This document shows positions 1 to 64,000 of a stretch of DNA of 64,000 bases, piece after piece (the first letter of the stretch is position 1; every line of letters starts with the position of its first letter). The stretch is from assembly GCA_040772885.1 (NCBI GenBank), contig JAXGXF010000003.1, positions 190,373 to 254,372 on the forward strand, read 5' to 3'. A model generated the notes under the pieces. The model ran no database searches, was not told the origin of the DNA, and saw nothing but the letters and a program-made list of their open reading frames with translations. This stretch comes from Candidatus Pullichristensenella sp. Its GTDB lineage: Bacteria > Bacillota > Clostridia > Christensenellales > Aristaeellaceae. The position numbers and the translations under genes are program-made.

Positions 1-1549
1 GCCGGTAGAGGCGGGCGGCCGCGGCGCTCAGGGAGGCCTCGGCGCGCTCCAATGCCTGGGAGATGCGGTCGATCTGGTCCAGGAAGTGATCGGTCGCGCC
101 TCCGACGGCGTCGGGAAGCTGGTTCAGCGCGTCGGCGATGCCCGCGGACAGGTAGTCCACGCGCTTGGTGAACTCCGCCATGTAGTCGCGGAAGCTGTCG
201 AGCGTGTCGGAGAGGTCGAGCCGCAATTGCTCGCCGATTCGCTGGCGGTTGTTCTCGAGCATCGCGCCGGTCGCGCGGAGCTCGCCCGCGGCCTTCATGA
301 GGCCCGCGGTCGATTCGCCGCTGACCTCGCTGAACCGCTGGAGCATCGCCTTCTGCGCCTCCTGCAGGGACAGCATCGACCGGTTCAGCTCGCCGTGCAT
401 CGCTGAAACGCTCTTCAGATACGAGTTCTGCTGCCCCGCGACCAATTCCATCTTCTCGACGTTCGACGCGATGCGCAGATAGCTGTCGTCCGCGCGGGTC
501 TGCGTATGCTTGAGGCTCTCCATGTACCCCTCGAGCTTTCCGACCATGTCCTCGAGGTTCTTCTCGAGCTGCGCGGCGTTTTTGAGCACCTTCTCGGCGT
601 TCTGCATGCCCTCCTGGACGATCGCAGTCGCCGCGAGCTGGCTCCTGCAGGTCGAGTCGATCACGTCGGACAGGTTTTTGAGCTCGCCCTCGAGCATCTC
701 GTCGACGCGCTCGACAAACCGCCCGGCGACCTTGTCGATCAGGCGCATCTGCTGCTGCGTGTTGACGGCCATGAAGTTCTCGAGGCTCTCCTGGATCGGC
801 GCGAGGGCGCCCGTAAGCGCCGTCTCGAATTTCTCCGAGAAGCCGCCGCCGATCTCCTGCGCGATCGTCTGGATCAAGGACGTCTGCTCCTGCTGGTAGA
901 TCGCGATCTGCGTCATCGGATCGACCGAGAGAACGCCCGCGTACCGGCTCATCGCGCCGTAAAAGTCCTGCAGCGTGTGCTGCGTCGAGCCGCTGATGAA
1001 CCGCGTGATCAATGTGAAGCTGATCGAGCCGACGACGCCCCAGATCGACGTCATGAACGCGTAGCGCATGCCGGGGATGAGCGTCACGATCGAGTGCTGC
1101 ACGGCCTCGGCGTCCGACATGCTGAACCCGGTCAGGCCCTCGGTCAGCCCCATCAGCGTTCCGAGGAAGCCCAAGGACACCATCAGCCCCGGGATCGCCT
1201 CCGCGAACGACATGCGGCCCGGGCCGTAGATGACGGTGTCCTCGTTTATGTAATCCTCGACGTTCGACGCGTTGTGGTACACGCCGTCTGCGAAGAACAG
1301 GTTGTTCAGGTACTCGCTCCAGTGCGGGAAGAGCCTGCCCTTTCCCAGGAACTTGTCCTCCTGCCAGGACCGCTTCCCGCTCGCGCCCTTCTTGATCAGC
1401 CGGATCGCGCGCTTGAGCGTGCCCCGCGTGCGCGCGATCGGCACGATGCAGCGGAAAAAGCCCCACACAAAGAGCAGCACGATGACGGCGTAGACCAGCG
1501 CGTTGATCGCGCCGTCCGAAGCGTCGACAGCCCACTGTAGTATGTTCAT
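1..1549 (-). CDS. MotA/TolQ/ExbB-type proton-channel domain protein with a long helical C-terminal tail (3' end runs off the window)
   Basis: Absent from the ORF track because the window edge truncates it. My own reverse-strand translation starts at ATG 1549..1547 behind GGAGGGAAAC and gives MNILQWAVDASDGAINALVYAVIVLLFVWGFF (TM1). It continues with PGLMVSLGFLGTLMGL and YAFMTSIWGVVGSISFTLI, which are MotA/ExbB-like TM2/TM3 signatures. More than 300 aa of E/Q/L/A-rich helical sequence then follow, open down to position 2. Confidence 0.6.
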   Translation of the reverse strand, partial: MNILQWAVDASDGAINALVYAVIVLLFVWGFFRCIVPIARTRGTLKRAIRLIKKGASGKRSWQEDKFLGKGRLFPHWSEYLNNLFFADGVYHNASNVEDYINEDTVIYGPGRMSFAEAIPGLMVSLGFLGTLMGLTEGLTGFSMSDAEAVQHSIVTLIPGMRYAFMTSIWGVVGSISFTLITRFISGSTQHTLQDFYGAMSRYAGVLSVDPMTQIAIYQQEQTSLIQTIAQEIGGGFSEKFETALTGALAPIQESLENFMAVNTQQQMRLIDKVAGRFVERVDEMLEGELKNLSDVIDSTCRSQLAATAIVQEGMQNAEKVLKNAAQLEKNLEDMVGKLEGYMESLKHTQTRADDSYLRIASNVEKMELVAGQQNSYLKSVSAMHGELNRSMLSLQEAQKAMLQRFSEVSGESTAGLMKAAGELRATGAMLENNRQRIGEQLRLDLSDTLDSFRDYMAEFTKRVDYLSAGIADALNQLPDAVGGATDHFLDQIDRISQALERAEASLSAAAARLYR

Positions 1550-1726
1550 GTTTCCCTCCCGCATCGGCGCGCGCATGGTAAAGGCCGAAATTCTCCCGGA
1601 ATTTCAAGTCGAAGGGCCCGGCAAATACACCTATCAGTATACCATCGGGCATGGGGCGAAAAAAGGCAGATGGCATGACTTAATCGTGACAAATGCCCGG
1701 AACTGCGGTTTTTTTGGAACGGGATG

Positions 1727-3079
1727 CTATTTTCCGACACAGAAATTCCGGAAAATCGCGTCGAGAACGTCCTCCGTAGCGTTCTGGCCGGTGATCTGTG
1801 CGAGCAGCTTCTGCGCGCGCCAGAGGTCGTCCGCGGCTTGGTCGACGGGGATGCCGCCCTTGAGCGCGGCCTCGCAGGCGCGCAGGTGCTCCGCCGCCTT
1901 TTTCGCGAGCTCTATGTGGCGCTTCGCGGTGAATATGCCCTCGACCGCCGAGGAAGCGCCGAGCTTTTTGAGGATCATGGCCGTCAGCGCCTTGACGCCC
2001 GCGCCGCTCTTCGCCGAGAGCCGGACGCGGTCCAGGTTCGGCAGGGAACTCTCGCCGAGCCTCGGCGGGAGGTCGGCCTTGTTGAGGCAGAGGACATACC
2101 GCTCGTCCGCGTCCCGAAGGAGCGCGCGGTCGTCCGCGGTCAAGGGCTCGCTCAAATCCAGCACGAGCAGCACGACGTCCGCGCGGCTCAGGGCCCCGCG
2201 CGCGCGCCGGACGCCCAAAATTTCGATCTTGTCGCCGGTCTCGCGTATGCCCGCGGTATCCGAGAGCTCGACGTAGAGCCCGTTCAATTCGACGCGCTCG
2301 GTCAGGACGTCGCGGGTCGTGCCGGGGATGTCGGTCACGATCGCGCGCTCCTGTCTGACGAGCGCGTTCAGAAGCGACGACTTTCCGACGTTCGGCCTCC
2401 CGGCGAGCACGACGGACGCGCCCTCCCGGAGGATTCGCGCCGCGCGGGGGTCGAGCTTCTCCTCGATCTCCTCGGCGATCTCGCAGACCGCCTCGCAGAC
2501 CGCGCCGGCGACGAGCGGCTCCTCCATCTCCTCGGGGAAGTCGGTCGCGGCCTCGACGGTCGATAGCACGTCCGTCAACCGCTTCGACAGGTCCCCGACG
2601 AAGCTCGAGACGCCGCCTCCCAATTGCCGAAGCGACGCGCGCCGGGCCGCCTCGCCGCGCGCGCCGATCAGCTGCATCACGGCCTCGGCGCGACTCAAGT
2701 CGATCCTCCCGTTCAGAAACGCGCGCTTCGTGAACTCGCCGGGCTCGGCCATCTGCGCGCCCGCGCGGAGCACGCGGTTCAGAATGGCCTCCGAGCAGGC
2801 GGTTCCGCCGTGGCAGTGGATTTCGAGCACGTCCTCGCGCGTATACGAATGCGGCGCAATCATGATCACCGCCATGACCTCGTCGACGATCTCGCCGTTT
2901 TCCTCGACCACATGGCCGTAGTACATGCGGTGGGATTCGTATTCCGCCTCGATCACGGCCGGGCGGAACACGCTGCGCAGTATATGGCGCGATAGCTTCC
3001 CGCTGACGCGCACGATGGCGATGCCGCCTTCCCCCTGCGCGGTGGAAACGGCGGCAATCGTCGCCCTCTGACGCCGCAC
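1727..3079 (-). CDS. mnmE: tRNA modification GTPase MnmE (TrmE)
   Basis: 450-aa ORF. The N-terminus TIAAVSTAQGEGGIAIVRVSG, the G-domain GRPNVGKSSLLNAL and the C-terminal FCVGK are all typical of MnmE. The GTG start lies 4 nt after the dnaN stop. Confidence 0.93.
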   Translation of the reverse strand: MRRQRATIAAVSTAQGEGGIAIVRVSGKLSRHILRSVFRPAVIEAEYESHRMYYGHVVEENGEIVDEVMAVIMIAPHSYTREDVLEIHCHGGTACSEAILNRVLRAGAQMAEPGEFTKRAFLNGRIDLSRAEAVMQLIGARGEAARRASLRQLGGGVSSFVGDLSKRLTDVLSTVEAATDFPEEMEEPLVAGAVCEAVCEIAEEIEEKLDPRAARILREGASVVLAGRPNVGKSSLLNALVRQERAIVTDIPGTTRDVLTERVELNGLYVELSDTAGIRETGDKIEILGVRRARGALSRADVVLLVLDLSEPLTADDRALLRDADERYVLCLNKADLPPRLGESSLPNLDRVRLSAKSGAGVKALTAMILKKLGASSAVEGIFTAKRHIELAKKAAEHLRACEAALKGGIPVDQAADDLWRAQKLLAQITGQNATEDVLDAIFRNFCVGK

Positions 3080-3083
3080 CGGA

Positions 3084-4190
3084 TCAGTAGGCTGTGCGCA
3101 CCGGGAGCACCAGATGCACGTAGTCGCCGTCGCCGACCGGGGAGATGACGCAGGGGCTCAGGCTGCTGGTGAAGCTCATCTCGACCGACTCCGCGTCGAT
3201 CGCGCGCACGACGTCCATCATATAGCGGACGTTGAACGCGATCGCGAGCTCGCTGCCGTCGATCTCGACCTCCATCTCCTCGTGCGCGTCGCCCATCTGG
3301 GAGTTCGCCTCGATCTCCAGTATGCCGTCGTGCAGGTAGAAGCGGATCAGGTTGTTGCTGCCCTCCCTCGCGAGCAGCGCCGCGCGGTCGATCGCGCGCC
3401 TAAGCGCCTCGAGGTTCACGATCGCGCGCATGTTGAACGACGTCGGGAGGATGCGCCGGTAGTTGATGTACTCGCCGTCGACGAGCATCACGTACACGTC
3501 GGTCTTCTGGAGCCGTATCTGCAGCTTGTTTCCGTTGAAGTTGAGCGTCGCGAACGCGTCCTCCTCGCCGCTCAGAAGCTTTCCGATGTCGCCGACCGCG
3601 CGGCCGGGGATGATCGCGGACACGTTTTCGAGCACGTCCGAGCACTTCGCGCGCTTATAGGCCATCCGGAAGCCGTCGAGCGCGACCATCGTCACGTCGC
3701 CGCCGGCGATCTCGAGCAGGCACCCCGTCAGCACCTCGCGCGCGTCGTCGGAGGCGATCGCGAACTCGGTCTTCTGGATCATGTCCCGGAGCATGTCCTG
3801 CGGCAGCGTGATCTCGCAGTCGCCGTCGATCTTCGGGAGCGCCGGATAGAGGTCCGGGTCCTGCCCGGCGACGTTGAGGCGCGACGCGCCCGAGGTCAGC
3901 GTAAACAGGAAGCGGTCGCTCATGCGGACCTCGGTCGTATCCGTCGGGAGCCTGCGCACGATCTCGCTGAACAGCTTTCCGGGCAGCACGCCGCGGCCGA
4001 ACTCGCGGACGTCGCAGTCGACGCGCGTCGTGATCGTCAGACGCTCGTCGGACGCCGTAAGCTGTATCCGCCCGCTCTGGGCCTCCAGCAGGACTCCCTC
4101 CAGGATCGGGTTCGTCGTCCGGGCCGTCAGCGCGCGGGTCACGATTTGAAGCCCTTCCATCAGGGCCGGGGTGGGGCAGGTGAAGCGCAT
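3084..4190 (-). CDS. dnaN: DNA polymerase III beta subunit (sliding clamp)
   Basis: The ORF 3084..4211 is trimmed to the ATG at 4190 (MRFTC...), which is preceded by GGAGGGAGAAAT. Length and sequence are beta-clamp-like, and the gene lies immediately downstream of dnaA. Confidence 0.95.
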   Translation of the reverse strand: MRFTCPTPALMEGLQIVTRALTARTTNPILEGVLLEAQSGRIQLTASDERLTITTRVDCDVREFGRGVLPGKLFSEIVRRLPTDTTEVRMSDRFLFTLTSGASRLNVAGQDPDLYPALPKIDGDCEITLPQDMLRDMIQKTEFAIASDDAREVLTGCLLEIAGGDVTMVALDGFRMAYKRAKCSDVLENVSAIIPGRAVGDIGKLLSGEEDAFATLNFNGNKLQIRLQKTDVYVMLVDGEYINYRRILPTSFNMRAIVNLEALRRAIDRAALLAREGSNNLIRFYLHDGILEIEANSQMGDAHEEMEVEIDGSELAIAFNVRYMMDVVRAIDAESVEMSFTSSLSPCVISPVGDGDYVHLVLPVRTAY

Positions 4191-4254
4191 ATTTCTCCCT
4201 CCGAATGTCATTTATATATGGATGGAACCGACGTAGCCGTAGTGCGGTGGAAAC

Positions 4255-4263
4255 TGTGGAAAA
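4255..4263. promoter_or_regulatory. DnaA-box-like 9-mer TGTGGAAAA (1 mismatch to TGTGGATAA) in the dnaA-dnaN spacer
   Basis: Read directly from the sequence. It is the only good box I found in the 170-bp spacer 4191..4360. Confidence 0.35.
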
Positions 4264-4360
4264 CCGCGAAAAGGCCCTGCCGCGCCTGAAAAAGATGTCA
4301 ACAGCCGGTGTAGACAACCTGTGGGCGCCGGGGCGGGTTGTGAACAGGTCCCCCCAAGGT

Positions 4361-5674
4361 TCAGCGCCGCTTCGCGAATTCGATCAGCTCCTCGACGGTC
4401 TTTCGGAACCTGATATCCGTCTTCATCGTGCCCGCGATCTTGTCGCAGGCGTGCATGACCGTCGAGTGGTCGCGCTTGAACACGCGGCCGATCGCCGTCG
4501 TCGAGAGCGGCGTCAATTCCCGGAGCATGTACATGGACACCTGCCGGGGAAGCGCGACCTCGCGGCTCCTGCGCTTTCCGACGACCTCGTCCTCGCCGAC
4601 GGAGAAGTGCGACGAGACGAGCTGTATGATCGACTCCGCGGTGATCTTCCGGGCCTCGCGCGTCGAGAGCAGGGACGAGAGCGTCTCCCGCGCCATCTCG
4701 AGCGCGATCGGCTTTCCCATCAACTGCGACTGCGCGTTGACCCTCGTCAGCGCGCCCTCGAGCTCGCGTATGTTCGACTCGACGCGCTCGGCGATGTACT
4801 CGAGCACCTCGGTCGGCGTGTCGATCTCCTCATCGTCCGCCTTTCTGCGCAGGATTGCGACCCTCGTCTCGAAGTCCGGCTTCTGCACGTCCACCGGCAG
4901 CCCCCACTCGAAGCGCGAGCGCAGCCGCTCCTCGATCGCCGAGAGGTCCTTCGGCGAGCGGTCGGACGAGACGATGATCTGCTTGCCCTTCGTGTGCAGG
5001 TCGTTGAACGTGTGGAAGAACTCCTCCTGCGTCGCGACGGTCTTTGACAAAAACTGTATGTCGTCGACCAATAGGACGTCGACGTTGCGCATTTTGTTGC
5101 GCAGCTCCGCCGTCCCCTTCTTTTTGACGATCGCGTCGATCAGCTCGTTTGTAAACGTCTCGGACGTGATGAACAGCACGTTTGCCTGCGGGTCGTTCGC
5201 GCGAATGAAGTTGCCGATCGCGTTCATCAGATGCGTCTTGCCGAGGCCGACGCCGCCGTAGATGAACAGCGGGTTGTACGCCGCGCCCCGGGGCTGCTCG
5301 GCGACCGCGAGCGCCGCCGCGTGCGCGAAGCTGTTCGACGCGCCCACGACGAAGTTGTCGAACGTGTAGCGCGGGTTCAGCATCGTCGACGAGATCTCCT
5401 TGACCTGCCGCTCGAGCTCCTCGCGCGTGTAGATTTCAATGTCGTAGACCCTGCCGAAGGTCGCCCCGAACACGTTCGACATGATCGTCAGATACCTCTG
5501 GCGCAGGTTGTTGACGATCATCGAGTTGTCCGCCTCGATGATGATCGCGTCCTGTCGGACGGCGTTTAGCCGAAGCGTTTCAAACCACGTCGCGAAGCTC
5601 GTGGGATTCAGGTCGTTTTTGAACATGTTCATCGCCTTTTCCCAGGCGGCGAAGTGCTCCTTGGTGTATTGCAT
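4361..5674 (-). CDS. dnaA: chromosomal replication initiator protein DnaA
   Basis: 437 aa with Walker A GGVGLGKTHL and a C-terminal DNA-binding region (RREVALPRQVSMYMLRELT, VFKRDHSTVMHACDKI). The RBS GGAGGACGCCG precedes the ATG. Confidence 0.97.
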   Translation of the reverse strand: MQYTKEHFAAWEKAMNMFKNDLNPTSFATWFETLRLNAVRQDAIIIEADNSMIVNNLRQRYLTIMSNVFGATFGRVYDIEIYTREELERQVKEISSTMLNPRYTFDNFVVGASNSFAHAAALAVAEQPRGAAYNPLFIYGGVGLGKTHLMNAIGNFIRANDPQANVLFITSETFTNELIDAIVKKKGTAELRNKMRNVDVLLVDDIQFLSKTVATQEEFFHTFNDLHTKGKQIIVSSDRSPKDLSAIEERLRSRFEWGLPVDVQKPDFETRVAILRRKADDEEIDTPTEVLEYIAERVESNIRELEGALTRVNAQSQLMGKPIALEMARETLSSLLSTREARKITAESIIQLVSSHFSVGEDEVVGKRRSREVALPRQVSMYMLRELTPLSTTAIGRVFKRDHSTVMHACDKIAGTMKTDIRFRKTVEELIEFAKRR

Positions 5675-5692
5675 CGGCGTCCTCCGGCGTAG

Positions 5693-5723
5693 TTATCCAC
5701 AGTTTATTCACAGGTGTGGAAAT
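5693..5723. promoter_or_regulatory. DnaA box cluster
   Basis: The cluster holds a perfect TTATCCACA (5693..5701), TTATTCACA (5704..5712, 1 mismatch) and an inverted TGTGGAAAT (5715..5723). Further boxes are TGTTGATAA at 5795..5803 (1 mismatch) and GGTGGATAG at 5818..5826. Confidence 0.6.
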
Positions 5724-5890
5724 TATGACAATAACTAGGGGATTTCATTGTATCAGACCGCGCGGCAAAGTGCAAGATGCCCCGCAGATTTTCCTGTTGA
5801 TAAAGCTGTTGACAACCGGTGGATAGGATGCGGAAATTGTGTTTACAATATGACAGAAATCCAACGCTTTTTGTCACAGCGCGGGATTGG

Positions 5891-5919
5891 TTGAAAAAGG
5901 GTCGCATCGAGGGTATAAT
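5891..5919 (+). promoter_or_regulatory. sigma-A-type promoter upstream of ftsK
   Basis: TTGAAA (5891..5896), a 17-nt spacer, then TATAAT (5914..5919). Confidence 0.5.
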
Positions 5920-6004
5920 CTATGATGCCGGCAGTGCCGGCTCCAATTAAATGGCTTCGTTTTTCGGCAAGGGAGTTTATTTTTCGCGCGCGCGGAGGGG
6001 GATT

Positions 6005-8602
6005 ATGGCAAAAAAGAAGGCGCCGGTTGTGGAAAAGAGGTCGGGGGCGCTGCCGGCGGTCCTGTCGGCCGCGGGCTTCCTCCTCGCGCTCGCGTCCGTG
6101 TTCGCGCTGATCGCGTCGAACTGGATGCCGGAGCTCCATGGCGTCGACCTGGTCCTTCGCGGGCTCGGCGGCGGCATGCGCGTGCTGCTCCCGGCGCTGT
6201 TTGCGTGGCTGGGTGTGCTGTTCGCAAACGCCGCGCGCGGCAGGAGGATCGCCCTCTGGAGGGTGTTCTTCAACGCGCTGTTCGTGCTGTTCCTGTTCTC
6301 GGCGGTGCACATGTTCTCCGCGGAGTACATAGACAAAAACGGCTATCACGTGACGCAGGCATTGGGCTACGGCGATTTCCTGAACAAGTCGTACGCGTTC
6401 GGCGTCGGCGGCGGCGCGGCCGGCGCGCTGTTTGGCGGCGTGCTGTACCGCAACCTCGGCACCTGGGGCGGGTTCTTCGCCTCGCTCGCGCTCGCGGCGC
6501 TTTGCCTCGCGGCGACCGGCAGCCTCGGCAAGTGGCTGCGCAGGTTGCGGGAGCGGTCCGAGCGGATCAGGGCCGGGCGGGCCGAGCAGGAGAAGCTCCG
6601 CGCCGAGCGCGAGGCCGACCGGAACTTTGACCTCGACCGCCGCACGATGCTCAAGCCCGAGCAATTGATATCGCCCCGGCCCCCGCAGAGGCGGCCGCAC
6701 GCGGCGCCGAATCCCATCGAGGCCGCGGCGTCCGGGCCGCGGAGGGAGGCGGCGCCCCCGAAGCCGGCCGCGACCCAGAGGCGCGTCCCGACGAAGCCGA
6801 GGATCTACAACGAGACGGTCGACAGGGGGCGTGCACCCGCGGCGCCGGTTCCCGAATCGTTCGGCCCGGTGATCCGCCCGTCGATGCCGGTAGCACCGGT
6901 AGCACCGGTAGCACCGGTCGCGCCGGTAGCACCGGTCGCGCCGGCCGCGCCGGCCGCGCCGGTATTGCGCGAGCCGTTCAAGCCGGCGAAGCCCGGGCGC
7001 GTCGTCAAGAAGCCCTCCGAGGACGGCAGGGAGGATTTGACGATCGAGCCGGACGAGTACGAATTGCCCGACGAGGACGCCGCGCCGTTCGACGTGCCCG
7101 CCTCGAAGAAGCGAAAGCCGCTTCCGAAGTTCAAGAAGGGCGAGCCGGAGGAGGAGGCGCTCTACAACTACCCGCCGATCGACATCCTCTCGCACGGGCA
7201 GGCGCTCGACAAGCTCGAGAGCGACCAGTCCGACCTCGAGAAGGCGGAGCTGCTCGCGGAGACGCTCAAGAGCTTCGGCATCGACACGAAGCTGACCGGC
7301 ATCGCGCACGGCCCGGCGGTCACGCGGTTCGAATTGCAGCCCGCGCCGGGCGTCAAGGTCAGCCGCATCACCTCGCTCTCGGACGACATCGCGCTGAACC
7401 TCGCGGCCGAGCGCGTGCGCATCGAGGCGCCGATCCCGGGGAAGGCCGCGGTCGGCGTCGAGATCCCCAACGACAAGGTCGAGACGGTCGCGCTGCGCGA
7501 CGTGCTCGAGTCGGCGGACGCCCGCAGGCACGCGTCCCGCGTCGCGGTCGGGCTCGGCAAGGACAACTCCGGCCGCTACATCGTCGCCGACATCGCGAAG
7601 ATGCCGCACGTGCTGATCGCGGGGCAGACCGGCTCCGGAAAGTCGGTGTGCATCAACTCGATCATCGTATCGATCCTCTACCGCGCGACGCCGGACGAGG
7701 TGAAGCTGATTCTGATCGACCCGAAGGTCGTCGAGCTATCGGTCTACAACGGAATTCCCCACCTGATCGCGCCGGTCGTGACCGACCCCAAGAAGGCCGC
7801 GAGCGCGCTCGACTGGGCGGTCGCCGAGATGGGCGCGCGCTACAAGCGGTTCGCCGAGCGCGGCGTTCGCGACATCCGCGGCTACAACAAGGCGCTCGAG
7901 GCCGGCGAAAAGCCGATGTCGCAGATCGTGATCATCATCGACGAATTGGCCGACCTGATGATGGTCGCGCCGGGCGAGGTCGAGGACAGCATCTGCCGGC
8001 TCGCGCAATTGGCGCGCGCGGCGGGCATGCACCTCGTCATCGCGACGCAGCGGCCGTCCGTCAACGTCATCACCGGCATCATCAAGGCGAACATCCCGAC
8101 GCGCATCGCGTTCTCGGTCGCCTCGCAGGTCGACTCGCGCACGATGATCGACCACGGCGGCGCGGAGAAGCTGCTCGGAAACGGCGACATGCTGTTCGTG
8201 CCGTCCGGCATCAATAAGCCCATGCGCGTGCAGGGCTCGTGGGTCAGCGACCAGGAGGTCAACGCGGTCACGCAGTACATCAAGGAGCGGCACGAGACGA
8301 CCTACGACGAGGACGTGGTCGAAAGGCTCAACCAGTCCGTGCTCTCCGACGCCGAAAAGGAAGAGATGAACGAAGAGTACGACCCGCGGCTTCCCGAGGC
8401 GGTCGACATCGTGCTCGAGGCCGGGCAGGCGTCGATCTCGATGCTGCAGAGGCGCATGCGCGTCGGCTACGCGCGCGCGGGCAGGCTCATCGACGAGATG
8501 GCGCAGCGGGGCATCGTCTCCGAGGCCGACGGCGCGAAGCCGCGCACGGTGCTCATCTCCCGGGATCAGTTTCAACAGATGTTTGAGGAAGAGGACGCAT
8601 GA
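6005..8602 (+). CDS. ftsK: DNA translocase FtsK/SpoIIIE
   Basis: The ORF 5951..8602 is trimmed to the ATG at 6005 (MAKKKAP), which follows GGAGGGGGATT. It has N-terminal TM helices, a Pro-rich linker, the motor domain GQTGSGKSV and a C-terminal gamma winged-helix (SISMLQRRMRVGYARAGRLID). Confidence 0.93.
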   Translation: MAKKKAPVVEKRSGALPAVLSAAGFLLALASVFALIASNWMPELHGVDLVLRGLGGGMRVLLPALFAWLGVLFANAARGRRIALWRVFFNALFVLFLFSAVHMFSAEYIDKNGYHVTQALGYGDFLNKSYAFGVGGGAAGALFGGVLYRNLGTWGGFFASLALAALCLAATGSLGKWLRRLRERSERIRAGRAEQEKLRAEREADRNFDLDRRTMLKPEQLISPRPPQRRPHAAPNPIEAAASGPRREAAPPKPAATQRRVPTKPRIYNETVDRGRAPAAPVPESFGPVIRPSMPVAPVAPVAPVAPVAPVAPAAPAAPVLREPFKPAKPGRVVKKPSEDGREDLTIEPDEYELPDEDAAPFDVPASKKRKPLPKFKKGEPEEEALYNYPPIDILSHGQALDKLESDQSDLEKAELLAETLKSFGIDTKLTGIAHGPAVTRFELQPAPGVKVSRITSLSDDIALNLAAERVRIEAPIPGKAAVGVEIPNDKVETVALRDVLESADARRHASRVAVGLGKDNSGRYIVADIAKMPHVLIAGQTGSGKSVCINSIIVSILYRATPDEVKLILIDPKVVELSVYNGIPHLIAPVVTDPKKAASALDWAVAEMGARYKRFAERGVRDIRGYNKALEAGEKPMSQIVIIIDELADLMMVAPGEVEDSICRLAQLARAAGMHLVIATQRPSVNVITGIIKANIPTRIAFSVASQVDSRTMIDHGGAEKLLGNGDMLFVPSGINKPMRVQGSWVSDQEVNAVTQYIKERHETTYDEDVVERLNQSVLSDAEKEEMNEEYDPRLPEAVDIVLEAGQASISMLQRRMRVGYARAGRLIDEMAQRGIVSEADGAKPRTVLISRDQFQQMFEEEDA
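6887..6958 (+). repeat. 8 tandem 9-bp units (CCGGTAGCA / CCGGTCGCG / CCGGCCGCG) encoding (PVA)6(PAA)2 in the FtsK linker
   Basis: Read directly from the sequence. The repeat is in frame with ftsK. Confidence 0.9.
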
Positions 8603-9912
8603 AAACAGTGGGCATGGTGTCGCTCGGCTGCGCAAAAAACCGCGTGGACAGCGAAGTACTGCTGGGAATGTTGAAGGAAAAGGGCTACGAATTCGTGAGC
8701 GACCCCGCGGACGCGGAGATCATATTCGTCAACACCTGCGGGTTCATCGGCCCCGCGAAGGAGGAGTCGATCGACGCGGTGTTCGAGATGGCGCGGTTCA
8801 AGGAGGCTGGAAGGCTCCGGAAGCTGTTCGTCACCGGCTGCCTCGTCGAGCGGTACGCGGACGAACTGTACGCGGAGATGCCGGAGGTCGACGGCTTCAT
8901 GGGCGTCTCCGACTACGCGCGCATATTCGAGATGCTTTCGGACGCCGAGCGCGGCGAGAGGCCCAAGTACGTGCACGACGGCGAGCGGTTTCTGAACGCG
9001 CCGCGGCTTCTGACGACGCCCTCCTACACCGCCTATGTCAAAATTTCGGACGGCTGCGACAACCGCTGCAGCTACTGCGCGATCCCGCTGATCCGCGGCA
9101 GATACCGCTCGCGGCCGTTCGGCGACATCGTGCGCGAGTGCCGGACGCTCGCCGGACAGGGCGTAACCGAGCTCGTATTGATCGCGCAGGACACCTCGCG
9201 CTACGGGAGCGACTTCCCGGAGCACACATTGCTTCTGCCGGAGCTTTTGAAGGCCGTATCGGACATCGAGGGCGTCCGCTGGGTCAGGGTGCTCTACTGC
9301 TACCCGGACACCGCGAACGACCGGCTGCTCGACGCGATCGTCAACACGCCGAAGGTCGCCCCGTACCTCGATCTGCCGATGCAGCACATCGACGACGGGA
9401 TGCTGAGACGGATGAACCGGCGCGGCTCGGCGGACTGGATCAAGGGCCGCGTGAAGGCCTGCAAAGAGCGCGGCATCACGCTGCGCACGACGATGATCGT
9501 CGGCTTCCCCGGCGAGACGGACCGGCAGTTCCGGGCGCTGCTCGATTTCGTGAAAAACGCGCGGTTTGACCGGCTCGGCGCGTTCGCGTTCTCCCCGGAG
9601 GAGGGAACCGTCGGGGCCGACATGCCGGACCAAATCCCGGAGGAGATAAAACAGAAGCGGCTCGACGAATTGATGATGCTCCAGCAGCGGATATCGCACG
9701 AGAACAACGAAGCGCGCGTCGGCGAGGTATGCGAGGTGCTCTGCGAGGGCTTCGAGGACGGGCTGTACTTCGGCCGCTCCGGGCGCGAGGCGCCGGAGAG
9801 CGACGGGGTCGTCCGCTTCCGATCGGAAATCCCCGTCCGGCCCGGGGAATATGTGATGGTGAAATTGATCGGGGCGGACGCCTACGATCTATTCGGGGAG
9901 GTAGTACGATGA
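8599..9912 (+). CDS. rimO: ribosomal protein S12 methylthiotransferase RimO
   Basis: The N-terminus VSLGCAKNRVDSE, the radical-SAM motif CDNRCSYCAIP and a C-terminal TRAM-like domain fit RimO. The ATGA start overlaps the ftsK stop. Confidence 0.9.
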   Translation: MKTVGMVSLGCAKNRVDSEVLLGMLKEKGYEFVSDPADAEIIFVNTCGFIGPAKEESIDAVFEMARFKEAGRLRKLFVTGCLVERYADELYAEMPEVDGFMGVSDYARIFEMLSDAERGERPKYVHDGERFLNAPRLLTTPSYTAYVKISDGCDNRCSYCAIPLIRGRYRSRPFGDIVRECRTLAGQGVTELVLIAQDTSRYGSDFPEHTLLLPELLKAVSDIEGVRWVRVLYCYPDTANDRLLDAIVNTPKVAPYLDLPMQHIDDGMLRRMNRRGSADWIKGRVKACKERGITLRTTMIVGFPGETDRQFRALLDFVKNARFDRLGAFAFSPEEGTVGADMPDQIPEEIKQKRLDELMMLQQRISHENNEARVGEVCEVLCEGFEDGLYFGRSGREAPESDGVVRFRSEIPVRPGEYVMVKLIGADAYDLFGEVVR

Positions 9913-10463
9913 ATTTGCCGAACAGGTTGACGCTCCTGCGCGTCGTGATGATCCCGGTGTTCGTCGCGATCGCGGTGTTTCCCTCGTTCTGGGCGCAGTT
10001 CGCGGCGGCGTGGGTGTTTGGGCTCGCGTGCCTGACCGACCTCCTGGACGGCCACATTGCGAGGACTCGCAACCTCGTGACGAACTTCGGGAAGTTCGTC
10101 GACCCGATCGCGGACAAGCTGCTGGTGATGTCGGCGTTCGTCGTGCTCGTCTCCGACGGCCGCATGCCCGCGTGGGTGTGCATTTTGCTGCTCGCGCGCG
10201 AGTTCGCGATCAGCGGCTTCCGGCTCGTCTGCGCGGACGGCGGCAAGGTGATCGCCGCGGGGCTGCTCGGAAAGATCAAGACCGTCACGCAGATGGTGGC
10301 GGTCCTGATGCTGCTCGTGCTCGTGCCGCTCGAGGGCGCGGCGTTTCTCGGGCGGTTCGGCGTCGTTCTTTCGCAGGTCGCGATGTACGTGTCGCTGTTC
10401 TTCACGCTCTGGAGCGGCGCGGACTACATCATAAAGAACTACGCGTTCATCAACGATAAGTGA
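9909..10463 (+). CDS. pgsA: CDP-diacylglycerol--glycerol-3-phosphate 3-phosphatidyltransferase
   Basis: The ORF is trimmed to MNLPNRLTLLRVVMIPVFV. The CDP-alcohol phosphatidyltransferase motif DLLDGHIARTRNLVTNFGKFVDPIADK is present. The ATGA start overlaps the rimO stop. Confidence 0.92.
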   Translation: MNLPNRLTLLRVVMIPVFVAIAVFPSFWAQFAAAWVFGLACLTDLLDGHIARTRNLVTNFGKFVDPIADKLLVMSAFVVLVSDGRMPAWVCILLLAREFAISGFRLVCADGGKVIAAGLLGKIKTVTQMVAVLMLLVLVPLEGAAFLGRFGVVLSQVAMYVSLFFTLWSGADYIIKNYAFINDK

Positions 10464-10901
10464 TCAGCCCGCGCGCCTCGCAAGCTCCGAGGCGATCTCC
10501 CCGAACCGCGGGAACGAATAGTAGAGCGTGCACTTCTCGCCGGAGGTGAACTTGATCTTCGCCTGCGCCGCGCGGGAGGGGTCCTTGACCTTCGAGCCGG
10601 TCATGTCGGCGAGCTTCAATTTGTCGATGCGCGCGTAATCGGCCTCGAACACCTTCCCCTTGTGGTTCTGATAATAGAAGCGCCGGTCGGTCAGCAGCAC
10701 GAAGTCGTTGCGGTTCGGGATGGAGTCCGCGACGACGAGCTGTTCGCCGTCCCGGAGCATGGACTTCGCGCGCTCGGCATTGTCGAGGGCGCTCTTTTGG
10801 CCCTCCGCGCTCTCGGCGAAGCGCCTTTGGCGCGAGCGGTTGATCATCAGGGCGACGGAGGCGAGCAGAGAGAGCAGGACGACGATGTAAATCGGGGACA
10901 T
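10464..10901 (-). CDS. hypothetical N-terminally membrane-anchored protein (PH-like C-terminal domain?)
   Basis: The 270-aa ORF is trimmed to the ATG at 10901 behind AAAGGAAG. The product starts MSPIYIVVLLSLLASVALMI (TM helix) and continues with a soluble domain. The upstream part of the ORF is Arg/Ser-rich junk. Confidence 0.55.
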   Translation of the reverse strand: MSPIYIVVLLSLLASVALMINRSRQRRFAESAEGQKSALDNAERAKSMLRDGEQLVVADSIPNRNDFVLLTDRRFYYQNHKGKVFEADYARIDKLKLADMTGSKVKDPSRAAQAKIKFTSGEKCTLYYSFPRFGEIASELARRAG

Positions 10902-10941
10902 GGGAGCACTTCCTTTCAAAACGTGATGAGGGTATTTTAGC

Positions 10942-11718
10942 ATGGACGGACGCGAAACGGGTCGACAAGCGGTCGACAACGGAAAATTTACCCGGCGCGT
11001 GCTCGACCTGGACATGGATTTCTTCCTGACGGACGTGTGCGAACCGGCCGAACCGGGGGAGCGCCCGAGCGTCTCCGAGGCATCGCCGTGGTGCGAAAGC
11101 GACGTGCGCCGGTTTCTCGAGGACAACTGCGGTCTCTCGCGGGAGCGCCCGGTGCCCGGCGCGGTGTTCGAGACGCACGACGGCGCGCTCCGGTTCTGGG
11201 CGGAGAGGATCGCGTCCGGGGCGCTCTTCCCGCCGTTTTGGGTCGACCACATAGACGCGCACTCGGACCTCGGCATCGGAAGGCCCGGCCCGGCCTACGT
11301 GCTCGAGACGGTGCTCTCGCTGCCCCCCGAGCGGCGCGCGGACATCGGTCGGTATTGTCGCGAACGCGTGCTCGACGAGGCGAACTATTTGCTGTTCGCG
11401 CTCGCGTTCCGCTGGATTTCCGCGCTCTCGCTCGTGCGCAACCCGCGCTCGCGGAGGGACGTGCCCGATCGGATCGCGGTGCGCGAGGGGAACGGCGTGC
11501 GCGCCCTGAAGCTCACTTCGTCGGTTTCGAAGCTGCTCCCGCGGCTCGATTTTCGCGAGCCGGAGGTCAAGTGCTCGGTCATAAGCGACCCGTGGGCGTT
11601 CCGCGCGGCCGGGCCGTACGCGTTCGCGACGCTCGCGGTCTCGCCGCGCTACGCGCCGAGGGAGGCCGACTTCATTGCGGAGCTTTTCCAGGAATATGTG
11701 CAAATCGAACAAAATTAG
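10942..11718 (+). CDS. UPF0489-like protein (arginase/deacetylase-fold-like, function unknown)
   Basis: The motifs LDLDMDFF and VDHIDAHSDLG resemble the UPF0489 (C5orf22-type) signature as I recall it. A GAGGG RBS precedes the start. Confidence 0.5.
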   Translation: MDGRETGRQAVDNGKFTRRVLDLDMDFFLTDVCEPAEPGERPSVSEASPWCESDVRRFLEDNCGLSRERPVPGAVFETHDGALRFWAERIASGALFPPFWVDHIDAHSDLGIGRPGPAYVLETVLSLPPERRADIGRYCRERVLDEANYLLFALAFRWISALSLVRNPRSRRDVPDRIAVREGNGVRALKLTSSVSKLLPRLDFREPEVKCSVISDPWAFRAAGPYAFATLAVSPRYAPREADFIAELFQEYVQIEQN

Positions 11719-11789
11719 ACATTTTTCGTGGAGAATCTTGACTTTTCTCCGCAAAAGCCGCATGATAAGGGGGAACATTTACGCAAGAG

Positions 11790-12842
11790 GTGATCCGCTT
11801 GACGGCGGTGATCGTTCCGGCATATAAACCCTCCGAAGAACTTTTGCAACTCGCGGAACAGTTCCGCGGCTATCGGGATTTTCAGCTGATCATCGTGGAC
11901 GACGGCAGCGGCCCGGAATACCGGGCCGTCTTTGACGCGCTGCCCGCGCCGGCGATCGTGCTGCGCCACGAGGCCAACCGCGGCAAGGGCGCCGCCATCA
12001 AGACCGCGATGCGCTACGCGCTCGACAACCTCCCCAACTGCGGGATCGCGCTGACGGCGGACGCGGACGGGCAGCACGCGTTTCTCGACATCATCCGCGT
12101 GAACGAGGTCGCCCGGGCGAACCCGGACGCCCTGACGCTCGGCTGCCGCGCGTTCCGCGGGGACGTGCCGCTTCGAAGCCGGCTCGGAAACGCGCTGACC
12201 AGGCAGGTGTTCGCGATCGTCGGCGGCAGGTACGTGTCCGACACGCAGACGGGGCTCCGGGCGTTCGGCCGCGAGACCATGCGCCGCTTTTTGGAGATCC
12301 CCGGCGAGCGGTACGAGTACGAGATCAACATGCTGCTCGCCGCCGCGCGCGAGGGGATGCCGATCCGCGAGGTTGAAATCGAGACGATCTATCTCCGGAA
12401 CAACGAGTCCTCGCACTTCCACCCGGTCCGCGACTCGATCCGGATTTACGCGAGGATACTGCTGTTTGCGTGCTCGTCGCTGCTCTCGTTCGGCGTCGAC
12501 ATGGCGGCGGTGCTGCTCTTCAACGCGCTGCTTTTGCGGCACTTCCCCGCGGAGGAGGCGCTGCTCGGGAGCGTCGTCGCGGCGCGGCTCTTGAGCGCGG
12601 CGGTCAATTTCACGATCAACCGCCAGGTCGTGTTCCGCGGCAACGAGCGGCTCCAGAGCGCCGCCGTGAAGTACGCGCTGCTCGCGGCGTGCATACTCGC
12701 CGTCAACTACGCGATGCTCAGGCTCTTGACGCTCCGGCTCGGCTGGCCGCTGGGCGTCTCGAAGCTCTTGGTCGAGGCGACGCTGTTCGCGCTGAGCTTC
12801 GTCGCGCAGGGGCGCTTCGTGTACAGAAGGGCGGTGAAGTAG
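11790..12842 (+). CDS. family-2 glycosyltransferase fused to a GtrA-like membrane domain
   Basis: The N-terminus VIVPAYKPSEE...IIVDDGSGPEY is GT2-like. The C-terminus has 4 TM helices with INRQVVFRG (GtrA-like). The start may instead be the TTG at 11799. Confidence 0.85.
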   Translation: MIRLTAVIVPAYKPSEELLQLAEQFRGYRDFQLIIVDDGSGPEYRAVFDALPAPAIVLRHEANRGKGAAIKTAMRYALDNLPNCGIALTADADGQHAFLDIIRVNEVARANPDALTLGCRAFRGDVPLRSRLGNALTRQVFAIVGGRYVSDTQTGLRAFGRETMRRFLEIPGERYEYEINMLLAAAREGMPIREVEIETIYLRNNESSHFHPVRDSIRIYARILLFACSSLLSFGVDMAAVLLFNALLLRHFPAEEALLGSVVAARLLSAAVNFTINRQVVFRGNERLQSAAVKYALLAACILAVNYAMLRLLTLRLGWPLGVSKLLVEATLFALSFVAQGRFVYRRAVK

Positions 12843-12845
12843 CCC

Positions 12846-13892
12846 GTGCCGCGCAAAAAGGGCCGCCTCGCCCGCCTCGTCTCCGGGGTGTTTGAAAGAA
12901 GGCCGCTGCCGCTGCCGATCGTGATCGCGCTCGACGTGCTCTTGCTCGGCGCCGCGCTCGTCGTGTTCGCGCTGTTTCACCACGTGATCCCCCGGAAGGG
13001 CACGCCCGTCGGCACGGTCTCCTCCCGCGAGGGCGCGGCGCAGACCGTGGTGATCGAGGTCGCCGCGCCGTCCGTCGCGCCCGAGGAGCCGGAGCCGACC
13101 GTCGCCGCGGCGGTCGGGGACTTCAGCCTCCTGTACCCGGAGGGGTTCTCCGCGTCCGGCGCGCGCGAGTGGAACGAGGGCGACACCTACGTCTACCAGA
13201 GCGAGAACGTGCGCATCGCGAACACGCCGCATTCGGAGGACTTCGGCGACGGCATGGTCAACTACTACGTCTCCGACATCCTCGTGCGCGACATTTCGAA
13301 TTTCCAGACCGCGCTCGCCAAGGACACCTACGGCCGCGGCTACCGCGAGGAGACCGCCGCGCTCGCGGCGCGCTCCGGCGCGCTGATCGCCGTCAACGGC
13401 GACTACTACGGCTCGCGCAGCGAGGGCATCGTCATGCGCAACGGCACGCTCTACCGCCAGAGCGAGTTCGGCGACATCTGCGTGCTCTACTGGGACGGCA
13501 CGATGGAGACGTATCTGCAATACGACGTCGACCCGGAGGCGATACTCGCGCGCGGGCCGTACCAGATATGGAGCTTCGGGCCGGAATTGCTCGACGACGA
13601 GGGGCAAAAGATGGCCGCGTTCAACTCCGCGGTCGCGCCGAACAACCCGCGCACCGCGATCGGCTACTTCGCGCCGGGGCACTACTGCTTCGTCGTCGTC
13701 GACGGGCGCTCGTCGGCCTCGAAGGGCGTGACGCTCTCGCAGCTATCGGAATTGATGTTCAAGCTCGGCTGCAAGCGCGCCTACAACCTCGACGGCGGGC
13801 AGACCTCCGTCATGACCTGGCGCGGCGAGATCGTCAACCGCCCCGCCGAGGGCGGAAGGCCGTGCAGCGACATCATCATGATTGTGGAGTGA
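12846..13892 (+). CDS. phosphodiester glycosidase family protein (NAGPA/DUF2233-like), N-terminal TM anchor
   Basis: Family-typical motifs are IAVNGDYYG, PRTAIGYFAPGHYCFVVVDGR and AYNLDGGQTSVM. The GTG start lies 3 nt after the upstream stop. Confidence 0.8.
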   Translation: MPRKKGRLARLVSGVFERRPLPLPIVIALDVLLLGAALVVFALFHHVIPRKGTPVGTVSSREGAAQTVVIEVAAPSVAPEEPEPTVAAAVGDFSLLYPEGFSASGAREWNEGDTYVYQSENVRIANTPHSEDFGDGMVNYYVSDILVRDISNFQTALAKDTYGRGYREETAALAARSGALIAVNGDYYGSRSEGIVMRNGTLYRQSEFGDICVLYWDGTMETYLQYDVDPEAILARGPYQIWSFGPELLDDEGQKMAAFNSAVAPNNPRTAIGYFAPGHYCFVVVDGRSSASKGVTLSQLSELMFKLGCKRAYNLDGGQTSVMTWRGEIVNRPAEGGRPCSDIIMIVE

Positions 13893-13898
13893 GGCGCC

Positions 13899-14126
13899 AT
13901 GCTCAAGACGATTCTTGCGCACGCGGTGTTCGTGCTCAGCGGCATGTACCTGACATTTTTCCTGATCGACCGCGTGAACCCCGCGATGAACTTCATCAAC
14001 AACGGCATCACGAAGGCGCTGCTGCTTCTGCTGTGCCTCTGCGCGGTGATCCTGGCGCTGTTCGCCGCCGCCGAGCGGCGGGCGAGGACGCGGAGAATCG
14101 CGCGGAACAAGAGGCCGAGATATTAG
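13899..14126 (+). CDS. small two-TM membrane protein with a basic tail
   Basis: 75 aa with RBS GGAGTGAGG. It follows the glycosidase gene by 6 nt. Confidence 0.5.
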   Translation: MLKTILAHAVFVLSGMYLTFFLIDRVNPAMNFINNGITKALLLLLCLCAVILALFAAAERRARTRRIARNKRPRY

Positions 14127-14157
14127 AAAAATACCGCACGAATCGTGCGGTATTTTT
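14127..14157. terminator. bidirectional intrinsic terminator
   Basis: AAAA, then ATACCGCACG-AAT-CGTGCGGTAT, then TTTT, between convergent genes. Confidence 0.7.
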
Positions 14158-14158
14158 C

Positions 14159-15220
14159 TTAGAGGATGTACCGGTTGAGCACCGGGATCTTGTTCAGCAG
14201 ATGCGCGGCGAGCAGCGAGAGCGCCATCACCGCGGCCGCGATCAGCAGAACGGACAGGGCGGGGAAGAAGTTCGGCGAAAGGATTCCGAGCTTCCGGAAC
14301 AGTATGATGAAAAAATCGTGCACGAGGTACGCGCCGAAGCAGAGCTTCGAGAGCGTGCCGACCGCCCGCGCAACGCGCGGCGAGGGGGCGCTGTGTTCAA
14401 ACCGGCGCTTGACAAGCAGGAAAATGCTCGCCGAGACAAACGCCGTGTTGGGAAGCAGGTTGTGTATGAGCGCCTCCGTCGCCGAACCCGAGCGCAAGCT
14501 GAGGTAGAGCGTGCCCCCGACCGTGAAGGCGAGCGAGAGCGCGCCGAGCGCATGGAGCGCGCGCACGGCGCAAGCGGGAAGTTGGTAGTTCGCCAGATAG
14601 TGCCCCAGCACGAAAAACCCCGCGTAACCCAGCGCCGTATGGAACGCCACCTTGCTCCGGAACGACGAAACGAGCCGGGCGAGCGGGCCGGAAACGCACA
14701 GCAAGTTGAGCGCCAGTTCAAACACAAACCAAAGCGCGAGAAAGTACTCCGCCGTGCGCCTGGACCGGCAGATGACGCGCAGCAGCGGGGAAGCGATGTA
14801 CAGTCCAACGATCATGTACATAAACCACAGGTGGTAGTGCCCGCGGATGGCGAGCTTGACTATTTTTAAAAGGGAGGCCGCGCCGATCGGGTTCCGGGAA
14901 AGGACCGTGTAGGCCGCGTAGAGCGTCGCCCAGAACACATACGCGGTCACGAGCCTGAGAATTTTTTGAAAATACAGCTTTTTGAGCGAATACTCGCGAT
15001 TGCCGTCCAGCAGAAACGCGCCGGAGATCATCACAAACACGGGGACGCAGAAGCGGACGAGGCCTTGATAGAAGTTGGAGATGTTCCAATTGAGCGAGCC
15101 GACCGCGGCGGTCAGGAACTTCTGCGCGTTTATGTGCAGGAGCACCATCGCGAAGATGCTCAGTATCCGAAGCAGATCAAAGTAGAGAACCCGGCCTGCC
15201 GGCTGCCGCTCCTCTGGCAT
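14159..15220 (-). CDS. acyltransferase family 3 (O-acyltransferase) membrane protein
   Basis: The N-terminus YFDLLRILSIFAMVLLH and about 10 TM helices fit the family. An extended -10 on the minus strand (TGCTATACT, plus-strand coordinates 15263..15271) and the RBS AAGAGGG lie upstream. Confidence 0.85.
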   Translation of the reverse strand: MPEERQPAGRVLYFDLLRILSIFAMVLLHINAQKFLTAAVGSLNWNISNFYQGLVRFCVPVFVMISGAFLLDGNREYSLKKLYFQKILRLVTAYVFWATLYAAYTVLSRNPIGAASLLKIVKLAIRGHYHLWFMYMIVGLYIASPLLRVICRSRRTAEYFLALWFVFELALNLLCVSGPLARLVSSFRSKVAFHTALGYAGFFVLGHYLANYQLPACAVRALHALGALSLAFTVGGTLYLSLRSGSATEALIHNLLPNTAFVSASIFLLVKRRFEHSAPSPRVARAVGTLSKLCFGAYLVHDFFIILFRKLGILSPNFFPALSVLLIAAAVMALSLLAAHLLNKIPVLNRYIL

Positions 15221-15480
15221 GGATTTTCCCTCTTTTCGTCAGCGTCTTTTGTGGGTAGAACCAGTATAGCACACGCAGGCATCGGGGACAAGCCTAATGC
15301 GGAAACAATTGCGTCAGCCGAGCTTGACGCCGCAGATCGGCTCGCCGGAGGGGTCGATGTAGCCCTCGCACCGCCCTGCAGCACCCCCGCGAGGCCGCCG
15401 TCAAAGGGCGCCGCGCGTCAGAAGCACCGCCGCCAGAAGCGGGAACGAAGGCAATGATAACGCAGTATTTCTCCAAGAAC

Positions 15481-15511
15481 AACAAAAGAAAGCGCGCCGC
15501 CCGGGCGCGCT
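15481..15511 (-). terminator. intrinsic terminator downstream of gyrA
   Basis: An 8-bp GC stem AGCGCGCC/GGCGCGCT (15491..15511) is followed on the minus strand by TTCTTTTGTT. Confidence 0.6.
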
Positions 15512-15531
15512 TTCCGTTTAGAAACTCTTCC

Positions 15532-18012
15532 CTATTCCTCCCCGCTCTCCGCGCAGGAGCAGTTGTCCCCCTCGTCCTCCTCCTCGGCCTCGGCGCGGGC
15601 GACGCAGACGACCTTACAGTTCTCCTGGACGCGCATGATGCGCACGCCCTGCGTGTTGCGGCCGAGCGTCGAGACGGCGCTGACGGGGGTGCGAATGACG
15701 GTTCCGTCGTCGGTGATGATCAGGATGTCCTCGTCCTCGGAGACGAGCAATTGACCGGCGAGCAGGCCGTTCTTTTCGGTCAAATTCATCGCCTTGATGC
15801 CCTTGCCGCCGCGGCCCTGCACGCGGTACTCCTCGATCTCGGTGCGCTTGCCGTAGCCGAGCTCGGTGATCGAGAGCACCTGCGCGCCGACCTCGACGAT
15901 CGACATCGCGACGACCTCGTCGTCCTCGTCCAATTCGATCGACTTGACGCCCATCGCGGCGCGCCCGATCGGGCGCATGTCGGTCTCCTCGAAGCGAATC
16001 GCCATGCCGCGCCGGGTGCCCAGCAGCACGTCGCGGGTTCCGTCGGTCAGCGCGACGCCGATGAGATCATCATCTTCGCGCAAAACAATTGCGATCAATC
16101 CCGAGCGCCTAAGGTTCACAAACTCCGAGAGCTCGGTGCGCTTGATGGTGCCCTTCCGGGTCGCCATGATCAGGTAGTGCCCCGCGACCTTCTCGGCGGG
16201 CACCGGCAGCATCGCCTGCACCTTCTCGCCGCCCTCGAGCTGCAACAGGTTCACGATCGCCGTGCCGCGCGCGGTGCGCCCGGCCTCGGGAATCTCGTAG
16301 CAGTTCAGCTGGTACGCGCGGCCGCGGTTTGTAAAGAACATGATCGGGTCGTGCGTCGAGGTGACGTAGAGCTGCTCGACGAAGTCCTCCTCGCGCGTGG
16401 CGGTGCCGATGATCCCCTTGCCGCCGCGCCGCTGCGCGCGGTAGGTCGCCTTCGGCAGGCGCTTGACGTAGCCGTAGTGCGTCAGCGTGATCACCATGTC
16501 CTCCTCCTGGATCAGATCGAGCATGTCGATCTCGCCGTCGAGCGCCGAAATCTCGGTCCTGCGGCCGTCGGAGAAACGCTGCCGAATCTCGAGGATTTCG
16601 GACTTTACGATGTCGAGCACCATGCGCTCGCTCTCGAGCACCTGCCGGTAGTAGGCGATCAATTTTTGCAGCTCTGCGAACTCCTCCTCGACCCTCTCGC
16701 GCTCGAGGCCGGTCAGCCGCGCGAGCCGCATGTCGAGTATCGCCTGCGCCTGCTTTTCCGACAGCCCGAACTTCTCCGTCAGCCCGGCCTTCGCCTCGGG
16801 GATCGTCCGGGACGCGCGCAGAAGAGCGATGACCTCGTCGATGTGGTCGAGCGCGATCAGCAGGCCCTCCAGGATGTGGCTGCGCGCCTCGGCCTTGTCG
16901 AGCTCGTAGCGCGTGCGGCGGCGGATGACGTCCTCCTGATGCTTGAGGTAGTGGAAGATCGCCTGCTTCAAGGACAGTATCTTCGGCTCGCCGTCGACCA
17001 GCGCAAGCATGATCGCGCCGAACGTGTCCTGCAGCTGCGTGTGCTTGTACAGGTAATTCAATACGACGTTCGCGTTCACGTCGCGCTTCAATTCGATCAC
17101 GATGCGCATGCCGCTGCGATCGCTCTCGTCGCGTATGTCGGAGATGCCGTCGACGCGCTTCTCGTGCACGAGTTCCGCGATCTTCTCGATCAGCCGCGCC
17201 TTGTTGACCATGTAGGGGATTTCCGTCACGACGATGCGCTGGCGGTTGCCGGCCATCTCCTCGATCTCGCTCTTCGCGCGCACGACGATGCGGCCGCGGC
17301 CCTCGTGGTACGCGTCGTAGATGCCGCGCCGGCCGAGGGTCACGCCGCCGGTCGGGAAGTCCGGCCCCTTGACAAACTGCATCAATTCGTCGATCGAGCA
17401 GTCCGGGTGGTCGATCATGTGGACGACGCCGTCGATCACCTCGCCGAGATTATGAGGCGGTATGTTCGTCGCCATGCCGACCGCGATGCCGGAGGAGCCG
17501 TTCACCAGCAGGTTCGGGAAGCGGGACGGCAGCACCTCCGGCTGCATCAGCGTCTCGTCGAAGTTCGGGTAGAAGTCGACGGTCTCCTTGTCGAGGTCGC
17601 GGATCATCTCCATCGAGAGCTTCGAAAGCCGGGCCTCGGTGTATCGCATCGCGGCCGCGCCGTCGCCGTCGACGGAGCCGAAGTTGCCCTGCCCCTCGAC
17701 GAGCAGCCCGCGCGTCGAGAAGTCCTGCGCCAAACGCACCATCGCGTCGTAGACGGAGCTGTCGCCGTGCGGGTGGTATTTTCCCATGCAGTCGCCGACG
17801 ATGCGCGCGGACTTCCGAAACGGCTTGTCCGGCGTCACGCCGAGTTCCATCATGGAGTAGAGGATGCGCCTGTGCACGGGCTTCAGGCCGTCCCGGACGT
17901 CCGGCAGCGCGCGGCTGACGATGACGGCCATCGCGTAGGACATGAACGACCGCTTTAAATCTTCCTCGATGTCGATCGGCGTGAGATTGCCGATGTTCAG
18001 TTCCTCAGACAT
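15532..18012 (-). CDS. gyrA: DNA gyrase subunit A
   Basis: 826 aa. [26 protein letters not shown] and the active-site region [11 protein letters not shown] are present. Confidence 0.97.
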
Positions 18013-18026
18013 ATCCCGCGCCTCCT

Positions 18027-20108
<2,082 letters not shown>

Positions 20109-20144
20109 TCATTGTCGGAGAATGGTGCAAAGAGGGGTAAGGAG

Positions 20145-21278
20145 ATGCTGAAAAAGACACTCTTGATGCTGTGCGTTTTGGCGGTGCTGCTTTCGGGCGC
20201 GGGGGCCTATGCGAAGATCAACTGGTCGGTCAAGGCGCCGGAGGACGGCGCGGCGGACGCGCTTCCGGGCGGCGTCGGGCTGCTCTTCGACCGGAACGGC
20301 ATTCGGCTCGAGGTCACCTCGATCGAGTTCCGCAGCGGGGAGCTGCCGAATCTGCACTTCGACGTATGGATCGAAAACGAATCCGGCGGCACGCTGAACC
20401 TGCACTTTGACGACGTCTACGTCGACGGCGAGGAGGTCAACGGCATCGGCATCTACGACCTCGCCTCCGGGAAATCGATCCCCGAGTATTTCTTCCTCGA
20501 GCCGTTCGAGGGGCAGAGCGAGGAGATTCTCCGGAACCCGCGCGAGATATCGTTCAACATCCGCGTGCAGTTCGACTCGACCGGCGCCGACTTCTTCACG
20601 CAGCCGTGCCGCATGACCGGGCCGCTGAGCATGGCGGCGGCGACCGCGTACCCGACCGTCCAACCGACGGCCGCGCCGGACTACCCGTGGCTCGAGAAGG
20701 GCGACGAGGGGAGCGACGTGCGAAGGCTGCAGCTCGCGCTGATCTCGCTGGGCTACCTGTCCGGCACCGCGGACGGCGTCTACGGGAACCAGACCGCACA
20801 GGCCGTGTACGACTTCCGCAAGCAGAACGGGCTGCTCATCGGCATCTACGACGACGAGGCGTCGCCCGACGTGCAGGCGGTGCTGTTCGGAGGCTACGCG
20901 GAGCCGTACACAGAGCCCCCGTTCTCACTCGAAATCTTCGCCGGGTCGAACGCCCAGTGGGAGGATGTGTCGGGCGACAGGCTCAAGATACACGTGCAGG
21001 TGCGAAACGTCGCGAAGTACCGGACCGTCAAGGCGTTCGAGCTCTACATGTACGCGACCGACGTCTGGGGCGAGCCCATCTACGGCGAGGATCAGGTCTA
21101 CTACGCGACGACGACGAAGAACATAGGCCCCGGAAAGACCGCCTACAGCGACTACATGGTCATTTCGGACAGGAGCCGGATCGACAAGGTTTACGTCGGC
21201 ATCAGCAAGATCGTCTACACAAACGGCACGGTCGAGGAGCCGTCGAGCGTGGAGTACTGGAGCTGGGAGATCTGGTAG
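20145..21278 (+). CDS. secreted protein with a central peptidoglycan-binding (PG_binding_1-like) domain
   Basis: The ORF is trimmed to the ATG at 20145 behind AAGGAG. The signal peptide is MLKKTLLMLCVLAVLLSGAGAYA. The PG-binding motif is DVRRLQLALISLGYLSGTADGVYGNQTAQAV. Confidence 0.7.
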   Translation: MLKKTLLMLCVLAVLLSGAGAYAKINWSVKAPEDGAADALPGGVGLLFDRNGIRLEVTSIEFRSGELPNLHFDVWIENESGGTLNLHFDDVYVDGEEVNGIGIYDLASGKSIPEYFFLEPFEGQSEEILRNPREISFNIRVQFDSTGADFFTQPCRMTGPLSMAAATAYPTVQPTAAPDYPWLEKGDEGSDVRRLQLALISLGYLSGTADGVYGNQTAQAVYDFRKQNGLLIGIYDDEASPDVQAVLFGGYAEPYTEPPFSLEIFAGSNAQWEDVSGDRLKIHVQVRNVAKYRTVKAFELYMYATDVWGEPIYGEDQVYYATTTKNIGPGKTAYSDYMVISDRSRIDKVYVGISKIVYTNGTVEEPSSVEYWSWEIW

Positions 21279-21281
21279 ACG

Positions 21282-21309
21282 GCATCAAAAAACCGCGGGT
21301 TTTTGATGC
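21282..21309 (+). terminator. stem-loop just after the stop (possible terminator)
   Basis: GCATCAAAAAACC-GCG-GGTTTTTGATGC with one bulged A. The U-run lies inside the stem, so the call is weak. Confidence 0.4.
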
Positions 21310-21521
21310 GCAGGGGCCGGTCGCCTGAAATTCTCTCGAATTTCCGTGCGGCGACCGGAGGGGGTGGGCATTTTTCTCCGCCAACGCAAGCGTTGGCTCC
21401 CAAAAAATGCCGCGAAGCCGACGTACACGCCGTCGGCTTCGATTTTACAGGCGGTTCTGCAATCCATTGTTGATAATCCGGGGGCCGCGCCGCGCGACCC
21501 TCGTTTTTTGCGTTTTGGGGA

Positions 21522-22718
21522 TTACTTCCCGATCAACTCCAGCGTATCCCTCGCGATCGAGATCTCCTCGTTCGTCGGGATGACCCAGACCTGCACTGTG
21601 CTGTCCGGCGCGGAGATCGGGCCCTCGGCGGCGCGGGTTGAATCGTTCGCCGCCGGGTCGAGCTTCACGCCCAGGAACTCGAGCCCCTCGAGGATCAGCG
21701 CGCGCGCGCGGCAGTCGTTCTCGCCGATGCCGGCGGTGAAGACGATCGCGTCGAGCCCGCCCATCGCGGCGGCGTAGGCGCCGATGTACTTGCGGATGCG
21801 GTACGCCCAGATGTCGATCGTGATCTTCGCCATCTCGTTTCCGGCGTTCGCGGCGGCCCAGACGTCGCGCATGTCGCTCGACACGCCGGACAGGCCCAGA
21901 AGCCCCGACTTCTTGTTCAGGAAGTTCACGACCTCGCCGACGGTCATGTGCTCGCTGTCGGCGATGTACTCGACGATCGCGGGGTCGACGTCGCCCGAGC
22001 GCGTGCCCATGAGGACGCCCTCGAGAGGCGTCAGGCCCATCGACGTGTCGACGCACTTGCCGTTGACGCAGGCGCTCAAGGACGAGCCGTTCCCGAGGTG
22101 GCAGACGACGATCTTGCTCTCCTTGCCGGTAAACCCGAGCAGCTCGACCGCGCGCGCGGAGACGAAGCGGTGGCTCGTGCCGTGGAAGCCGTAGCGGCGG
22201 ATGTGGTGCTTTTTATAGAACTCATAGGGCACGCCGTAGAGGTACGCCTTCTTCGGCATCGTCTGGTGGAACGCCGTGTCGAACACCGCGACCATCGGCG
22301 TATTCGGCATGACCGCCTGGCACGCGCGTATGCCCATCAGATTCGCCGGGTTGTGCAGGGGCCCGAGCGGGATGTACTCCTCGATCGCGTCGATGACCGG
22401 CTGCGTGATGATGCAGGACGCGGTGAACTTCTCGCCGCCGTGCAGCACGCGGTGGCCGACCGCGGCGATCTCCGAGATCGACGAGATCGCGCCGTGGTCC
22501 TCGTCGAGCAGCGCCTCGAGCACGACGCCCATCGCCTGCGTGTGGTCGCGGATGTCCTTGTCGAGCGTGAACTTGCCGTCGCCGAAGCTGTGGCAGAGCT
22601 TGCCGCCGGGGATGCCGATGCGCTCGACGATGCCCTTGGCGAGGATCGACTCGTCGGTCATGTCGATCAATTGGTATTTCAGGGAGGACGATCCGGCGTT
22701 GATGATCAGTATTTTCAT
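21522..22718 (-). CDS. ackA: acetate kinase
   Basis: 398 aa with MKILIINAGSSSLKYQL and full-length AckA-like sequence. Confidence 0.96.
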   Translation of the reverse strand: MKILIINAGSSSLKYQLIDMTDESILAKGIVERIGIPGGKLCHSFGDGKFTLDKDIRDHTQAMGVVLEALLDEDHGAISSISEIAAVGHRVLHGGEKFTASCIITQPVIDAIEEYIPLGPLHNPANLMGIRACQAVMPNTPMVAVFDTAFHQTMPKKAYLYGVPYEFYKKHHIRRYGFHGTSHRFVSARAVELLGFTGKESKIVVCHLGNGSSLSACVNGKCVDTSMGLTPLEGVLMGTRSGDVDPAIVEYIADSEHMTVGEVVNFLNKKSGLLGLSGVSSDMRDVWAAANAGNEMAKITIDIWAYRIRKYIGAYAAAMGGLDAIVFTAGIGENDCRARALILEGLEFLGVKLDPAANDSTRAAEGPISAPDSTVQVWVIPTNEEISIARDTLELIGK

Positions 22719-22751
22719 ATGTTTCTCCTCGCTTCGCGGGAATTTGGGGCT

Positions 22752-23741
22752 CTACGCCTGCGCCTGCGCGGCGGTGATCGCGACGGTGGCGACGATGTCC
22801 TCGACGGAGCAGCCGCGGGACAGGTCGTTGCAGGGCTTCGCGATGCCCTGGAGGATCGGGCCGTAGGCCTCGGCGCCCGCGAGACGCTGCACGAGCTTGT
22901 AGCCGATGTTCGCGCTCTCGAGGCCGGGGAACACCAGCGTGTTCGCCTTCCCGGCGACCGGGCTTCCGGGGGCCTTCAACTTGCCGACGGATTCGACGAT
23001 CGCCGCGTCGAGCTGCAGCTCGCCGTCGATCTGCACGTCGGGTGCCATCTGCCTGGCGAGCCCGGTCGCCTGCTGGACCTTCGTCACGAGGTCGTGCTTG
23101 GCGCTTCCCTTCGTCGAGAACGAGAGCATCGCGACCCTCGGCTCGAACCCCGCGAGCGCGCGCGCCGATTCCGCCGCGCCGACGGCGATGTTCGCGAGCT
23201 CCTCGGCGGTCGGGTCGACGACGACCGCGCAATCGGCGAAGATCATCACGCCGTCCTCGCCGTATTGGGCGTCCTTCATCTCCATCAGGAAGCAGGAGGA
23301 GACGGTCTTGATGCCGGGCTTCGGCTTGATGATCTGCAGCGCCGGGCGCAGCATGTCGCCGGTCGAGTGGATCGCGCCGGAGACGAGCCCGTCCGCGTCC
23401 CCCACCTTGACCATCATGACGCCAAAGTACATCGGGTCCCTGACGAGCCTTGCCGCCTCTTCCTCGGTCATGCCCTTCGCCTTGCGGAGCTCGAACAGCG
23501 TGCTCGCGTACTGCGCGGACTTCGGGGAAGCCGCCGGGTCGACGATCTCGACGCCCGGGAGCGGCGCGCCGTCCGCGACCTCGCGAACCTTTTCCGGGTT
23601 TCCCAGAAGCGTCAATTTCGCCAGGCCCTCCGAGGCGATGATCGAGGCGGCCCGCACATTTCGAACCTCCTCGCCCTCGGGAAGCACGATGTGCCGAACG
23701 TCGGCCTTCGCCTTTGCCTTGATCCTGTCGATAAGCGCCAT
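22752..23741 (-). CDS. pta: phosphate acetyltransferase
   Basis: The ORF is trimmed to the ATG at 23741 (MALIDRIKAKAK...IVLPEGEE) behind GGAGGGACGTTC. It lies upstream of ackA. Confidence 0.93.
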   Translation of the reverse strand: MALIDRIKAKAKADVRHIVLPEGEEVRNVRAASIIASEGLAKLTLLGNPEKVREVADGAPLPGVEIVDPAASPKSAQYASTLFELRKAKGMTEEEAARLVRDPMYFGVMMVKVGDADGLVSGAIHSTGDMLRPALQIIKPKPGIKTVSSCFLMEMKDAQYGEDGVMIFADCAVVVDPTAEELANIAVGAAESARALAGFEPRVAMLSFSTKGSAKHDLVTKVQQATGLARQMAPDVQIDGELQLDAAIVESVGKLKAPGSPVAGKANTLVFPGLESANIGYKLVQRLAGAEAYGPILQGIAKPCNDLSRGCSVEDIVATVAITAAQAQA

Positions 23742-23828
23742 GAACGTCCCTCCATATGCCGAATTAAATTTTCCCATCTACCTATTATACGATATAAATG
23801 CCGGTTTGAAAAGGCATATTTGTAAACT

Positions 23829-24275
23829 TTAGCGCCGTGCGGCGTCAAAAAACCGTACAAGAAGCAGGCGGCACTCGGCCTCGAGCACGCCTCCGTCGAT
23901 CCTGCAGAAGTGGATGAACGCCGGGTCCTCGGGGATGCGGTAGACGCTGCCCGCGCAGCCCTGCTTTTCGTCGTACGCGCCGAACACGAGCCGCCGGACG
24001 CGCGCCTGCGAGATCGCGCCGGCGCACATCGGGCAGGGCTCGAGCGTCACGTACAGGTCGCAGTCGTACAGCCGCCAGTTCCCGAGCGCCTCCGCGGCGG
24101 CCCGGATCGCGAGCATCTCCGCGTGCGCGGTGGGGTCGCGGAGCTCCTCGCGGCGGTTGCGCGCGCGGGCGATGATCTCGCCGTTCAGGGCGATCGCGCA
24201 GCCGACCGGCGCCTCGCCGGCCTTCAGCGCCTCCTCGGCCTCCGCGAGCGCCTGGCGCATGAAGAACTCGTCCAT
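23829..24275 (-). CDS. tadA: tRNA-specific adenosine deaminase
   Basis: The ORF is trimmed to the ATG at 24275. The CDA zinc motifs HAEMLAI and PCPMCAGA are present. Confidence 0.9.
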   Translation of the reverse strand: MDEFFMRQALAEAEEALKAGEAPVGCAIALNGEIIARARNRREELRDPTAHAEMLAIRAAAEALGNWRLYDCDLYVTLEPCPMCAGAISQARVRRLVFGAYDEKQGCAGSVYRIPEDPAFIHFCRIDGGVLEAECRLLLVRFFDAARR

Positions 24276-24402
24276 TTGCACCCCTCCCCGCATAATTATA
24301 CCCCGTTTTGGAAATTTTCGCAAGAATCGGTTCTTTTTCGGGCGCTTCGATTAGAACTTGATGAACGTTTGCGATATCGGTTCTGTTTTTATAACCAACC
24401 GC

Positions 24403-24431
24403 TTGACAGCGGGCGCGCTTTGGTATACATT
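24403..24431 (+). promoter_or_regulatory. putative promoter of the 24458..26964 operon
   Basis: TTGACA lies at 24403..24408. TGGTATACATT follows, giving either an extended -10 TATACA with a 15-nt spacer or TACATT with a 17-nt spacer. Confidence 0.4.
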
Positions 24432-24457
24432 GTGTTGGACGAAAGGACGAGAGGCAG

Positions 24458-24865
24458 ATGTTTCAGAGATTCCGTTGCGCGCTGGCGCGGTTCATGCAGG
24501 GCAGGCACGGCTACGACCAGCTGACGCGGTTCATGCTGTGGGCGGCGCTCGCGTTTTACGCGCTGGGGATATTCCCGCCGATCTGGTTTCTGGGGTACGT
24601 CGGGCTCGCGATACTGATCCTGGCGCTTCTGCGCGTGTTTTCGAAAAACGTGTCGCAGAGGGTGCTCGAAAACGCCAAATACCTGCAGCTTTCGGCAAAG
24701 ATACGCACGGGGATACCGCAGGCGCGCGCCCGCTTCAAAAACCGCAGGGAGTACAAGTACTTCCGCTGCCCGAAGTGCCGCTCGTGGCTGAAGCTCAAGC
24801 GCGGCGCGGGCGAGGGCACGCTGACCTGCGGAAACTGCAAGCACTCGTTCAAGGTCAAGGCCTGA
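24458..24865 (+). CDS. membrane protein with C-terminal zinc ribbon (CPKC...CGNC)
   Basis: 135 aa with two TM helices, then FRCPKCRSWLKLKRGAGEGTLTCGNCKHSF. The stop overlaps the next start (TGATG). Confidence 0.7.
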   Translation: MFQRFRCALARFMQGRHGYDQLTRFMLWAALAFYALGIFPPIWFLGYVGLAILILALLRVFSKNVSQRVLENAKYLQLSAKIRTGIPQARARFKNRREYKYFRCPKCRSWLKLKRGAGEGTLTCGNCKHSFKVKA

Positions 24866-25695
24866 TGTTCGGCTACGTGATGGCGAACCGGGACGCGCTT
24901 TCCCAGGATGAGCGCGACCGGTTTCAGGCGCTCTACTGCGGGCTGTGCCGCGCGCTTCGGACGCGCCACGGGCTGCGCGGGCAGATGACCTTGAGCTTCG
25001 ACATGACGTTTCTCTTGATGACGCTCAATTCGCTCTACGAGCCGATCGAGAAGCGCGGCCGCGAGCGGTGCTGGATGCGCCCGGGGAAGCGGCACGCGTA
25101 TGTGCTTACGATGTTCTCGGACTACGCGGCGGACATGAACGTCGCGCTCGCGTACCACAAGTTCCGGGACGACTGGGCGGACGACCGGAACCTCGTCCGG
25201 CGCACCGAGGCGGGGCTGCTCAGGAGGAGCTACCGCAGGGTCGAGCTGCTCTACCCGGAGAAGTGCGCGGCGGTCGAAAAGGGCATTCGGGCGCTCTCCG
25301 AGATCGAGAAGCGCCGCGGCGGGGGGATCGACGCCCCGGCGAACTGCTTCGGCCAGCTGCTCGGCGAATTGTTCGCCTACCGGGACGACCACTGGGCGGG
25401 GACGCTGCGCTCGATGGGCGCGGAGCTCGGCAAGTTCATCTACGTGATGGACGCCTACGACGACCTCGAGGACGACCGCAAGAAGGGCGCGTACAACCCG
25501 CTCTCGGAGCTCGGCGGCGAGGCGTTCGAGGAAACCGTGCATGCGGCGCTGACGATGCTGATCGCCCGGTGCACCGGCGAGTTCGAGAAGCTGCCGCTCT
25601 TCGAGGACGTCGAAATCCTCCGCAACATCCTCTATTCGGGCGTGTGGACGCAATACCTTTCCATACAGGCCAGGCGGAAGGGAGAGGCAAAATGA
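24865..25695 (+). CDS. DUF5685-like all-helical protein with two Asp-rich motifs
   Basis: The ORF 24358..25695 is trimmed to [13 protein letters not shown]...YCGLCRAL. From memory, MFGYV...YCGLC is the DUF5685 N-terminal signature. The Asp-rich motifs are FRDDWADD and [18 protein letters not shown]. Confidence 0.75.
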
Positions 25696-26396
25696 TACAG
25701 GATCCCTACCGGGTGCTCGGGCTCTCCCCGAACGCGTCCGACGACGAGGTCAAGGCCGCGTACCGCAGGCTCGCGAAGCAATACCATCCCGACCTGCACG
25801 GCGGGTCCGCCGAGGCCGAGGCGAAGATGAAGGAGATCAACGCCGCCTATTCGCAGATCATGAACCGCTCGACCGGAGGTTCCGGCCCCGCCAACGGCGG
25901 CTACGGGCGGCAGGGAACCGGCACTGCCGGCGGGCGGCAGGGATACGGCGGATGGCAGGGAACCGGCACTGCCGGCGGATGGGACAGCTGGGGCGGCTGG
26001 TGGAACCAGCAGCAGACCGCGGGCGCGCAGGAGAGCCCGCAGATGCAGGCCGCGCGCAACTACATCAACGCCGGCCACTATCGGGAGGCGCTGAACGTGC
26101 TCGAGGGCATACAGGAGCGCGGCGCGCGCTGGTATTATTATGCAGCCGCGGCGAACATGGGCCTTAACAACAACATCGCGGCGCTGAACTACGCGCGGCA
26201 GGCGGTCAACATGGACCCGGCGAACCTCGAGTACCGCCAGCTTCTGCACCGCCTCGAGTACGCGGGCCAGAGCTATCAGGCCGCGGGCAGGCGCTACGGC
26301 ATGCCGAACCTGAACAGCGCCTGCACGTGGCTGTGCCTTTCGCAGCTTCTGCTCTCCTGCTGCTGCGGGTCGCGCGGGTATTATTTCTGTTGCTGA
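25692..26396 (+). CDS. J-domain protein with a G/W/Q-rich linker, TPR-like repeat and C-terminal cysteine string
   Basis: The J domain is [33 protein letters not shown], with the HPD motif present. A TPR-like segment is [18 protein letters not shown]...[13 protein letters not shown]. The tail is [24 protein letters not shown]. The ATGA start overlaps the upstream stop. Confidence 0.85.
25911..25978 (+). repeat. in-frame 23-bp direct repeat (CAGGGAACCGGCACTGCCGGCGG) at 25911..25933 and 25956..25978, period 45 nt
   Basis: Read directly from the sequence. It encodes a duplicated QGTGTAGG in the J-protein linker. Confidence 0.9.
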
Positions 26397-26409
26397 GGAG
26401 GATTTTTCA

Positions 26410-26964
26410 ATGTACACCAGAGACGACGCATGGAAGCTGCTGACCGAGTACAACCGGGGGGAATTTCACCTGAAGCACGCGCGGGTCGTCGAGGACGTGA
26501 TGCGCTGGTACGCCGCCGAGCTGGGATACCGGGACGAGGCGGACTTCTGGGCGACGGTCGGGCTTCTGCACGATCTGGACTTTGAGATGTTCCCGGACGA
26601 GCACTGCGCAAAGGCCGGGGAAATCCTCCGCGAGCGCGGCTGGGACGAGAGATTGATCCGCGCGGTCGTGAGCCACGGCTACGGGATCGCCTCGGACGTG
26701 AAGCCCGAGCACGTCATGGAAAAGGTGCTCTTCGCCGCGGACGAATTGACCGGATTGATCGGCGCGGCGGCGGTCATGCGCCCGTCGAGGAGCGTCCAGG
26801 ACCTCGAGGTCAGCTCCGTCAGGAAGAAATTCAAGGACAAAAAATTCGCCGCGGGCTGCTCCCGCGACGTGATCCTGCAGGGGGCGGAGATGCTCGATTG
26901 GACGCTCGACGAATTGATCGAAAAGACGATTCTCGCGATGCGCGAGAGCTCCGCCGTCGACTGA
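26410..26964 (+). CDS. HD-domain phosphohydrolase
   Basis: 184 aa with HLKHARVV...GLLHDLDFE (H...HD motif). The RBS GAGGAGG precedes it, and it starts 13 nt after the J-protein stop. Confidence 0.85.
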   Translation: MYTRDDAWKLLTEYNRGEFHLKHARVVEDVMRWYAAELGYRDEADFWATVGLLHDLDFEMFPDEHCAKAGEILRERGWDERLIRAVVSHGYGIASDVKPEHVMEKVLFAADELTGLIGAAAVMRPSRSVQDLEVSSVRKKFKDKKFAAGCSRDVILQGAEMLDWTLDELIEKTILAMRESSAVD

Positions 26965-26977
26965 CCCCTGTAAAGCG

Positions 26978-27007
26978 AAGCGGATGCGCCGTTCTGCGCA
27001 TCCGCTT
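26978..27007. terminator. 12-bp perfect hairpin between convergent genes
   Basis: AAGCGGATGCGC-CGTTCT-GCGCATCCGCTT. The flanking U-runs are weak on both strands. Confidence 0.55.
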
Positions 27008-27012
27008 TGTCG

Positions 27013-27762
27013 TCATTCAACTGGGAGGTGTGCCTCGAGCGCCCCGACCCGCTCCGCGAGCAGCTCGCAGAACTCCGGCAGCGCCTTCGTGCGCTCGTCC
27101 TCGGGCGTCGCCAGGAACAGCTTCGCCTCGTCGACGACCCGCTGCGCGGCGTCGATCAAATCGCTCGAGCCGCCGGAATCGCGCATGCCGAGCAGGTGCC
27201 TGGTCAGGGTGTCGAGAGCGCGCGCGAGCTCCGCGTCGCCCATGCGCCGGGCCTCGTCGACGAGCCCCTGGCAGGCCGCCGACATGTCGGGGCGGATCCG
27301 GTGGTTGACCTGCGGCTGGTCGCAGAGTATCCCCCGCGCGTTGAGCCTTTCGACCATGTGCCGAACGTAGTCGGGCCGGCTCTTGATGATCGACCGGTAC
27401 TTGTTCTGGTAGCGCAGCATCAGGCTGTGGTCGCCGCCGGAGAGCTTCTGCAGGCACGAGCGCACGCTCTGCCCCTGCGAGCGCGCGGTCAGCACCTGCT
27501 CCATCAGCCAGTCGACCTCCTGCTGTGTAAACGGCACGAAGCGCGCCGTGCGCTCCTGGCCGCCCTCCCTCTTTTGCACCTGCGCGTAATAGTAATTTCG
27601 TATGCTGTTGGGGCGGCGGCCCGTCTTTTCGGCAATGCGCTCGAATACGGCCTTCAGAGGAAGGCCCTGCTGCTGTGCCTCGTCCGCCGTTTCCCAGAGG
27701 AGATTGTTCTCAAATTCGCTCCATCCCGTACGTCTTCCCGTGCGCGAAACCGCCTGTTCCAT
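27013..27762 (-). CDS. RsfA-like Myb/SANT-domain transcriptional regulator (two Myb-like repeats)
   Basis: The 637-aa ORF is trimmed to the ATG at 27762 behind GGAGGGGAAATAT. The first repeat is GWSEFENNLLWETADEAQQQGLPLKAVFERIAEKTGRRPNSIRNYYY. The second is FTQQEVDWLMEQV...LRYQNKYRSIIK. Confidence 0.7.
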   Translation of the reverse strand: MEQAVSRTGRRTGWSEFENNLLWETADEAQQQGLPLKAVFERIAEKTGRRPNSIRNYYYAQVQKREGGQERTARFVPFTQQEVDWLMEQVLTARSQGQSVRSCLQKLSGGDHSLMLRYQNKYRSIIKSRPDYVRHMVERLNARGILCDQPQVNHRIRPDMSAACQGLVDEARRMGDAELARALDTLTRHLLGMRDSGGSSDLIDAAQRVVDEAKLFLATPEDERTKALPEFCELLAERVGALEAHLPVE

Positions 27763-27859
27763 ATATTTCCCCTCCAAACTGCTTGCTGATACAGAGTATG
27801 CACGAACTATGACGGCAATATACTGATTCGGCAAATTCGTGGAAATATTTTTGCGGGGG

Positions 27860-27888
27860 TGCCCAAGGGCGGCGGCGTATGCTATAAT
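27860..27888 (+). promoter_or_regulatory. extended -10 promoter upstream of the mreB-like gene
   Basis: TGCTATAAT lies at 27880..27888. The -35 is weak (TGCCCA). Confidence 0.4.
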
Positions 27889-27909
27889 TGTCCGACGGGA
27901 GGGATGGAC

Positions 27910-28929
27910 ATGCGGTGGGAAATGGGCATTGATCTCGGCACGCGAAACGTCCGCGCGGCGCTTCCTGCGGAGGGGCCGGTGCTTTCGCAGGCGGCGGCGC
28001 TCGCGCTGCGCGAGGGGCGCGACGCGCCGGTAAACGCGGGCGACGCGGCCTTTTCCGTGTACGGGCGCACCTGCGAGGGCGTGTCGGTGCACTTTCCGCT
28101 CCACGACGGGACGCTGAAAAACAACGTCCACGCGGAGAAGCTCATCCAGTGGGTGTACTATGTGACGGAGGAGAGGCGGAAGGGAAAGCGGCTGCGCGCG
28201 CTGTTGACCACCGCGGCGCACGCGCGGGCTGTGCAGCAGGAGGCGCTTTTGCAGGCGGCGCTCGACGCGGGCGCGTCGGAGGCGGGGCTCATCTCCTCCG
28301 ACGCGGCGTCGGCGCTCGGCGCGGGGCTCGACATCATGAGCCCGCAGGCGTCCCTGATCATCGACGTCGGCGCGGGCAAGGTCGCGGCGGCGCTGTTCAC
28401 GCGCGGGCTCGTCGCCGCCAGCGCGTATTTGCCCTACGGCGTCGGGCGCATCGACGAGCGGATACAGAGGATGCTTCGCACCGAGAAGGGGTTCCTGGTC
28501 GGCCCCAAGACCGCCGAGGACATCAAGCAGGCGATGGCGACCGCGCTGACCCCCGCGCCGGTTTCGATGCCGGTCGCCGGGCTGAACCTTCAAAAGCGCG
28601 TGCCGGAGATCCTCGAGGTCGAGCCGGAAATGGTCGCGCGCGCGTGCGAGGAGGTCGTCGGCGAGCTCGTGTTCATGGTCGCGTCCGTCGTCGACAACGC
28701 GCCGGAGGAGCTGGCCGCCGATCTCAACGACGCCGGCTGCGTGCTCGCGGGCGGCGGGGCCACGATCGCCGGGCTCGACAAGCGGCTCGGCGACCGATTG
28801 GGCATCCCGACCCGCGTCGCCGAGTCGCCGGGAAACTGCGGCGTCATCGGCCTCGCGAAGGTGCTCGAGGAGCCGGACAAATATGAATCGCTGATTCTTG
28901 AGAAAATGGCGAAGCAGGCCCGGCACTAA
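27910..28929 (+). CDS. divergent MreB/Mbl-family actin-like protein
   Basis: The ORF is trimmed to the ATG at 27910 behind GGGAGGGA. MGIDLGTRNVR, IIDVGAGKVAAAL and VLAGGGATIAGLDKRLGDRLGIPTRVAESP match the MreB phosphate and adenosine motifs. Confidence 0.8.
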   Translation: MRWEMGIDLGTRNVRAALPAEGPVLSQAAALALREGRDAPVNAGDAAFSVYGRTCEGVSVHFPLHDGTLKNNVHAEKLIQWVYYVTEERRKGKRLRALLTTAAHARAVQQEALLQAALDAGASEAGLISSDAASALGAGLDIMSPQASLIIDVGAGKVAAALFTRGLVAASAYLPYGVGRIDERIQRMLRTEKGFLVGPKTAEDIKQAMATALTPAPVSMPVAGLNLQKRVPEILEVEPEMVARACEEVVGELVFMVASVVDNAPEELAADLNDAGCVLAGGGATIAGLDKRLGDRLGIPTRVAESPGNCGVIGLAKVLEEPDKYESLILEKMAKQARH

Positions 28930-30012
28930 TCATCTTCGGGACAGCTCTGCATAAAAATGCAACAGCGTCTCCGCCGCGCGGTCGAGGCCGTAGCCGGCGG
29001 AGAGGATCGACTCGATCGCGCCCGCGCTCGCTTTTGCGCGGTCGGGGCGGTCGAGCGCGAGCAGCGCCTCCGCCCACGAGGCCGCGCCCTCCCGCAGCGG
29101 GAGGAATCGGACGAGGTCCGTCAGCGCCGCCTCCTTTGTAACCGCGTCGCCGACGAGCGAGGGAAGCCCCGCCGCCTGCCACTCGAGCAGCACCGTCGGG
29201 AAGCCCTCGTAGAGCGACGGCAGCGCCATGACATCCATCGCCGCGAGGAACCTCTCCGGGTCGGGCACGCTGCCGGCGAACACGACCCTGTCCCCGAGCG
29301 GCTTCGCGCGCCCGCGGATTTCTTCCTCCAAGTAGCCGTCGCCGACGAGCAGCAGCCGCGCGTCGGGGCGGCGCTTGAGCACTTCCTCGAAAATCTCCAA
29401 CAAAAACGCGTGGTTTTTCTGGGCGTTGAAGCGCCCGACGTGGCCCAGGACGAGCGCATTCTCCAATCCAAGCGCCGGCCGGACGGCTTTGCGCGCCTCC
29501 GGGTCGAACCGGAAGCGGCCCGCGTCGACGGCGTTCGGGAGCACGGTGAATTTCCCGCGCCCGAACAGCCACCTGCCGGCGTCCGTCCCGCAGGCGGCGG
29601 CGGCTGTGTAGCTCAAAAGAAACAGCGGGAGAACGCGCCTGTGCTGCCGGTTGCGAAGAGACGTCGTGTTGTGGCAGTGTGCGACGCGCAATCCGCAGCC
29701 TCCGAGCGCCGCCGCGAGCATCTCGAGAAACAGCGACGACGAGTTGCCGTGCGCGTGGACGAGGTCGTACCGGTTTTTGCGGATCAGCTTGGCGAGCTCC
29801 AGCACGTAGCCCACGCCGGGGCGGCGGCTGGCCAGGCGATGCACCCGTATGCCGCGGGCCTCGATCTCGCGCAGGAGCGAAGGCTCGACCGCGTTGCCGG
29901 CGGCGAAGTCCATCGAAATCCCGGCGCGGGACAGCGCGTCCGCGCGCTCGAGCGCGAACATCGTGATGCCGTTGCGGGTCACGGGGACGGTGAACACGTG
30001 CAGCGTCTTCAT
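28930..30012 (-). CDS. glycosyltransferase family 4 (GT-B)
   Basis: 360 aa. The C-terminal EGFPTVLLEWQAAGLP motif is typical of GT4. Confidence 0.85.
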   Translation of the reverse strand: MKTLHVFTVPVTRNGITMFALERADALSRAGISMDFAAGNAVEPSLLREIEARGIRVHRLASRRPGVGYVLELAKLIRKNRYDLVHAHGNSSSLFLEMLAAALGGCGLRVAHCHNTTSLRNRQHRRVLPLFLLSYTAAAACGTDAGRWLFGRGKFTVLPNAVDAGRFRFDPEARKAVRPALGLENALVLGHVGRFNAQKNHAFLLEIFEEVLKRRPDARLLLVGDGYLEEEIRGRAKPLGDRVVFAGSVPDPERFLAAMDVMALPSLYEGFPTVLLEWQAAGLPSLVGDAVTKEAALTDLVRFLPLREGAASWAEALLALDRPDRAKASAGAIESILSAGYGLDRAAETLLHFYAELSRR

Positions 30013-30015
30013 CGG

Positions 30016-30876
30016 CTATTCCCTCGCGTCGAGCGCCGACAGCTTCGCCGCCGGCGCGGAAGTCCGCTCGGCCTCGTAGAGCTTCGCGTCGACGAGGAAG
30101 CGGTACATGAAGCTGTACATGAAGTGGTAGATGAGCCCCGGCCGCCCGTCGAGAAAGCCGAGCTGGAACACATAGCGGAAGATGAACGCGCAGAACGCGC
30201 GGAAGAACTTCGGGAACCTGTAGTAGAGCCCGCTCTTGAGCTTCCTGGTGCGGCGGATGCGGCCGTCGAGCCGCGAATCGGAATCCTGCGCGCCGAGCAC
30301 CGCCAGCACCTCGCGCGTCGCGTACCAGTTGAGCTTGTCCGCGAAAAAGCCGACGGACTTGAAGTCGTAGTGGTCGAACTTCGCGCGGATTCGGACCTCG
30401 CGACCCTCGCAGAGCACCGTGTGCTCGTCGATCAACCGGTCCTCGATGCGCCCGATGCCGTTGCGGAAGATCATCAGCTTCCGCTTCTTCGCGCCGCCGA
30501 AGCGCAGGGGCTTTCCGAGCATGTAGAACACGGCCTCCATCGAGATGCCGTGGACGCCGCTCTCCCGCGGGAGTTTCAGGATCGGCTCGCACTCGGCCTT
30601 GACCGCATCGGTCATGCGCTCGTCCGCGTCGATGCGAAGCACCCACTCGGTCCGTATGTCGCAGTTGTCGAGCGCCCAGTTGAACTGCCGCGCGTGGCTC
30701 TCGAACGGGTGGTACGCGAATTCCGCGCCGAACGCGCGCGCGATCGCCTCGGTCTGGTCGTCGCTGCCGGAATCGACGACGACGACGCGGCTCGCGAAGC
30801 CCGCGACGGACGTAAGGCAGTCCGGCAGGTTCTTCTGCTCGTTCTTCGTCAGGATGATCGCGGTCAGGTCAGCCAT
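30016..30876 (-). CDS. glycosyltransferase family 2
   Basis: AIILTKNEQKNLPDCL...VVVDSGSDDQT...RIDADE. Confidence 0.85.
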   Translation of the reverse strand: MADLTAIILTKNEQKNLPDCLTSVAGFASRVVVVDSGSDDQTEAIARAFGAEFAYHPFESHARQFNWALDNCDIRTEWVLRIDADERMTDAVKAECEPILKLPRESGVHGISMEAVFYMLGKPLRFGGAKKRKLMIFRNGIGRIEDRLIDEHTVLCEGREVRIRAKFDHYDFKSVGFFADKLNWYATREVLAVLGAQDSDSRLDGRIRRTRKLKSGLYYRFPKFFRAFCAFIFRYVFQLGFLDGRPGLIYHFMYSFMYRFLVDAKLYEAERTSAPAAKLSALDARE

Positions 30877-31735
30877 GTCCAGCCTCCGTTCTTCGGACGC
30901 ACTCCGCGAACGCGTGCGCTTGATAGGAAAGCCCGCAGTCGGCCGTGTCGCTCCGGTAGCAGAAGCCGCCGAACGCGCGGCGGACGACGCCTGCGCGCCC
31001 GAACAGCTTGATCAGCGGGTTCCAAAGGCGCGGAAAGGCCATCTTCTTCCCCCGCGCTTTGGCGATTTCCCGCACGAAATCCGAAGTCCTGACGACCGCG
31101 TCCTGCACGTGGTACGTGCCGCCGTTTCCGCGATCGATCAACAGCCGTATCAATTCCGCGAGGTGCTCTATGTACACGGCGCCGCGCCGGTTCGGGAAGT
31201 CCGGGAACAGCGGGAAGCGGTCCGCAAACCGCGAAAGCCGCGTGTAGTTTCCGCGGCAGCCCGGCCCGAACACCATCATCGGGCGCAGGATCGCCGCCTG
31301 AAAGCCGTCGCCCTCGAGCGCGCGGATGCCGATTTCGGCGTCGAGCTTGCTCTGTCCGTACGCGTTCGACGGCGCGGGGGGCGTGTCCGGCGCGATCTCG
31401 AAGTCCTTTCCCGCCGGGGCCGCGTCGCCGAACACGATGCTGCTCGAGAGGAAGATGAACTGCCGGACGCCGGCCTCCTTCGCGCGCGCGGCAGCCTCGA
31501 TCGCGAGGTCGCGGTTGACCCTCTCGTACAGCGCGCGCATTGCGGGCTTCGGCGACACGTGCGCGATGCCCGCGACGAGCACGACGCTGTCGTAGCCGGA
31601 AAAATCGAACGCGCGCCACGCGTCCGACCGCATGTCGATCGTGGCCGCGCGGTAACTCCCGGGGAAGTCCGCGAGCCGCCGCGCGACCGCCGTGCCGATG
31701 AAGCTCCCCTCGCCCGCGATCAGCACGCTACGCAC
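30869..31735 (-). CDS. NAD-dependent epimerase/dehydratase family protein
   Basis: VLIAGEGSFIG (Rossmann GxxGxxG). It overlaps both neighbouring genes by 8 nt. Confidence 0.8.
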   Translation of the reverse strand: MRSVLIAGEGSFIGTAVARRLADFPGSYRAATIDMRSDAWRAFDFSGYDSVVLVAGIAHVSPKPAMRALYERVNRDLAIEAAARAKEAGVRQFIFLSSSIVFGDAAPAGKDFEIAPDTPPAPSNAYGQSKLDAEIGIRALEGDGFQAAILRPMMVFGPGCRGNYTRLSRFADRFPLFPDFPNRRGAVYIEHLAELIRLLIDRGNGGTYHVQDAVVRTSDFVREIAKARGKKMAFPRLWNPLIKLFGRAGVVRRAFGGFCYRSDTADCGLSYQAHAFAECVRRTEAGHG

Positions 31736-32336
31736 TCTTCTTCCCCCCCGCGCGGCCCTCGCGCACGCCCGCGCCGTTGAGCACGCACGCGATCGAGCCG
31801 AAGAAGCACCTGACGTCCATCCGGAAGCCGAAGTTTTTCACGTACTCCTCGTCGTAGCGCACCTTGACCGGGATCGGCAATTCGTCGCGGCCGTTGATCT
31901 GCGCCCAGCCGGTCAGCCCCGGGCGCACCGCGTTGACGCCGGCGATTTCGCGCGCCTCGATCAGATCGTACTGGTTGTAGAGCGCCGGGCGCGGGCCGAT
32001 CAGCGACATGTCGCCGCGCAGCACGTTCCAGAGCTGCGGCAGCTCGTCCAGGCTCGATTTTCGCAAGAACGCGCCGATGGGCGTGATGAACCGCTCCGGG
32101 TCGTTGAGCAGATGCGTCGCGGTGTCCCGCGGCGTGTCCAAACGCATCGTGCGGAATTTCAGGATCGTGAACAGCCGCCCGCCCCGCCCGACGCGCTTTT
32201 GCAAAAACAGCACCGGCCCCTTTGAGGTCAGCTTGACCGCGAGCGCGACCAAGAGAAACACCGGCGAGAGCGCCGCCATGAGGAGAAGCGACAGGGCGGC
32301 GTCGAGCGCGCGCTTGATCCTCGCGTACGCGCTCAT
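31728..32336 (-). CDS. undecaprenyl-phosphate sugar phosphotransferase (small bacterial sugar transferase family)
   Basis: The ORF is trimmed to the ATG at 32336 (MSAYARIKRALD). Family motifs are KFRTM, DELPQLWNVLRGDMSLIGPRP and GLTGWAQ. Confidence 0.88.
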   Translation of the reverse strand: MSAYARIKRALDAALSLLLMAALSPVFLLVALAVKLTSKGPVLFLQKRVGRGGRLFTILKFRTMRLDTPRDTATHLLNDPERFITPIGAFLRKSSLDELPQLWNVLRGDMSLIGPRPALYNQYDLIEAREIAGVNAVRPGLTGWAQINGRDELPIPVKVRYDEEYVKNFGFRMDVRCFFGSIACVLNGAGVREGRAGGKKSA

Positions 32337-32773
32337 TCCATCGGGAGGCTGTCGATCAACGCGACGCGCAGCGCGTGCCGGCCGCCCTCGTGCGGCGTCT
32401 CGAGGAACGTGTCCACGAGCAGCTTCGCCGTGTCCTCGCCGATCACGCGCGCGCCGAGCGCGATCATGTTCGCGTTGTTGTGAAGCCGCGCCATCCTGAC
32501 GGTCAATACGTCCGTGCAGTTGACGCAGCGGATGCCCTCGAGCCGGTTCGCCGCGAGCGAGATTCCAAAGCCCGTGCCGCAGATGACGACGCCGCGCTCG
32601 CACGCGCCGGACTTCACGAGCCGCGCGGCCTTGCGGCCGTAGACCGGGTAGTCGCACGAGACCTTTTCCTCGCAGCCGCAGTCGATGATTTCGTGGCCGG
32701 CGGCCTCGAGGTGGGAGATCAGCATCCGCCGGTAATCGTATCCGGCGTGGTCGCTTCCGATCGCAATCTTCAT
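32333..32773 (-). CDS. rpiB: ribose-5-phosphate isomerase B (RpiB/LacA/LacB family)
   Basis: The ORF is trimmed to the ATG at 32773 behind AAAGGAG. MKIAIGSDHAGYDYR and CGTGFGISLAANR are present. The stop overlaps the downstream start (ATGA). Confidence 0.9.
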   Translation of the reverse strand: MKIAIGSDHAGYDYRRMLISHLEAAGHEIIDCGCEEKVSCDYPVYGRKAARLVKSGACERGVVICGTGFGISLAANRLEGIRCVNCTDVLTVRMARLHNNANMIALGARVIGEDTAKLLVDTFLETPHEGGRHALRVALIDSLPME

Positions 32774-32974
32774 GGGAGGACTCCTTTTTCCGGTTGTTGC
32801 ATGTCTGCAAGTGTCATTATAGCACATTTTCGCCCGTCCGAAAAGGGCTGTTTTTGCAGGGAATCCTGCAAGTTACCGTGAGATATGCAGGAAAACGACC
32901 AAAGCCTTATTCCTGTGAAATGTTAAATTCGCGATAAATTTCGCGATTTCCCGAAGAAAGCTCCAAAACGCGCC

Positions 32975-33003
32975 TTGACAGCCGATTTTTGATTTGCTAT
33001 TAT
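32975..33003 (+). promoter_or_regulatory. sigma-A promoter of rpoB
   Basis: TTGACA (32975..32980), a 17-nt spacer, then TGCTATTAT (extended -10, TATTAT at 32998..33003). This leaves a leader of roughly 170 nt. Confidence 0.55.
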
Positions 33004-33179
33004 GTACAATTGCGGTAGTCTGGACAAATAGCCGCTTTTTGCGGCCGAAGCCCGGCTCCGGGGCGATTTTCGGCGGGAATTGGACATTCCGCATCAAAAT
33101 CGCGGCGAAAGCTCGTGAAAATTCATCGAAAATTTACAGGGCTTTGAGCCGAACAAATTGAAAATCTGGGGTGATATGG

Positions 33180-36974
<3,795 letters not shown>

Positions 36975-37023
36975 TCGTCCACCCGCTGCCGGAGGCTTGT
37001 AAGATAGAAGGGAGAGACGCTCC

Positions 37024-40000
37024 TTGTTTGAATTGACAAATCTGGACTCCATACAGATCGGGCTCGCCTCGCCGGAGAAGATCCGCCAGTGGTCGCACGG
37101 CGAGGTCGAGAAGGCGGAAACCATCAACTACCGGACGCTGAAGCCGGAGCGCGACGGGCTTTTCTGCGAGCGCATCTTCGGCCCCACGAAGGACTGGGAG
37201 TGCAACTGCGGCAAGTACAAGCGCACGCGCTTCAAGGGCGTCATCTGCGACAAGTGCGGCGTCGAGGTCACGAAGGCGAAGGTCCGCCGCGAGCGCATGG
37301 GCCACATCGAGCTCGCCGCGCCCGTCAGCCACATCTGGTATTTCAAGGGAATCCCGAGCCGCATGGGGACGCTTCTCAACATCTCCCCGCGCGCGCTCGA
37401 GCAGGTATTGTACTTCGCGAGCTACATCGTGCTCGACCCCGGCGACTCGAAGGAGCTCGGGCTCGAGCGGCACAAGCTGCTCTCCGAGGCCGAGTATCAG
37501 ATGAAGCGCCAGCAGGCGAACGAAAACGGCTGGGAGTTCCGCGTCGGCATCGGCGCCGAGGCCGTGCGCGAGATGCTGCGCGAATTGGACCTCGACGAGA
37601 TGGCCGCGAACCTCCGGCGCGAATTGCAGGAGCTCTCCGAGCGCGAGACGAAGCGCGACAGCGAGGGCCAGAAGCGCCAGCGCGTGATCAAGCGGCTCGA
37701 GGTCGTCGAGGCGTTCCGCCTGAGCGGCAACAAGCCCGAGTGGATGATTTTGGACGTCGTGCCGGTCATTCCGCCGGAGCTCCGCCCGATGGTGCAGCTC
37801 GACGGCGGCCGGTTCGCGACCGCGGACCTGAACGACCTCTACCGCCGCGTGATCAATCGAAACAACCGCTTGAAGCGCATGCTCGAGATGGGCGCGCCGG
37901 ACATCATCGTCCGAAACGAGAAGCGGATGCTGCAGGAGGCCGTCGACGCCTTGATCGACAACGGCCGCCGCGGGCGCCCGGTGACCGGCGCGGGCGGGAG
38001 GCAGTTGAAGAGCCTCTCGGACCTCCTGCGCGGAAAGCAGGGGCGCTTCCGGCAGAACCTGCTCGGAAAGCGCGTAGACTACTCGGGCCGCTCGGTCATC
38101 GTCGTCGGCCCGACCTTGAAGCTCTACCAGTGCGGCCTCCCGAAGGAGATGGCGCTGGAACTGTTCAAGCCGTTTGTCATCGAGCGGCTCGTCAACCAGG
38201 GCATGGCCGTCAATGTCAAGACCGCGAAGCGCGCCGTCGAGCGGCTGCGCCCGGAGGTCTGGGACGTGCTCGAGAGCGTCATCAAGGACCACCCGGTCAT
38301 GCTGAACCGCGCGCCGACCTTGCACCGGCTGGGCATCCAGGCGTTCGAGCCGATCCTGGTCGAGGGCAAGGCGCTTAAACTGCATCCCTTGTGCTGCACC
38401 GCGTTCAACGCGGACTTCGACGGCGACCAGATGGCCGTGCACGTGCCGCTCTCGATGGAGGCGCAGGCCGAGGCCCGCTTCCTGATGCTCTCGGCGAACA
38501 ACATCTTAAAGCCGCAGGACGGAAAGCCGGTCGTGTCGCCGACGCAGGACATGGTGCTCGGCTGCTACTACCTGACGATCCTCCGCGAGGGCGCGAAGGG
38601 CGAGGGCAAGTTCTTCGCCGACGTCGACGAGGCGCTGATGGCCTACTCGGCGGGCGAGCTCTCCTTGCAGGCGAGGTGCCACATACGCCTCTCGCGAACC
38701 GTCGACGGCGTCGAGCACCGCAGGATCGTCGAGACGACGATCGGGCGCGTGATCTTCAACGACGCGATCCCGCAGGACCTCGGCACGAAGCCGAGGAAGA
38801 CCGTCGACGACATGTTCCTGCTCGAGGTCGACGAGGTCGTCGGCAAGAAGCAGCTCGGCCGCATCGTCGACGACTGCTACCGCGCGCACGGCGTGACCGT
38901 GACCGCGCAGATGCTCGACAACATCAAGGCGCTCGGCTTCAAGTACTCGACGAGGGGCGCCTTGACGGTCTCCGTCGCGGACATCGTCGTGCCCGAGGAG
39001 AAGGCGACGATTTTGAAGGACGCCGAGGCCGAGGTGCACGCGATCGAGCGCGCGTTCAAGCGCGGCCGCATGTCCGAGAACGAGCGGTATACGTCCGTCA
39101 TACGCATCTGGGAGAAGGCGACGAACGACGTCACGAAGAAGGTCATGGACTCGCTCTCGATGTTCAACCCGATCAACATGATGGCGACCTCCGGCGCGCG
39201 CGGCTCGATCAACCAGATTCGCCAGCTCGCCGGCATGCGCGGCCTGATGGCCTCGCCGTCCGGAAAGATCATCGAGCTGCCGATCCGCGCGAACTTCCGC
39301 GAGGGGCTGACGGTTCTCGAGTTCTTCCTGTCCTCGCACGGCTCGCGCAAGTCGCTCGCCGACACCGCGCTTCGAACCGCCGACTCCGGCTATATGACGC
39401 GCCGGCTCGTCGACGTGTCGCAGGAGAACATCGTGCGCGAGGTCGACTGCTTCGCGGCGCGCAATGAAAAGGTCCGCGGCCTCAAGGTCTCCGACATACG
39501 CGACGGCGAGGACGCGATCGAGACGCTGAACGACCGCATCCGCGGCCGCGTCGCCGCCGAGGACGTCGTCAATCCCAACACCGGCGAGATCATCGTCCAG
39601 ATGAACGAGATGATCGACTACGACGTCGCGAATAGAATCGTCGCGGCGGGCGTCCACGAGGTGACCGTCCGGAGCGTCTTGACCTGCCAGTCGTCCGCGG
39701 GCGTCTGCGCGCGCTGCTACGGCTCGAACATGACCAACGGCAAGCTCGTCGACGTCGGCGAGGCCGTCGGCATCATCGCCGCGCAGTCGATCGGCGAGCC
39801 CGGAACGCAGCTGACGATGCGCACGTTCCACACCGGCGGCGTCGCGACCGGCGACGACATCACGCAGGGCCTTCCGCGCGTCGAGGAGCTCTTCGAGGCG
39901 AGAAAGCCGAAGCGCGAGGCGATACTGGCCGAGATTTCCGGCACCGTGCACATCACGACCGACGTCAAGAAGCGCAAGAAGCTGACGATCATGTCCAACG

Positions 40001-40590
40001 ACGGCGAGGCCGAGACGAAGGAATACCCGATCAACTACGGCTCGAAGCTCAAGGTCGAGGATGGGGACGTCGTCGAGGCCGGCGACGAACTGATCGAGGG
40101 CTCGATCAACCCGCACGACCTGCTCAGAATCCTCGGCGTCAAGGCCGTGCAGGACTACCTCGTCAAGGAGGTGCAGTCGGTCTACCGCCGCCAGGGCGTC
40201 GAGATCGCCGACAAGCACATCGAGGTCATCGTGCGCCAGATGCTCAGGAAAGTCAAGGTCGAGGATTCGAACGACACGAACATGCTGCCCGGCGCGCTCG
40301 TCGACATCTTCCGCTTCGAGCAGGAGAACCGGCGCACGCTTGAAAACGGCGGACGCCCCGCGACCGCGAAGCGCACGCTGCTCGGCATCACGAAGGCCGC
40401 GCTCGCGACCGAGTCGTTCCTGTCGGCGGCGTCGTTCCAGGAGACCACGCGCGTATTGACCGAGGCCGCGATCAAGGGCAAGGTCGATCCGCTCTTGGGG
40501 CTCAAGGAGAACGTCATCATCGGCAAGCAGATTCCCGCCGGCACCGGCATGCGGCGCTACCGGGACATCGAGATTCACGAAGCCTATTGA
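37024..40590 (+). CDS. rpoC: DNA-directed RNA polymerase beta' subunit
   Basis: TTG start behind GAAGGGAGAG. The zinc motif [20 protein letters not shown] and the catalytic NADFDGD are present. Confidence 0.97.
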
Positions 40591-40634
40591 TCCCCGAGAA
40601 CCCCCGATTCCCGGCGCTGTCGAATTGTTTTTAC

Positions 40635-40663
40635 TTGACACCGCCGGGGTTCGGTGGTATCCT
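40635..40663 (+). promoter_or_regulatory. putative internal promoter before the L7Ae-like gene
   Basis: TTGACA (40635..40640), a 17-nt spacer, then TGGTATCCT. Confidence 0.45.
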
Positions 40664-40695
40664 CAATGAGTTTGATACTGGAGAGGAGTGCGCGC

Positions 40696-40944
40696 ATGCC
40701 GGAACTTGAGAAGCTGAAAAAGGCCGACAAGGTCGTGGGAACCCGAAGGCTTTTGCGCGCGATCGAGGCCGGCGAGATTTCGGAGGCGTACCTCGCGCTC
40801 GACTGCGATCTGTTCATCGCCCGCCAGATCGCGGACGCCTGCAAGAAGGCCGGCGTGCGGCTGTACGAGGTCGATACGATGAAGAAGCTCGGCGAGGCCT
40901 GCGGCGTCGAGGTCAAGACCGCGTCCGCCGGCATACGAAAGTAA
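40696..40944 (+). CDS. ybxF: ribosome-associated L7Ae-family protein (YbxF-like)
   Basis: The ORF is trimmed to the ATG at 40696 behind GGAGAGGAG. The 82-aa product contains KVVGTRRLLRAIEAGEI. Its position between rpoC and rpsL matches Bacillus. Confidence 0.85.
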   Translation: MPELEKLKKADKVVGTRRLLRAIEAGEISEAYLALDCDLFIARQIADACKKAGVRLYEVDTMKKLGEACGVEVKTASAGIRK

Positions 40945-41045
40945 TCCCGCCCGCATAGCGCAAAGCTGGCCGGCGCAAGCTCTAGGGTGACTTGGTTTTC
41001 CGAAATCGGGAGCGCAGTTGCCCGAAATCCAAGCCCTTTCCGAAT

Positions 41046-41096
41046 CGAAGGGGCGGTTTAGGGCGACACGAAGCCTCCGGCGGAGCCGGAGTGAGG
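41046..41096 (+). repeat. 51-bp direct repeat, copy 1
   Basis: CGAAGGGGCGGTTTAGGGCGACACGAAGCCTCCGGCGGAGCCGGAGTGAGG. It contains the hairpin CTCCGGC-GGA-GCCGGAG (41075..41091). Confidence 0.95.
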
Positions 41097-41148
41097 GCGA
41101 GGTTTCCGAAGCGAAGCGGAGGACGCCCGCCCGAAACCTAAAACGTCC

Positions 41149-41199
41149 CGAAGGGGCGGTTTAGGGCGACACGAAGCCTCCGGCGGAGCCGGAGTGAGG
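41149..41199 (+). repeat. 51-bp direct repeat, copy 2 (identical to copy 1)
   Basis: I compared the two copies base by base. The period is 103 bp. Confidence 0.95.
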
Positions 41200-41347
41200 A
41201 TGGGCGATTTGAAAAATCGCCATCCGAAACCCGGAGCGTTTCTGTTAAGAAACGATCCGGGGCGAAGACACTATTTCCTTCCGAGGGTTGCGGAAGTGTA
41301 TATAGAGGCCAAGAATATCCATACTATTCAGGAGGTGCTTCTATACC

Positions 41348-41722
41348 ATGCCGACGATCAATCAGTTGATCCGCAGGGGTAGGGAGAAAATAACCAGCAA
41401 GTCGAATTCGCCGATTCTGCAGAGCTGTCCGCAGAAGCGCGGCGTCTGCCTGTCCGTCAAGACGCAGACCCCGAAGAAGCCGAATTCCGCGCTGCGCAAA
41501 ATCGCCCGCGTTCGTCTGACGAACCAGATCGAAGGTACTTGCTACATCCCCGGAATCGGCCACAACCTGCAGGAGCACTCGGTTGTGCTGATCCGCGGCG
41601 GCAAGGTGCGCGATCTGCCCGGCGTGCGCTATCACATCATCCGCGGCGCGTTGGATGCCGCCGGTGTTGCCAAGCGCATGCAGGGTCGCTCCCTCTACGG
41701 CGCAAAGAGACCGAAGAAGTAG
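41348..41722 (+). CDS. rpsL: 30S ribosomal protein S12
   Basis: [14 protein letters not shown]...[10 protein letters not shown]. Confidence 0.97.
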
Positions 41723-41910
41723 GGTTTGTGAAAGCTGCGGGCAAACCGCCCGGCAGGGGATGCGAGCGCGCCATTTGGAACGTGGGATGCGCAAGAGGAA
41801 CCTGACCGGCGGGCGGATGCGATCGCGCCAACGATCGCCGAAGCGCCGGCACGCCCCAAAGTTGCTTTAACCGTCGCTTACGTCGAAAAGGATATATAGG
41901 AGGGACAACA

Positions 41911-42381
41911 ATGCCCAGACGTGGATTCATCCCGAAGCGCGAAGTGCTTCCGGATCCGGTATACGGAACGGTGGTCGTTACAAAGCTCATCAACCAGATG
42001 ATGTACGACGGCAAGCGCGGCGTCGCGCAGACCGTCTGCTACGACGCGTTCGCGCAGGTCGCGGAGAAGACCGGCAAGGACGCCATAGAGGTGTTCAACC
42101 AGGCGATCGCAAACATCATGCCCTCGCTCGAGGTCAAGGCGCGCCGCGTCGGCGGCACGACCTATCAGGTTCCGATCGAGATCCGCAACGAGCGCCGCCA
42201 GACGCTGGCGCTTCGCTGGCTCGTGACGTTCGCGCGCAAGCGCGGCGAGCGCATCATGTCCGACCGCCTCGCCGGGGAGATTCTCGACGCCGCGAACAAC
42301 GCCGGAAACGCCGTCAAGCGCCGCGAGGACATGCACAAGATGGCCGAGGCAAACAAGGCGTTTGCGCACTATCGCTGGTAA
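41911..42381 (+). CDS. rpsG: 30S ribosomal protein S7
   Basis: [19 protein letters not shown]...; RBS GGAGGGA. Confidence 0.97.
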
Positions 42382-42405
42382 TCCTTCAGAGCTTAACGTC
42401 ACTCT

Positions 42406-42440
42406 GTTTCAGCGCGCGGCACGTATCCGCGCGCTGAAAC
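42406..42440 (+). promoter_or_regulatory. 14-bp perfect intercistronic stem-loop between rpsG and fusA
   Basis: GTTTCAGCGCGCGG-CACGTAT-CCGCGCGCTGAAAC. No U-tract follows. Confidence 0.6.
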
Positions 42441-42501
42441 GGGCTTTAAGCGCAGGCATTTGAGCGCGCCGAACCAATACAAAGAAAGAGAGAAATCGCC
42501 C

Positions 42502-44574
<2,073 letters not shown>

Positions 44575-44598
44575 GTTAAAATTTAGGAGGAAGACGAA

Positions 44599-45810
<1,212 letters not shown>

Positions 45811-45825
45811 TATTGTCGAAAACAA

Positions 45826-45858
45826 AATCCGGTCGGTTCGATGGAAACCGACCGGATT
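45826..45858. terminator. bidirectional terminator between tuf and mnmM
   Basis: AATCCGGTCGGTT-CGATGGA-AACCGACCGGATT, followed by CTTTATGGTTTT. Confidence 0.7.
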
Positions 45859-45860
45859 CT

Positions 45861-46427
45861 TTATGGTTTTCTGCGGACCGCCAGCAGCTCCGGGGGGTCG
45901 TTTCTCTGGTTCAGGTATCGCTTCCAGAGCGCGTCGTATCTCGGGTCGAGTGCGGCGGCCCAACGCTTAAGCGCGTCCCGCTCGCGCGCCCCCTCCGCGT
46001 GGCCGGGGTAGACGCACACCGTCAGGATTCCGCCGGGGTTCAAAAGCCCTATCGCCTGCGAGACGGCGGAGAGCGTCGTCCCGGTCGCCGTCGTGACCGC
46101 GCGTTCCGCTCCGGGCAGCCAGCCCAGGTTGAACACGATCGCGTCGGCCGGTTCGCGGACGAACTCCGCCATGCGCTCGTGGCCCGCGCAGAAGAGCTCC
46201 GCGCGGCTGAGCAGCCCCGCCTCCGAGAGCCTTGCGCGCGTGCGCTCGACGGCCTCTATCTGCACGTCGAAGCCGCAGACGCGCCCCGCCTCCCCGACCA
46301 GTTCGCACAGCCGGACGGTGTCGCGGCCGTTTCCGAGCGTCGCGTCGATTGCGCGCGCGCCGGGAAACAGCGCGCCCGCGATCATTTCCGCCGCCCAGTG
46401 CCGGGCGCTTCCGAAGTCGTTCGACAT
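45861..46427 (-). CDS. mnmM: class I SAM-dependent methyltransferase, YtqB/MnmM-like (tRNA mnm5s2U34 methyltransferase)
   Basis: The ORF is trimmed to the ATG at 46427 behind GAGGTG. DATLGNGRDT, FNLGWLPG, VYPGHAEG and NQRNDPPELLAV match B. subtilis YtqB as I recall it. Confidence 0.78.
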   Translation of the reverse strand: MSNDFGSARHWAAEMIAGALFPGARAIDATLGNGRDTVRLCELVGEAGRVCGFDVQIEAVERTRARLSEAGLLSRAELFCAGHERMAEFVREPADAIVFNLGWLPGAERAVTTATGTTLSAVSQAIGLLNPGGILTVCVYPGHAEGARERDALKRWAAALDPRYDALWKRYLNQRNDPPELLAVRRKP

Positions 46428-46474
46428 AATGCACCTCATAAAGCGGCGCGCCGTTTCCGACGCGCCGCTGCATT

Positions 46475-46693
46475 TTACCGGATCGCGATCCCCACGATCA
46501 CCGCCGCGGCGATCAGCGCGACGATCGACCAGATGATCGCGTCCATCGTCCGGACCGAGATCTTGCCCTTCAGCCCGCCGTATACGCTCTCGCGCCACGG
46601 CTTTCGCGGCTCCCTCGGGCCGTCGCCTCCGCGCTTTTTCGCCTCTTCCTGAAGCCGAAGCTGATTGTCGCGGACGGGGTCCTGCCATTTCAT
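46475..46693 (-). CDS. possible 72-aa tail-anchored small protein
   Basis: The ATG at 46693 overlaps the permease stop (TAATG). The N-terminal half is charged and the C-terminus has a TM helix IIWSIVALIAAAVIVGIAI. There is no family assignment. Confidence 0.4.
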   Translation of the reverse strand: MKWQDPVRDNQLRLQEEAKKRGGDGPREPRKPWRESVYGGLKGKISVRTMDAIIWSIVALIAAAVIVGIAIR

Positions 46694-47967
46694 TACTTCT
46701 TGACCAGATACTTGCGCACGTCGATCGCGACCGCAAGCACGATGATCAGGCCGCGCACGATGTACTGCAAGTACGGGTTGATCTGCAGGAAGTTCAGCGA
46801 GAAGTTGATCGCCTGCAGTATGATCGCGCCGATGACGACGCCCTGAATCGTGCCGACGCCGCCCGAGAACGACACGCCGCCGATGACGCAGGCGGAGATC
46901 GCGTCGGTCTCGTAGTTGATGCCGGTGTTCGCGCCGACGGACTGTATGCGCGACGCCTCGAGGAAGCTCGCGAGCCCGTAGAGTATGCCGGCCATCAGGT
47001 AGACCAGCATGATCGTGCGCGCGACGTTGACGCCGGAGACCGCCGCGGCCTCCTGGTTTCCGCCGACGGCGAACATGTTCTTGCCGAGCCGCGTCTTGTT
47101 CCAGATGACCCACATGATGCCGGCGATGCCAAGGAAGATCAGCACCAGGAACGGAATCTTCACGTCGGTTACGACAAAGCTGCCGAGCAGGAAGCCGGCC
47201 TGATGCGAGGCCCCGATCGCGATGCCGAGCGCGATCCACAGAAGCACGGCCGCCGCGAGGAGGTAGAGCGCCGCGAACGGGATCACGAGCCTTCCGGCGG
47301 CGAGTTTGCGCAGCTTCCGCTTGCCCGCGGGCGTCAGGTTTCCGATCACCCACGTGAGGATTCCCGCGAGGAGCAGTATCAGCGGCACGTAGTAGAGCAC
47401 GATGTCGCCGAGCACGACGCTGCCGCCGGAAATCTTCAGGAAGTTCCGGTCAAAGGTCGCGAGCGCCTGCGCGGAGCCGGCGGACTGGCCCTCGATGTAC
47501 AGGCAGTTCGCGCCGAACGCGATCAGCTGCATGCCGAGCGTTATGATGAACGCGTGCATCTTCAGGTGCGCGACGCCGAAGCCGTTGATCAGGCTTATGA
47601 CCACCGCGACGACGACCGCGGCCAGAAGCGGCAGGAAGAACGGGTTCAACTGCTCGACCATCTGCGGGTAGTAGCGCGAGGGGTAGTCGATGCGCTGCAC
47701 GAGCGACGCGCACACCGCCGCGGAGAGCCCCAGCACGCGCCCGATGGACAGGTCCGTGCCCGCGAGCACGATCAGGCCCGCGCAGCCCAGCGCCAGGATG
47801 CCCTTCGTGGACGCCTGCTTCAGAATCTGCATGATGTTGTCGACCTTCAGGAAGTTCGGCCGGGCGATCGACACGCCGACCAGAATCGCGCCGAGGATGA
47901 TGTACAGCGCGTAGTTGAGGAGGAACTCCCCGGCACTTCTCTTTTTGAGGATATTGGTGTTCTGCAT
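46693..47967 (-). CDS. mglC: sugar ABC transporter permease (MglC/RbsC family, extended)
   Basis: 424 aa and polytopic. GTDLSIGRVLGL is typical of this permease family. Confidence 0.85.
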   Translation of the reverse strand: MQNTNILKKRSAGEFLLNYALYIILGAILVGVSIARPNFLKVDNIMQILKQASTKGILALGCAGLIVLAGTDLSIGRVLGLSAAVCASLVQRIDYPSRYYPQMVEQLNPFFLPLLAAVVVAVVISLINGFGVAHLKMHAFIITLGMQLIAFGANCLYIEGQSAGSAQALATFDRNFLKISGGSVVLGDIVLYYVPLILLLAGILTWVIGNLTPAGKRKLRKLAAGRLVIPFAALYLLAAAVLLWIALGIAIGASHQAGFLLGSFVVTDVKIPFLVLIFLGIAGIMWVIWNKTRLGKNMFAVGGNQEAAAVSGVNVARTIMLVYLMAGILYGLASFLEASRIQSVGANTGINYETDAISACVIGGVSFSGGVGTIQGVVIGAIILQAINFSLNFLQINPYLQYIVRGLIIVLAVAIDVRKYLVKK

Positions 47968-47985
47968 CGTTCATTCTCCTCGGTC

Positions 47986-49500
47986 TTAAACGTATTTTGC
48001 CGCGAGCGCGAGGATCGTCTCCTGCTCGCCTTGAACGCCGCCAAAGTCCCTGCCGCGCTCGACGATGCCGGCCAGCCGGCCGTTGGACATGACCAGTATC
48101 CGGTCGCAGATGCCGATCAACTCCGGCATCTCGCTCGAGACCATCAGGATGCCCTTGCCCTCCTCGGCGAGCTTCAGGATCAGCTGGTAGATCTCGAACT
48201 TCGCGCCGACGTCGATGCCGCGCGTGGGCTCGTCCAGCAGAAGGATCTCCGGATTCGTGAGCAGCCACCGGCCGATGATGACCTTCTGCTGGTTGCCGCC
48301 GGAGAGGGAGCGTATGGCCGTGCGCTCGCTCGGGGTCTTGACGCGGATCGAGTCGATGACCCACTTCGTGTCCCTCGACATCCGCCGTCCGGAGAGCAGA
48401 AGCGCGCCGTACTTGCGCACGTTTGCGATCGTCGAGTTGAACACGATGTTCATCATCGGGAACAGGCCGGTCGCGCGGCGCTCCTCGGTGATCAGCGAGA
48501 AGCCGTTCCTGCGCGCCTCCTGCGGCGTGCGGTTCTCGATGGGCCTGCCCTCGACGAGCACCTCGCCCTCGCCGCGCGTGAAGTAGCCGAACAGCGTATT
48601 GAGAAGCTCCGTCCTGCGCGAGCCCACGAGCCCCGCGACGCCGAGCACCTCGCCGCGCCGAAGCTCGAAGCTCACGTTGTGGCAGGCGGGCTCGTACTTG
48701 CCGGAGACGTTTTTGACCTCCATCAGCACGCCGCCGGGCGTGTTGTGCTTCTCGGGGAACCGCTGCGTCAGGTCGCGGTTGACCATCAGGCGGATGATCT
48801 CGCTGTTGTCGAGCTCGTTCGCCGGGCGCGTGGCGATCCACTGGCCGTCGCGCATGATCGTGACCTCGTCGGAGATGCGCAGTATCTCGTCCATCTTGTG
48901 CGAGATGTAGATGATGCCGACCCCCTGCTTGGTCAGCTTTTCAATGATGCTGAACAGGTGCTCGACCTCGTTCTCGGTCAGAGACGAGGTCGGCTCGTCC
49001 AGCACCAGTATTTTCGCGTTATAGGAGACGGCCTTCGCGATTTCGACCATCTGGCGCTGCGAGACGGAGAGCTTGCCGATGATGACGCGCGGGTCTACCG
49101 AGATGCCCAAGGTCTCAAAGATGCGCTTCGTCTCCTGGTACATGCGCCTTCCGTCGACGAAGCCGAATTTCATCGGGAAGCGGCCGAGCCAGACGTTTTC
49201 CATGACGTTGCGTCTAAGCACCTGGTTCAACTCCTGGTGCACCATGGCGACGCCGTTGTCCAGCGCGTGGCGCGGGTTCGTGAAGTCCACTTCCCTGCCC
49301 TCGAGCCGGATGCTCCCCGCGTCCTTCTTGTAAATTCCGAACAGGCACTTCATAAGCGTCGACTTGCCCGCGCCGTTTTCGCCCATCAAAGCGTGGACGC
49401 TTCCCGCGCGCAGGTGAAGCTTGGCGTTGTTGAGCGCCATGACGCCCGGAAACTGCTTGCAGACGTCGGTCATCTCAAGCAGATAGGTTTGCTCTTGCAT
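47986..49500 (-). CDS. mglA: sugar ABC transporter ATP-binding protein (tandem ATPase, MglA-like)
   Basis: The ORF is trimmed to the ATG at 49500 ([20 protein letters not shown]). It has two nucleotide-binding domains (GENGAGKST; LSGGNQQK). Confidence 0.9.
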
Positions 49501-49573
49501 CAATTTCACCGCTCTTTTCAGTGTTCCGCCCCCGACTAAGGCCGGGAGCCGCCCCTGCCCTGATCGCAAAAAT

Positions 49574-49643
49574 CCCTCCCGCCGGAAAGGGGCGGAGGAA
49601 TGCTCGAATATATTCGACGGGAGGCGCTTGCGCGCCTCCCGTC
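49574..49643 (-). promoter_or_regulatory. intercistronic stem-loops between the binding-protein and ATPase genes (attenuator/partial terminator)
   Basis: A 12-bp perfect stem GACGGGAGGCGC/GCGCCTCCCGTC lies at 49616..49643. A second hairpin at 49574..49599 is followed on the minus strand by a T-run. Confidence 0.5.
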
Positions 49644-49671
49644 GACGCTTCAACGGTCGCTGGTCAAGCTG

Positions 49672-50712
49672 TTACTCGACTTCGGTGATCTTCGCGTAGG
49701 GGATGCGGATGCACTTGAACGCGTCCTCGGTGGTGTAGACGTAATCGGTGCCGTCCAGCCACTCCTTGCCCAGCGCGCCGTTCACCGCGATGCGGATGTT
49801 CGCCTTGCCCATCGCGTCGCCGTCCTGCTGAACCGTCGCGGTCATGCCGCCTTCCTTGATGGAGACCATCGCGGAGTCGATCGCGTCGACGCCGATGATG
49901 ACCACGGACGGATCGCCGTCAAAGCCGGTGTTGTAGCCGTAGCCGTTCAGGGCCGCGACGGCGCCCAGCGCCATCATGTCGTTGTTGGCGAAGATGACCT
50001 CGATCTTGTCGCCGCTGGCGGCCCAGACCGCGTTGATCGCTTCCTGCGCCTGCGCCTGGTCCCAGTTGCAAACCAGCGTCTCGCCGATCTGCTCGAGCTT
50101 CAGGCCGTTGGCAATGGCGGTCTCGACCGAGTACTTCGAGCGCGCGATCGCCTCGTCGTTCTGCGGCTCGCCCATCAGCATCACGTACTGGAGCACGCCG
50201 TCGCCGTTCTTGTCGATCGAGGAATCCGCCTTGTACAGGTCGGCCAGGATCTCGCCCTGCATGTCGCCGGCCTGGCGGGCCAGCGTGCCGATGAAGATCG
50301 TGCCGGTGTCAACGAGCACTTCCTGCGTCGTATCGGCCGCGGGCTGCTTGTTGTAGAACAGGAACGGGATGCCCGCTTCCTGGAAGAGCGAGGTCAGCGC
50401 CGCGCCGTTGGAGACCTCCGCGAGGTTGATGATGACGAAGTCGCAGCCCTGCTGGCAGATCATCGTCGCCTGCTCGATCTGCTTGCCGATGTCGTCGGCC
50501 GCGTCGTACATCGTCAGGTTGATTTTGATGCCCAGTTCCTCGGAGTAGGCCGCGGCCCACTTCTCCATGGCAGCACGCACGGTGCTTCCATAGGTATCGT
50601 CAAACTTCCAGACGAGCGCGCGGATATCGAGCTCGGTCTTCTCCTCCGCGAGGGCGGACGCGCAGCCCAGCGCCAGAACCAGCGCCAGAACCAGAACCAA
50701 CAGTTTCTTCAT
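49672..50712 (-). CDS. mglB: galactose/glucose-type ABC substrate-binding lipoprotein (MglB-like)
   Basis: The ORF is trimmed to the ATG at 50712 behind AAGGAGG. The lipobox is LALGC. KNGDGVLQYVMLMGEP...ANNDMMALGAV resembles MglB. Confidence 0.88.
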   Translation of the reverse strand: MKKLLVLVLALVLALGCASALAEEKTELDIRALVWKFDDTYGSTVRAAMEKWAAAYSEELGIKINLTMYDAADDIGKQIEQATMICQQGCDFVIINLAEVSNGAALTSLFQEAGIPFLFYNKQPAADTTQEVLVDTGTIFIGTLARQAGDMQGEILADLYKADSSIDKNGDGVLQYVMLMGEPQNDEAIARSKYSVETAIANGLKLEQIGETLVCNWDQAQAQEAINAVWAASGDKIEVIFANNDMMALGAVAALNGYGYNTGFDGDPSVVIIGVDAIDSAMVSIKEGGMTATVQQDGDAMGKANIRIAVNGALGKEWLDGTDYVYTTEDAFKCIRIPYAKITEVE

Positions 50713-50813
50713 TTGGGGTTCCTCCTTCAGCATTTTGCACCATTTGCTACGACCAAAACCGGGGGAACCGGTTTCGGAGGATAACCAAGGCCGGTCTCAA
50801 CAGAGACATAACA

Positions 50814-50842
50814 ATTATACCTATGCACAGGAATTTCGTCAA
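50814..50842 (-). promoter_or_regulatory. sigma-A promoter of the mgl-like operon
   Basis: On the minus strand: TTGACG (plus-strand 50837..50842), a 17-nt spacer, then TATAAT (50814..50819). Confidence 0.5.
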
Positions 50843-50927
50843 GTAGAAAATCTTTGGATTTTCGGGCGTTTCCTTTGGGTTTCCGGAGAGGTATATAATG
50901 AGGAAGGATTTCGGGCGCGAGCGGAGG

Positions 50928-50963
50928 AAACGAAAGACAGGGCGCTTTGCCTGTCTTTCGTTT
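50928..50963 (-). terminator. 14-bp perfect hairpin terminator after the 50982..51527 gene
   Basis: AAACGAAAGACAGG-GCGCTTTG-CCTGTCTTTCGTTT. Confidence 0.65.
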
Positions 50964-50981
50964 GTAACCTCGAACTCTATC

Positions 50982-51527
50982 CTACTCCGCCCCGTTTATG
51001 AGCTTCATCCAGCGACTCTTCAGCGGCGCGACGTGCTCGCGCTCGACCGGGCGGAAGTCCCAGACGAAGTTCGCGTTTCCGCGGCGGCGCCTGGGGTTCA
51101 GAAGGCCGTTCTTCCCTCCGGTGATCTCCAGAAACGAGTTGAGCCCCGCGACGATTTCGACGGCGAACTCGTCCGCGTCGGGCGTATCGACGATGAGCTT
51201 GAAGCCCGCGCCGCCCTTTTTGCCGAAGCCCAAGAGCCCGCCCAGGCCCTCGGACTTGATGAGGATATCCTCGCAGCGCGCGCGCGCGCCGGGGATGCGC
51301 CGGATCGAGAAATCCTCGTCCGCGCCGGGAGCGGGGCCCTTGATCAGGCAGATGTCCTCGCCGCACTTCGCGACCGCCGTGAATCCGCCGTTGAATTGGG
51401 CAAACAGGCAGGCCTGCGCAGAGAAGCCCTCGTCCGTCAGGCGCTTTGCGAAGCGGAGCCGCTTGTCCTCGAGTTCCCTGAGATTCTGCTTTCGCTTGGC
51501 CTCCGCCTCGCTGGAAAATACACCCAT
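50982..51527 (-). CDS. hypothetical protein
   Basis: The ORF is trimmed to the ATG at 51527 behind AAAGGAG (MGVFSSEAEAKRKQNLRELEDKRL...). No family was recognised. Confidence 0.55.
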   Translation of the reverse strand: MGVFSSEAEAKRKQNLRELEDKRLRFAKRLTDEGFSAQACLFAQFNGGFTAVAKCGEDICLIKGPAPGADEDFSIRRIPGARARCEDILIKSEGLGGLLGFGKKGGAGFKLIVDTPDADEFAVEIVAGLNSFLEITGGKNGLLNPRRRRGNANFVWDFRPVEREHVAPLKSRWMKLINGAE

Positions 51528-51752
51528 CTCGTTCCGCTCCTTTCCGTTTGCATACATTATAACAGACTTTCCGCCGTTTCGCAACAGCCCGCCGCGGCGA
51601 TCGCGTGTCCGCCAAGCGCGGACAGCCGTCTTCGCGATTCCCGCATATTGGCGCGGAAACGGCGGCCAAGCGCGAGAATCCTGCAATTTTCGCGCGAAAA
51701 TGTCCGCGAGTTGGAGACACCGGCGAAATTTCGGCTAGGCTTTGCCGGGGAC

Positions 51753-51781
51753 TTGCAAATTTTCCGGAAATCCTGTATACT
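51753..51781 (+). promoter_or_regulatory. sigma-A promoter of the liv-type operon
   Basis: TTGCAA, a 17-nt spacer, then TATACT. The spacer contains the palindrome TTTCCGGAAA. Confidence 0.5.
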
Positions 51782-51818
51782 GATAAAGCGATATAAAATT
51801 TCTATGGGAGGGCTTTTC

Positions 51819-52970
51819 ATGAAGAGGATTCTGGCATTGGTTCTGGTGCTTATGCTGGCCATCTGCGCGTCGGCGATGGCCGAGACCGTGAAGATCGGCG
51901 TCTACGAACCGGCATCCGGAGACAGCGGCGCGGGCGGCAAGCAGGAGACGCTGGGCATGCAGTACGCGAACGCCGTCCAGCCGACCGTCGAGATCGGCGG
52001 CGTCACATACGACGTCGAGCTGGTCTACGCGGACAACCAGTCCTCGACCGACAAGGCGCCCTCCGCCGCGCAGCAGCTCGTCAGCGCCGGCGTCTCGGTG
52101 GTTCTGGGCTCCTACGGCTCCGGCGTCTCGATCGCGGGCTCGCCGTACTTCAAGGACGCGGGCATCCCGGCGATCGGCGTCACCTGCACGAACCCGCAGG
52201 TCACGCTCGGCAACACCCACTACTTCCGCATCTGCTTCCTCGACCCGTTCCAGGGCACGGTTCTTGCGAACTACGCGTTCAACACGCTGGGCGCGAAGAC
52301 CGCCTACTGCCTGGCCGAGCTCGGCAACGACTACGACGTGGGCCTCGCCTACTACTTCCAGCAGGCGTTTGAGGCGCTCGGCGGCACCGTGATCTCCGAG
52401 AACTTCCCGCAGGGCAACGCGGACTTCACCTCCTACATCTCGACCGCGACGCAGATGAACGCGGACGTGTTCTTCGCGCCGTGCTCGCTCGCGTACATCA
52501 CCCAGATCATCGACCAGGCCGCGGCGCAGGCCGTGACCTTCCCGCTGATGGGCGGCGACACGTGGGACTCCAACGTCGTGACGACCGCCGCGCACGGAAA
52601 GAACGTCGAGATCTACATCTCCACCTTCTATCAGGAGGGCGGCGCGCCCGAGTTCGACGCCGGCATCAAGGAGTGGATGAACAAAAATCCCGAGATGCTG
52701 ACGAACAACGGCGGCAACGACATGGTCTCCGCGGTCTCCGCGATGGGCTACGACGCCTACTTCGTGGCGCTCGAGGCGCTCAAGGCCGCCGGCACGATCG
52801 ACTCGAAGGCCGTGAACGAGGCGCTCTGGGATGTCGTGTACGAAGGCGTCTCCGGCCACATCGAGTTCAACCAGGAGACGGGCGACGCGAACCGCAACTC
52901 CGCGTTCATCAAGAAGGCGAACACGGCGGAGGGCGTCTGGGAGTTCGTGACGGTGCAGACCGTCGAATAA
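51819..52970 (+). CDS. branched-chain amino acid ABC substrate-binding protein (LivJ/K family)
   Basis: The ORF is trimmed to the ATG at 51819 behind GGGAGGG. It has a signal peptide and VKIGVYEPASG..., which is Peripla_BP_6-like. Confidence 0.88.
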   Translation: MKRILALVLVLMLAICASAMAETVKIGVYEPASGDSGAGGKQETLGMQYANAVQPTVEIGGVTYDVELVYADNQSSTDKAPSAAQQLVSAGVSVVLGSYGSGVSIAGSPYFKDAGIPAIGVTCTNPQVTLGNTHYFRICFLDPFQGTVLANYAFNTLGAKTAYCLAELGNDYDVGLAYYFQQAFEALGGTVISENFPQGNADFTSYISTATQMNADVFFAPCSLAYITQIIDQAAAQAVTFPLMGGDTWDSNVVTTAAHGKNVEIYISTFYQEGGAPEFDAGIKEWMNKNPEMLTNNGGNDMVSAVSAMGYDAYFVALEALKAAGTIDSKAVNEALWDVVYEGVSGHIEFNQETGDANRNSAFIKKANTAEGVWEFVTVQTVE

Positions 52971-52995
52971 ATCCGCGGGAAAATCAAGAGTGCGT

Positions 52996-53092
52996 GCATG
53001 GCGGGAGACCCTCTCTCCCGCCGTGCATCTGCTTTCCCCGGGGGTCCATGTGTGTCGCCTCGAAAGCGCACCGGGCGCGCCCTTTCGAGGCG
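52996..53092 (+). promoter_or_regulatory. two strong intercistronic hairpins between the binding-protein and permease genes
   Basis: A 13-bp stem lies at 52996..53026. An 11-bp perfect stem CGCCTCGAAAG/CTTTCGAGGCG lies at 53056..53092. Confidence 0.5.
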
Positions 53093-53117
53093 GCGCAGAG
53101 ACGAGGAGGGTTCCTTT

Positions 53118-54038
53118 GTGAGTACGGTCCTGCCCTATCTGCTGTCCGGCATCTCCGTCGGCGGGCAGTACGCCCTGATCGCCATCGGCTATACGATGGT
53201 CTACGGCATACTGCGGCTCATCAACTTCGCGCACGGAGACGTGTTCATGGTCGCGGGCATACTGATGGTGTATTTAAACGCCACCGGGCTTCCGCTGTAT
53301 GTGACGCTTCCGATGTCGGTCATTCTCACGATCATGATCGGATTCCTGATCGAGCGCGCGGCGTATAAGCCGCTGCGCTCCGCTCCGCGCATGTCGATCA
53401 TGATCTCCGCGATCGGCGTCAGCTATTTTCTGCAGAACATCGTGCTCTACGTGACCGGCGGATTGAACAAGGTCTACCCGACGGTCCCGTGGATCTCGGA
53501 GTCGGTCAGCGTGTTCGGCGCGTCGACGAAGATGGTCACGCTCGTCACGCCGGTCCTGACGCTGATCCTCGTGGTACTGCTGGTGCTCCTCATCAACCAC
53601 ACGAAGGTCGGCATGGCGATGCGCGCGGTCTCGAAGGACTTCGAGACGAGCCAGCTGATGGGCGTCAAGATCAACGCCGTCATCTCGACGACGTTCGTGA
53701 TCGGCTCGTTCCTCGCCGCGATCGGCTCGATCCTCTACTTCACAAACTACAACACCGTCATACAGACCTCCGGCGCGATGCCGGGGCTCAAGGCGTTCGT
53801 CGCGGCGGTGTTCGGCGGCATCGGCTCGATCCCCGGCGCGGTCGTCGGCGCGTTCATCATCGGCATCTGCGAAAACCTGATCAAGGGCCTCGACCTGATC
53901 TTGCTCAAATCGGGCATCATCAAGCAGACGCTCGATCTCACGACATTCTCCGACGCGTTCACGTTCGCGCTCTTGATCATCATTTTGATCGTCAAGCCGA
54001 CGGGGCTCTTCGGCGAAAAGACGACCGACAAGGTATAG
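53118..54038 (+). CDS. livH: branched-chain amino acid ABC permease LivH
   Basis: GTG start behind GAGGAGGG. GGQYALIAIGYTMVYGILRLINFAHGD is present. Confidence 0.9.
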   Translation: MSTVLPYLLSGISVGGQYALIAIGYTMVYGILRLINFAHGDVFMVAGILMVYLNATGLPLYVTLPMSVILTIMIGFLIERAAYKPLRSAPRMSIMISAIGVSYFLQNIVLYVTGGLNKVYPTVPWISESVSVFGASTKMVTLVTPVLTLILVVLLVLLINHTKVGMAMRAVSKDFETSQLMGVKINAVISTTFVIGSFLAAIGSILYFTNYNTVIQTSGAMPGLKAFVAAVFGGIGSIPGAVVGAFIIGICENLIKGLDLILLKSGIIKQTLDLTTFSDAFTFALLIIILIVKPTGLFGEKTTDKV

Positions 54039-54050
54039 GAGGGCAGGAAT

Positions 54051-55172
54051 ATGCAGAAGAATTTCGCGCCTTCCGCCAAGAAGCGCCCGGACCGCGCGAC
54101 CTGGATTTCGGCGGGCATCATATTTTTCATCTACGTGGTCGTGTTCGCGCTCGAGCAGTTCATACCGCCGACGACGATGCTGTTCACCGTGCTCAAGAAG
54201 GGCGCGACCTACGCGCTCGTCGCGGTGTCGATGAACCTGCTGAACGGCTTTACGGGGCTGTTCTCGCTAGGACAGGCGGGCTTCATGCTGATCGGCGCGT
54301 ATGTGTACGCGATCTTCAGCATCCCCGGCGAGGTGCGCGCGCGCGTCTACCAGTATTTCACGCCGGCGATCAACTTCACGCTGCCGGTCATCCCGGCGAT
54401 GATCTTGGCCGGGCTCGTCGCGGCGCTGTTCGCGTTTTTGATCGGGCTCCCGGTGCTCCGGCTCAAGAGCGACTACCTCGCGATCGCGACGCTCGGCTTC
54501 GCGGAGATCGTCCGCGCGATCTTCCAGTGGAAGAAATTGGGCCCCGTCACGAACGGCTCGAACATGCTGAAGGACTACCCGACGTTCAACGACTTCAACA
54601 TCGTAAACGCGGAGGGGAAGGTCGTACTGTACCTCTCGACGCTTCTGCCGTTTGTGATCGCGGGCGTGTGCATCGGCATCATCATGCTTCTGATCAACTC
54701 GACCTACGGCCGCTCGTTCAAGGCGATCCGCGACGACGAGGTCGCCGCCGAGGCGATGGGCGTCAACCTCGCGCGCCACAAGCAGCTCGCGTTCGCGATC
54801 AGCTCATTCTTCGCCGGCGTCGGCGGCGCGATGCTCGCGATGTTCACAAACACCGTGCAGGCCAAGGGCTTCACCTCGGCGATGACCTACGAAATCCTGT
54901 TGATCGTGGTGCTCGGCGGCATCGGGTCGGTGTCGGGAAGCTGCATAAGCGCGTTCCTGTTCGTCGCGTGCTCCGAGTGGTGGCTGCGCTTTCTCGACCA
55001 GAAGCAGGTGATCGGCACGTTCGAGGTGCCGCTGCTTCGCAACGGCTTCCGGCTGGTCGTGTTCTCGGTGATCATCATGGTCGTGGTGCTGTTCTACCGC
55101 CAGGGCATGATGGGCATGCGCGAGCTCCCGGACCTGTTCCGCAAAAAGCGCGGAAAGGAGGCCGCAAAATGA
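54051..55172 (+). CDS. livM: branched-chain amino acid ABC permease LivM
   Basis: NLLNGFTGLFSLGQAGFMLIGAY. Confidence 0.9.
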   Translation: MQKNFAPSAKKRPDRATWISAGIIFFIYVVVFALEQFIPPTTMLFTVLKKGATYALVAVSMNLLNGFTGLFSLGQAGFMLIGAYVYAIFSIPGEVRARVYQYFTPAINFTLPVIPAMILAGLVAALFAFLIGLPVLRLKSDYLAIATLGFAEIVRAIFQWKKLGPVTNGSNMLKDYPTFNDFNIVNAEGKVVLYLSTLLPFVIAGVCIGIIMLLINSTYGRSFKAIRDDEVAAEAMGVNLARHKQLAFAISSFFAGVGGAMLAMFTNTVQAKGFTSAMTYEILLIVVLGGIGSVSGSCISAFLFVACSEWWLRFLDQKQVIGTFEVPLLRNGFRLVVFSVIIMVVVLFYRQGMMGMRELPDLFRKKRGKEAAK

Positions 55173-56008
55173 GCGAGACCGTGCTTCGGCTAAACGACGT
55201 GACGATGCAGTTCGGCGGCGTCGTCGCGGTCAACAATTTGACGATGGAGGTCCGCCGCGGCGAGATCGTCGCACTGATCGGGCCGAACGGCGCCGGAAAG
55301 ACGACCGCGTTCAACTGCGTGACCGGCGTCTACGAGCCGACGAACGGCGAGGTCTGGTTCGGGAATACGCTGATCGCGTCGAACCACCCGTCGGGCAAGA
55401 TGAAGAAGCTCTACGCCGGCGAGAACGCCGGAAAGTACGAAAAGGTCGTCAAGATCACGCCCGACCGCATCACGAAGATGGGCATCGCGCGCACGTTCCA
55501 GAACATACGTTTGTTCAAGACGCAGACCGTGTTCGAAAACGTGCTGATCGCGACGCACCTTCGAAAGACCAGCAATTTGTTCTCGGCGACGTTCCGGGTA
55601 AACGCCAGGGAGGAGCGGAGGATGCGCGAGGAGGCGCTGAGGCTGCTCGACGTCGTGGGGCTCTTGAGCGTCCGGGACGAGAAGGCGACGTCGCTTCCCT
55701 ACGGCAAGCAGCGGCGCCTCGAGATCGCGCGCGCGCTCGCGACCGGGCCGAGCCTCCTCCTGCTCGACGAGCCGGCCGCCGGCATGAACCCGCAGGAGAC
55801 CGACGACCTCGGCCGCTTCATCCGCCGGATCAAGGACGAGTTCCGCCTGACGGTGTTCATGATCGAGCACCACATGAACCTCGTCATGGACATTTCGGAC
55901 AGAATCTACGTGATCGACTTCGGGAAGCTGATCGCCGACGGCACGCCCGCCGAGGTGCAGGGGAACCCGGAGGTCATTCAGGCGTATCTGGGGGTGGACG
56001 AGGAATGA
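55169..56008 (+). CDS. livG: branched-chain amino acid ABC ATP-binding protein LivG
   Basis: The ATGA start overlaps the livM stop. GPNGAGKTT and LPYGKQRRLEIARAL are present. Confidence 0.93.
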   Translation: MSETVLRLNDVTMQFGGVVAVNNLTMEVRRGEIVALIGPNGAGKTTAFNCVTGVYEPTNGEVWFGNTLIASNHPSGKMKKLYAGENAGKYEKVVKITPDRITKMGIARTFQNIRLFKTQTVFENVLIATHLRKTSNLFSATFRVNAREERRMREEALRLLDVVGLLSVRDEKATSLPYGKQRRLEIARALATGPSLLLLDEPAAGMNPQETDDLGRFIRRIKDEFRLTVFMIEHHMNLVMDISDRIYVIDFGKLIADGTPAEVQGNPEVIQAYLGVDEE

Positions 56009-56730
56009 GCCTTCTGAAGGTGACGGACCTGAAGGTCAGCTACGGCGGCATCGAGGCGCTCAAGGGCATATCGTTCGCGGTCGAGGAGGGGCAGATCGTG
56101 ACCCTGATCGGCGCGAACGGCGCCGGAAAATCGACGACGCTGCGCTCGATCAGCGGCATCGTGCCGATCCGCTCCGGGAAGATCGAGTTTGGCGGCGAGG
56201 ACATCACGGGCAAGGACCCGCAGAAGATCGTCGCGAAGGGCATCGCGCTCGTCCCCGAGGGGCGGCGCGTGTTTCCGAACCTGACGGTGCTCGAAAACCT
56301 CAGGATCGGCGCGTACCTGCGCACCGACGAGGACGCGATCGAGCGCGACAGCGCGCACGTGTTCGAGGTGTTCCCCCGGCTCAAGGAGCGCCATTGGCAG
56401 ATGGCCGGCACGCTCTCCGGCGGCGAACAGCAGATGCTGGCCGTCGGCCGCGCGATGATGGCGAGGCCGAAGCTGATGATGATGGACGAGCCGTCGCTCG
56501 GGCTCGCGCCGCTGGTCGTGCGGGACATCTTCCAGATCATCCGGCAGTTGAGCGACGAGGGGATCACGATCCTTTTGATCGAGCAGAACGCGAACGCGGC
56601 GCTTCGCTGCGCGAACTACGGATACGTGCTCGAGACCGGCTCGATCGCGCTCTCCGGCGAGGGCGCGGTGCTGTTGGAAAATCCGAGGGTCAGGGACGCG
56701 TATTTGGGAGAGGCGAAGAGCAAAAAGTGA
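56005..56730 (+). CDS. livF: branched-chain amino acid ABC ATP-binding protein LivF
   Basis: ATGA overlap with the upstream gene. GANGAGKST and LSGGEQQMLAVGRAM are present. Confidence 0.93.
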   Translation: MSLLKVTDLKVSYGGIEALKGISFAVEEGQIVTLIGANGAGKSTTLRSISGIVPIRSGKIEFGGEDITGKDPQKIVAKGIALVPEGRRVFPNLTVLENLRIGAYLRTDEDAIERDSAHVFEVFPRLKERHWQMAGTLSGGEQQMLAVGRAMMARPKLMMMDEPSLGLAPLVVRDIFQIIRQLSDEGITILLIEQNANAALRCANYGYVLETGSIALSGEGAVLLENPRVRDAYLGEAKSKK

Positions 56731-56743
56731 TCCCAAGACACCG

Positions 56744-56771
56744 ACAGGGGCCGAAAGGCTCCTGTTTTTTT
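56744..56771 (+). terminator. intrinsic terminator after livF
   Basis: ACAGGGGCC-GAAA-GGCTCCTGT followed by a T-run. Confidence 0.7.
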
Positions 56772-57038
56772 CCCTGAAAAAACCACAAACCATTCTCTGC
56801 GCGTTCACAGGCCGTTCAAGGGTGGCTGATACAATCCGCACAGGTCCAGACAGAAAGGATGATTTTGATGGCATGCGGTCGAAAACCGCATGTATTTTTA
56901 TACAAACCTCCATTTCTGCGAAAAATGGAGGTTTTCCATTCGAAAAGTGAAACATTTAACATAAAATTCCTGCACATCCGCCGGCTTCTTGCTATAATGA
57001 TGGGCATACCGTCGGAAAAAATGCAGGGGGGCGTCACG

Positions 57039-58607
57039 ATGAATCACGACACGGTACAAAACCTCATCGCCATGATCGGCTACATGGCGATCGTCATCGG
57101 CATCGGGCTCTACTTTTCGAAGCGGTCGAACCGGTCGAGCGAGGAGTACTTCCTGGGCGGCCGCTCGCTCGGGCCGTGGGTCGCGGCGATGAGCGCGGAG
57201 GCGTCGGACATGAGCGGCTGGCTGCTGATGGGTCTCCCGGGCGTCGCCTACTGGTGCGGGTTCTCGGACGCCGCGTGGACGGCGATCGGGCTGGCGCTGG
57301 GCACCTACCTCAACTGGCTGTTCGTCGCGAAGCGGCTGCGCAGCTACTCGGTCGTCGCCGGGAACGCCATCACGATCCCGGACTTCTTCTCGAACCGGTT
57401 CCGGGAGAAGCGCAAGGTCATCATGACGATCGCGTCGCTGTTCATTCTGATCTTCTTTACGGTGTACGCGTCGAGCTGCTTTGTCACCTGCGGGAAGCTC
57501 TTCAGCACGATGTTCGGGCAGAGCTACCGCACGATGATGATCGCGGGCGCGGTGTTCGTCCTGATCTACACGTTTCTCGGCGGCTTCCTCGCCGAGAGCG
57601 CGAGCGACTTCATGCAGGCGGTCGTCATGATCTTCGCGCTGTCGGTCGTGCTGATCGCGGGCGTCGCCTCCGCGGGCGGGTTCGGCGCGGTCGTCGAAAA
57701 CGCGAGGGCGATTCCCGGGTTCTTCACGTTCTTCGGCATCGCGAGTCCGACGGTCGGCGCGAACGGCGCGCAGATGATCTCCGAGGCCGGCGCCCCGCTG
57801 TTCGGCGCGGCGGGGAGTTACGGGCTTTTGACGATCATCTCGACGATGTCCTGGGGCCTCGGCTACTTCGGCATGCCGCAGGTGCTTTTGCGGTTCATGG
57901 CGATCCGCAAGCGCAGCGAGCTCGTGAAGTCGCGCCGCATCGCGACGGTCTGGGTCGTGATCTCGCTCGGGGCGGCGGTACTGATCGGCATCGTCGGCCG
58001 CGCGATGTTCCCGGTGCACGCGGTGCTCAACACCGCCTCCGGCGCGGAAAACGTGTTCATCGTGCTCTCGCAGACGCTGTTCCCGCCGCTTGTCGCCGGC
58101 ATCATCATGGCCGGCATACTCGCGGCGACGATCAGCTCGTCCGACTCGTACCTCCTGATCGCCGCGAGCGCGTTCTCGCTGAACATCTTCAAGAGCATCA
58201 TGAAGAAGGACGCCACCGACAAGCAGGTCATGATGATGTCGCGCGTCGTGCTCCTGGCGATCGCCCTGATCGGCGTCGCGATCGCGCTCGACGAAAACAG
58301 CGTGATCTTCACGATCGTGTCGTTCGCGTGGGCGGGCTTCGGCGCGGTGTTCGGGCCGATCATGCTGTTCTCGCTGTTCTGGAAGCGCACGAATTACGCG
58401 GGCGCCGTCGCCGGCATGCTCGCGGGCGGCGGCATGGTGTTCCTGTGGAAGCTCGCGATACGCCCGCTGGGCGGCGTGCTCGGCATCTACGAGCTGTTCC
58501 CGGCATTCGTCGTGAGCGCAATCGCGATCGTAATCGTGTCGCTTTTGACGAAGAAGCCGGACAAGGAGATGCTCCGGGAGTTCGAGCTCGCGAGGCAGGG
58601 GAACTGA
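57039..58607 (+). CDS. putP: sodium:proline symporter PutP (SSS family)
   Basis: The ORF is trimmed to the ATG at 57039. GGRSLGPWVAAMSAEASDMSGWLLMGLPG is present. An extended -10 TGCTATAAT lies at 56990..56998. Confidence 0.88.
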   Translation: MNHDTVQNLIAMIGYMAIVIGIGLYFSKRSNRSSEEYFLGGRSLGPWVAAMSAEASDMSGWLLMGLPGVAYWCGFSDAAWTAIGLALGTYLNWLFVAKRLRSYSVVAGNAITIPDFFSNRFREKRKVIMTIASLFILIFFTVYASSCFVTCGKLFSTMFGQSYRTMMIAGAVFVLIYTFLGGFLAESASDFMQAVVMIFALSVVLIAGVASAGGFGAVVENARAIPGFFTFFGIASPTVGANGAQMISEAGAPLFGAAGSYGLLTIISTMSWGLGYFGMPQVLLRFMAIRKRSELVKSRRIATVWVVISLGAAVLIGIVGRAMFPVHAVLNTASGAENVFIVLSQTLFPPLVAGIIMAGILAATISSSDSYLLIAASAFSLNIFKSIMKKDATDKQVMMMSRVVLLAIALIGVAIALDENSVIFTIVSFAWAGFGAVFGPIMLFSLFWKRTNYAGAVAGMLAGGGMVFLWKLAIRPLGGVLGIYELFPAFVVSAIAIVIVSLLTKKPDKEMLREFELARQGN

Positions 58608-58619
58608 AAGAAGGGTTCT

Positions 58620-58648
58620 GCGGCGATCCGGGTCGGGTCGCCGCTTTT
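58620..58648 (+). terminator. intrinsic terminator after putP
   Basis: GCGGCGA-loop-TCGCCGC followed by TTTT. Confidence 0.7.
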
Positions 58649-58650
58649 CC

Positions 58651-58679
58651 TTGACATTTTTTGGGACACGCACTATAAT
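58651..58679 (+). promoter_or_regulatory. consensus sigma-A promoter
   Basis: TTGACA (58651..58656), a 17-nt spacer, then TATAAT (58674..58679). Confidence 0.7.
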
Positions 58680-58822
58680 CTGTGTTGAATTTTCGAGCCG
58701 AAGGCTGCGGCGGCGCCCGGGGTCGGCGTGACAATCCTTGATTGACCGGAGCACGGAACCCGCGCCCTCCGGCAATCGTCCAACGGGAGAGCGCGCAAAG
58801 CGCCGGGAATCGAGGAGAGCGC

Positions 58823-60250
58823 ATGGCTGACAGGAGAGACGCGCGGGAGGGGATCCCTCCCCGGAGGATGTACGGAAGCGCCCGGATGTCCGGCGGGCAT
58901 TCCCCGCGCAGGGGGAGGCCGCCCATCGGGTTGATATGGACGCTCGCGGCGATGCTCGTGCTCGCCGCCGTCGCCGTTGTGCTGCTCGTCGGCCGTCCGA
59001 AGCCCGCGGCGGACGACCCGGTCGCGCCCGCCGTGGCGGAGCTGCCCGCGATCGGCCTTGCCGCGCGCGTCAGCGCGCCCCCGTCCGCGGAGCCGAAGGG
59101 GACGGCCGAGCCGCGGTTCTCCGAGGACTTCGGCGAGGGAATGCCCATCGACGAGGGCGAAGCGGGGGGCGAGAGCCTGACCGACGACAGCTACCGCGAG
59201 GACGAGGTCGTCGGCGCGCGCCCGACCGCCGCGCCGGGCGGGTATCTGCCGATCTTCTCGAAGGCCAAGACCGGGGAGAAGATCATCGCGATCACGGTCG
59301 ACGACTGCAACCAGACGGAAAACCTCGACGGGATCGTCGACTGCGCGGTTCAGAACGGCGGGAAGCTGACGATCTTCCCGATCGGCAAGAACCTCGCGCG
59401 CGAGGGCCTGCAGGAGGTCATCCGCGAGGCGCACTCGCTCGGCATGGAGCTCGAGAACCACTCGTACAGCCACTCGAAGTTCTACACGCTGACCGCCGAG
59501 GAGATGGCGAAGGAAATCTACAACCAGAACCGCGCCGTCAGCTATGTGCTCGGCGTCAATTACCGGATGCATTTCATGCGCACGCGCGGCGGCGACAACC
59601 GGCGCGACCTGCGCACGCATCAATATATTCAAAAGCTCGGCTACTACGGCATGGCGCACTGGTCGATGAACGGCTCAAACACCGCGGTCGAAAAGCTCAA
59701 GTCGACCATCGCGCCGGGCAACATCTACCTGTTCCACACGACCGACTCGGACCTCGCGAAGCTGCTCGAGTTCATCCCGTACGCGCGCGCGCAGGGGTAC
59801 AAAATGGTGACGCTCAATGAGATGTTCGGCTACCCCGCGAACGAGGAGAGCCCGATCACGACGCCGGTGAAGGAACTCCCGGTGCCCGAGCCCGACCCGT
59901 ACGTGTACGAGTACAAGCTGCTGAAGCGCGGCGACTATCTCTGGGACGTGTACCTGTTGCAGCAGCGGCTGATCGAGCTCGGCTGGCTCAAGGGCACCCC
60001 CGACGGCGACTACGGCAAGAGCACGTACATGGCGATCGGCTATTTCCAGCTCGCCGCGGGCATCAAGGCCGACGGAAAGGCCTCGCCCGAGACACAGGAG
60101 GCGCTGTTTTCCGAAACCGCGTTTCGGAGCCTCGACGGGAAGAAGCCCGTCGGCGGCACGGCGACCGTCGACCCGAACGCCCCGATCGCGACGACCGCGC
60201 CGCGCGTGACGCAGAAGCCGGTCGACATCGACATGACGGTGTTCGACTGA
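58823..60250 (+). CDS. polysaccharide deacetylase (NodB family) with TM anchor and C-terminal peptidoglycan-binding domain
   Basis: The ORF is trimmed to the ATG at 58823 behind GAGGAGAGCGC. IAITVDDCNQ and ELENHSYSH are NodB-type motifs. The C-terminus LLQQRLIELGWLKGTPDGDYGKST is PG-binding-like. Confidence 0.83.
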   Translation: MADRRDAREGIPPRRMYGSARMSGGHSPRRGRPPIGLIWTLAAMLVLAAVAVVLLVGRPKPAADDPVAPAVAELPAIGLAARVSAPPSAEPKGTAEPRFSEDFGEGMPIDEGEAGGESLTDDSYREDEVVGARPTAAPGGYLPIFSKAKTGEKIIAITVDDCNQTENLDGIVDCAVQNGGKLTIFPIGKNLAREGLQEVIREAHSLGMELENHSYSHSKFYTLTAEEMAKEIYNQNRAVSYVLGVNYRMHFMRTRGGDNRRDLRTHQYIQKLGYYGMAHWSMNGSNTAVEKLKSTIAPGNIYLFHTTDSDLAKLLEFIPYARAQGYKMVTLNEMFGYPANEESPITTPVKELPVPEPDPYVYEYKLLKRGDYLWDVYLLQQRLIELGWLKGTPDGDYGKSTYMAIGYFQLAAGIKADGKASPETQEALFSETAFRSLDGKKPVGGTATVDPNAPIATTAPRVTQKPVDIDMTVFD

Positions 60251-60256
60251 TTCCCC

Positions 60257-60286
60257 GGGGCCGGACCTCTCCGGCTCCGTTTTTTT
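60257..60286 (+). terminator. intrinsic terminator
   Basis: GGGGCCGGA-CCTC-TCCGGCTCC followed by GTTTTTTT. Confidence 0.7.
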
Positions 60287-60356
60287 GTGTTAAATTTTTC
60301 ACCGCGCGCAGCTTTTGGGGCTCCGCGCGGTTGTTATCGGTGAAGGGGGTGGGCAG

Positions 60357-60842
60357 ATGGACGGCCGGCCGATCGGGACCGACGGGGATGTGCGCGAGAT
60401 TGTCGAGCGATATGCGAGGATGCTCTTCCGCCTGGCTTATGCGCGCACGCGCAACCGCATGGACGCGGAGGACATCTGCCAGGAGGCGATTTTGAAGCTC
60501 GTGGCGCGAAACCCGGCGTTCAAAGGCGAGGAGCACCGCAAGGCCTGGCTGATCCGGACGACGCTGAACCTGTCGGCGAACCTCAGGAGGGGGCGTTCGC
60601 GCGACGTGCCGCTCGCGGAGGACGTGCCCTCGGAGGACGCGCATACTTCCGCGCTCAGCGAGGCGCTCTCGGCGCTTCCGGGCAGGGACAGGGCGGTTCT
60701 CCACCTGTTCTACTATGTGGGGATGACCGCGGAGGAGATCGGCCGGGCGCTTCGGCGCAGGCCGTCGACCGTCCGGGCGCAGCTGACGCGCGCGCGGCGG
60801 AGGCTGAAGGACATCATCGAGGGGGGGAGCGCGGATGTTTAG
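60357..60842 (+). CDS. ECF-type RNA polymerase sigma factor
   Basis: The ORF is trimmed to the ATG at 60357. Region 2 is DAEDICQEAILKL and region 4 is MTAEEIGRALRRRPSTVRAQLTRARRRL. Confidence 0.88.
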   Translation: MDGRPIGTDGDVREIVERYARMLFRLAYARTRNRMDAEDICQEAILKLVARNPAFKGEEHRKAWLIRTTLNLSANLRRGRSRDVPLAEDVPSEDAHTSALSEALSALPGRDRAVLHLFYYVGMTAEEIGRALRRRPSTVRAQLTRARRRLKDIIEGGSADV

Positions 60843-62196
60843 GGACGAATACGCGAAGTGGGTCGAGCGCGCGCCGCTTCCGCCGGGGTTCGCGGAGAGG
60901 CTCGCGCGGGTGGCCGTCGAAAAGCGCCGCGCGGCGCAGGCCGCCCGGCCGCGGAGGGCGGCGCTCGCGCTGGCGGCGATCCTTCTCGCGCTGCTGCTCG
61001 CGGGGGCGGCGCTCGCCGCGGCGAAGCTCGGCATGCTCGGGAAGATATTCGAGGAGCGCGGCGCGGACGAGGAGGCCGCCGCGCGCGTGCAGGAGCTGGG
61101 CGTTGAGGGCGGCGGGGAAATCCTCCGCGCCGCGTTCGGGGACGCGATCTGGGAGGGAAACGACCTGTACGTGTCGTTCACGGCCTCGGTTCCGGACGAC
61201 GGGAACACGTATCTGCTGGCGCTTATGCCGCCGGCGCGGGGCGGGAAGATGGTGGACTTCGCGACGGGGATGTACCTGTACTACGACATACCGATCGCGT
61301 TCGCGCTGGGCGGGGACGGGCCGACGGAGCTTTCGCAGCTGATGCACCTCGTCCCCGGCGACGCGGACGGGTCGAAGCCGTTCGAGCTCGCGATGGACGT
61401 GGTGCTGCTGCGCGCGTACAAGGAGGTCGTGGGCATTCCCCACATGGAGTTCTACGCGCAGATGACCGAGGAAGCCTCCTCCGCGATCGGAGACGAGTCG
61501 AGCTCCGAGGTGGTGCAGCCCGAGGCCGACGACAGGCTGTACTACGCCAAGTCGGACGAAGACACCGATCGCTCGATCGATCTGCGCCACCGCCGGGACG
61601 TGTTCGATTACATCGAGCGCAAGAAGGCCGAGTTCCGCGAGGAGAACCCGCCGAGGCTGAAGCCCGTCGACCCGTCGCTCTACTTCGGTCCCGAGTACGA
61701 GGAGGTCCGGTACGACGACTTCCTGATCGGAGCGGAGATGCTCGAGGAGCTGGGCATCGGCGAAAAGGTCGACGCGGCGGAGCTGAAGGCGACGGTCTAT
61801 CCGAGCGCCGGCGCGAGGAAGGTCGCGGAGCAGAGGGCGATCGAGGGGAACGGATTTACCGCGAAAATCGCCTCGTTCGAGATGACGCACCTGGGAATCC
61901 AATATGCCGTGGAAATCTACCCGGACGGCGGCGCGTTCGCGGCGTTTGAGGAGCTGGTGCCGGCGCAGGTCGACAAACTGCCGCCGTTCGCCGCCGACAT
62001 GAGCTGGTGGGGCTCGATCGGGGAATGCCTCGGCGAGGACGGCGCGCGGGGCACGGAATACGAATACGACTTCCGGGGAATCCTCCCGACGATCCCGGAG
62101 AAGATACGGCTCGTTCCGGTGCGGTGCGCGGGAGAGGGCCGGCCGCCCGAATACCTGACGGAGTACGCGCTCGAGCTGACGCTCGTCGACGGCTGA
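60835..62196 (+). CDS. putative anti-sigma factor (single-pass membrane protein, DUF4179-like layout)
   Basis: It overlaps the sigma gene by 8 nt. A short cytoplasmic N-terminus is followed by the TM helix ALALAAILLALLLAGAALAAA and a large extracytoplasmic domain. No ZAS motif is present. Confidence 0.55.
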   Translation: MFRDEYAKWVERAPLPPGFAERLARVAVEKRRAAQAARPRRAALALAAILLALLLAGAALAAAKLGMLGKIFEERGADEEAAARVQELGVEGGGEILRAAFGDAIWEGNDLYVSFTASVPDDGNTYLLALMPPARGGKMVDFATGMYLYYDIPIAFALGGDGPTELSQLMHLVPGDADGSKPFELAMDVVLLRAYKEVVGIPHMEFYAQMTEEASSAIGDESSSEVVQPEADDRLYYAKSDEDTDRSIDLRHRRDVFDYIERKKAEFREENPPRLKPVDPSLYFGPEYEEVRYDDFLIGAEMLEELGIGEKVDAAELKATVYPSAGARKVAEQRAIEGNGFTAKIASFEMTHLGIQYAVEIYPDGGAFAAFEELVPAQVDKLPPFAADMSWWGSIGECLGEDGARGTEYEYDFRGILPTIPEKIRLVPVRCAGEGRPPEYLTEYALELTLVDG

Positions 62197-62216
62197 ACCG
62201 AACGATTTTGAGGAAG

Positions 62217-62253
62217 CATGCGGGGTCGGACGCGTTCGATCCCGCATGTTTTT
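62217..62253 (+). terminator. intrinsic terminator
   Basis: CATGCGGG-16 nt-CCCGCATG followed by TTTTT. Confidence 0.65.
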
Positions 62254-62261
62254 CGCGTTTC

Positions 62262-62290
62262 TTGCATATTTGTTAGGTTTGTGCTATACT
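62262..62290 (+). promoter_or_regulatory. sigma-A promoter with extended -10
   Basis: TTGCAT (62262..62267), a 17-nt spacer, then TGCTATACT (TATACT at 62285..62290). Confidence 0.6.
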
Positions 62291-62471
62291 GGTGTACGGG
62301 ACAATCATGGAACCCCGGTTTTTTCCCAGTATGCGCGGGAGGGATTTGCGGAAGTTTTCACAAAAGCCTATGGAGTCGCGTGATCGGGGAATGCCGCGGG
62401 ACGTCCGCGCGCCGCGCACGCGACTTTTTGCGCGTCTGCGCATGCCCGACGATCGAAAGGAGGCAGACCGC

Positions 62472-63713
62472 ATGGAACGCTTGGCGACGAGGGTCGGAAT
62501 CGGATTCGCGACGGGGAGGAAGAGCTTTCAGAACGTGCTCCGCTCCTACGTGTTTCACCTGGAGGAGTCGAAGTTTCCGCTGGAGAGCGGCGTGAGCCTG
62601 AACCTGTTTGTGGCGTTCGACCCGGCGTATTCCGGAACAAAACGGGAAGACTACGAGGAGATCGAGCCGCGCGTCCGGCGCTGGTTCGACGAGGTGTTCT
62701 TCTTCTCGCCCGAGGACGTCAAGAGGGAGGCGGAGAAGCTCGCAGGGCTCGGAATCGTCCCGGCCGGGGAGGCGCGGCTGTGCTTCGGAAACGGCTACGC
62801 CGCGCAGCGCAACATCGTGCTCTACCAGGCGCTCAGGCAGAAGATGGACTACCTGATCTTCTTCGACGACGACGAATATCCGATGGCGGTCACGAACTCC
62901 GACACGTCCGGCGTCGCGCTCTGGAGCGGCCAGCGCGTGATCGAGACGCACGTGAAGTACCTGCAGTTTTCCGACGTCACGAACGGCTACCACTGCGGCT
63001 ACCTGTCGCCGCTGCCGTCTTTGGAGCTCGACGGCATACTCGACGAGCGCGCGTTTCGGAAGTTCGTCGAGGCGATGTCCAGCGACGTGCTCAAGTGGGA
63101 GGACGTCAAGGAGGTCATGCAGAACGGCGGCGTGACCTACGCGGACAAGACGGTCATCACGCAGTCTGCCCCGCAATTGGTCGAGGCGGTCAACGGCGCG
63201 AAGTTCATCACCGGCGGCAACCTCGGGTTCAACCTGACGAACCCCCAGAAGGTCGCGCCGTTCTACAACCCGCCCGGCGCGCGCGGCGAGGACAGCTTTC
63301 TGGGAACCTGCCTGGGCGATCACACGGTCAAGCGGATTCCCGCGTACACGTTCCACGACGGCTTCGCGCTCTACAGCAACCTGCTTCGGGGCGTGCTGCC
63401 GACGAACCTCAAGGGCATATCGCTCTACGATTCGCGCGAGGTCATCGGCCGGTTCCACCGCGCGTGCATCGGCTGGGTGCGCTATAAGCCGCTGTACATG
63501 CGCATCACGCACCCGGACACCTACCGGGAAATCCTCGAGGACGCCCGGAACGCGCTGCGCGAGAACATCCCCTCCGTCTGCGCGTACTTCAACGACCGCG
63601 CGTTTTACGACATCTTGACCGAGTTCGAGAGGTATACGGCGGATGCCGAGGCGCACCTCCGGGAGTTTCGGCGCGCGCGCGAGATCTGGGAGGCGATGAA
63701 GGCGGCGCTTTAA
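62472..63713 (+). CDS. GT-A-fold-like protein resembling the reversibly glycosylated polypeptide (GT75/RGP) family
   Basis: The ORF 62292..63713 is trimmed to the ATG at 62472 behind AAAGGAGG. CFGNGYAAQRNIVLYQALRQKMDYLIFFDDDEYP, ITGGNLGFNL and GARGEDSFLGTC recall the RGP motifs (CFGY...IDDDC, GMNLAF, RYDDMWAGWC) from memory. Confidence 0.55.
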   Translation: MERLATRVGIGFATGRKSFQNVLRSYVFHLEESKFPLESGVSLNLFVAFDPAYSGTKREDYEEIEPRVRRWFDEVFFFSPEDVKREAEKLAGLGIVPAGEARLCFGNGYAAQRNIVLYQALRQKMDYLIFFDDDEYPMAVTNSDTSGVALWSGQRVIETHVKYLQFSDVTNGYHCGYLSPLPSLELDGILDERAFRKFVEAMSSDVLKWEDVKEVMQNGGVTYADKTVITQSAPQLVEAVNGAKFITGGNLGFNLTNPQKVAPFYNPPGARGEDSFLGTCLGDHTVKRIPAYTFHDGFALYSNLLRGVLPTNLKGISLYDSREVIGRFHRACIGWVRYKPLYMRITHPDTYREILEDARNALRENIPSVCAYFNDRAFYDILTEFERYTADAEAHLREFRRAREIWEAMKAAL

Positions 63714-63931
63714 TGCCGATCCGGAATATCAATTCCCCGTCGCGCCGGGTCTTTTCGCGCAGAACTTTGTCGCTCTCCGCTCAACGCAGTCCCCCTGCTA
63801 CGCCTCGCTCCGGCTCCCGGTTCTGCATCGAAAATCCCTCGGCCCTTTGGAGAAATTAATATTCCTCCTTGGTATAAGAGGAAGTTTTACAATTCGAAGC
63901 AGGATTGTAAACCTTCATAACGCCAATTCCC

Positions 63932-63960
63932 TTGACTTTGCGGGCGGCATTCCTTATAAT
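63932..63960 (+). promoter_or_regulatory. sigma-A promoter near the window end
   Basis: TTGACT, a 17-nt spacer, then TATAAT. The gene it serves lies beyond the window. Confidence 0.5.
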
Positions 63961-64000
63961 CTGCATATGGGTTTTTATACATCCTATGGATTCGATTAAA

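Follow-up and report, generated by a model that had tools for sequence, protein, structure and literature searches.

The window, meaning the whole analyzed stretch of 64,000 nucleotides, contains four co-directional genes on the plus strand, as read from the sequence and the list of open reading frames. They encode a Zn-ribbon membrane protein (ZnR), a DUF5685 protein, a J-domain protein (J-protein), and a putative HD-superfamily protein (HD). The features of the locus, including the parts of the J-protein, are as follows (positions in the window):

24403..24431, plus strand: candidate sigma-70-like promoter, TTGACA-17 nt-TACATT, 27 nt 5' of the ZnR start codon
24458..24865, plus strand: gene 1, ZnR, 135 aa
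24865..25695, plus strand: gene 2, DUF5685, 276 aa
25692..26396, plus strand: gene 3, class-C J-domain protein, 234 aa
25701..25865, plus strand: J domain, residues 4-58, with HPD at 32-34 (PF00226, 66.4 bits)
25875..26024, plus strand: disordered Gly/Tyr/Trp/Gln-rich linker, residues 62-111 (pLDDT <50; low-complexity alignment columns)
26037..26288, plus strand: small TPR-like helical domain, residues 116-199 (pLDDT 91-96)
26304..26393, plus strand: C-terminal cysteine string, residues 205-234, with seven Cys residues and a predicted short helix (210-221)
26410..26964, plus strand: gene 4, putative HD-superfamily protein, 184 aa
26975..27010, no strand assigned: stem-loop of 15 pairs with loop CGUUCU, between the convergent HD gene and a minus-strand gene

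The ZnR and DUF5685 genes meet in TGATG (24863-24867), one base being common to TGA and ATG, and the DUF5685 and J-protein genes overlap by 4 nt in ATGA (25692-25695). The J-protein stop codon TGA (26394-26396) adjoins GAGGAGG (26395-26401) and is separated by a gap of 13 nt from the HD start codon ATG at 26410; no promoter or terminator was called in this interval in the scan of the window locus. Direct reading of the sequence thereby bears out the junctions given in a preliminary description of this DNA. The promoter that it had placed 5' of the set is present as a promoter-like site (TTGACA 24403-24408 and TACATT 24426-24431, spacer 17) with 10/12 consensus matches, and the promoter scan found two such sites in 3.4 kb versus 0.6 ± 0.7 in shuffled sequences. 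Its closing hairpin, a perfect 12-bp stem (26978-26989 / 26996-27007), is likewise there and extends to 15 pairs (26975-27010) with a folding energy of −29.2 kcal/mol (z = −4.8; none of 200 shuffles was equally stable). This stem-loop fills the 48-nt gap separating the two convergent genes and is a candidate bidirectional terminator; it has no clear U-tract and was therefore missed by the terminator scan. As to the surroundings, the identities of the housekeeping genes tadA and pta-ackA hold. The downstream neighbor described as RsfA-like matches neither RsfA nor a Myb-type profile (no Pfam family at E ≤ 0.01, no NCBIfam family at E ≤ 0.001), and a sporulation flavor of the operon is not borne out; Coriobacteriia also carry the module.

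Conservation of the gene unit and its variants

Of 80 loci at the species level, 79 have the J-protein gene directly 3' of the DUF5685 gene; in 69 of these 79, the stop and start codons overlap, and in 77 the gap is at most 30 nt. Loci with this pair span Clostridia, Erysipelotrichaceae, and Coriobacteriia, and the pair is kept even with remote DUF5685 members of 26-32% identity (L081 and L083). With overlaps in 69 of 79 independent loci, the coupling of the two genes is far beyond chance. Of 76 informative loci, 59 have the ZnR gene beside the pair, either 5' of DUF5685 or 3' of the J-protein gene; in the remaining 17 it is absent there. The conserved unit thus defined comprises three genes, not four; the earlier operon model is corrected because the HD gene lies outside the unit. 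The view of a dedicated, non-random module therefore stands for the first three genes, with the J-protein gene almost always next to DUF5685 and the ZnR gene usually next to the pair, and falls for HD as a conserved fourth member. As had been stated, the literature assigns no function to the first three products; DUF5685 is named in a single paper, as a list item. The family comprises 6,330 clusters at 50% identity. Taken together, the statements made at the level of the module, i.e., the pairing, the coupling, the membrane partner, the Hsp70 subset, the Bacteroidota fusion, and the predicted fold of DUF5685, can be made with high confidence.

ZnR is predicted to be a membrane protein with two transmembrane segments, its two hydrophobic segments covering approximately residues 24-41 and 43-60. 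The family alignment (59 loci) features the N-terminal motif FMxGRxGxDxL as well as RxFS(K/R)NxxxRxxEN, and the C-terminal ribbon reads CPKC...CGNC, with sub-threshold matches to Pfam Zn-ribbons only. The membrane partner is not the same everywhere. J-proteins ending in a "CECMGGD" tail are accompanied by a 185-aa polytopic protein in 10/10 loci versus 0/69 loci with the other tail (Fisher p = 7e-13), and 58 of the 69 loci with hydrophobic-string tails have ZnR, i.e., the type of J tail covaries with the type of membrane partner. This covariation may come from one clade and could therefore represent a single evolutionary event. In Agathobacter/Roseburia, a cardiolipin synthase gene is inserted between the J-protein and ZnR genes, and in Pusillibacter, a protein of the RseC/MucC family, which is linked to SoxR Fe-S reduction, takes the place of ZnR 5' of the DUF5685-J pair.

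An Hsp70/DnaK-family gene is located within the cluster, on either side, in 15 of the 80 loci, about one species in five; the window locus has no adjacent Hsp70 gene. The Hsp70 genes of these 15 clusters never adjoin grpE, dnaJ, or hrcA, and their products score best as DnaK (800-885 bits), then as HscA, and not as HscC.

Aerobic marine Bacteroidota carry the module too. Nine DUF5685 proteins of Bacteroidota type have no J-protein; fused to them is a stretch that contains 14-25 Cys per 60 residues and is hydrophilic, metallothionein-like, and rich in CC, CxC, and CxxC, with His and Asp; their loci also have neither ZnR nor Hsp70. This fused subfamily keeps the conserved Asp and Cys residues of the family. 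Judged by these sequences, the invariant partner of DUF5685 is the Cys string and not the J domain, a relationship that the preliminary description missed, and our best reading is that the pair of DUF5685 and Cys string forms the core of the module.

Predicted structures of DUF5685 and the J-protein

The DUF5685 protein matches PF18937 over profile positions 1-270 of 272 (E = 8.6e-95; 317.6 bits versus a cut-off of 26.7), and its AlphaFold2 model is all-helical, with a pLDDT of 92. The best 50 matches of this model in a Foldseek search of the PDB were all isoprenoid synthases or prenyltransferases, including farnesyl, geranylgeranyl, and hexaprenyl diphosphate synthases (FPPS, GGPPS, HexPPS), MoeN5, and aristolochene synthase, with TM scores of up to 0.57 (MoeN5) and probabilities of up to 1.0, the E values being weak (4e-3 to 0.1). 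According to the model, DUF5685 has a class-I isoprenoid-synthase fold. The characterization as an all-helical Asp-rich protein had overlooked this fold with its canonical-looking metal-binding motifs. At the sequence level, no link to any isoprenoid synthase family was found: 56 DUF5685 members gave no other Pfam family at E ≤ 10, a PDB profile search gave no match, and an hhalign comparison with IspA was not significant.

Among 130 diverse representatives, D102, D106, D196, C25, C28, and C69 are 100% conserved and D200 and D204 99% conserved; N211 is invariant as well. Position 72 is occupied by His in 90% of the family and by Arg in the window protein. The first Asp motif, D102-D103-W-A-D106 (DDxxD), ends helix 83-107, and the second, a candidate metal-binding motif D196-x3-D200-x3-D204 in helix 178-207, has the i, i+4, i+8 spacing of a DDxxD or NSE/DTE motif with non-canonical residue identities; in the AlphaFold2 model, each motif lies where a long helix ends on its C-terminal side. 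Judged only by their positions in the helices, the Asp motifs may point into a cavity and the three Cys residues may form a site (Cys3).

The J-protein consists of a J domain, a disordered linker, a Fis1/SGT-like TPR domain, and a C-terminal Cys string. All 64 aligned homologues have H32, P33, and D34, and the corresponding part of the model matches J domains with an rmsd of 1-2 Å in Foldseek. The protein has neither a DnaJ_C domain nor a CxxCxGxG zinc finger, the basis for its assignment to class C; DnaJ models match the J-domain portion only, with all scores far below the equivalog cut-offs. For the TPR-like domain, Foldseek matches were obtained with Fis1, SGT, SPAG1-TPR3, and MamA; the sequence match to TPR is weak in the window protein and above threshold in many homologues. 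The Cys tail noted earlier proved to be a conserved feature, with a median of seven Cys in the last 35 residues of the homologues versus none elsewhere in the protein. In the common tail type, the number and spacing of the Cys residues vary freely within a Leu/Ala/Asn-rich helix. The other type, "CCDLWCADxxCECMGGDLCxCM", has fixed spacing and acidic residues; its gene and the following one overlap in 34 nt of dual-coding sequence, from which the fixed spacing may partly result. Trp occurs in only some of the tail types, leaving Cys as the sole universal feature.

Possible mechanism and related systems

The HPD motif does not vary, and 15 of the clusters include an Hsp70 gene, which makes the role of the J-protein in recruiting Hsp70, as suggested before, plausible; recruitment at the membrane by the module is moderately probable. 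Few specialized membrane-associated Hsp70/J-protein systems are understood in bacteria. We tentatively favor a membrane-associated Hsp70 co-chaperone module built around the DUF5685/Cys-string pair, in which the string might be S-prenylated, the prenylation step taken by itself being doubtful. As a Mg2+-dependent enzyme, DUF5685 would bind an allylic prenyl diphosphate and alkylate (S-prenylate) the string cysteines, much as ComQ and PalQ prenylate Trp of their neighbor's product, and its Cys3 site might hold Zn2+, activating the thiols. The lipidated string, docked to ZnR with its two transmembrane segments, would keep the TPR and J domains close to the membrane on its cytoplasmic side, where the J domain could switch on DnaK or the cluster-encoded Hsp70, a putative paralogue, for membrane-proximal clients. 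That DUF5685 represents a new kind of protein prenyltransferase with a class-I isoprenoid-synthase fold that S-prenylates a cysteine string, with a lipid-anchored bacterial cysteine-string protein bringing Hsp70 to the membrane in Gram-positive anaerobes and a self-modifying fused form in Bacteroidota, is possible, though on balance improbable. Several points speak against the favored mechanism. The Cys stretches of Bacteroidota are hydrophilic and resemble metallothioneins, and a partner fused in this way is more often a domain that binds a cofactor or metal than a substrate. The missing sequence-level link to isoprenoid synthases, the weak E values in Foldseek, and the Arg at position 72 of the window protein also count against it. 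Genes for the supply of prenyl diphosphate are not among the conserved neighbors of the module, and we know of no precedent for S-prenylation of a native bacterial protein.

Several known systems share traits with the module. ComQ/ComX and PalQ/PalX combine the gene of an isoprenoid-synthase-related enzyme with that of a polypeptide modified near its C terminus, the former directly 5' of the latter (PMC5331326, PMC10853753); by analogy, DUF5685 has the same predicted fold class, and the enzyme-like gene lies immediately 5' of that of its partner (79/80 loci). No sequence homology was detected between DUF5685 and ComQ/PalQ. Their acceptor is a Trp of a short secreted peptide, whereas the candidate here is Cys in an intracellular co-chaperone of 200-270 aa, and Trp, unlike in ComX/PalX, is not conserved in the J-protein tails. 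Like CSPα/DNAJC5, whose dense cysteine string mediates membrane attachment via lipidation (PMC10903463), the J-protein has a linker after its J domain and a string of closely spaced cysteines. As with the DHHC palmitoyl-transferases acting on CSP, the partner is a membrane protein with a Zn-binding Cys-rich domain, yet ZnR has no DHHC motif, and the proposed donor is a prenyl diphosphate via a soluble enzyme of isoprenoid-synthase fold rather than acyl-CoA via a DHHC enzyme. The CSP string contains the motif ...CCCFNCCCGKC, which the local motif ...LLCNCCCGG resembles. Unlike CSPα/DNAJC5, the J-protein is bacterial and has a TPR domain interposed, so that the two would be convergent at best.

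Escherichia coli HscC works with the tail-anchored J-proteins DjlB/DjlC, and HscC/DjlBC mutants are sensitive to Cd2+ (PMC8215388). In this system, a class-C J-protein is held at the cytoplasmic membrane through its C terminus, as proposed here by analogy, and an Hsp70 gene lies beside the J-protein gene, as in 15 of the 80 loci. The J-protein shares only its J domain with DjlB/DjlC and with DjlA, another J-protein of the membrane (in the profile search, it matched no DjlC-like model beyond that domain), and the candidate anchor is a cysteine string instead of the classical transmembrane helix of DjlB/DjlC. HscC/DjlC also lacks both an obligate enzyme-like partner and a Zn-ribbon protein in the membrane.

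Should DUF5685 lipidate the string, endogenous S-prenylation of proteins would be established for the first time in bacteria, convergent with the lipidation of eukaryotic/neuronal CSP and with CaaX prenylation; if it binds metals instead, the module would constitute a new chaperone-coupled metal-handling device. Either way, rules for annotation follow (core pair, alternative membrane partners, optional Hsp70), and three "hypothetical" annotations turn into one defined module with testable biochemistry.

Alternative explanations

Handling of metals or Fe-S clusters is a rather unlikely function. The string would then be metallothionein-like or cluster-binding and DUF5685, with its Asp-rich and Cys3 sites, a metal-dependent partner, and the J-protein would recruit Hsp70 for loading, unloading, or remodeling, following the logic of HscB/IscU/HscA or HscC/DjlB/DjlC. 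Such a role would suit a domain fusion and the hydrophilic, CC/CxC/CxxC-rich stretches with His and Asp in Bacteroidota; it is also in line with the conserved Cys clusters in all three window proteins (ZnR, DUF5685, and J-protein), the RseC/MucC-family protein in the ZnR position in Pusillibacter, and the Cd2+ sensitivity of HscC/DjlBC mutants (PMC8215388). The CECMGGD tail with its fixed spacing and acidic residues points the same way, but this spacing may stem partly from the 34-nt dual-coding overlap, and the free number and spacing of Cys in the Leu/Ala/Asn-rich helix of the common tail do not resemble defined cluster sites. Moreover, the predicted fold and the DDxxD and NSE-like motifs point to Mg2+-diphosphate chemistry. 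HscB/IscU/HscA likewise unites a dedicated J-protein, a Cys-containing partner, and Hsp70 in one cluster; the J-protein, however, lacks the C-terminal domain of HscB (no similarity to HscB_C; TIGR00714 matches the J domain only, E = 0.004), no IscU or similarity to it was found, and the fold of the partner differs. Its presence in marine Bacteroidota that live aerobically shows, too, that the module is not an Fe-S device of anaerobes only.

Unlikely, too, is that DUF5685 produces or alters an isoprenoid lipid of the membrane, with ZnR tethering or stabilizing the enzyme and the J-protein bringing Hsp70 for its folding, assembly, or turnover, the Cys string being a mere anchor of the J-protein. 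The isoprenoid-synthase fold and motifs fit this arrangement, as do the tight 1:1 translational coupling, suggestive of a stable complex, the succession of a Fis1-like TPR and a C-terminal hydrophobic helix, which resembles a tail-anchored adaptor, and the cardiolipin synthase gene inside the cluster of one lineage. A parallel is offered by plant ORANGE (OR, DnaJE1), which has an N-terminal interaction region, two transmembrane segments, and a C-terminal Zn-binding Cys motif and pairs with phytoene synthase (PMC12063368); the likeness of a small two-segment Zn protein with a partner of isoprenoid-synthase fold is one of architecture only. OR carries a DnaJ-type zinc finger and has no J-domain partner in its complex, whereas ZnR has a simple CxxC...CxxC ribbon without homology; lacking the CxxCxGxG finger, ZnR is therefore not an OR homologue. 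Besides, no conserved precursor or tailoring genes lie nearby, ZnR is missing beside the pair in 17/76 loci, and the Cys-rich stretch fused to Bacteroidota DUF5685, which has no J-protein, ZnR, or Hsp70, would be left unexplained.

The functional four-gene operon of the preliminary description, with the HD hydrolase as an integral part, is very improbable. Only the four closest relatives (L001, L002, L003, and L007) have the HD gene beside the module, at distances of 4-28 nt; none of the other 76 loci does, and the conserved neighbor clusters contain HD homologues in 3-4 loci at most. The HD gene is therefore a lineage-specific neighbor, a local passenger outside the conserved module, and the four-gene arrangement is largely refuted as a conserved unit. 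In favor of the four-gene reading are the 13-nt gap, the strong GAGGAGG, the interval free of promoter and terminator calls, and the position of HD after the J-protein gene in the four relatives; the HD gene may still be co-transcribed with the module at the window locus. The HD protein scores below the cut-offs of PF01966 (19.1 versus 22 bits) and HDIG (20.5 versus 27.6) and matches TIGR00295 weakly, H20 and H53-D54 being visible in its sequence; no sequence relative was found in the PDB.

A mobile, defense, or toxin-antitoxin cassette, or a chance neighborhood, is rejected at the level tested as exceedingly improbable: DUF5685 genes do occur on two "phage" and three plasmid records, but PADLOC gave 0 matches for all four proteins, the "phage" records are unverified fecal contigs with housekeeping neighbors such as folC, the plasmid records are large replicons with the core genes gmk, rpoZ, priA, and def, and at least 591 species-level genomes carry the DUF5685 gene. 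The family is prominent in gut and digester Clostridia and Coriobacteriia, which dominate the uncharacterized genes of the microbiome.

Gene content and conservation of the module

The preliminary description of this region proposed a translationally coupled operon of four genes, and its junction features were all recovered when the sequence was read directly. Four ORFs are oriented in the same direction on the forward strand, encoding a membrane Zn-ribbon protein (ZnR), a DUF5685 (PF18937) protein, a J-domain protein with a cysteine-rich C-terminus (J-protein), and a putative HD protein (HD).

Features of the module and its flanks in the window (coordinates, strand, feature)
20076-21278, +, 400-aa protein upstream of ackA; putative peptidoglycan-binding domain (PF01471), hydrophobic segment at the N-terminus
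24458-24865, +, ZnR, 135 aa, with two hydrophobic segments and a CPKC...CGNC ribbon at the C-terminus
24863-24867, +, ZnR/DUF5685 junction TGATG
24865-25695, +, DUF5685, 276 aa
25692-25695, +, DUF5685/J-protein junction ATGA
25692-26396, +, J-protein, 234 aa
26395-26401, +, GAGGAGG ahead of the HD start codon ATG (26410)
26410-26964, +, HD, 184 aa
27013-27762, -, neighbour formerly called RsfA-like, about 249 aa, beginning MEQAVSRTGRRTGWSEFENNLLWE...
27859-28929, +, MreB/Mbl-family actin-like protein (PF06723, E = 8e-63), just past the convergent neighbour

A promoter scan found TTGACA (24403) and TACATT at a spacing of 17 nt, matching at 10 of 12 positions. The closing hairpin reaches 15 pairs (26975-27010; -29.2 kcal/mol, z = -4.8), lacks a U-run, and takes up the space separating two convergent genes. 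Profile searches with the window proteins returned DUF5685 (E = 8.6e-95) and a J domain (66 bits, HPD present), and sub-threshold matches only for the Zn-ribbon, TPR, and HD domains; in the source MAG annotation, the two central proteins are a "hypothetical protein" and a "J domain-containing protein." The tadA, pta, and ackA context was confirmed. The downstream neighbour, previously called RsfA-like, matches no Pfam or NCBIfam model, and the upstream extension of its listed ORF to 28926 reflects high GC content only. A link to sporulation was rejected because the module occurs in Coriobacteriia and Erysipelotrichaceae and the RsfA identity of the neighbour is not demonstrable. The nearby MreB/Mbl-family protein is a member of the Hsp70/actin superfamily, yet no Hsp70, and the PF01471 protein bears no relation to the module.

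A scan for DUF5685 in one genome per GTDB species yielded at least 591 loci with relatives, the best 80 of which (43 to 63% identity) were analyzed, covering Christensenellales, Oscillospirales, Lachnospirales, Erysipelotrichaceae, and Coriobacteriia. A J-protein homologue lies immediately 3′ of DUF5685 in 79 of the 80 loci; the homology is full-length, extending beyond the J domain, in 78 of these 79 (E = 1e-28 to 1e-101), and in locus L055 the J domain alone matches (1e-08). The stop and start codons of the pair overlap in 69/79 loci, and the gap is at most 30 nt in 77/79. ZnR adjoins the pair in 59 of 76 informative loci, upstream of DUF5685 in 36 and downstream of the J-protein gene in 23; the retention of this adjacency in two gene orders is strong evidence for functional linkage. 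HD follows the J-protein gene in the four closest relatives only (L001, L002, L003, and L007), and the unit is therefore the trio plus a lineage-specific neighbour. Conservation of the neighbourhood thus held for the trio and failed for the four-gene unit, and we are highly confident that the trio is a real module. All-against-all clustering of the ORFs from the loci, performed to detect other neighbours, yielded only Hsp70, ZnR, and a 185-aa membrane protein, plus tadA and HD in the closest relatives; the "tadA" cluster was left out, being contaminated by antisense ORFs of high-GC DNA. The sole locus of the 80 in which neither a J-protein nor a ZnR gene adjoins DUF5685 (L047:5992-6840, Anaerostipes sp. 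992a) has an ACT-domain-like ORF and a response regulator as neighbours. In the literature searched, DUF5685 is mentioned once, incidentally, and no function is assigned to the module, which is absent from the J-protein surveys, the DnaK-paralogue study, and the review of bacterial Hsp70s consulted. C. difficile R20291 reportedly has a DUF5685 protein (PMC9403866).

Structure predictions for DUF5685 and the J-protein

The AlphaFold2 model of DUF5685, computed from 56 input sequences (pLDDT 92, pTM 0.90), is all-helical except for one β-hairpin. Its best 50 matches in the PDB all have the isoprenoid-synthase fold, including FPPS, GGPPS, hexaprenyl-PP synthase, MoeN5, and aristolochene synthase, with TM scores up to 0.57, probabilities up to 1.0, and modest E-values of 4e-3 to 0.1. 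Among 130 representatives with a mutual identity of at most 50%, residues Y24, C25, G26, C28, C69, D102, D106, G189, Y193, and D196 are fully invariant, and D200, D204, E148, D46, and N211 are conserved in 98 to 99%. In the model, helix 83-107 ends C-terminally in D102-D103-W-A-D106, and helix 178-207 contains D196-x3-D200-x3-D204; we take these motifs to correspond, in position and spacing, to the DDxxD and NSE/DTE metal-binding motifs of class-I terpenoid synthases. At the sequence level, a Pfam search with 56 members (E ≤ 10) returned DUF5685 alone, the NCBIfam search gave no match, a PDB profile search gave a single chance match (E = 0.32), and an hhalign comparison with E. coli IspA was not significant; nor did the window or the loci contain a polyprenyl synthase from which a profile could be made. 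Since no sequence or profile tie to known families was obtained, we term DUF5685 isoprenoid-synthase-like, as judged from the predicted fold and motif logic, and place it outside any known family. The DUF5685 family comprises 6,330 clusters at 50% identity (E ≤ 1e-3). In the window protein, residue 72 (25078-25080) is Arg, a position occupied by His in 90% of the family (motif C69-x-x-H72-P); if His72 binds metal together with C25, C28, and C69, the window lineage would need a substitute ligand, possibly H77.

The J-protein was modeled from 64 input sequences.

Segments of the J-protein in the AlphaFold2 model
Residues 1-60, J domain
Residues 62-111, disordered linker rich in G, Y, and W
Residues 116-199, TPR-like domain of five helices (pLDDT 91-96)
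Residues 210-221, short helix within the cysteine string

Foldseek matched the model to J domains and small TPR domains (Fis1, SGT, SPAG1-TPR3, and MamA), and many J-protein homologues contain TPR Pfam domains. Across 79 J-proteins, the median number of cysteines is 7 in the last 35 residues versus 0 elsewhere.

Cysteine strings, membrane partners, and Hsp70

Distant DUF5685 proteins of Bacteroidota (404 to 530 aa; Chondrinema litorale and eight others) retain the three cysteines, both Asp motifs, and the YNP motif, and each carries a C-terminally fused stretch with 14 to 25 cysteines per 60 residues, e.g., CCCHQCCNNCKCPCEDCHCSGCHC... Neither a J-protein, an Hsp70, nor conserved neighbours were found beside these genes, and a metagenome search for further genes of this type returned 3 loci only, all fused and in no conserved context.

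Fused Bacteroidota-type DUF5685 genes
L082:7001-8257
L085:3664-4935 and 4942-6471, two tandem copies
L087:850-2247
L088:5001-6215

The two arrangements stand in a Rosetta-stone relation: the invariant partner of DUF5685 is a cysteine string, which Bacteroidota carry in cis and which comes in trans, on the J-protein, in Clostridia and Coriobacteriia. What surrounds this pair, from the J and TPR domains to the membrane partners and Hsp70, is a clade-specific superstructure. The fused stretches resemble metallothioneins, with up to 52 cysteines per protein, and are followed by an acidic/Lys-rich helical tail; the N-terminus of the Bacteroidota-type proteins reads MLGHL, where MFGY is invariant in all others.

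ZnR is a well-defined family, its alignment showing an N-terminal FMxGRxGxDxL motif, a transmembrane hairpin, FSRNxxKRxxEN, and a YKYFxCPxC...TCxxC ribbon. The type of J-protein tail and the small membrane protein go together. The 69 loci with a hydrophobic-string tail include 58 with ZnR and none with the 185-aa protein, a polytopic membrane protein outside any known family. In all 10 loci with the alternative tail CCDLWCADxxCECMGGDLCxCM, the gene of this protein directly follows the J-protein gene with a 34-nt overlap, and ZnR occurs in one of them. This covariation would place the J-protein C-terminus at the membrane. Over its final 34 nt, the J-protein gene (L067:7417-7450, L041:7420-7453, L074:7444-7477, and L080:7402-7435) codes for ...CECMGGDLCxCM* and, in another frame, for (M/V)YGRRSLxMHV, the N-terminus of the 185-aa protein; such dual coding may partly account for the unusual strictness with which the CECMGGD tail is conserved. 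Use of an internal ATG would shrink the overlap to about 10 nt. A distant Subdoligranulum locus comprises DUF5685, the J-protein, and a related 190-aa membrane protein. In Pusillibacter faecalis, ZnR is replaced by an RseC/MucC-family membrane protein (L081:6586-6996; PF04246) encoded 5 nt upstream of a divergent DUF5685-J pair, a partner found in none of the 80 loci; the presence of ispD and ispF some 4 kb upstream is probably a coincidence. A cardiolipin synthase gene separates the J-protein and ZnR genes in Agathobacter and Roseburia (L050:7414-9015 and L055:6831-8549; TIGR04265, 357 bits for Agathobacter). The Roseburia contig shows an in-frame fusion of the J-domain N-terminus to the cardiolipin synthase, with loss of the TPR domain and the Cys tail, which could be a genuine deletion or an assembly artefact.

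An Hsp70 gene lies within the cluster in 15 of the 80 loci, either before DUF5685 or after the J-protein gene, the remaining neighbours being unrelated. The encoded proteins (577 to 602 aa; PF00012) score 800 to 885 bits on NCBIfam DnaK models, about the equivalog cut-off, and grpE, dnaJ, and hrcA were never found beside these 15 genes. This placement on either side, away from grpE, dnaJ, and hrcA, supports an Hsp70 partnership of the module and suggests that the cluster Hsp70 is a dedicated paralogue.

Candidate functions

The analysis establishes the module with its coupling and variants, the predicted fold and motifs of DUF5685, and the link of DUF5685 to a cysteine string; the mechanism is an inference from these. 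Recruitment of Hsp70 to the membrane is, in our assessment, the probable role of the module. On our best guess, DUF5685 would hold an allylic prenyl diphosphate via Mg2+ and alkylate the string cysteines; the lipidated string would then dock on ZnR or an alternative partner and fix both the TPR domain and the J domain to the membrane, where the J domain could activate DnaK or the cluster Hsp70. The prenylation step is proposed tentatively. It has precedents in ComQ/ComX and PalQ/PalX, in which isoprenoid-synthase-related enzymes prenylate the product of an adjacent gene (PMC5331326, PMC10853753). For a cysteine-string J-protein that is lipidated, the precedent is CSPα (PMC10903463).

A unit for handling metal or Fe-S clusters, which we consider doubtful, is favoured by the metallothionein-like stretches of Bacteroidota, by the RseC-type partner in Pusillibacter, and, for HscC/DjlBC, by a Cd phenotype (PMC8215388). 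That the module is a membrane-tethered, chaperoned lipid enzyme, like ORANGE with phytoene synthase (PMC12063368), is an unlikely reading which leaves the fused Cys stretches unexplained.

The likeness of the module to known systems is partial in each case: to HscC/DjlB/DjlC, where the J-protein is tail-anchored and the Hsp70 specialised; to CSP/DHHC, with its lipidated Cys-string J-protein; to ComQ/ComX, whose enzyme and substrate genes are neighbours; to OR/PSY, which pairs a two-TM Zn-finger protein with an isoprenoid enzyme; and likewise to HscB/IscU/HscA. With none of these is more shared than a generic J domain or fold, and we rate the module as a variant form of a specialised J-protein/Hsp70 system, with a substantial chance that categorically new chemistry resides in it.

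A role in defence or in a mobile element was rejected, PADLOC giving no match and the plasmid and "phage" matches being chromid-like replicons or unverified bacterial contigs. Two GenBank records labelled "UNVERIFIED: Bacteriophage sp." (MT835652.1, our locus L084, and MT835850.1) carry the full ZnR-DUF5685-J module with a folC-like gene behind it and appear to be bacterial contigs wrongly filed as phage.
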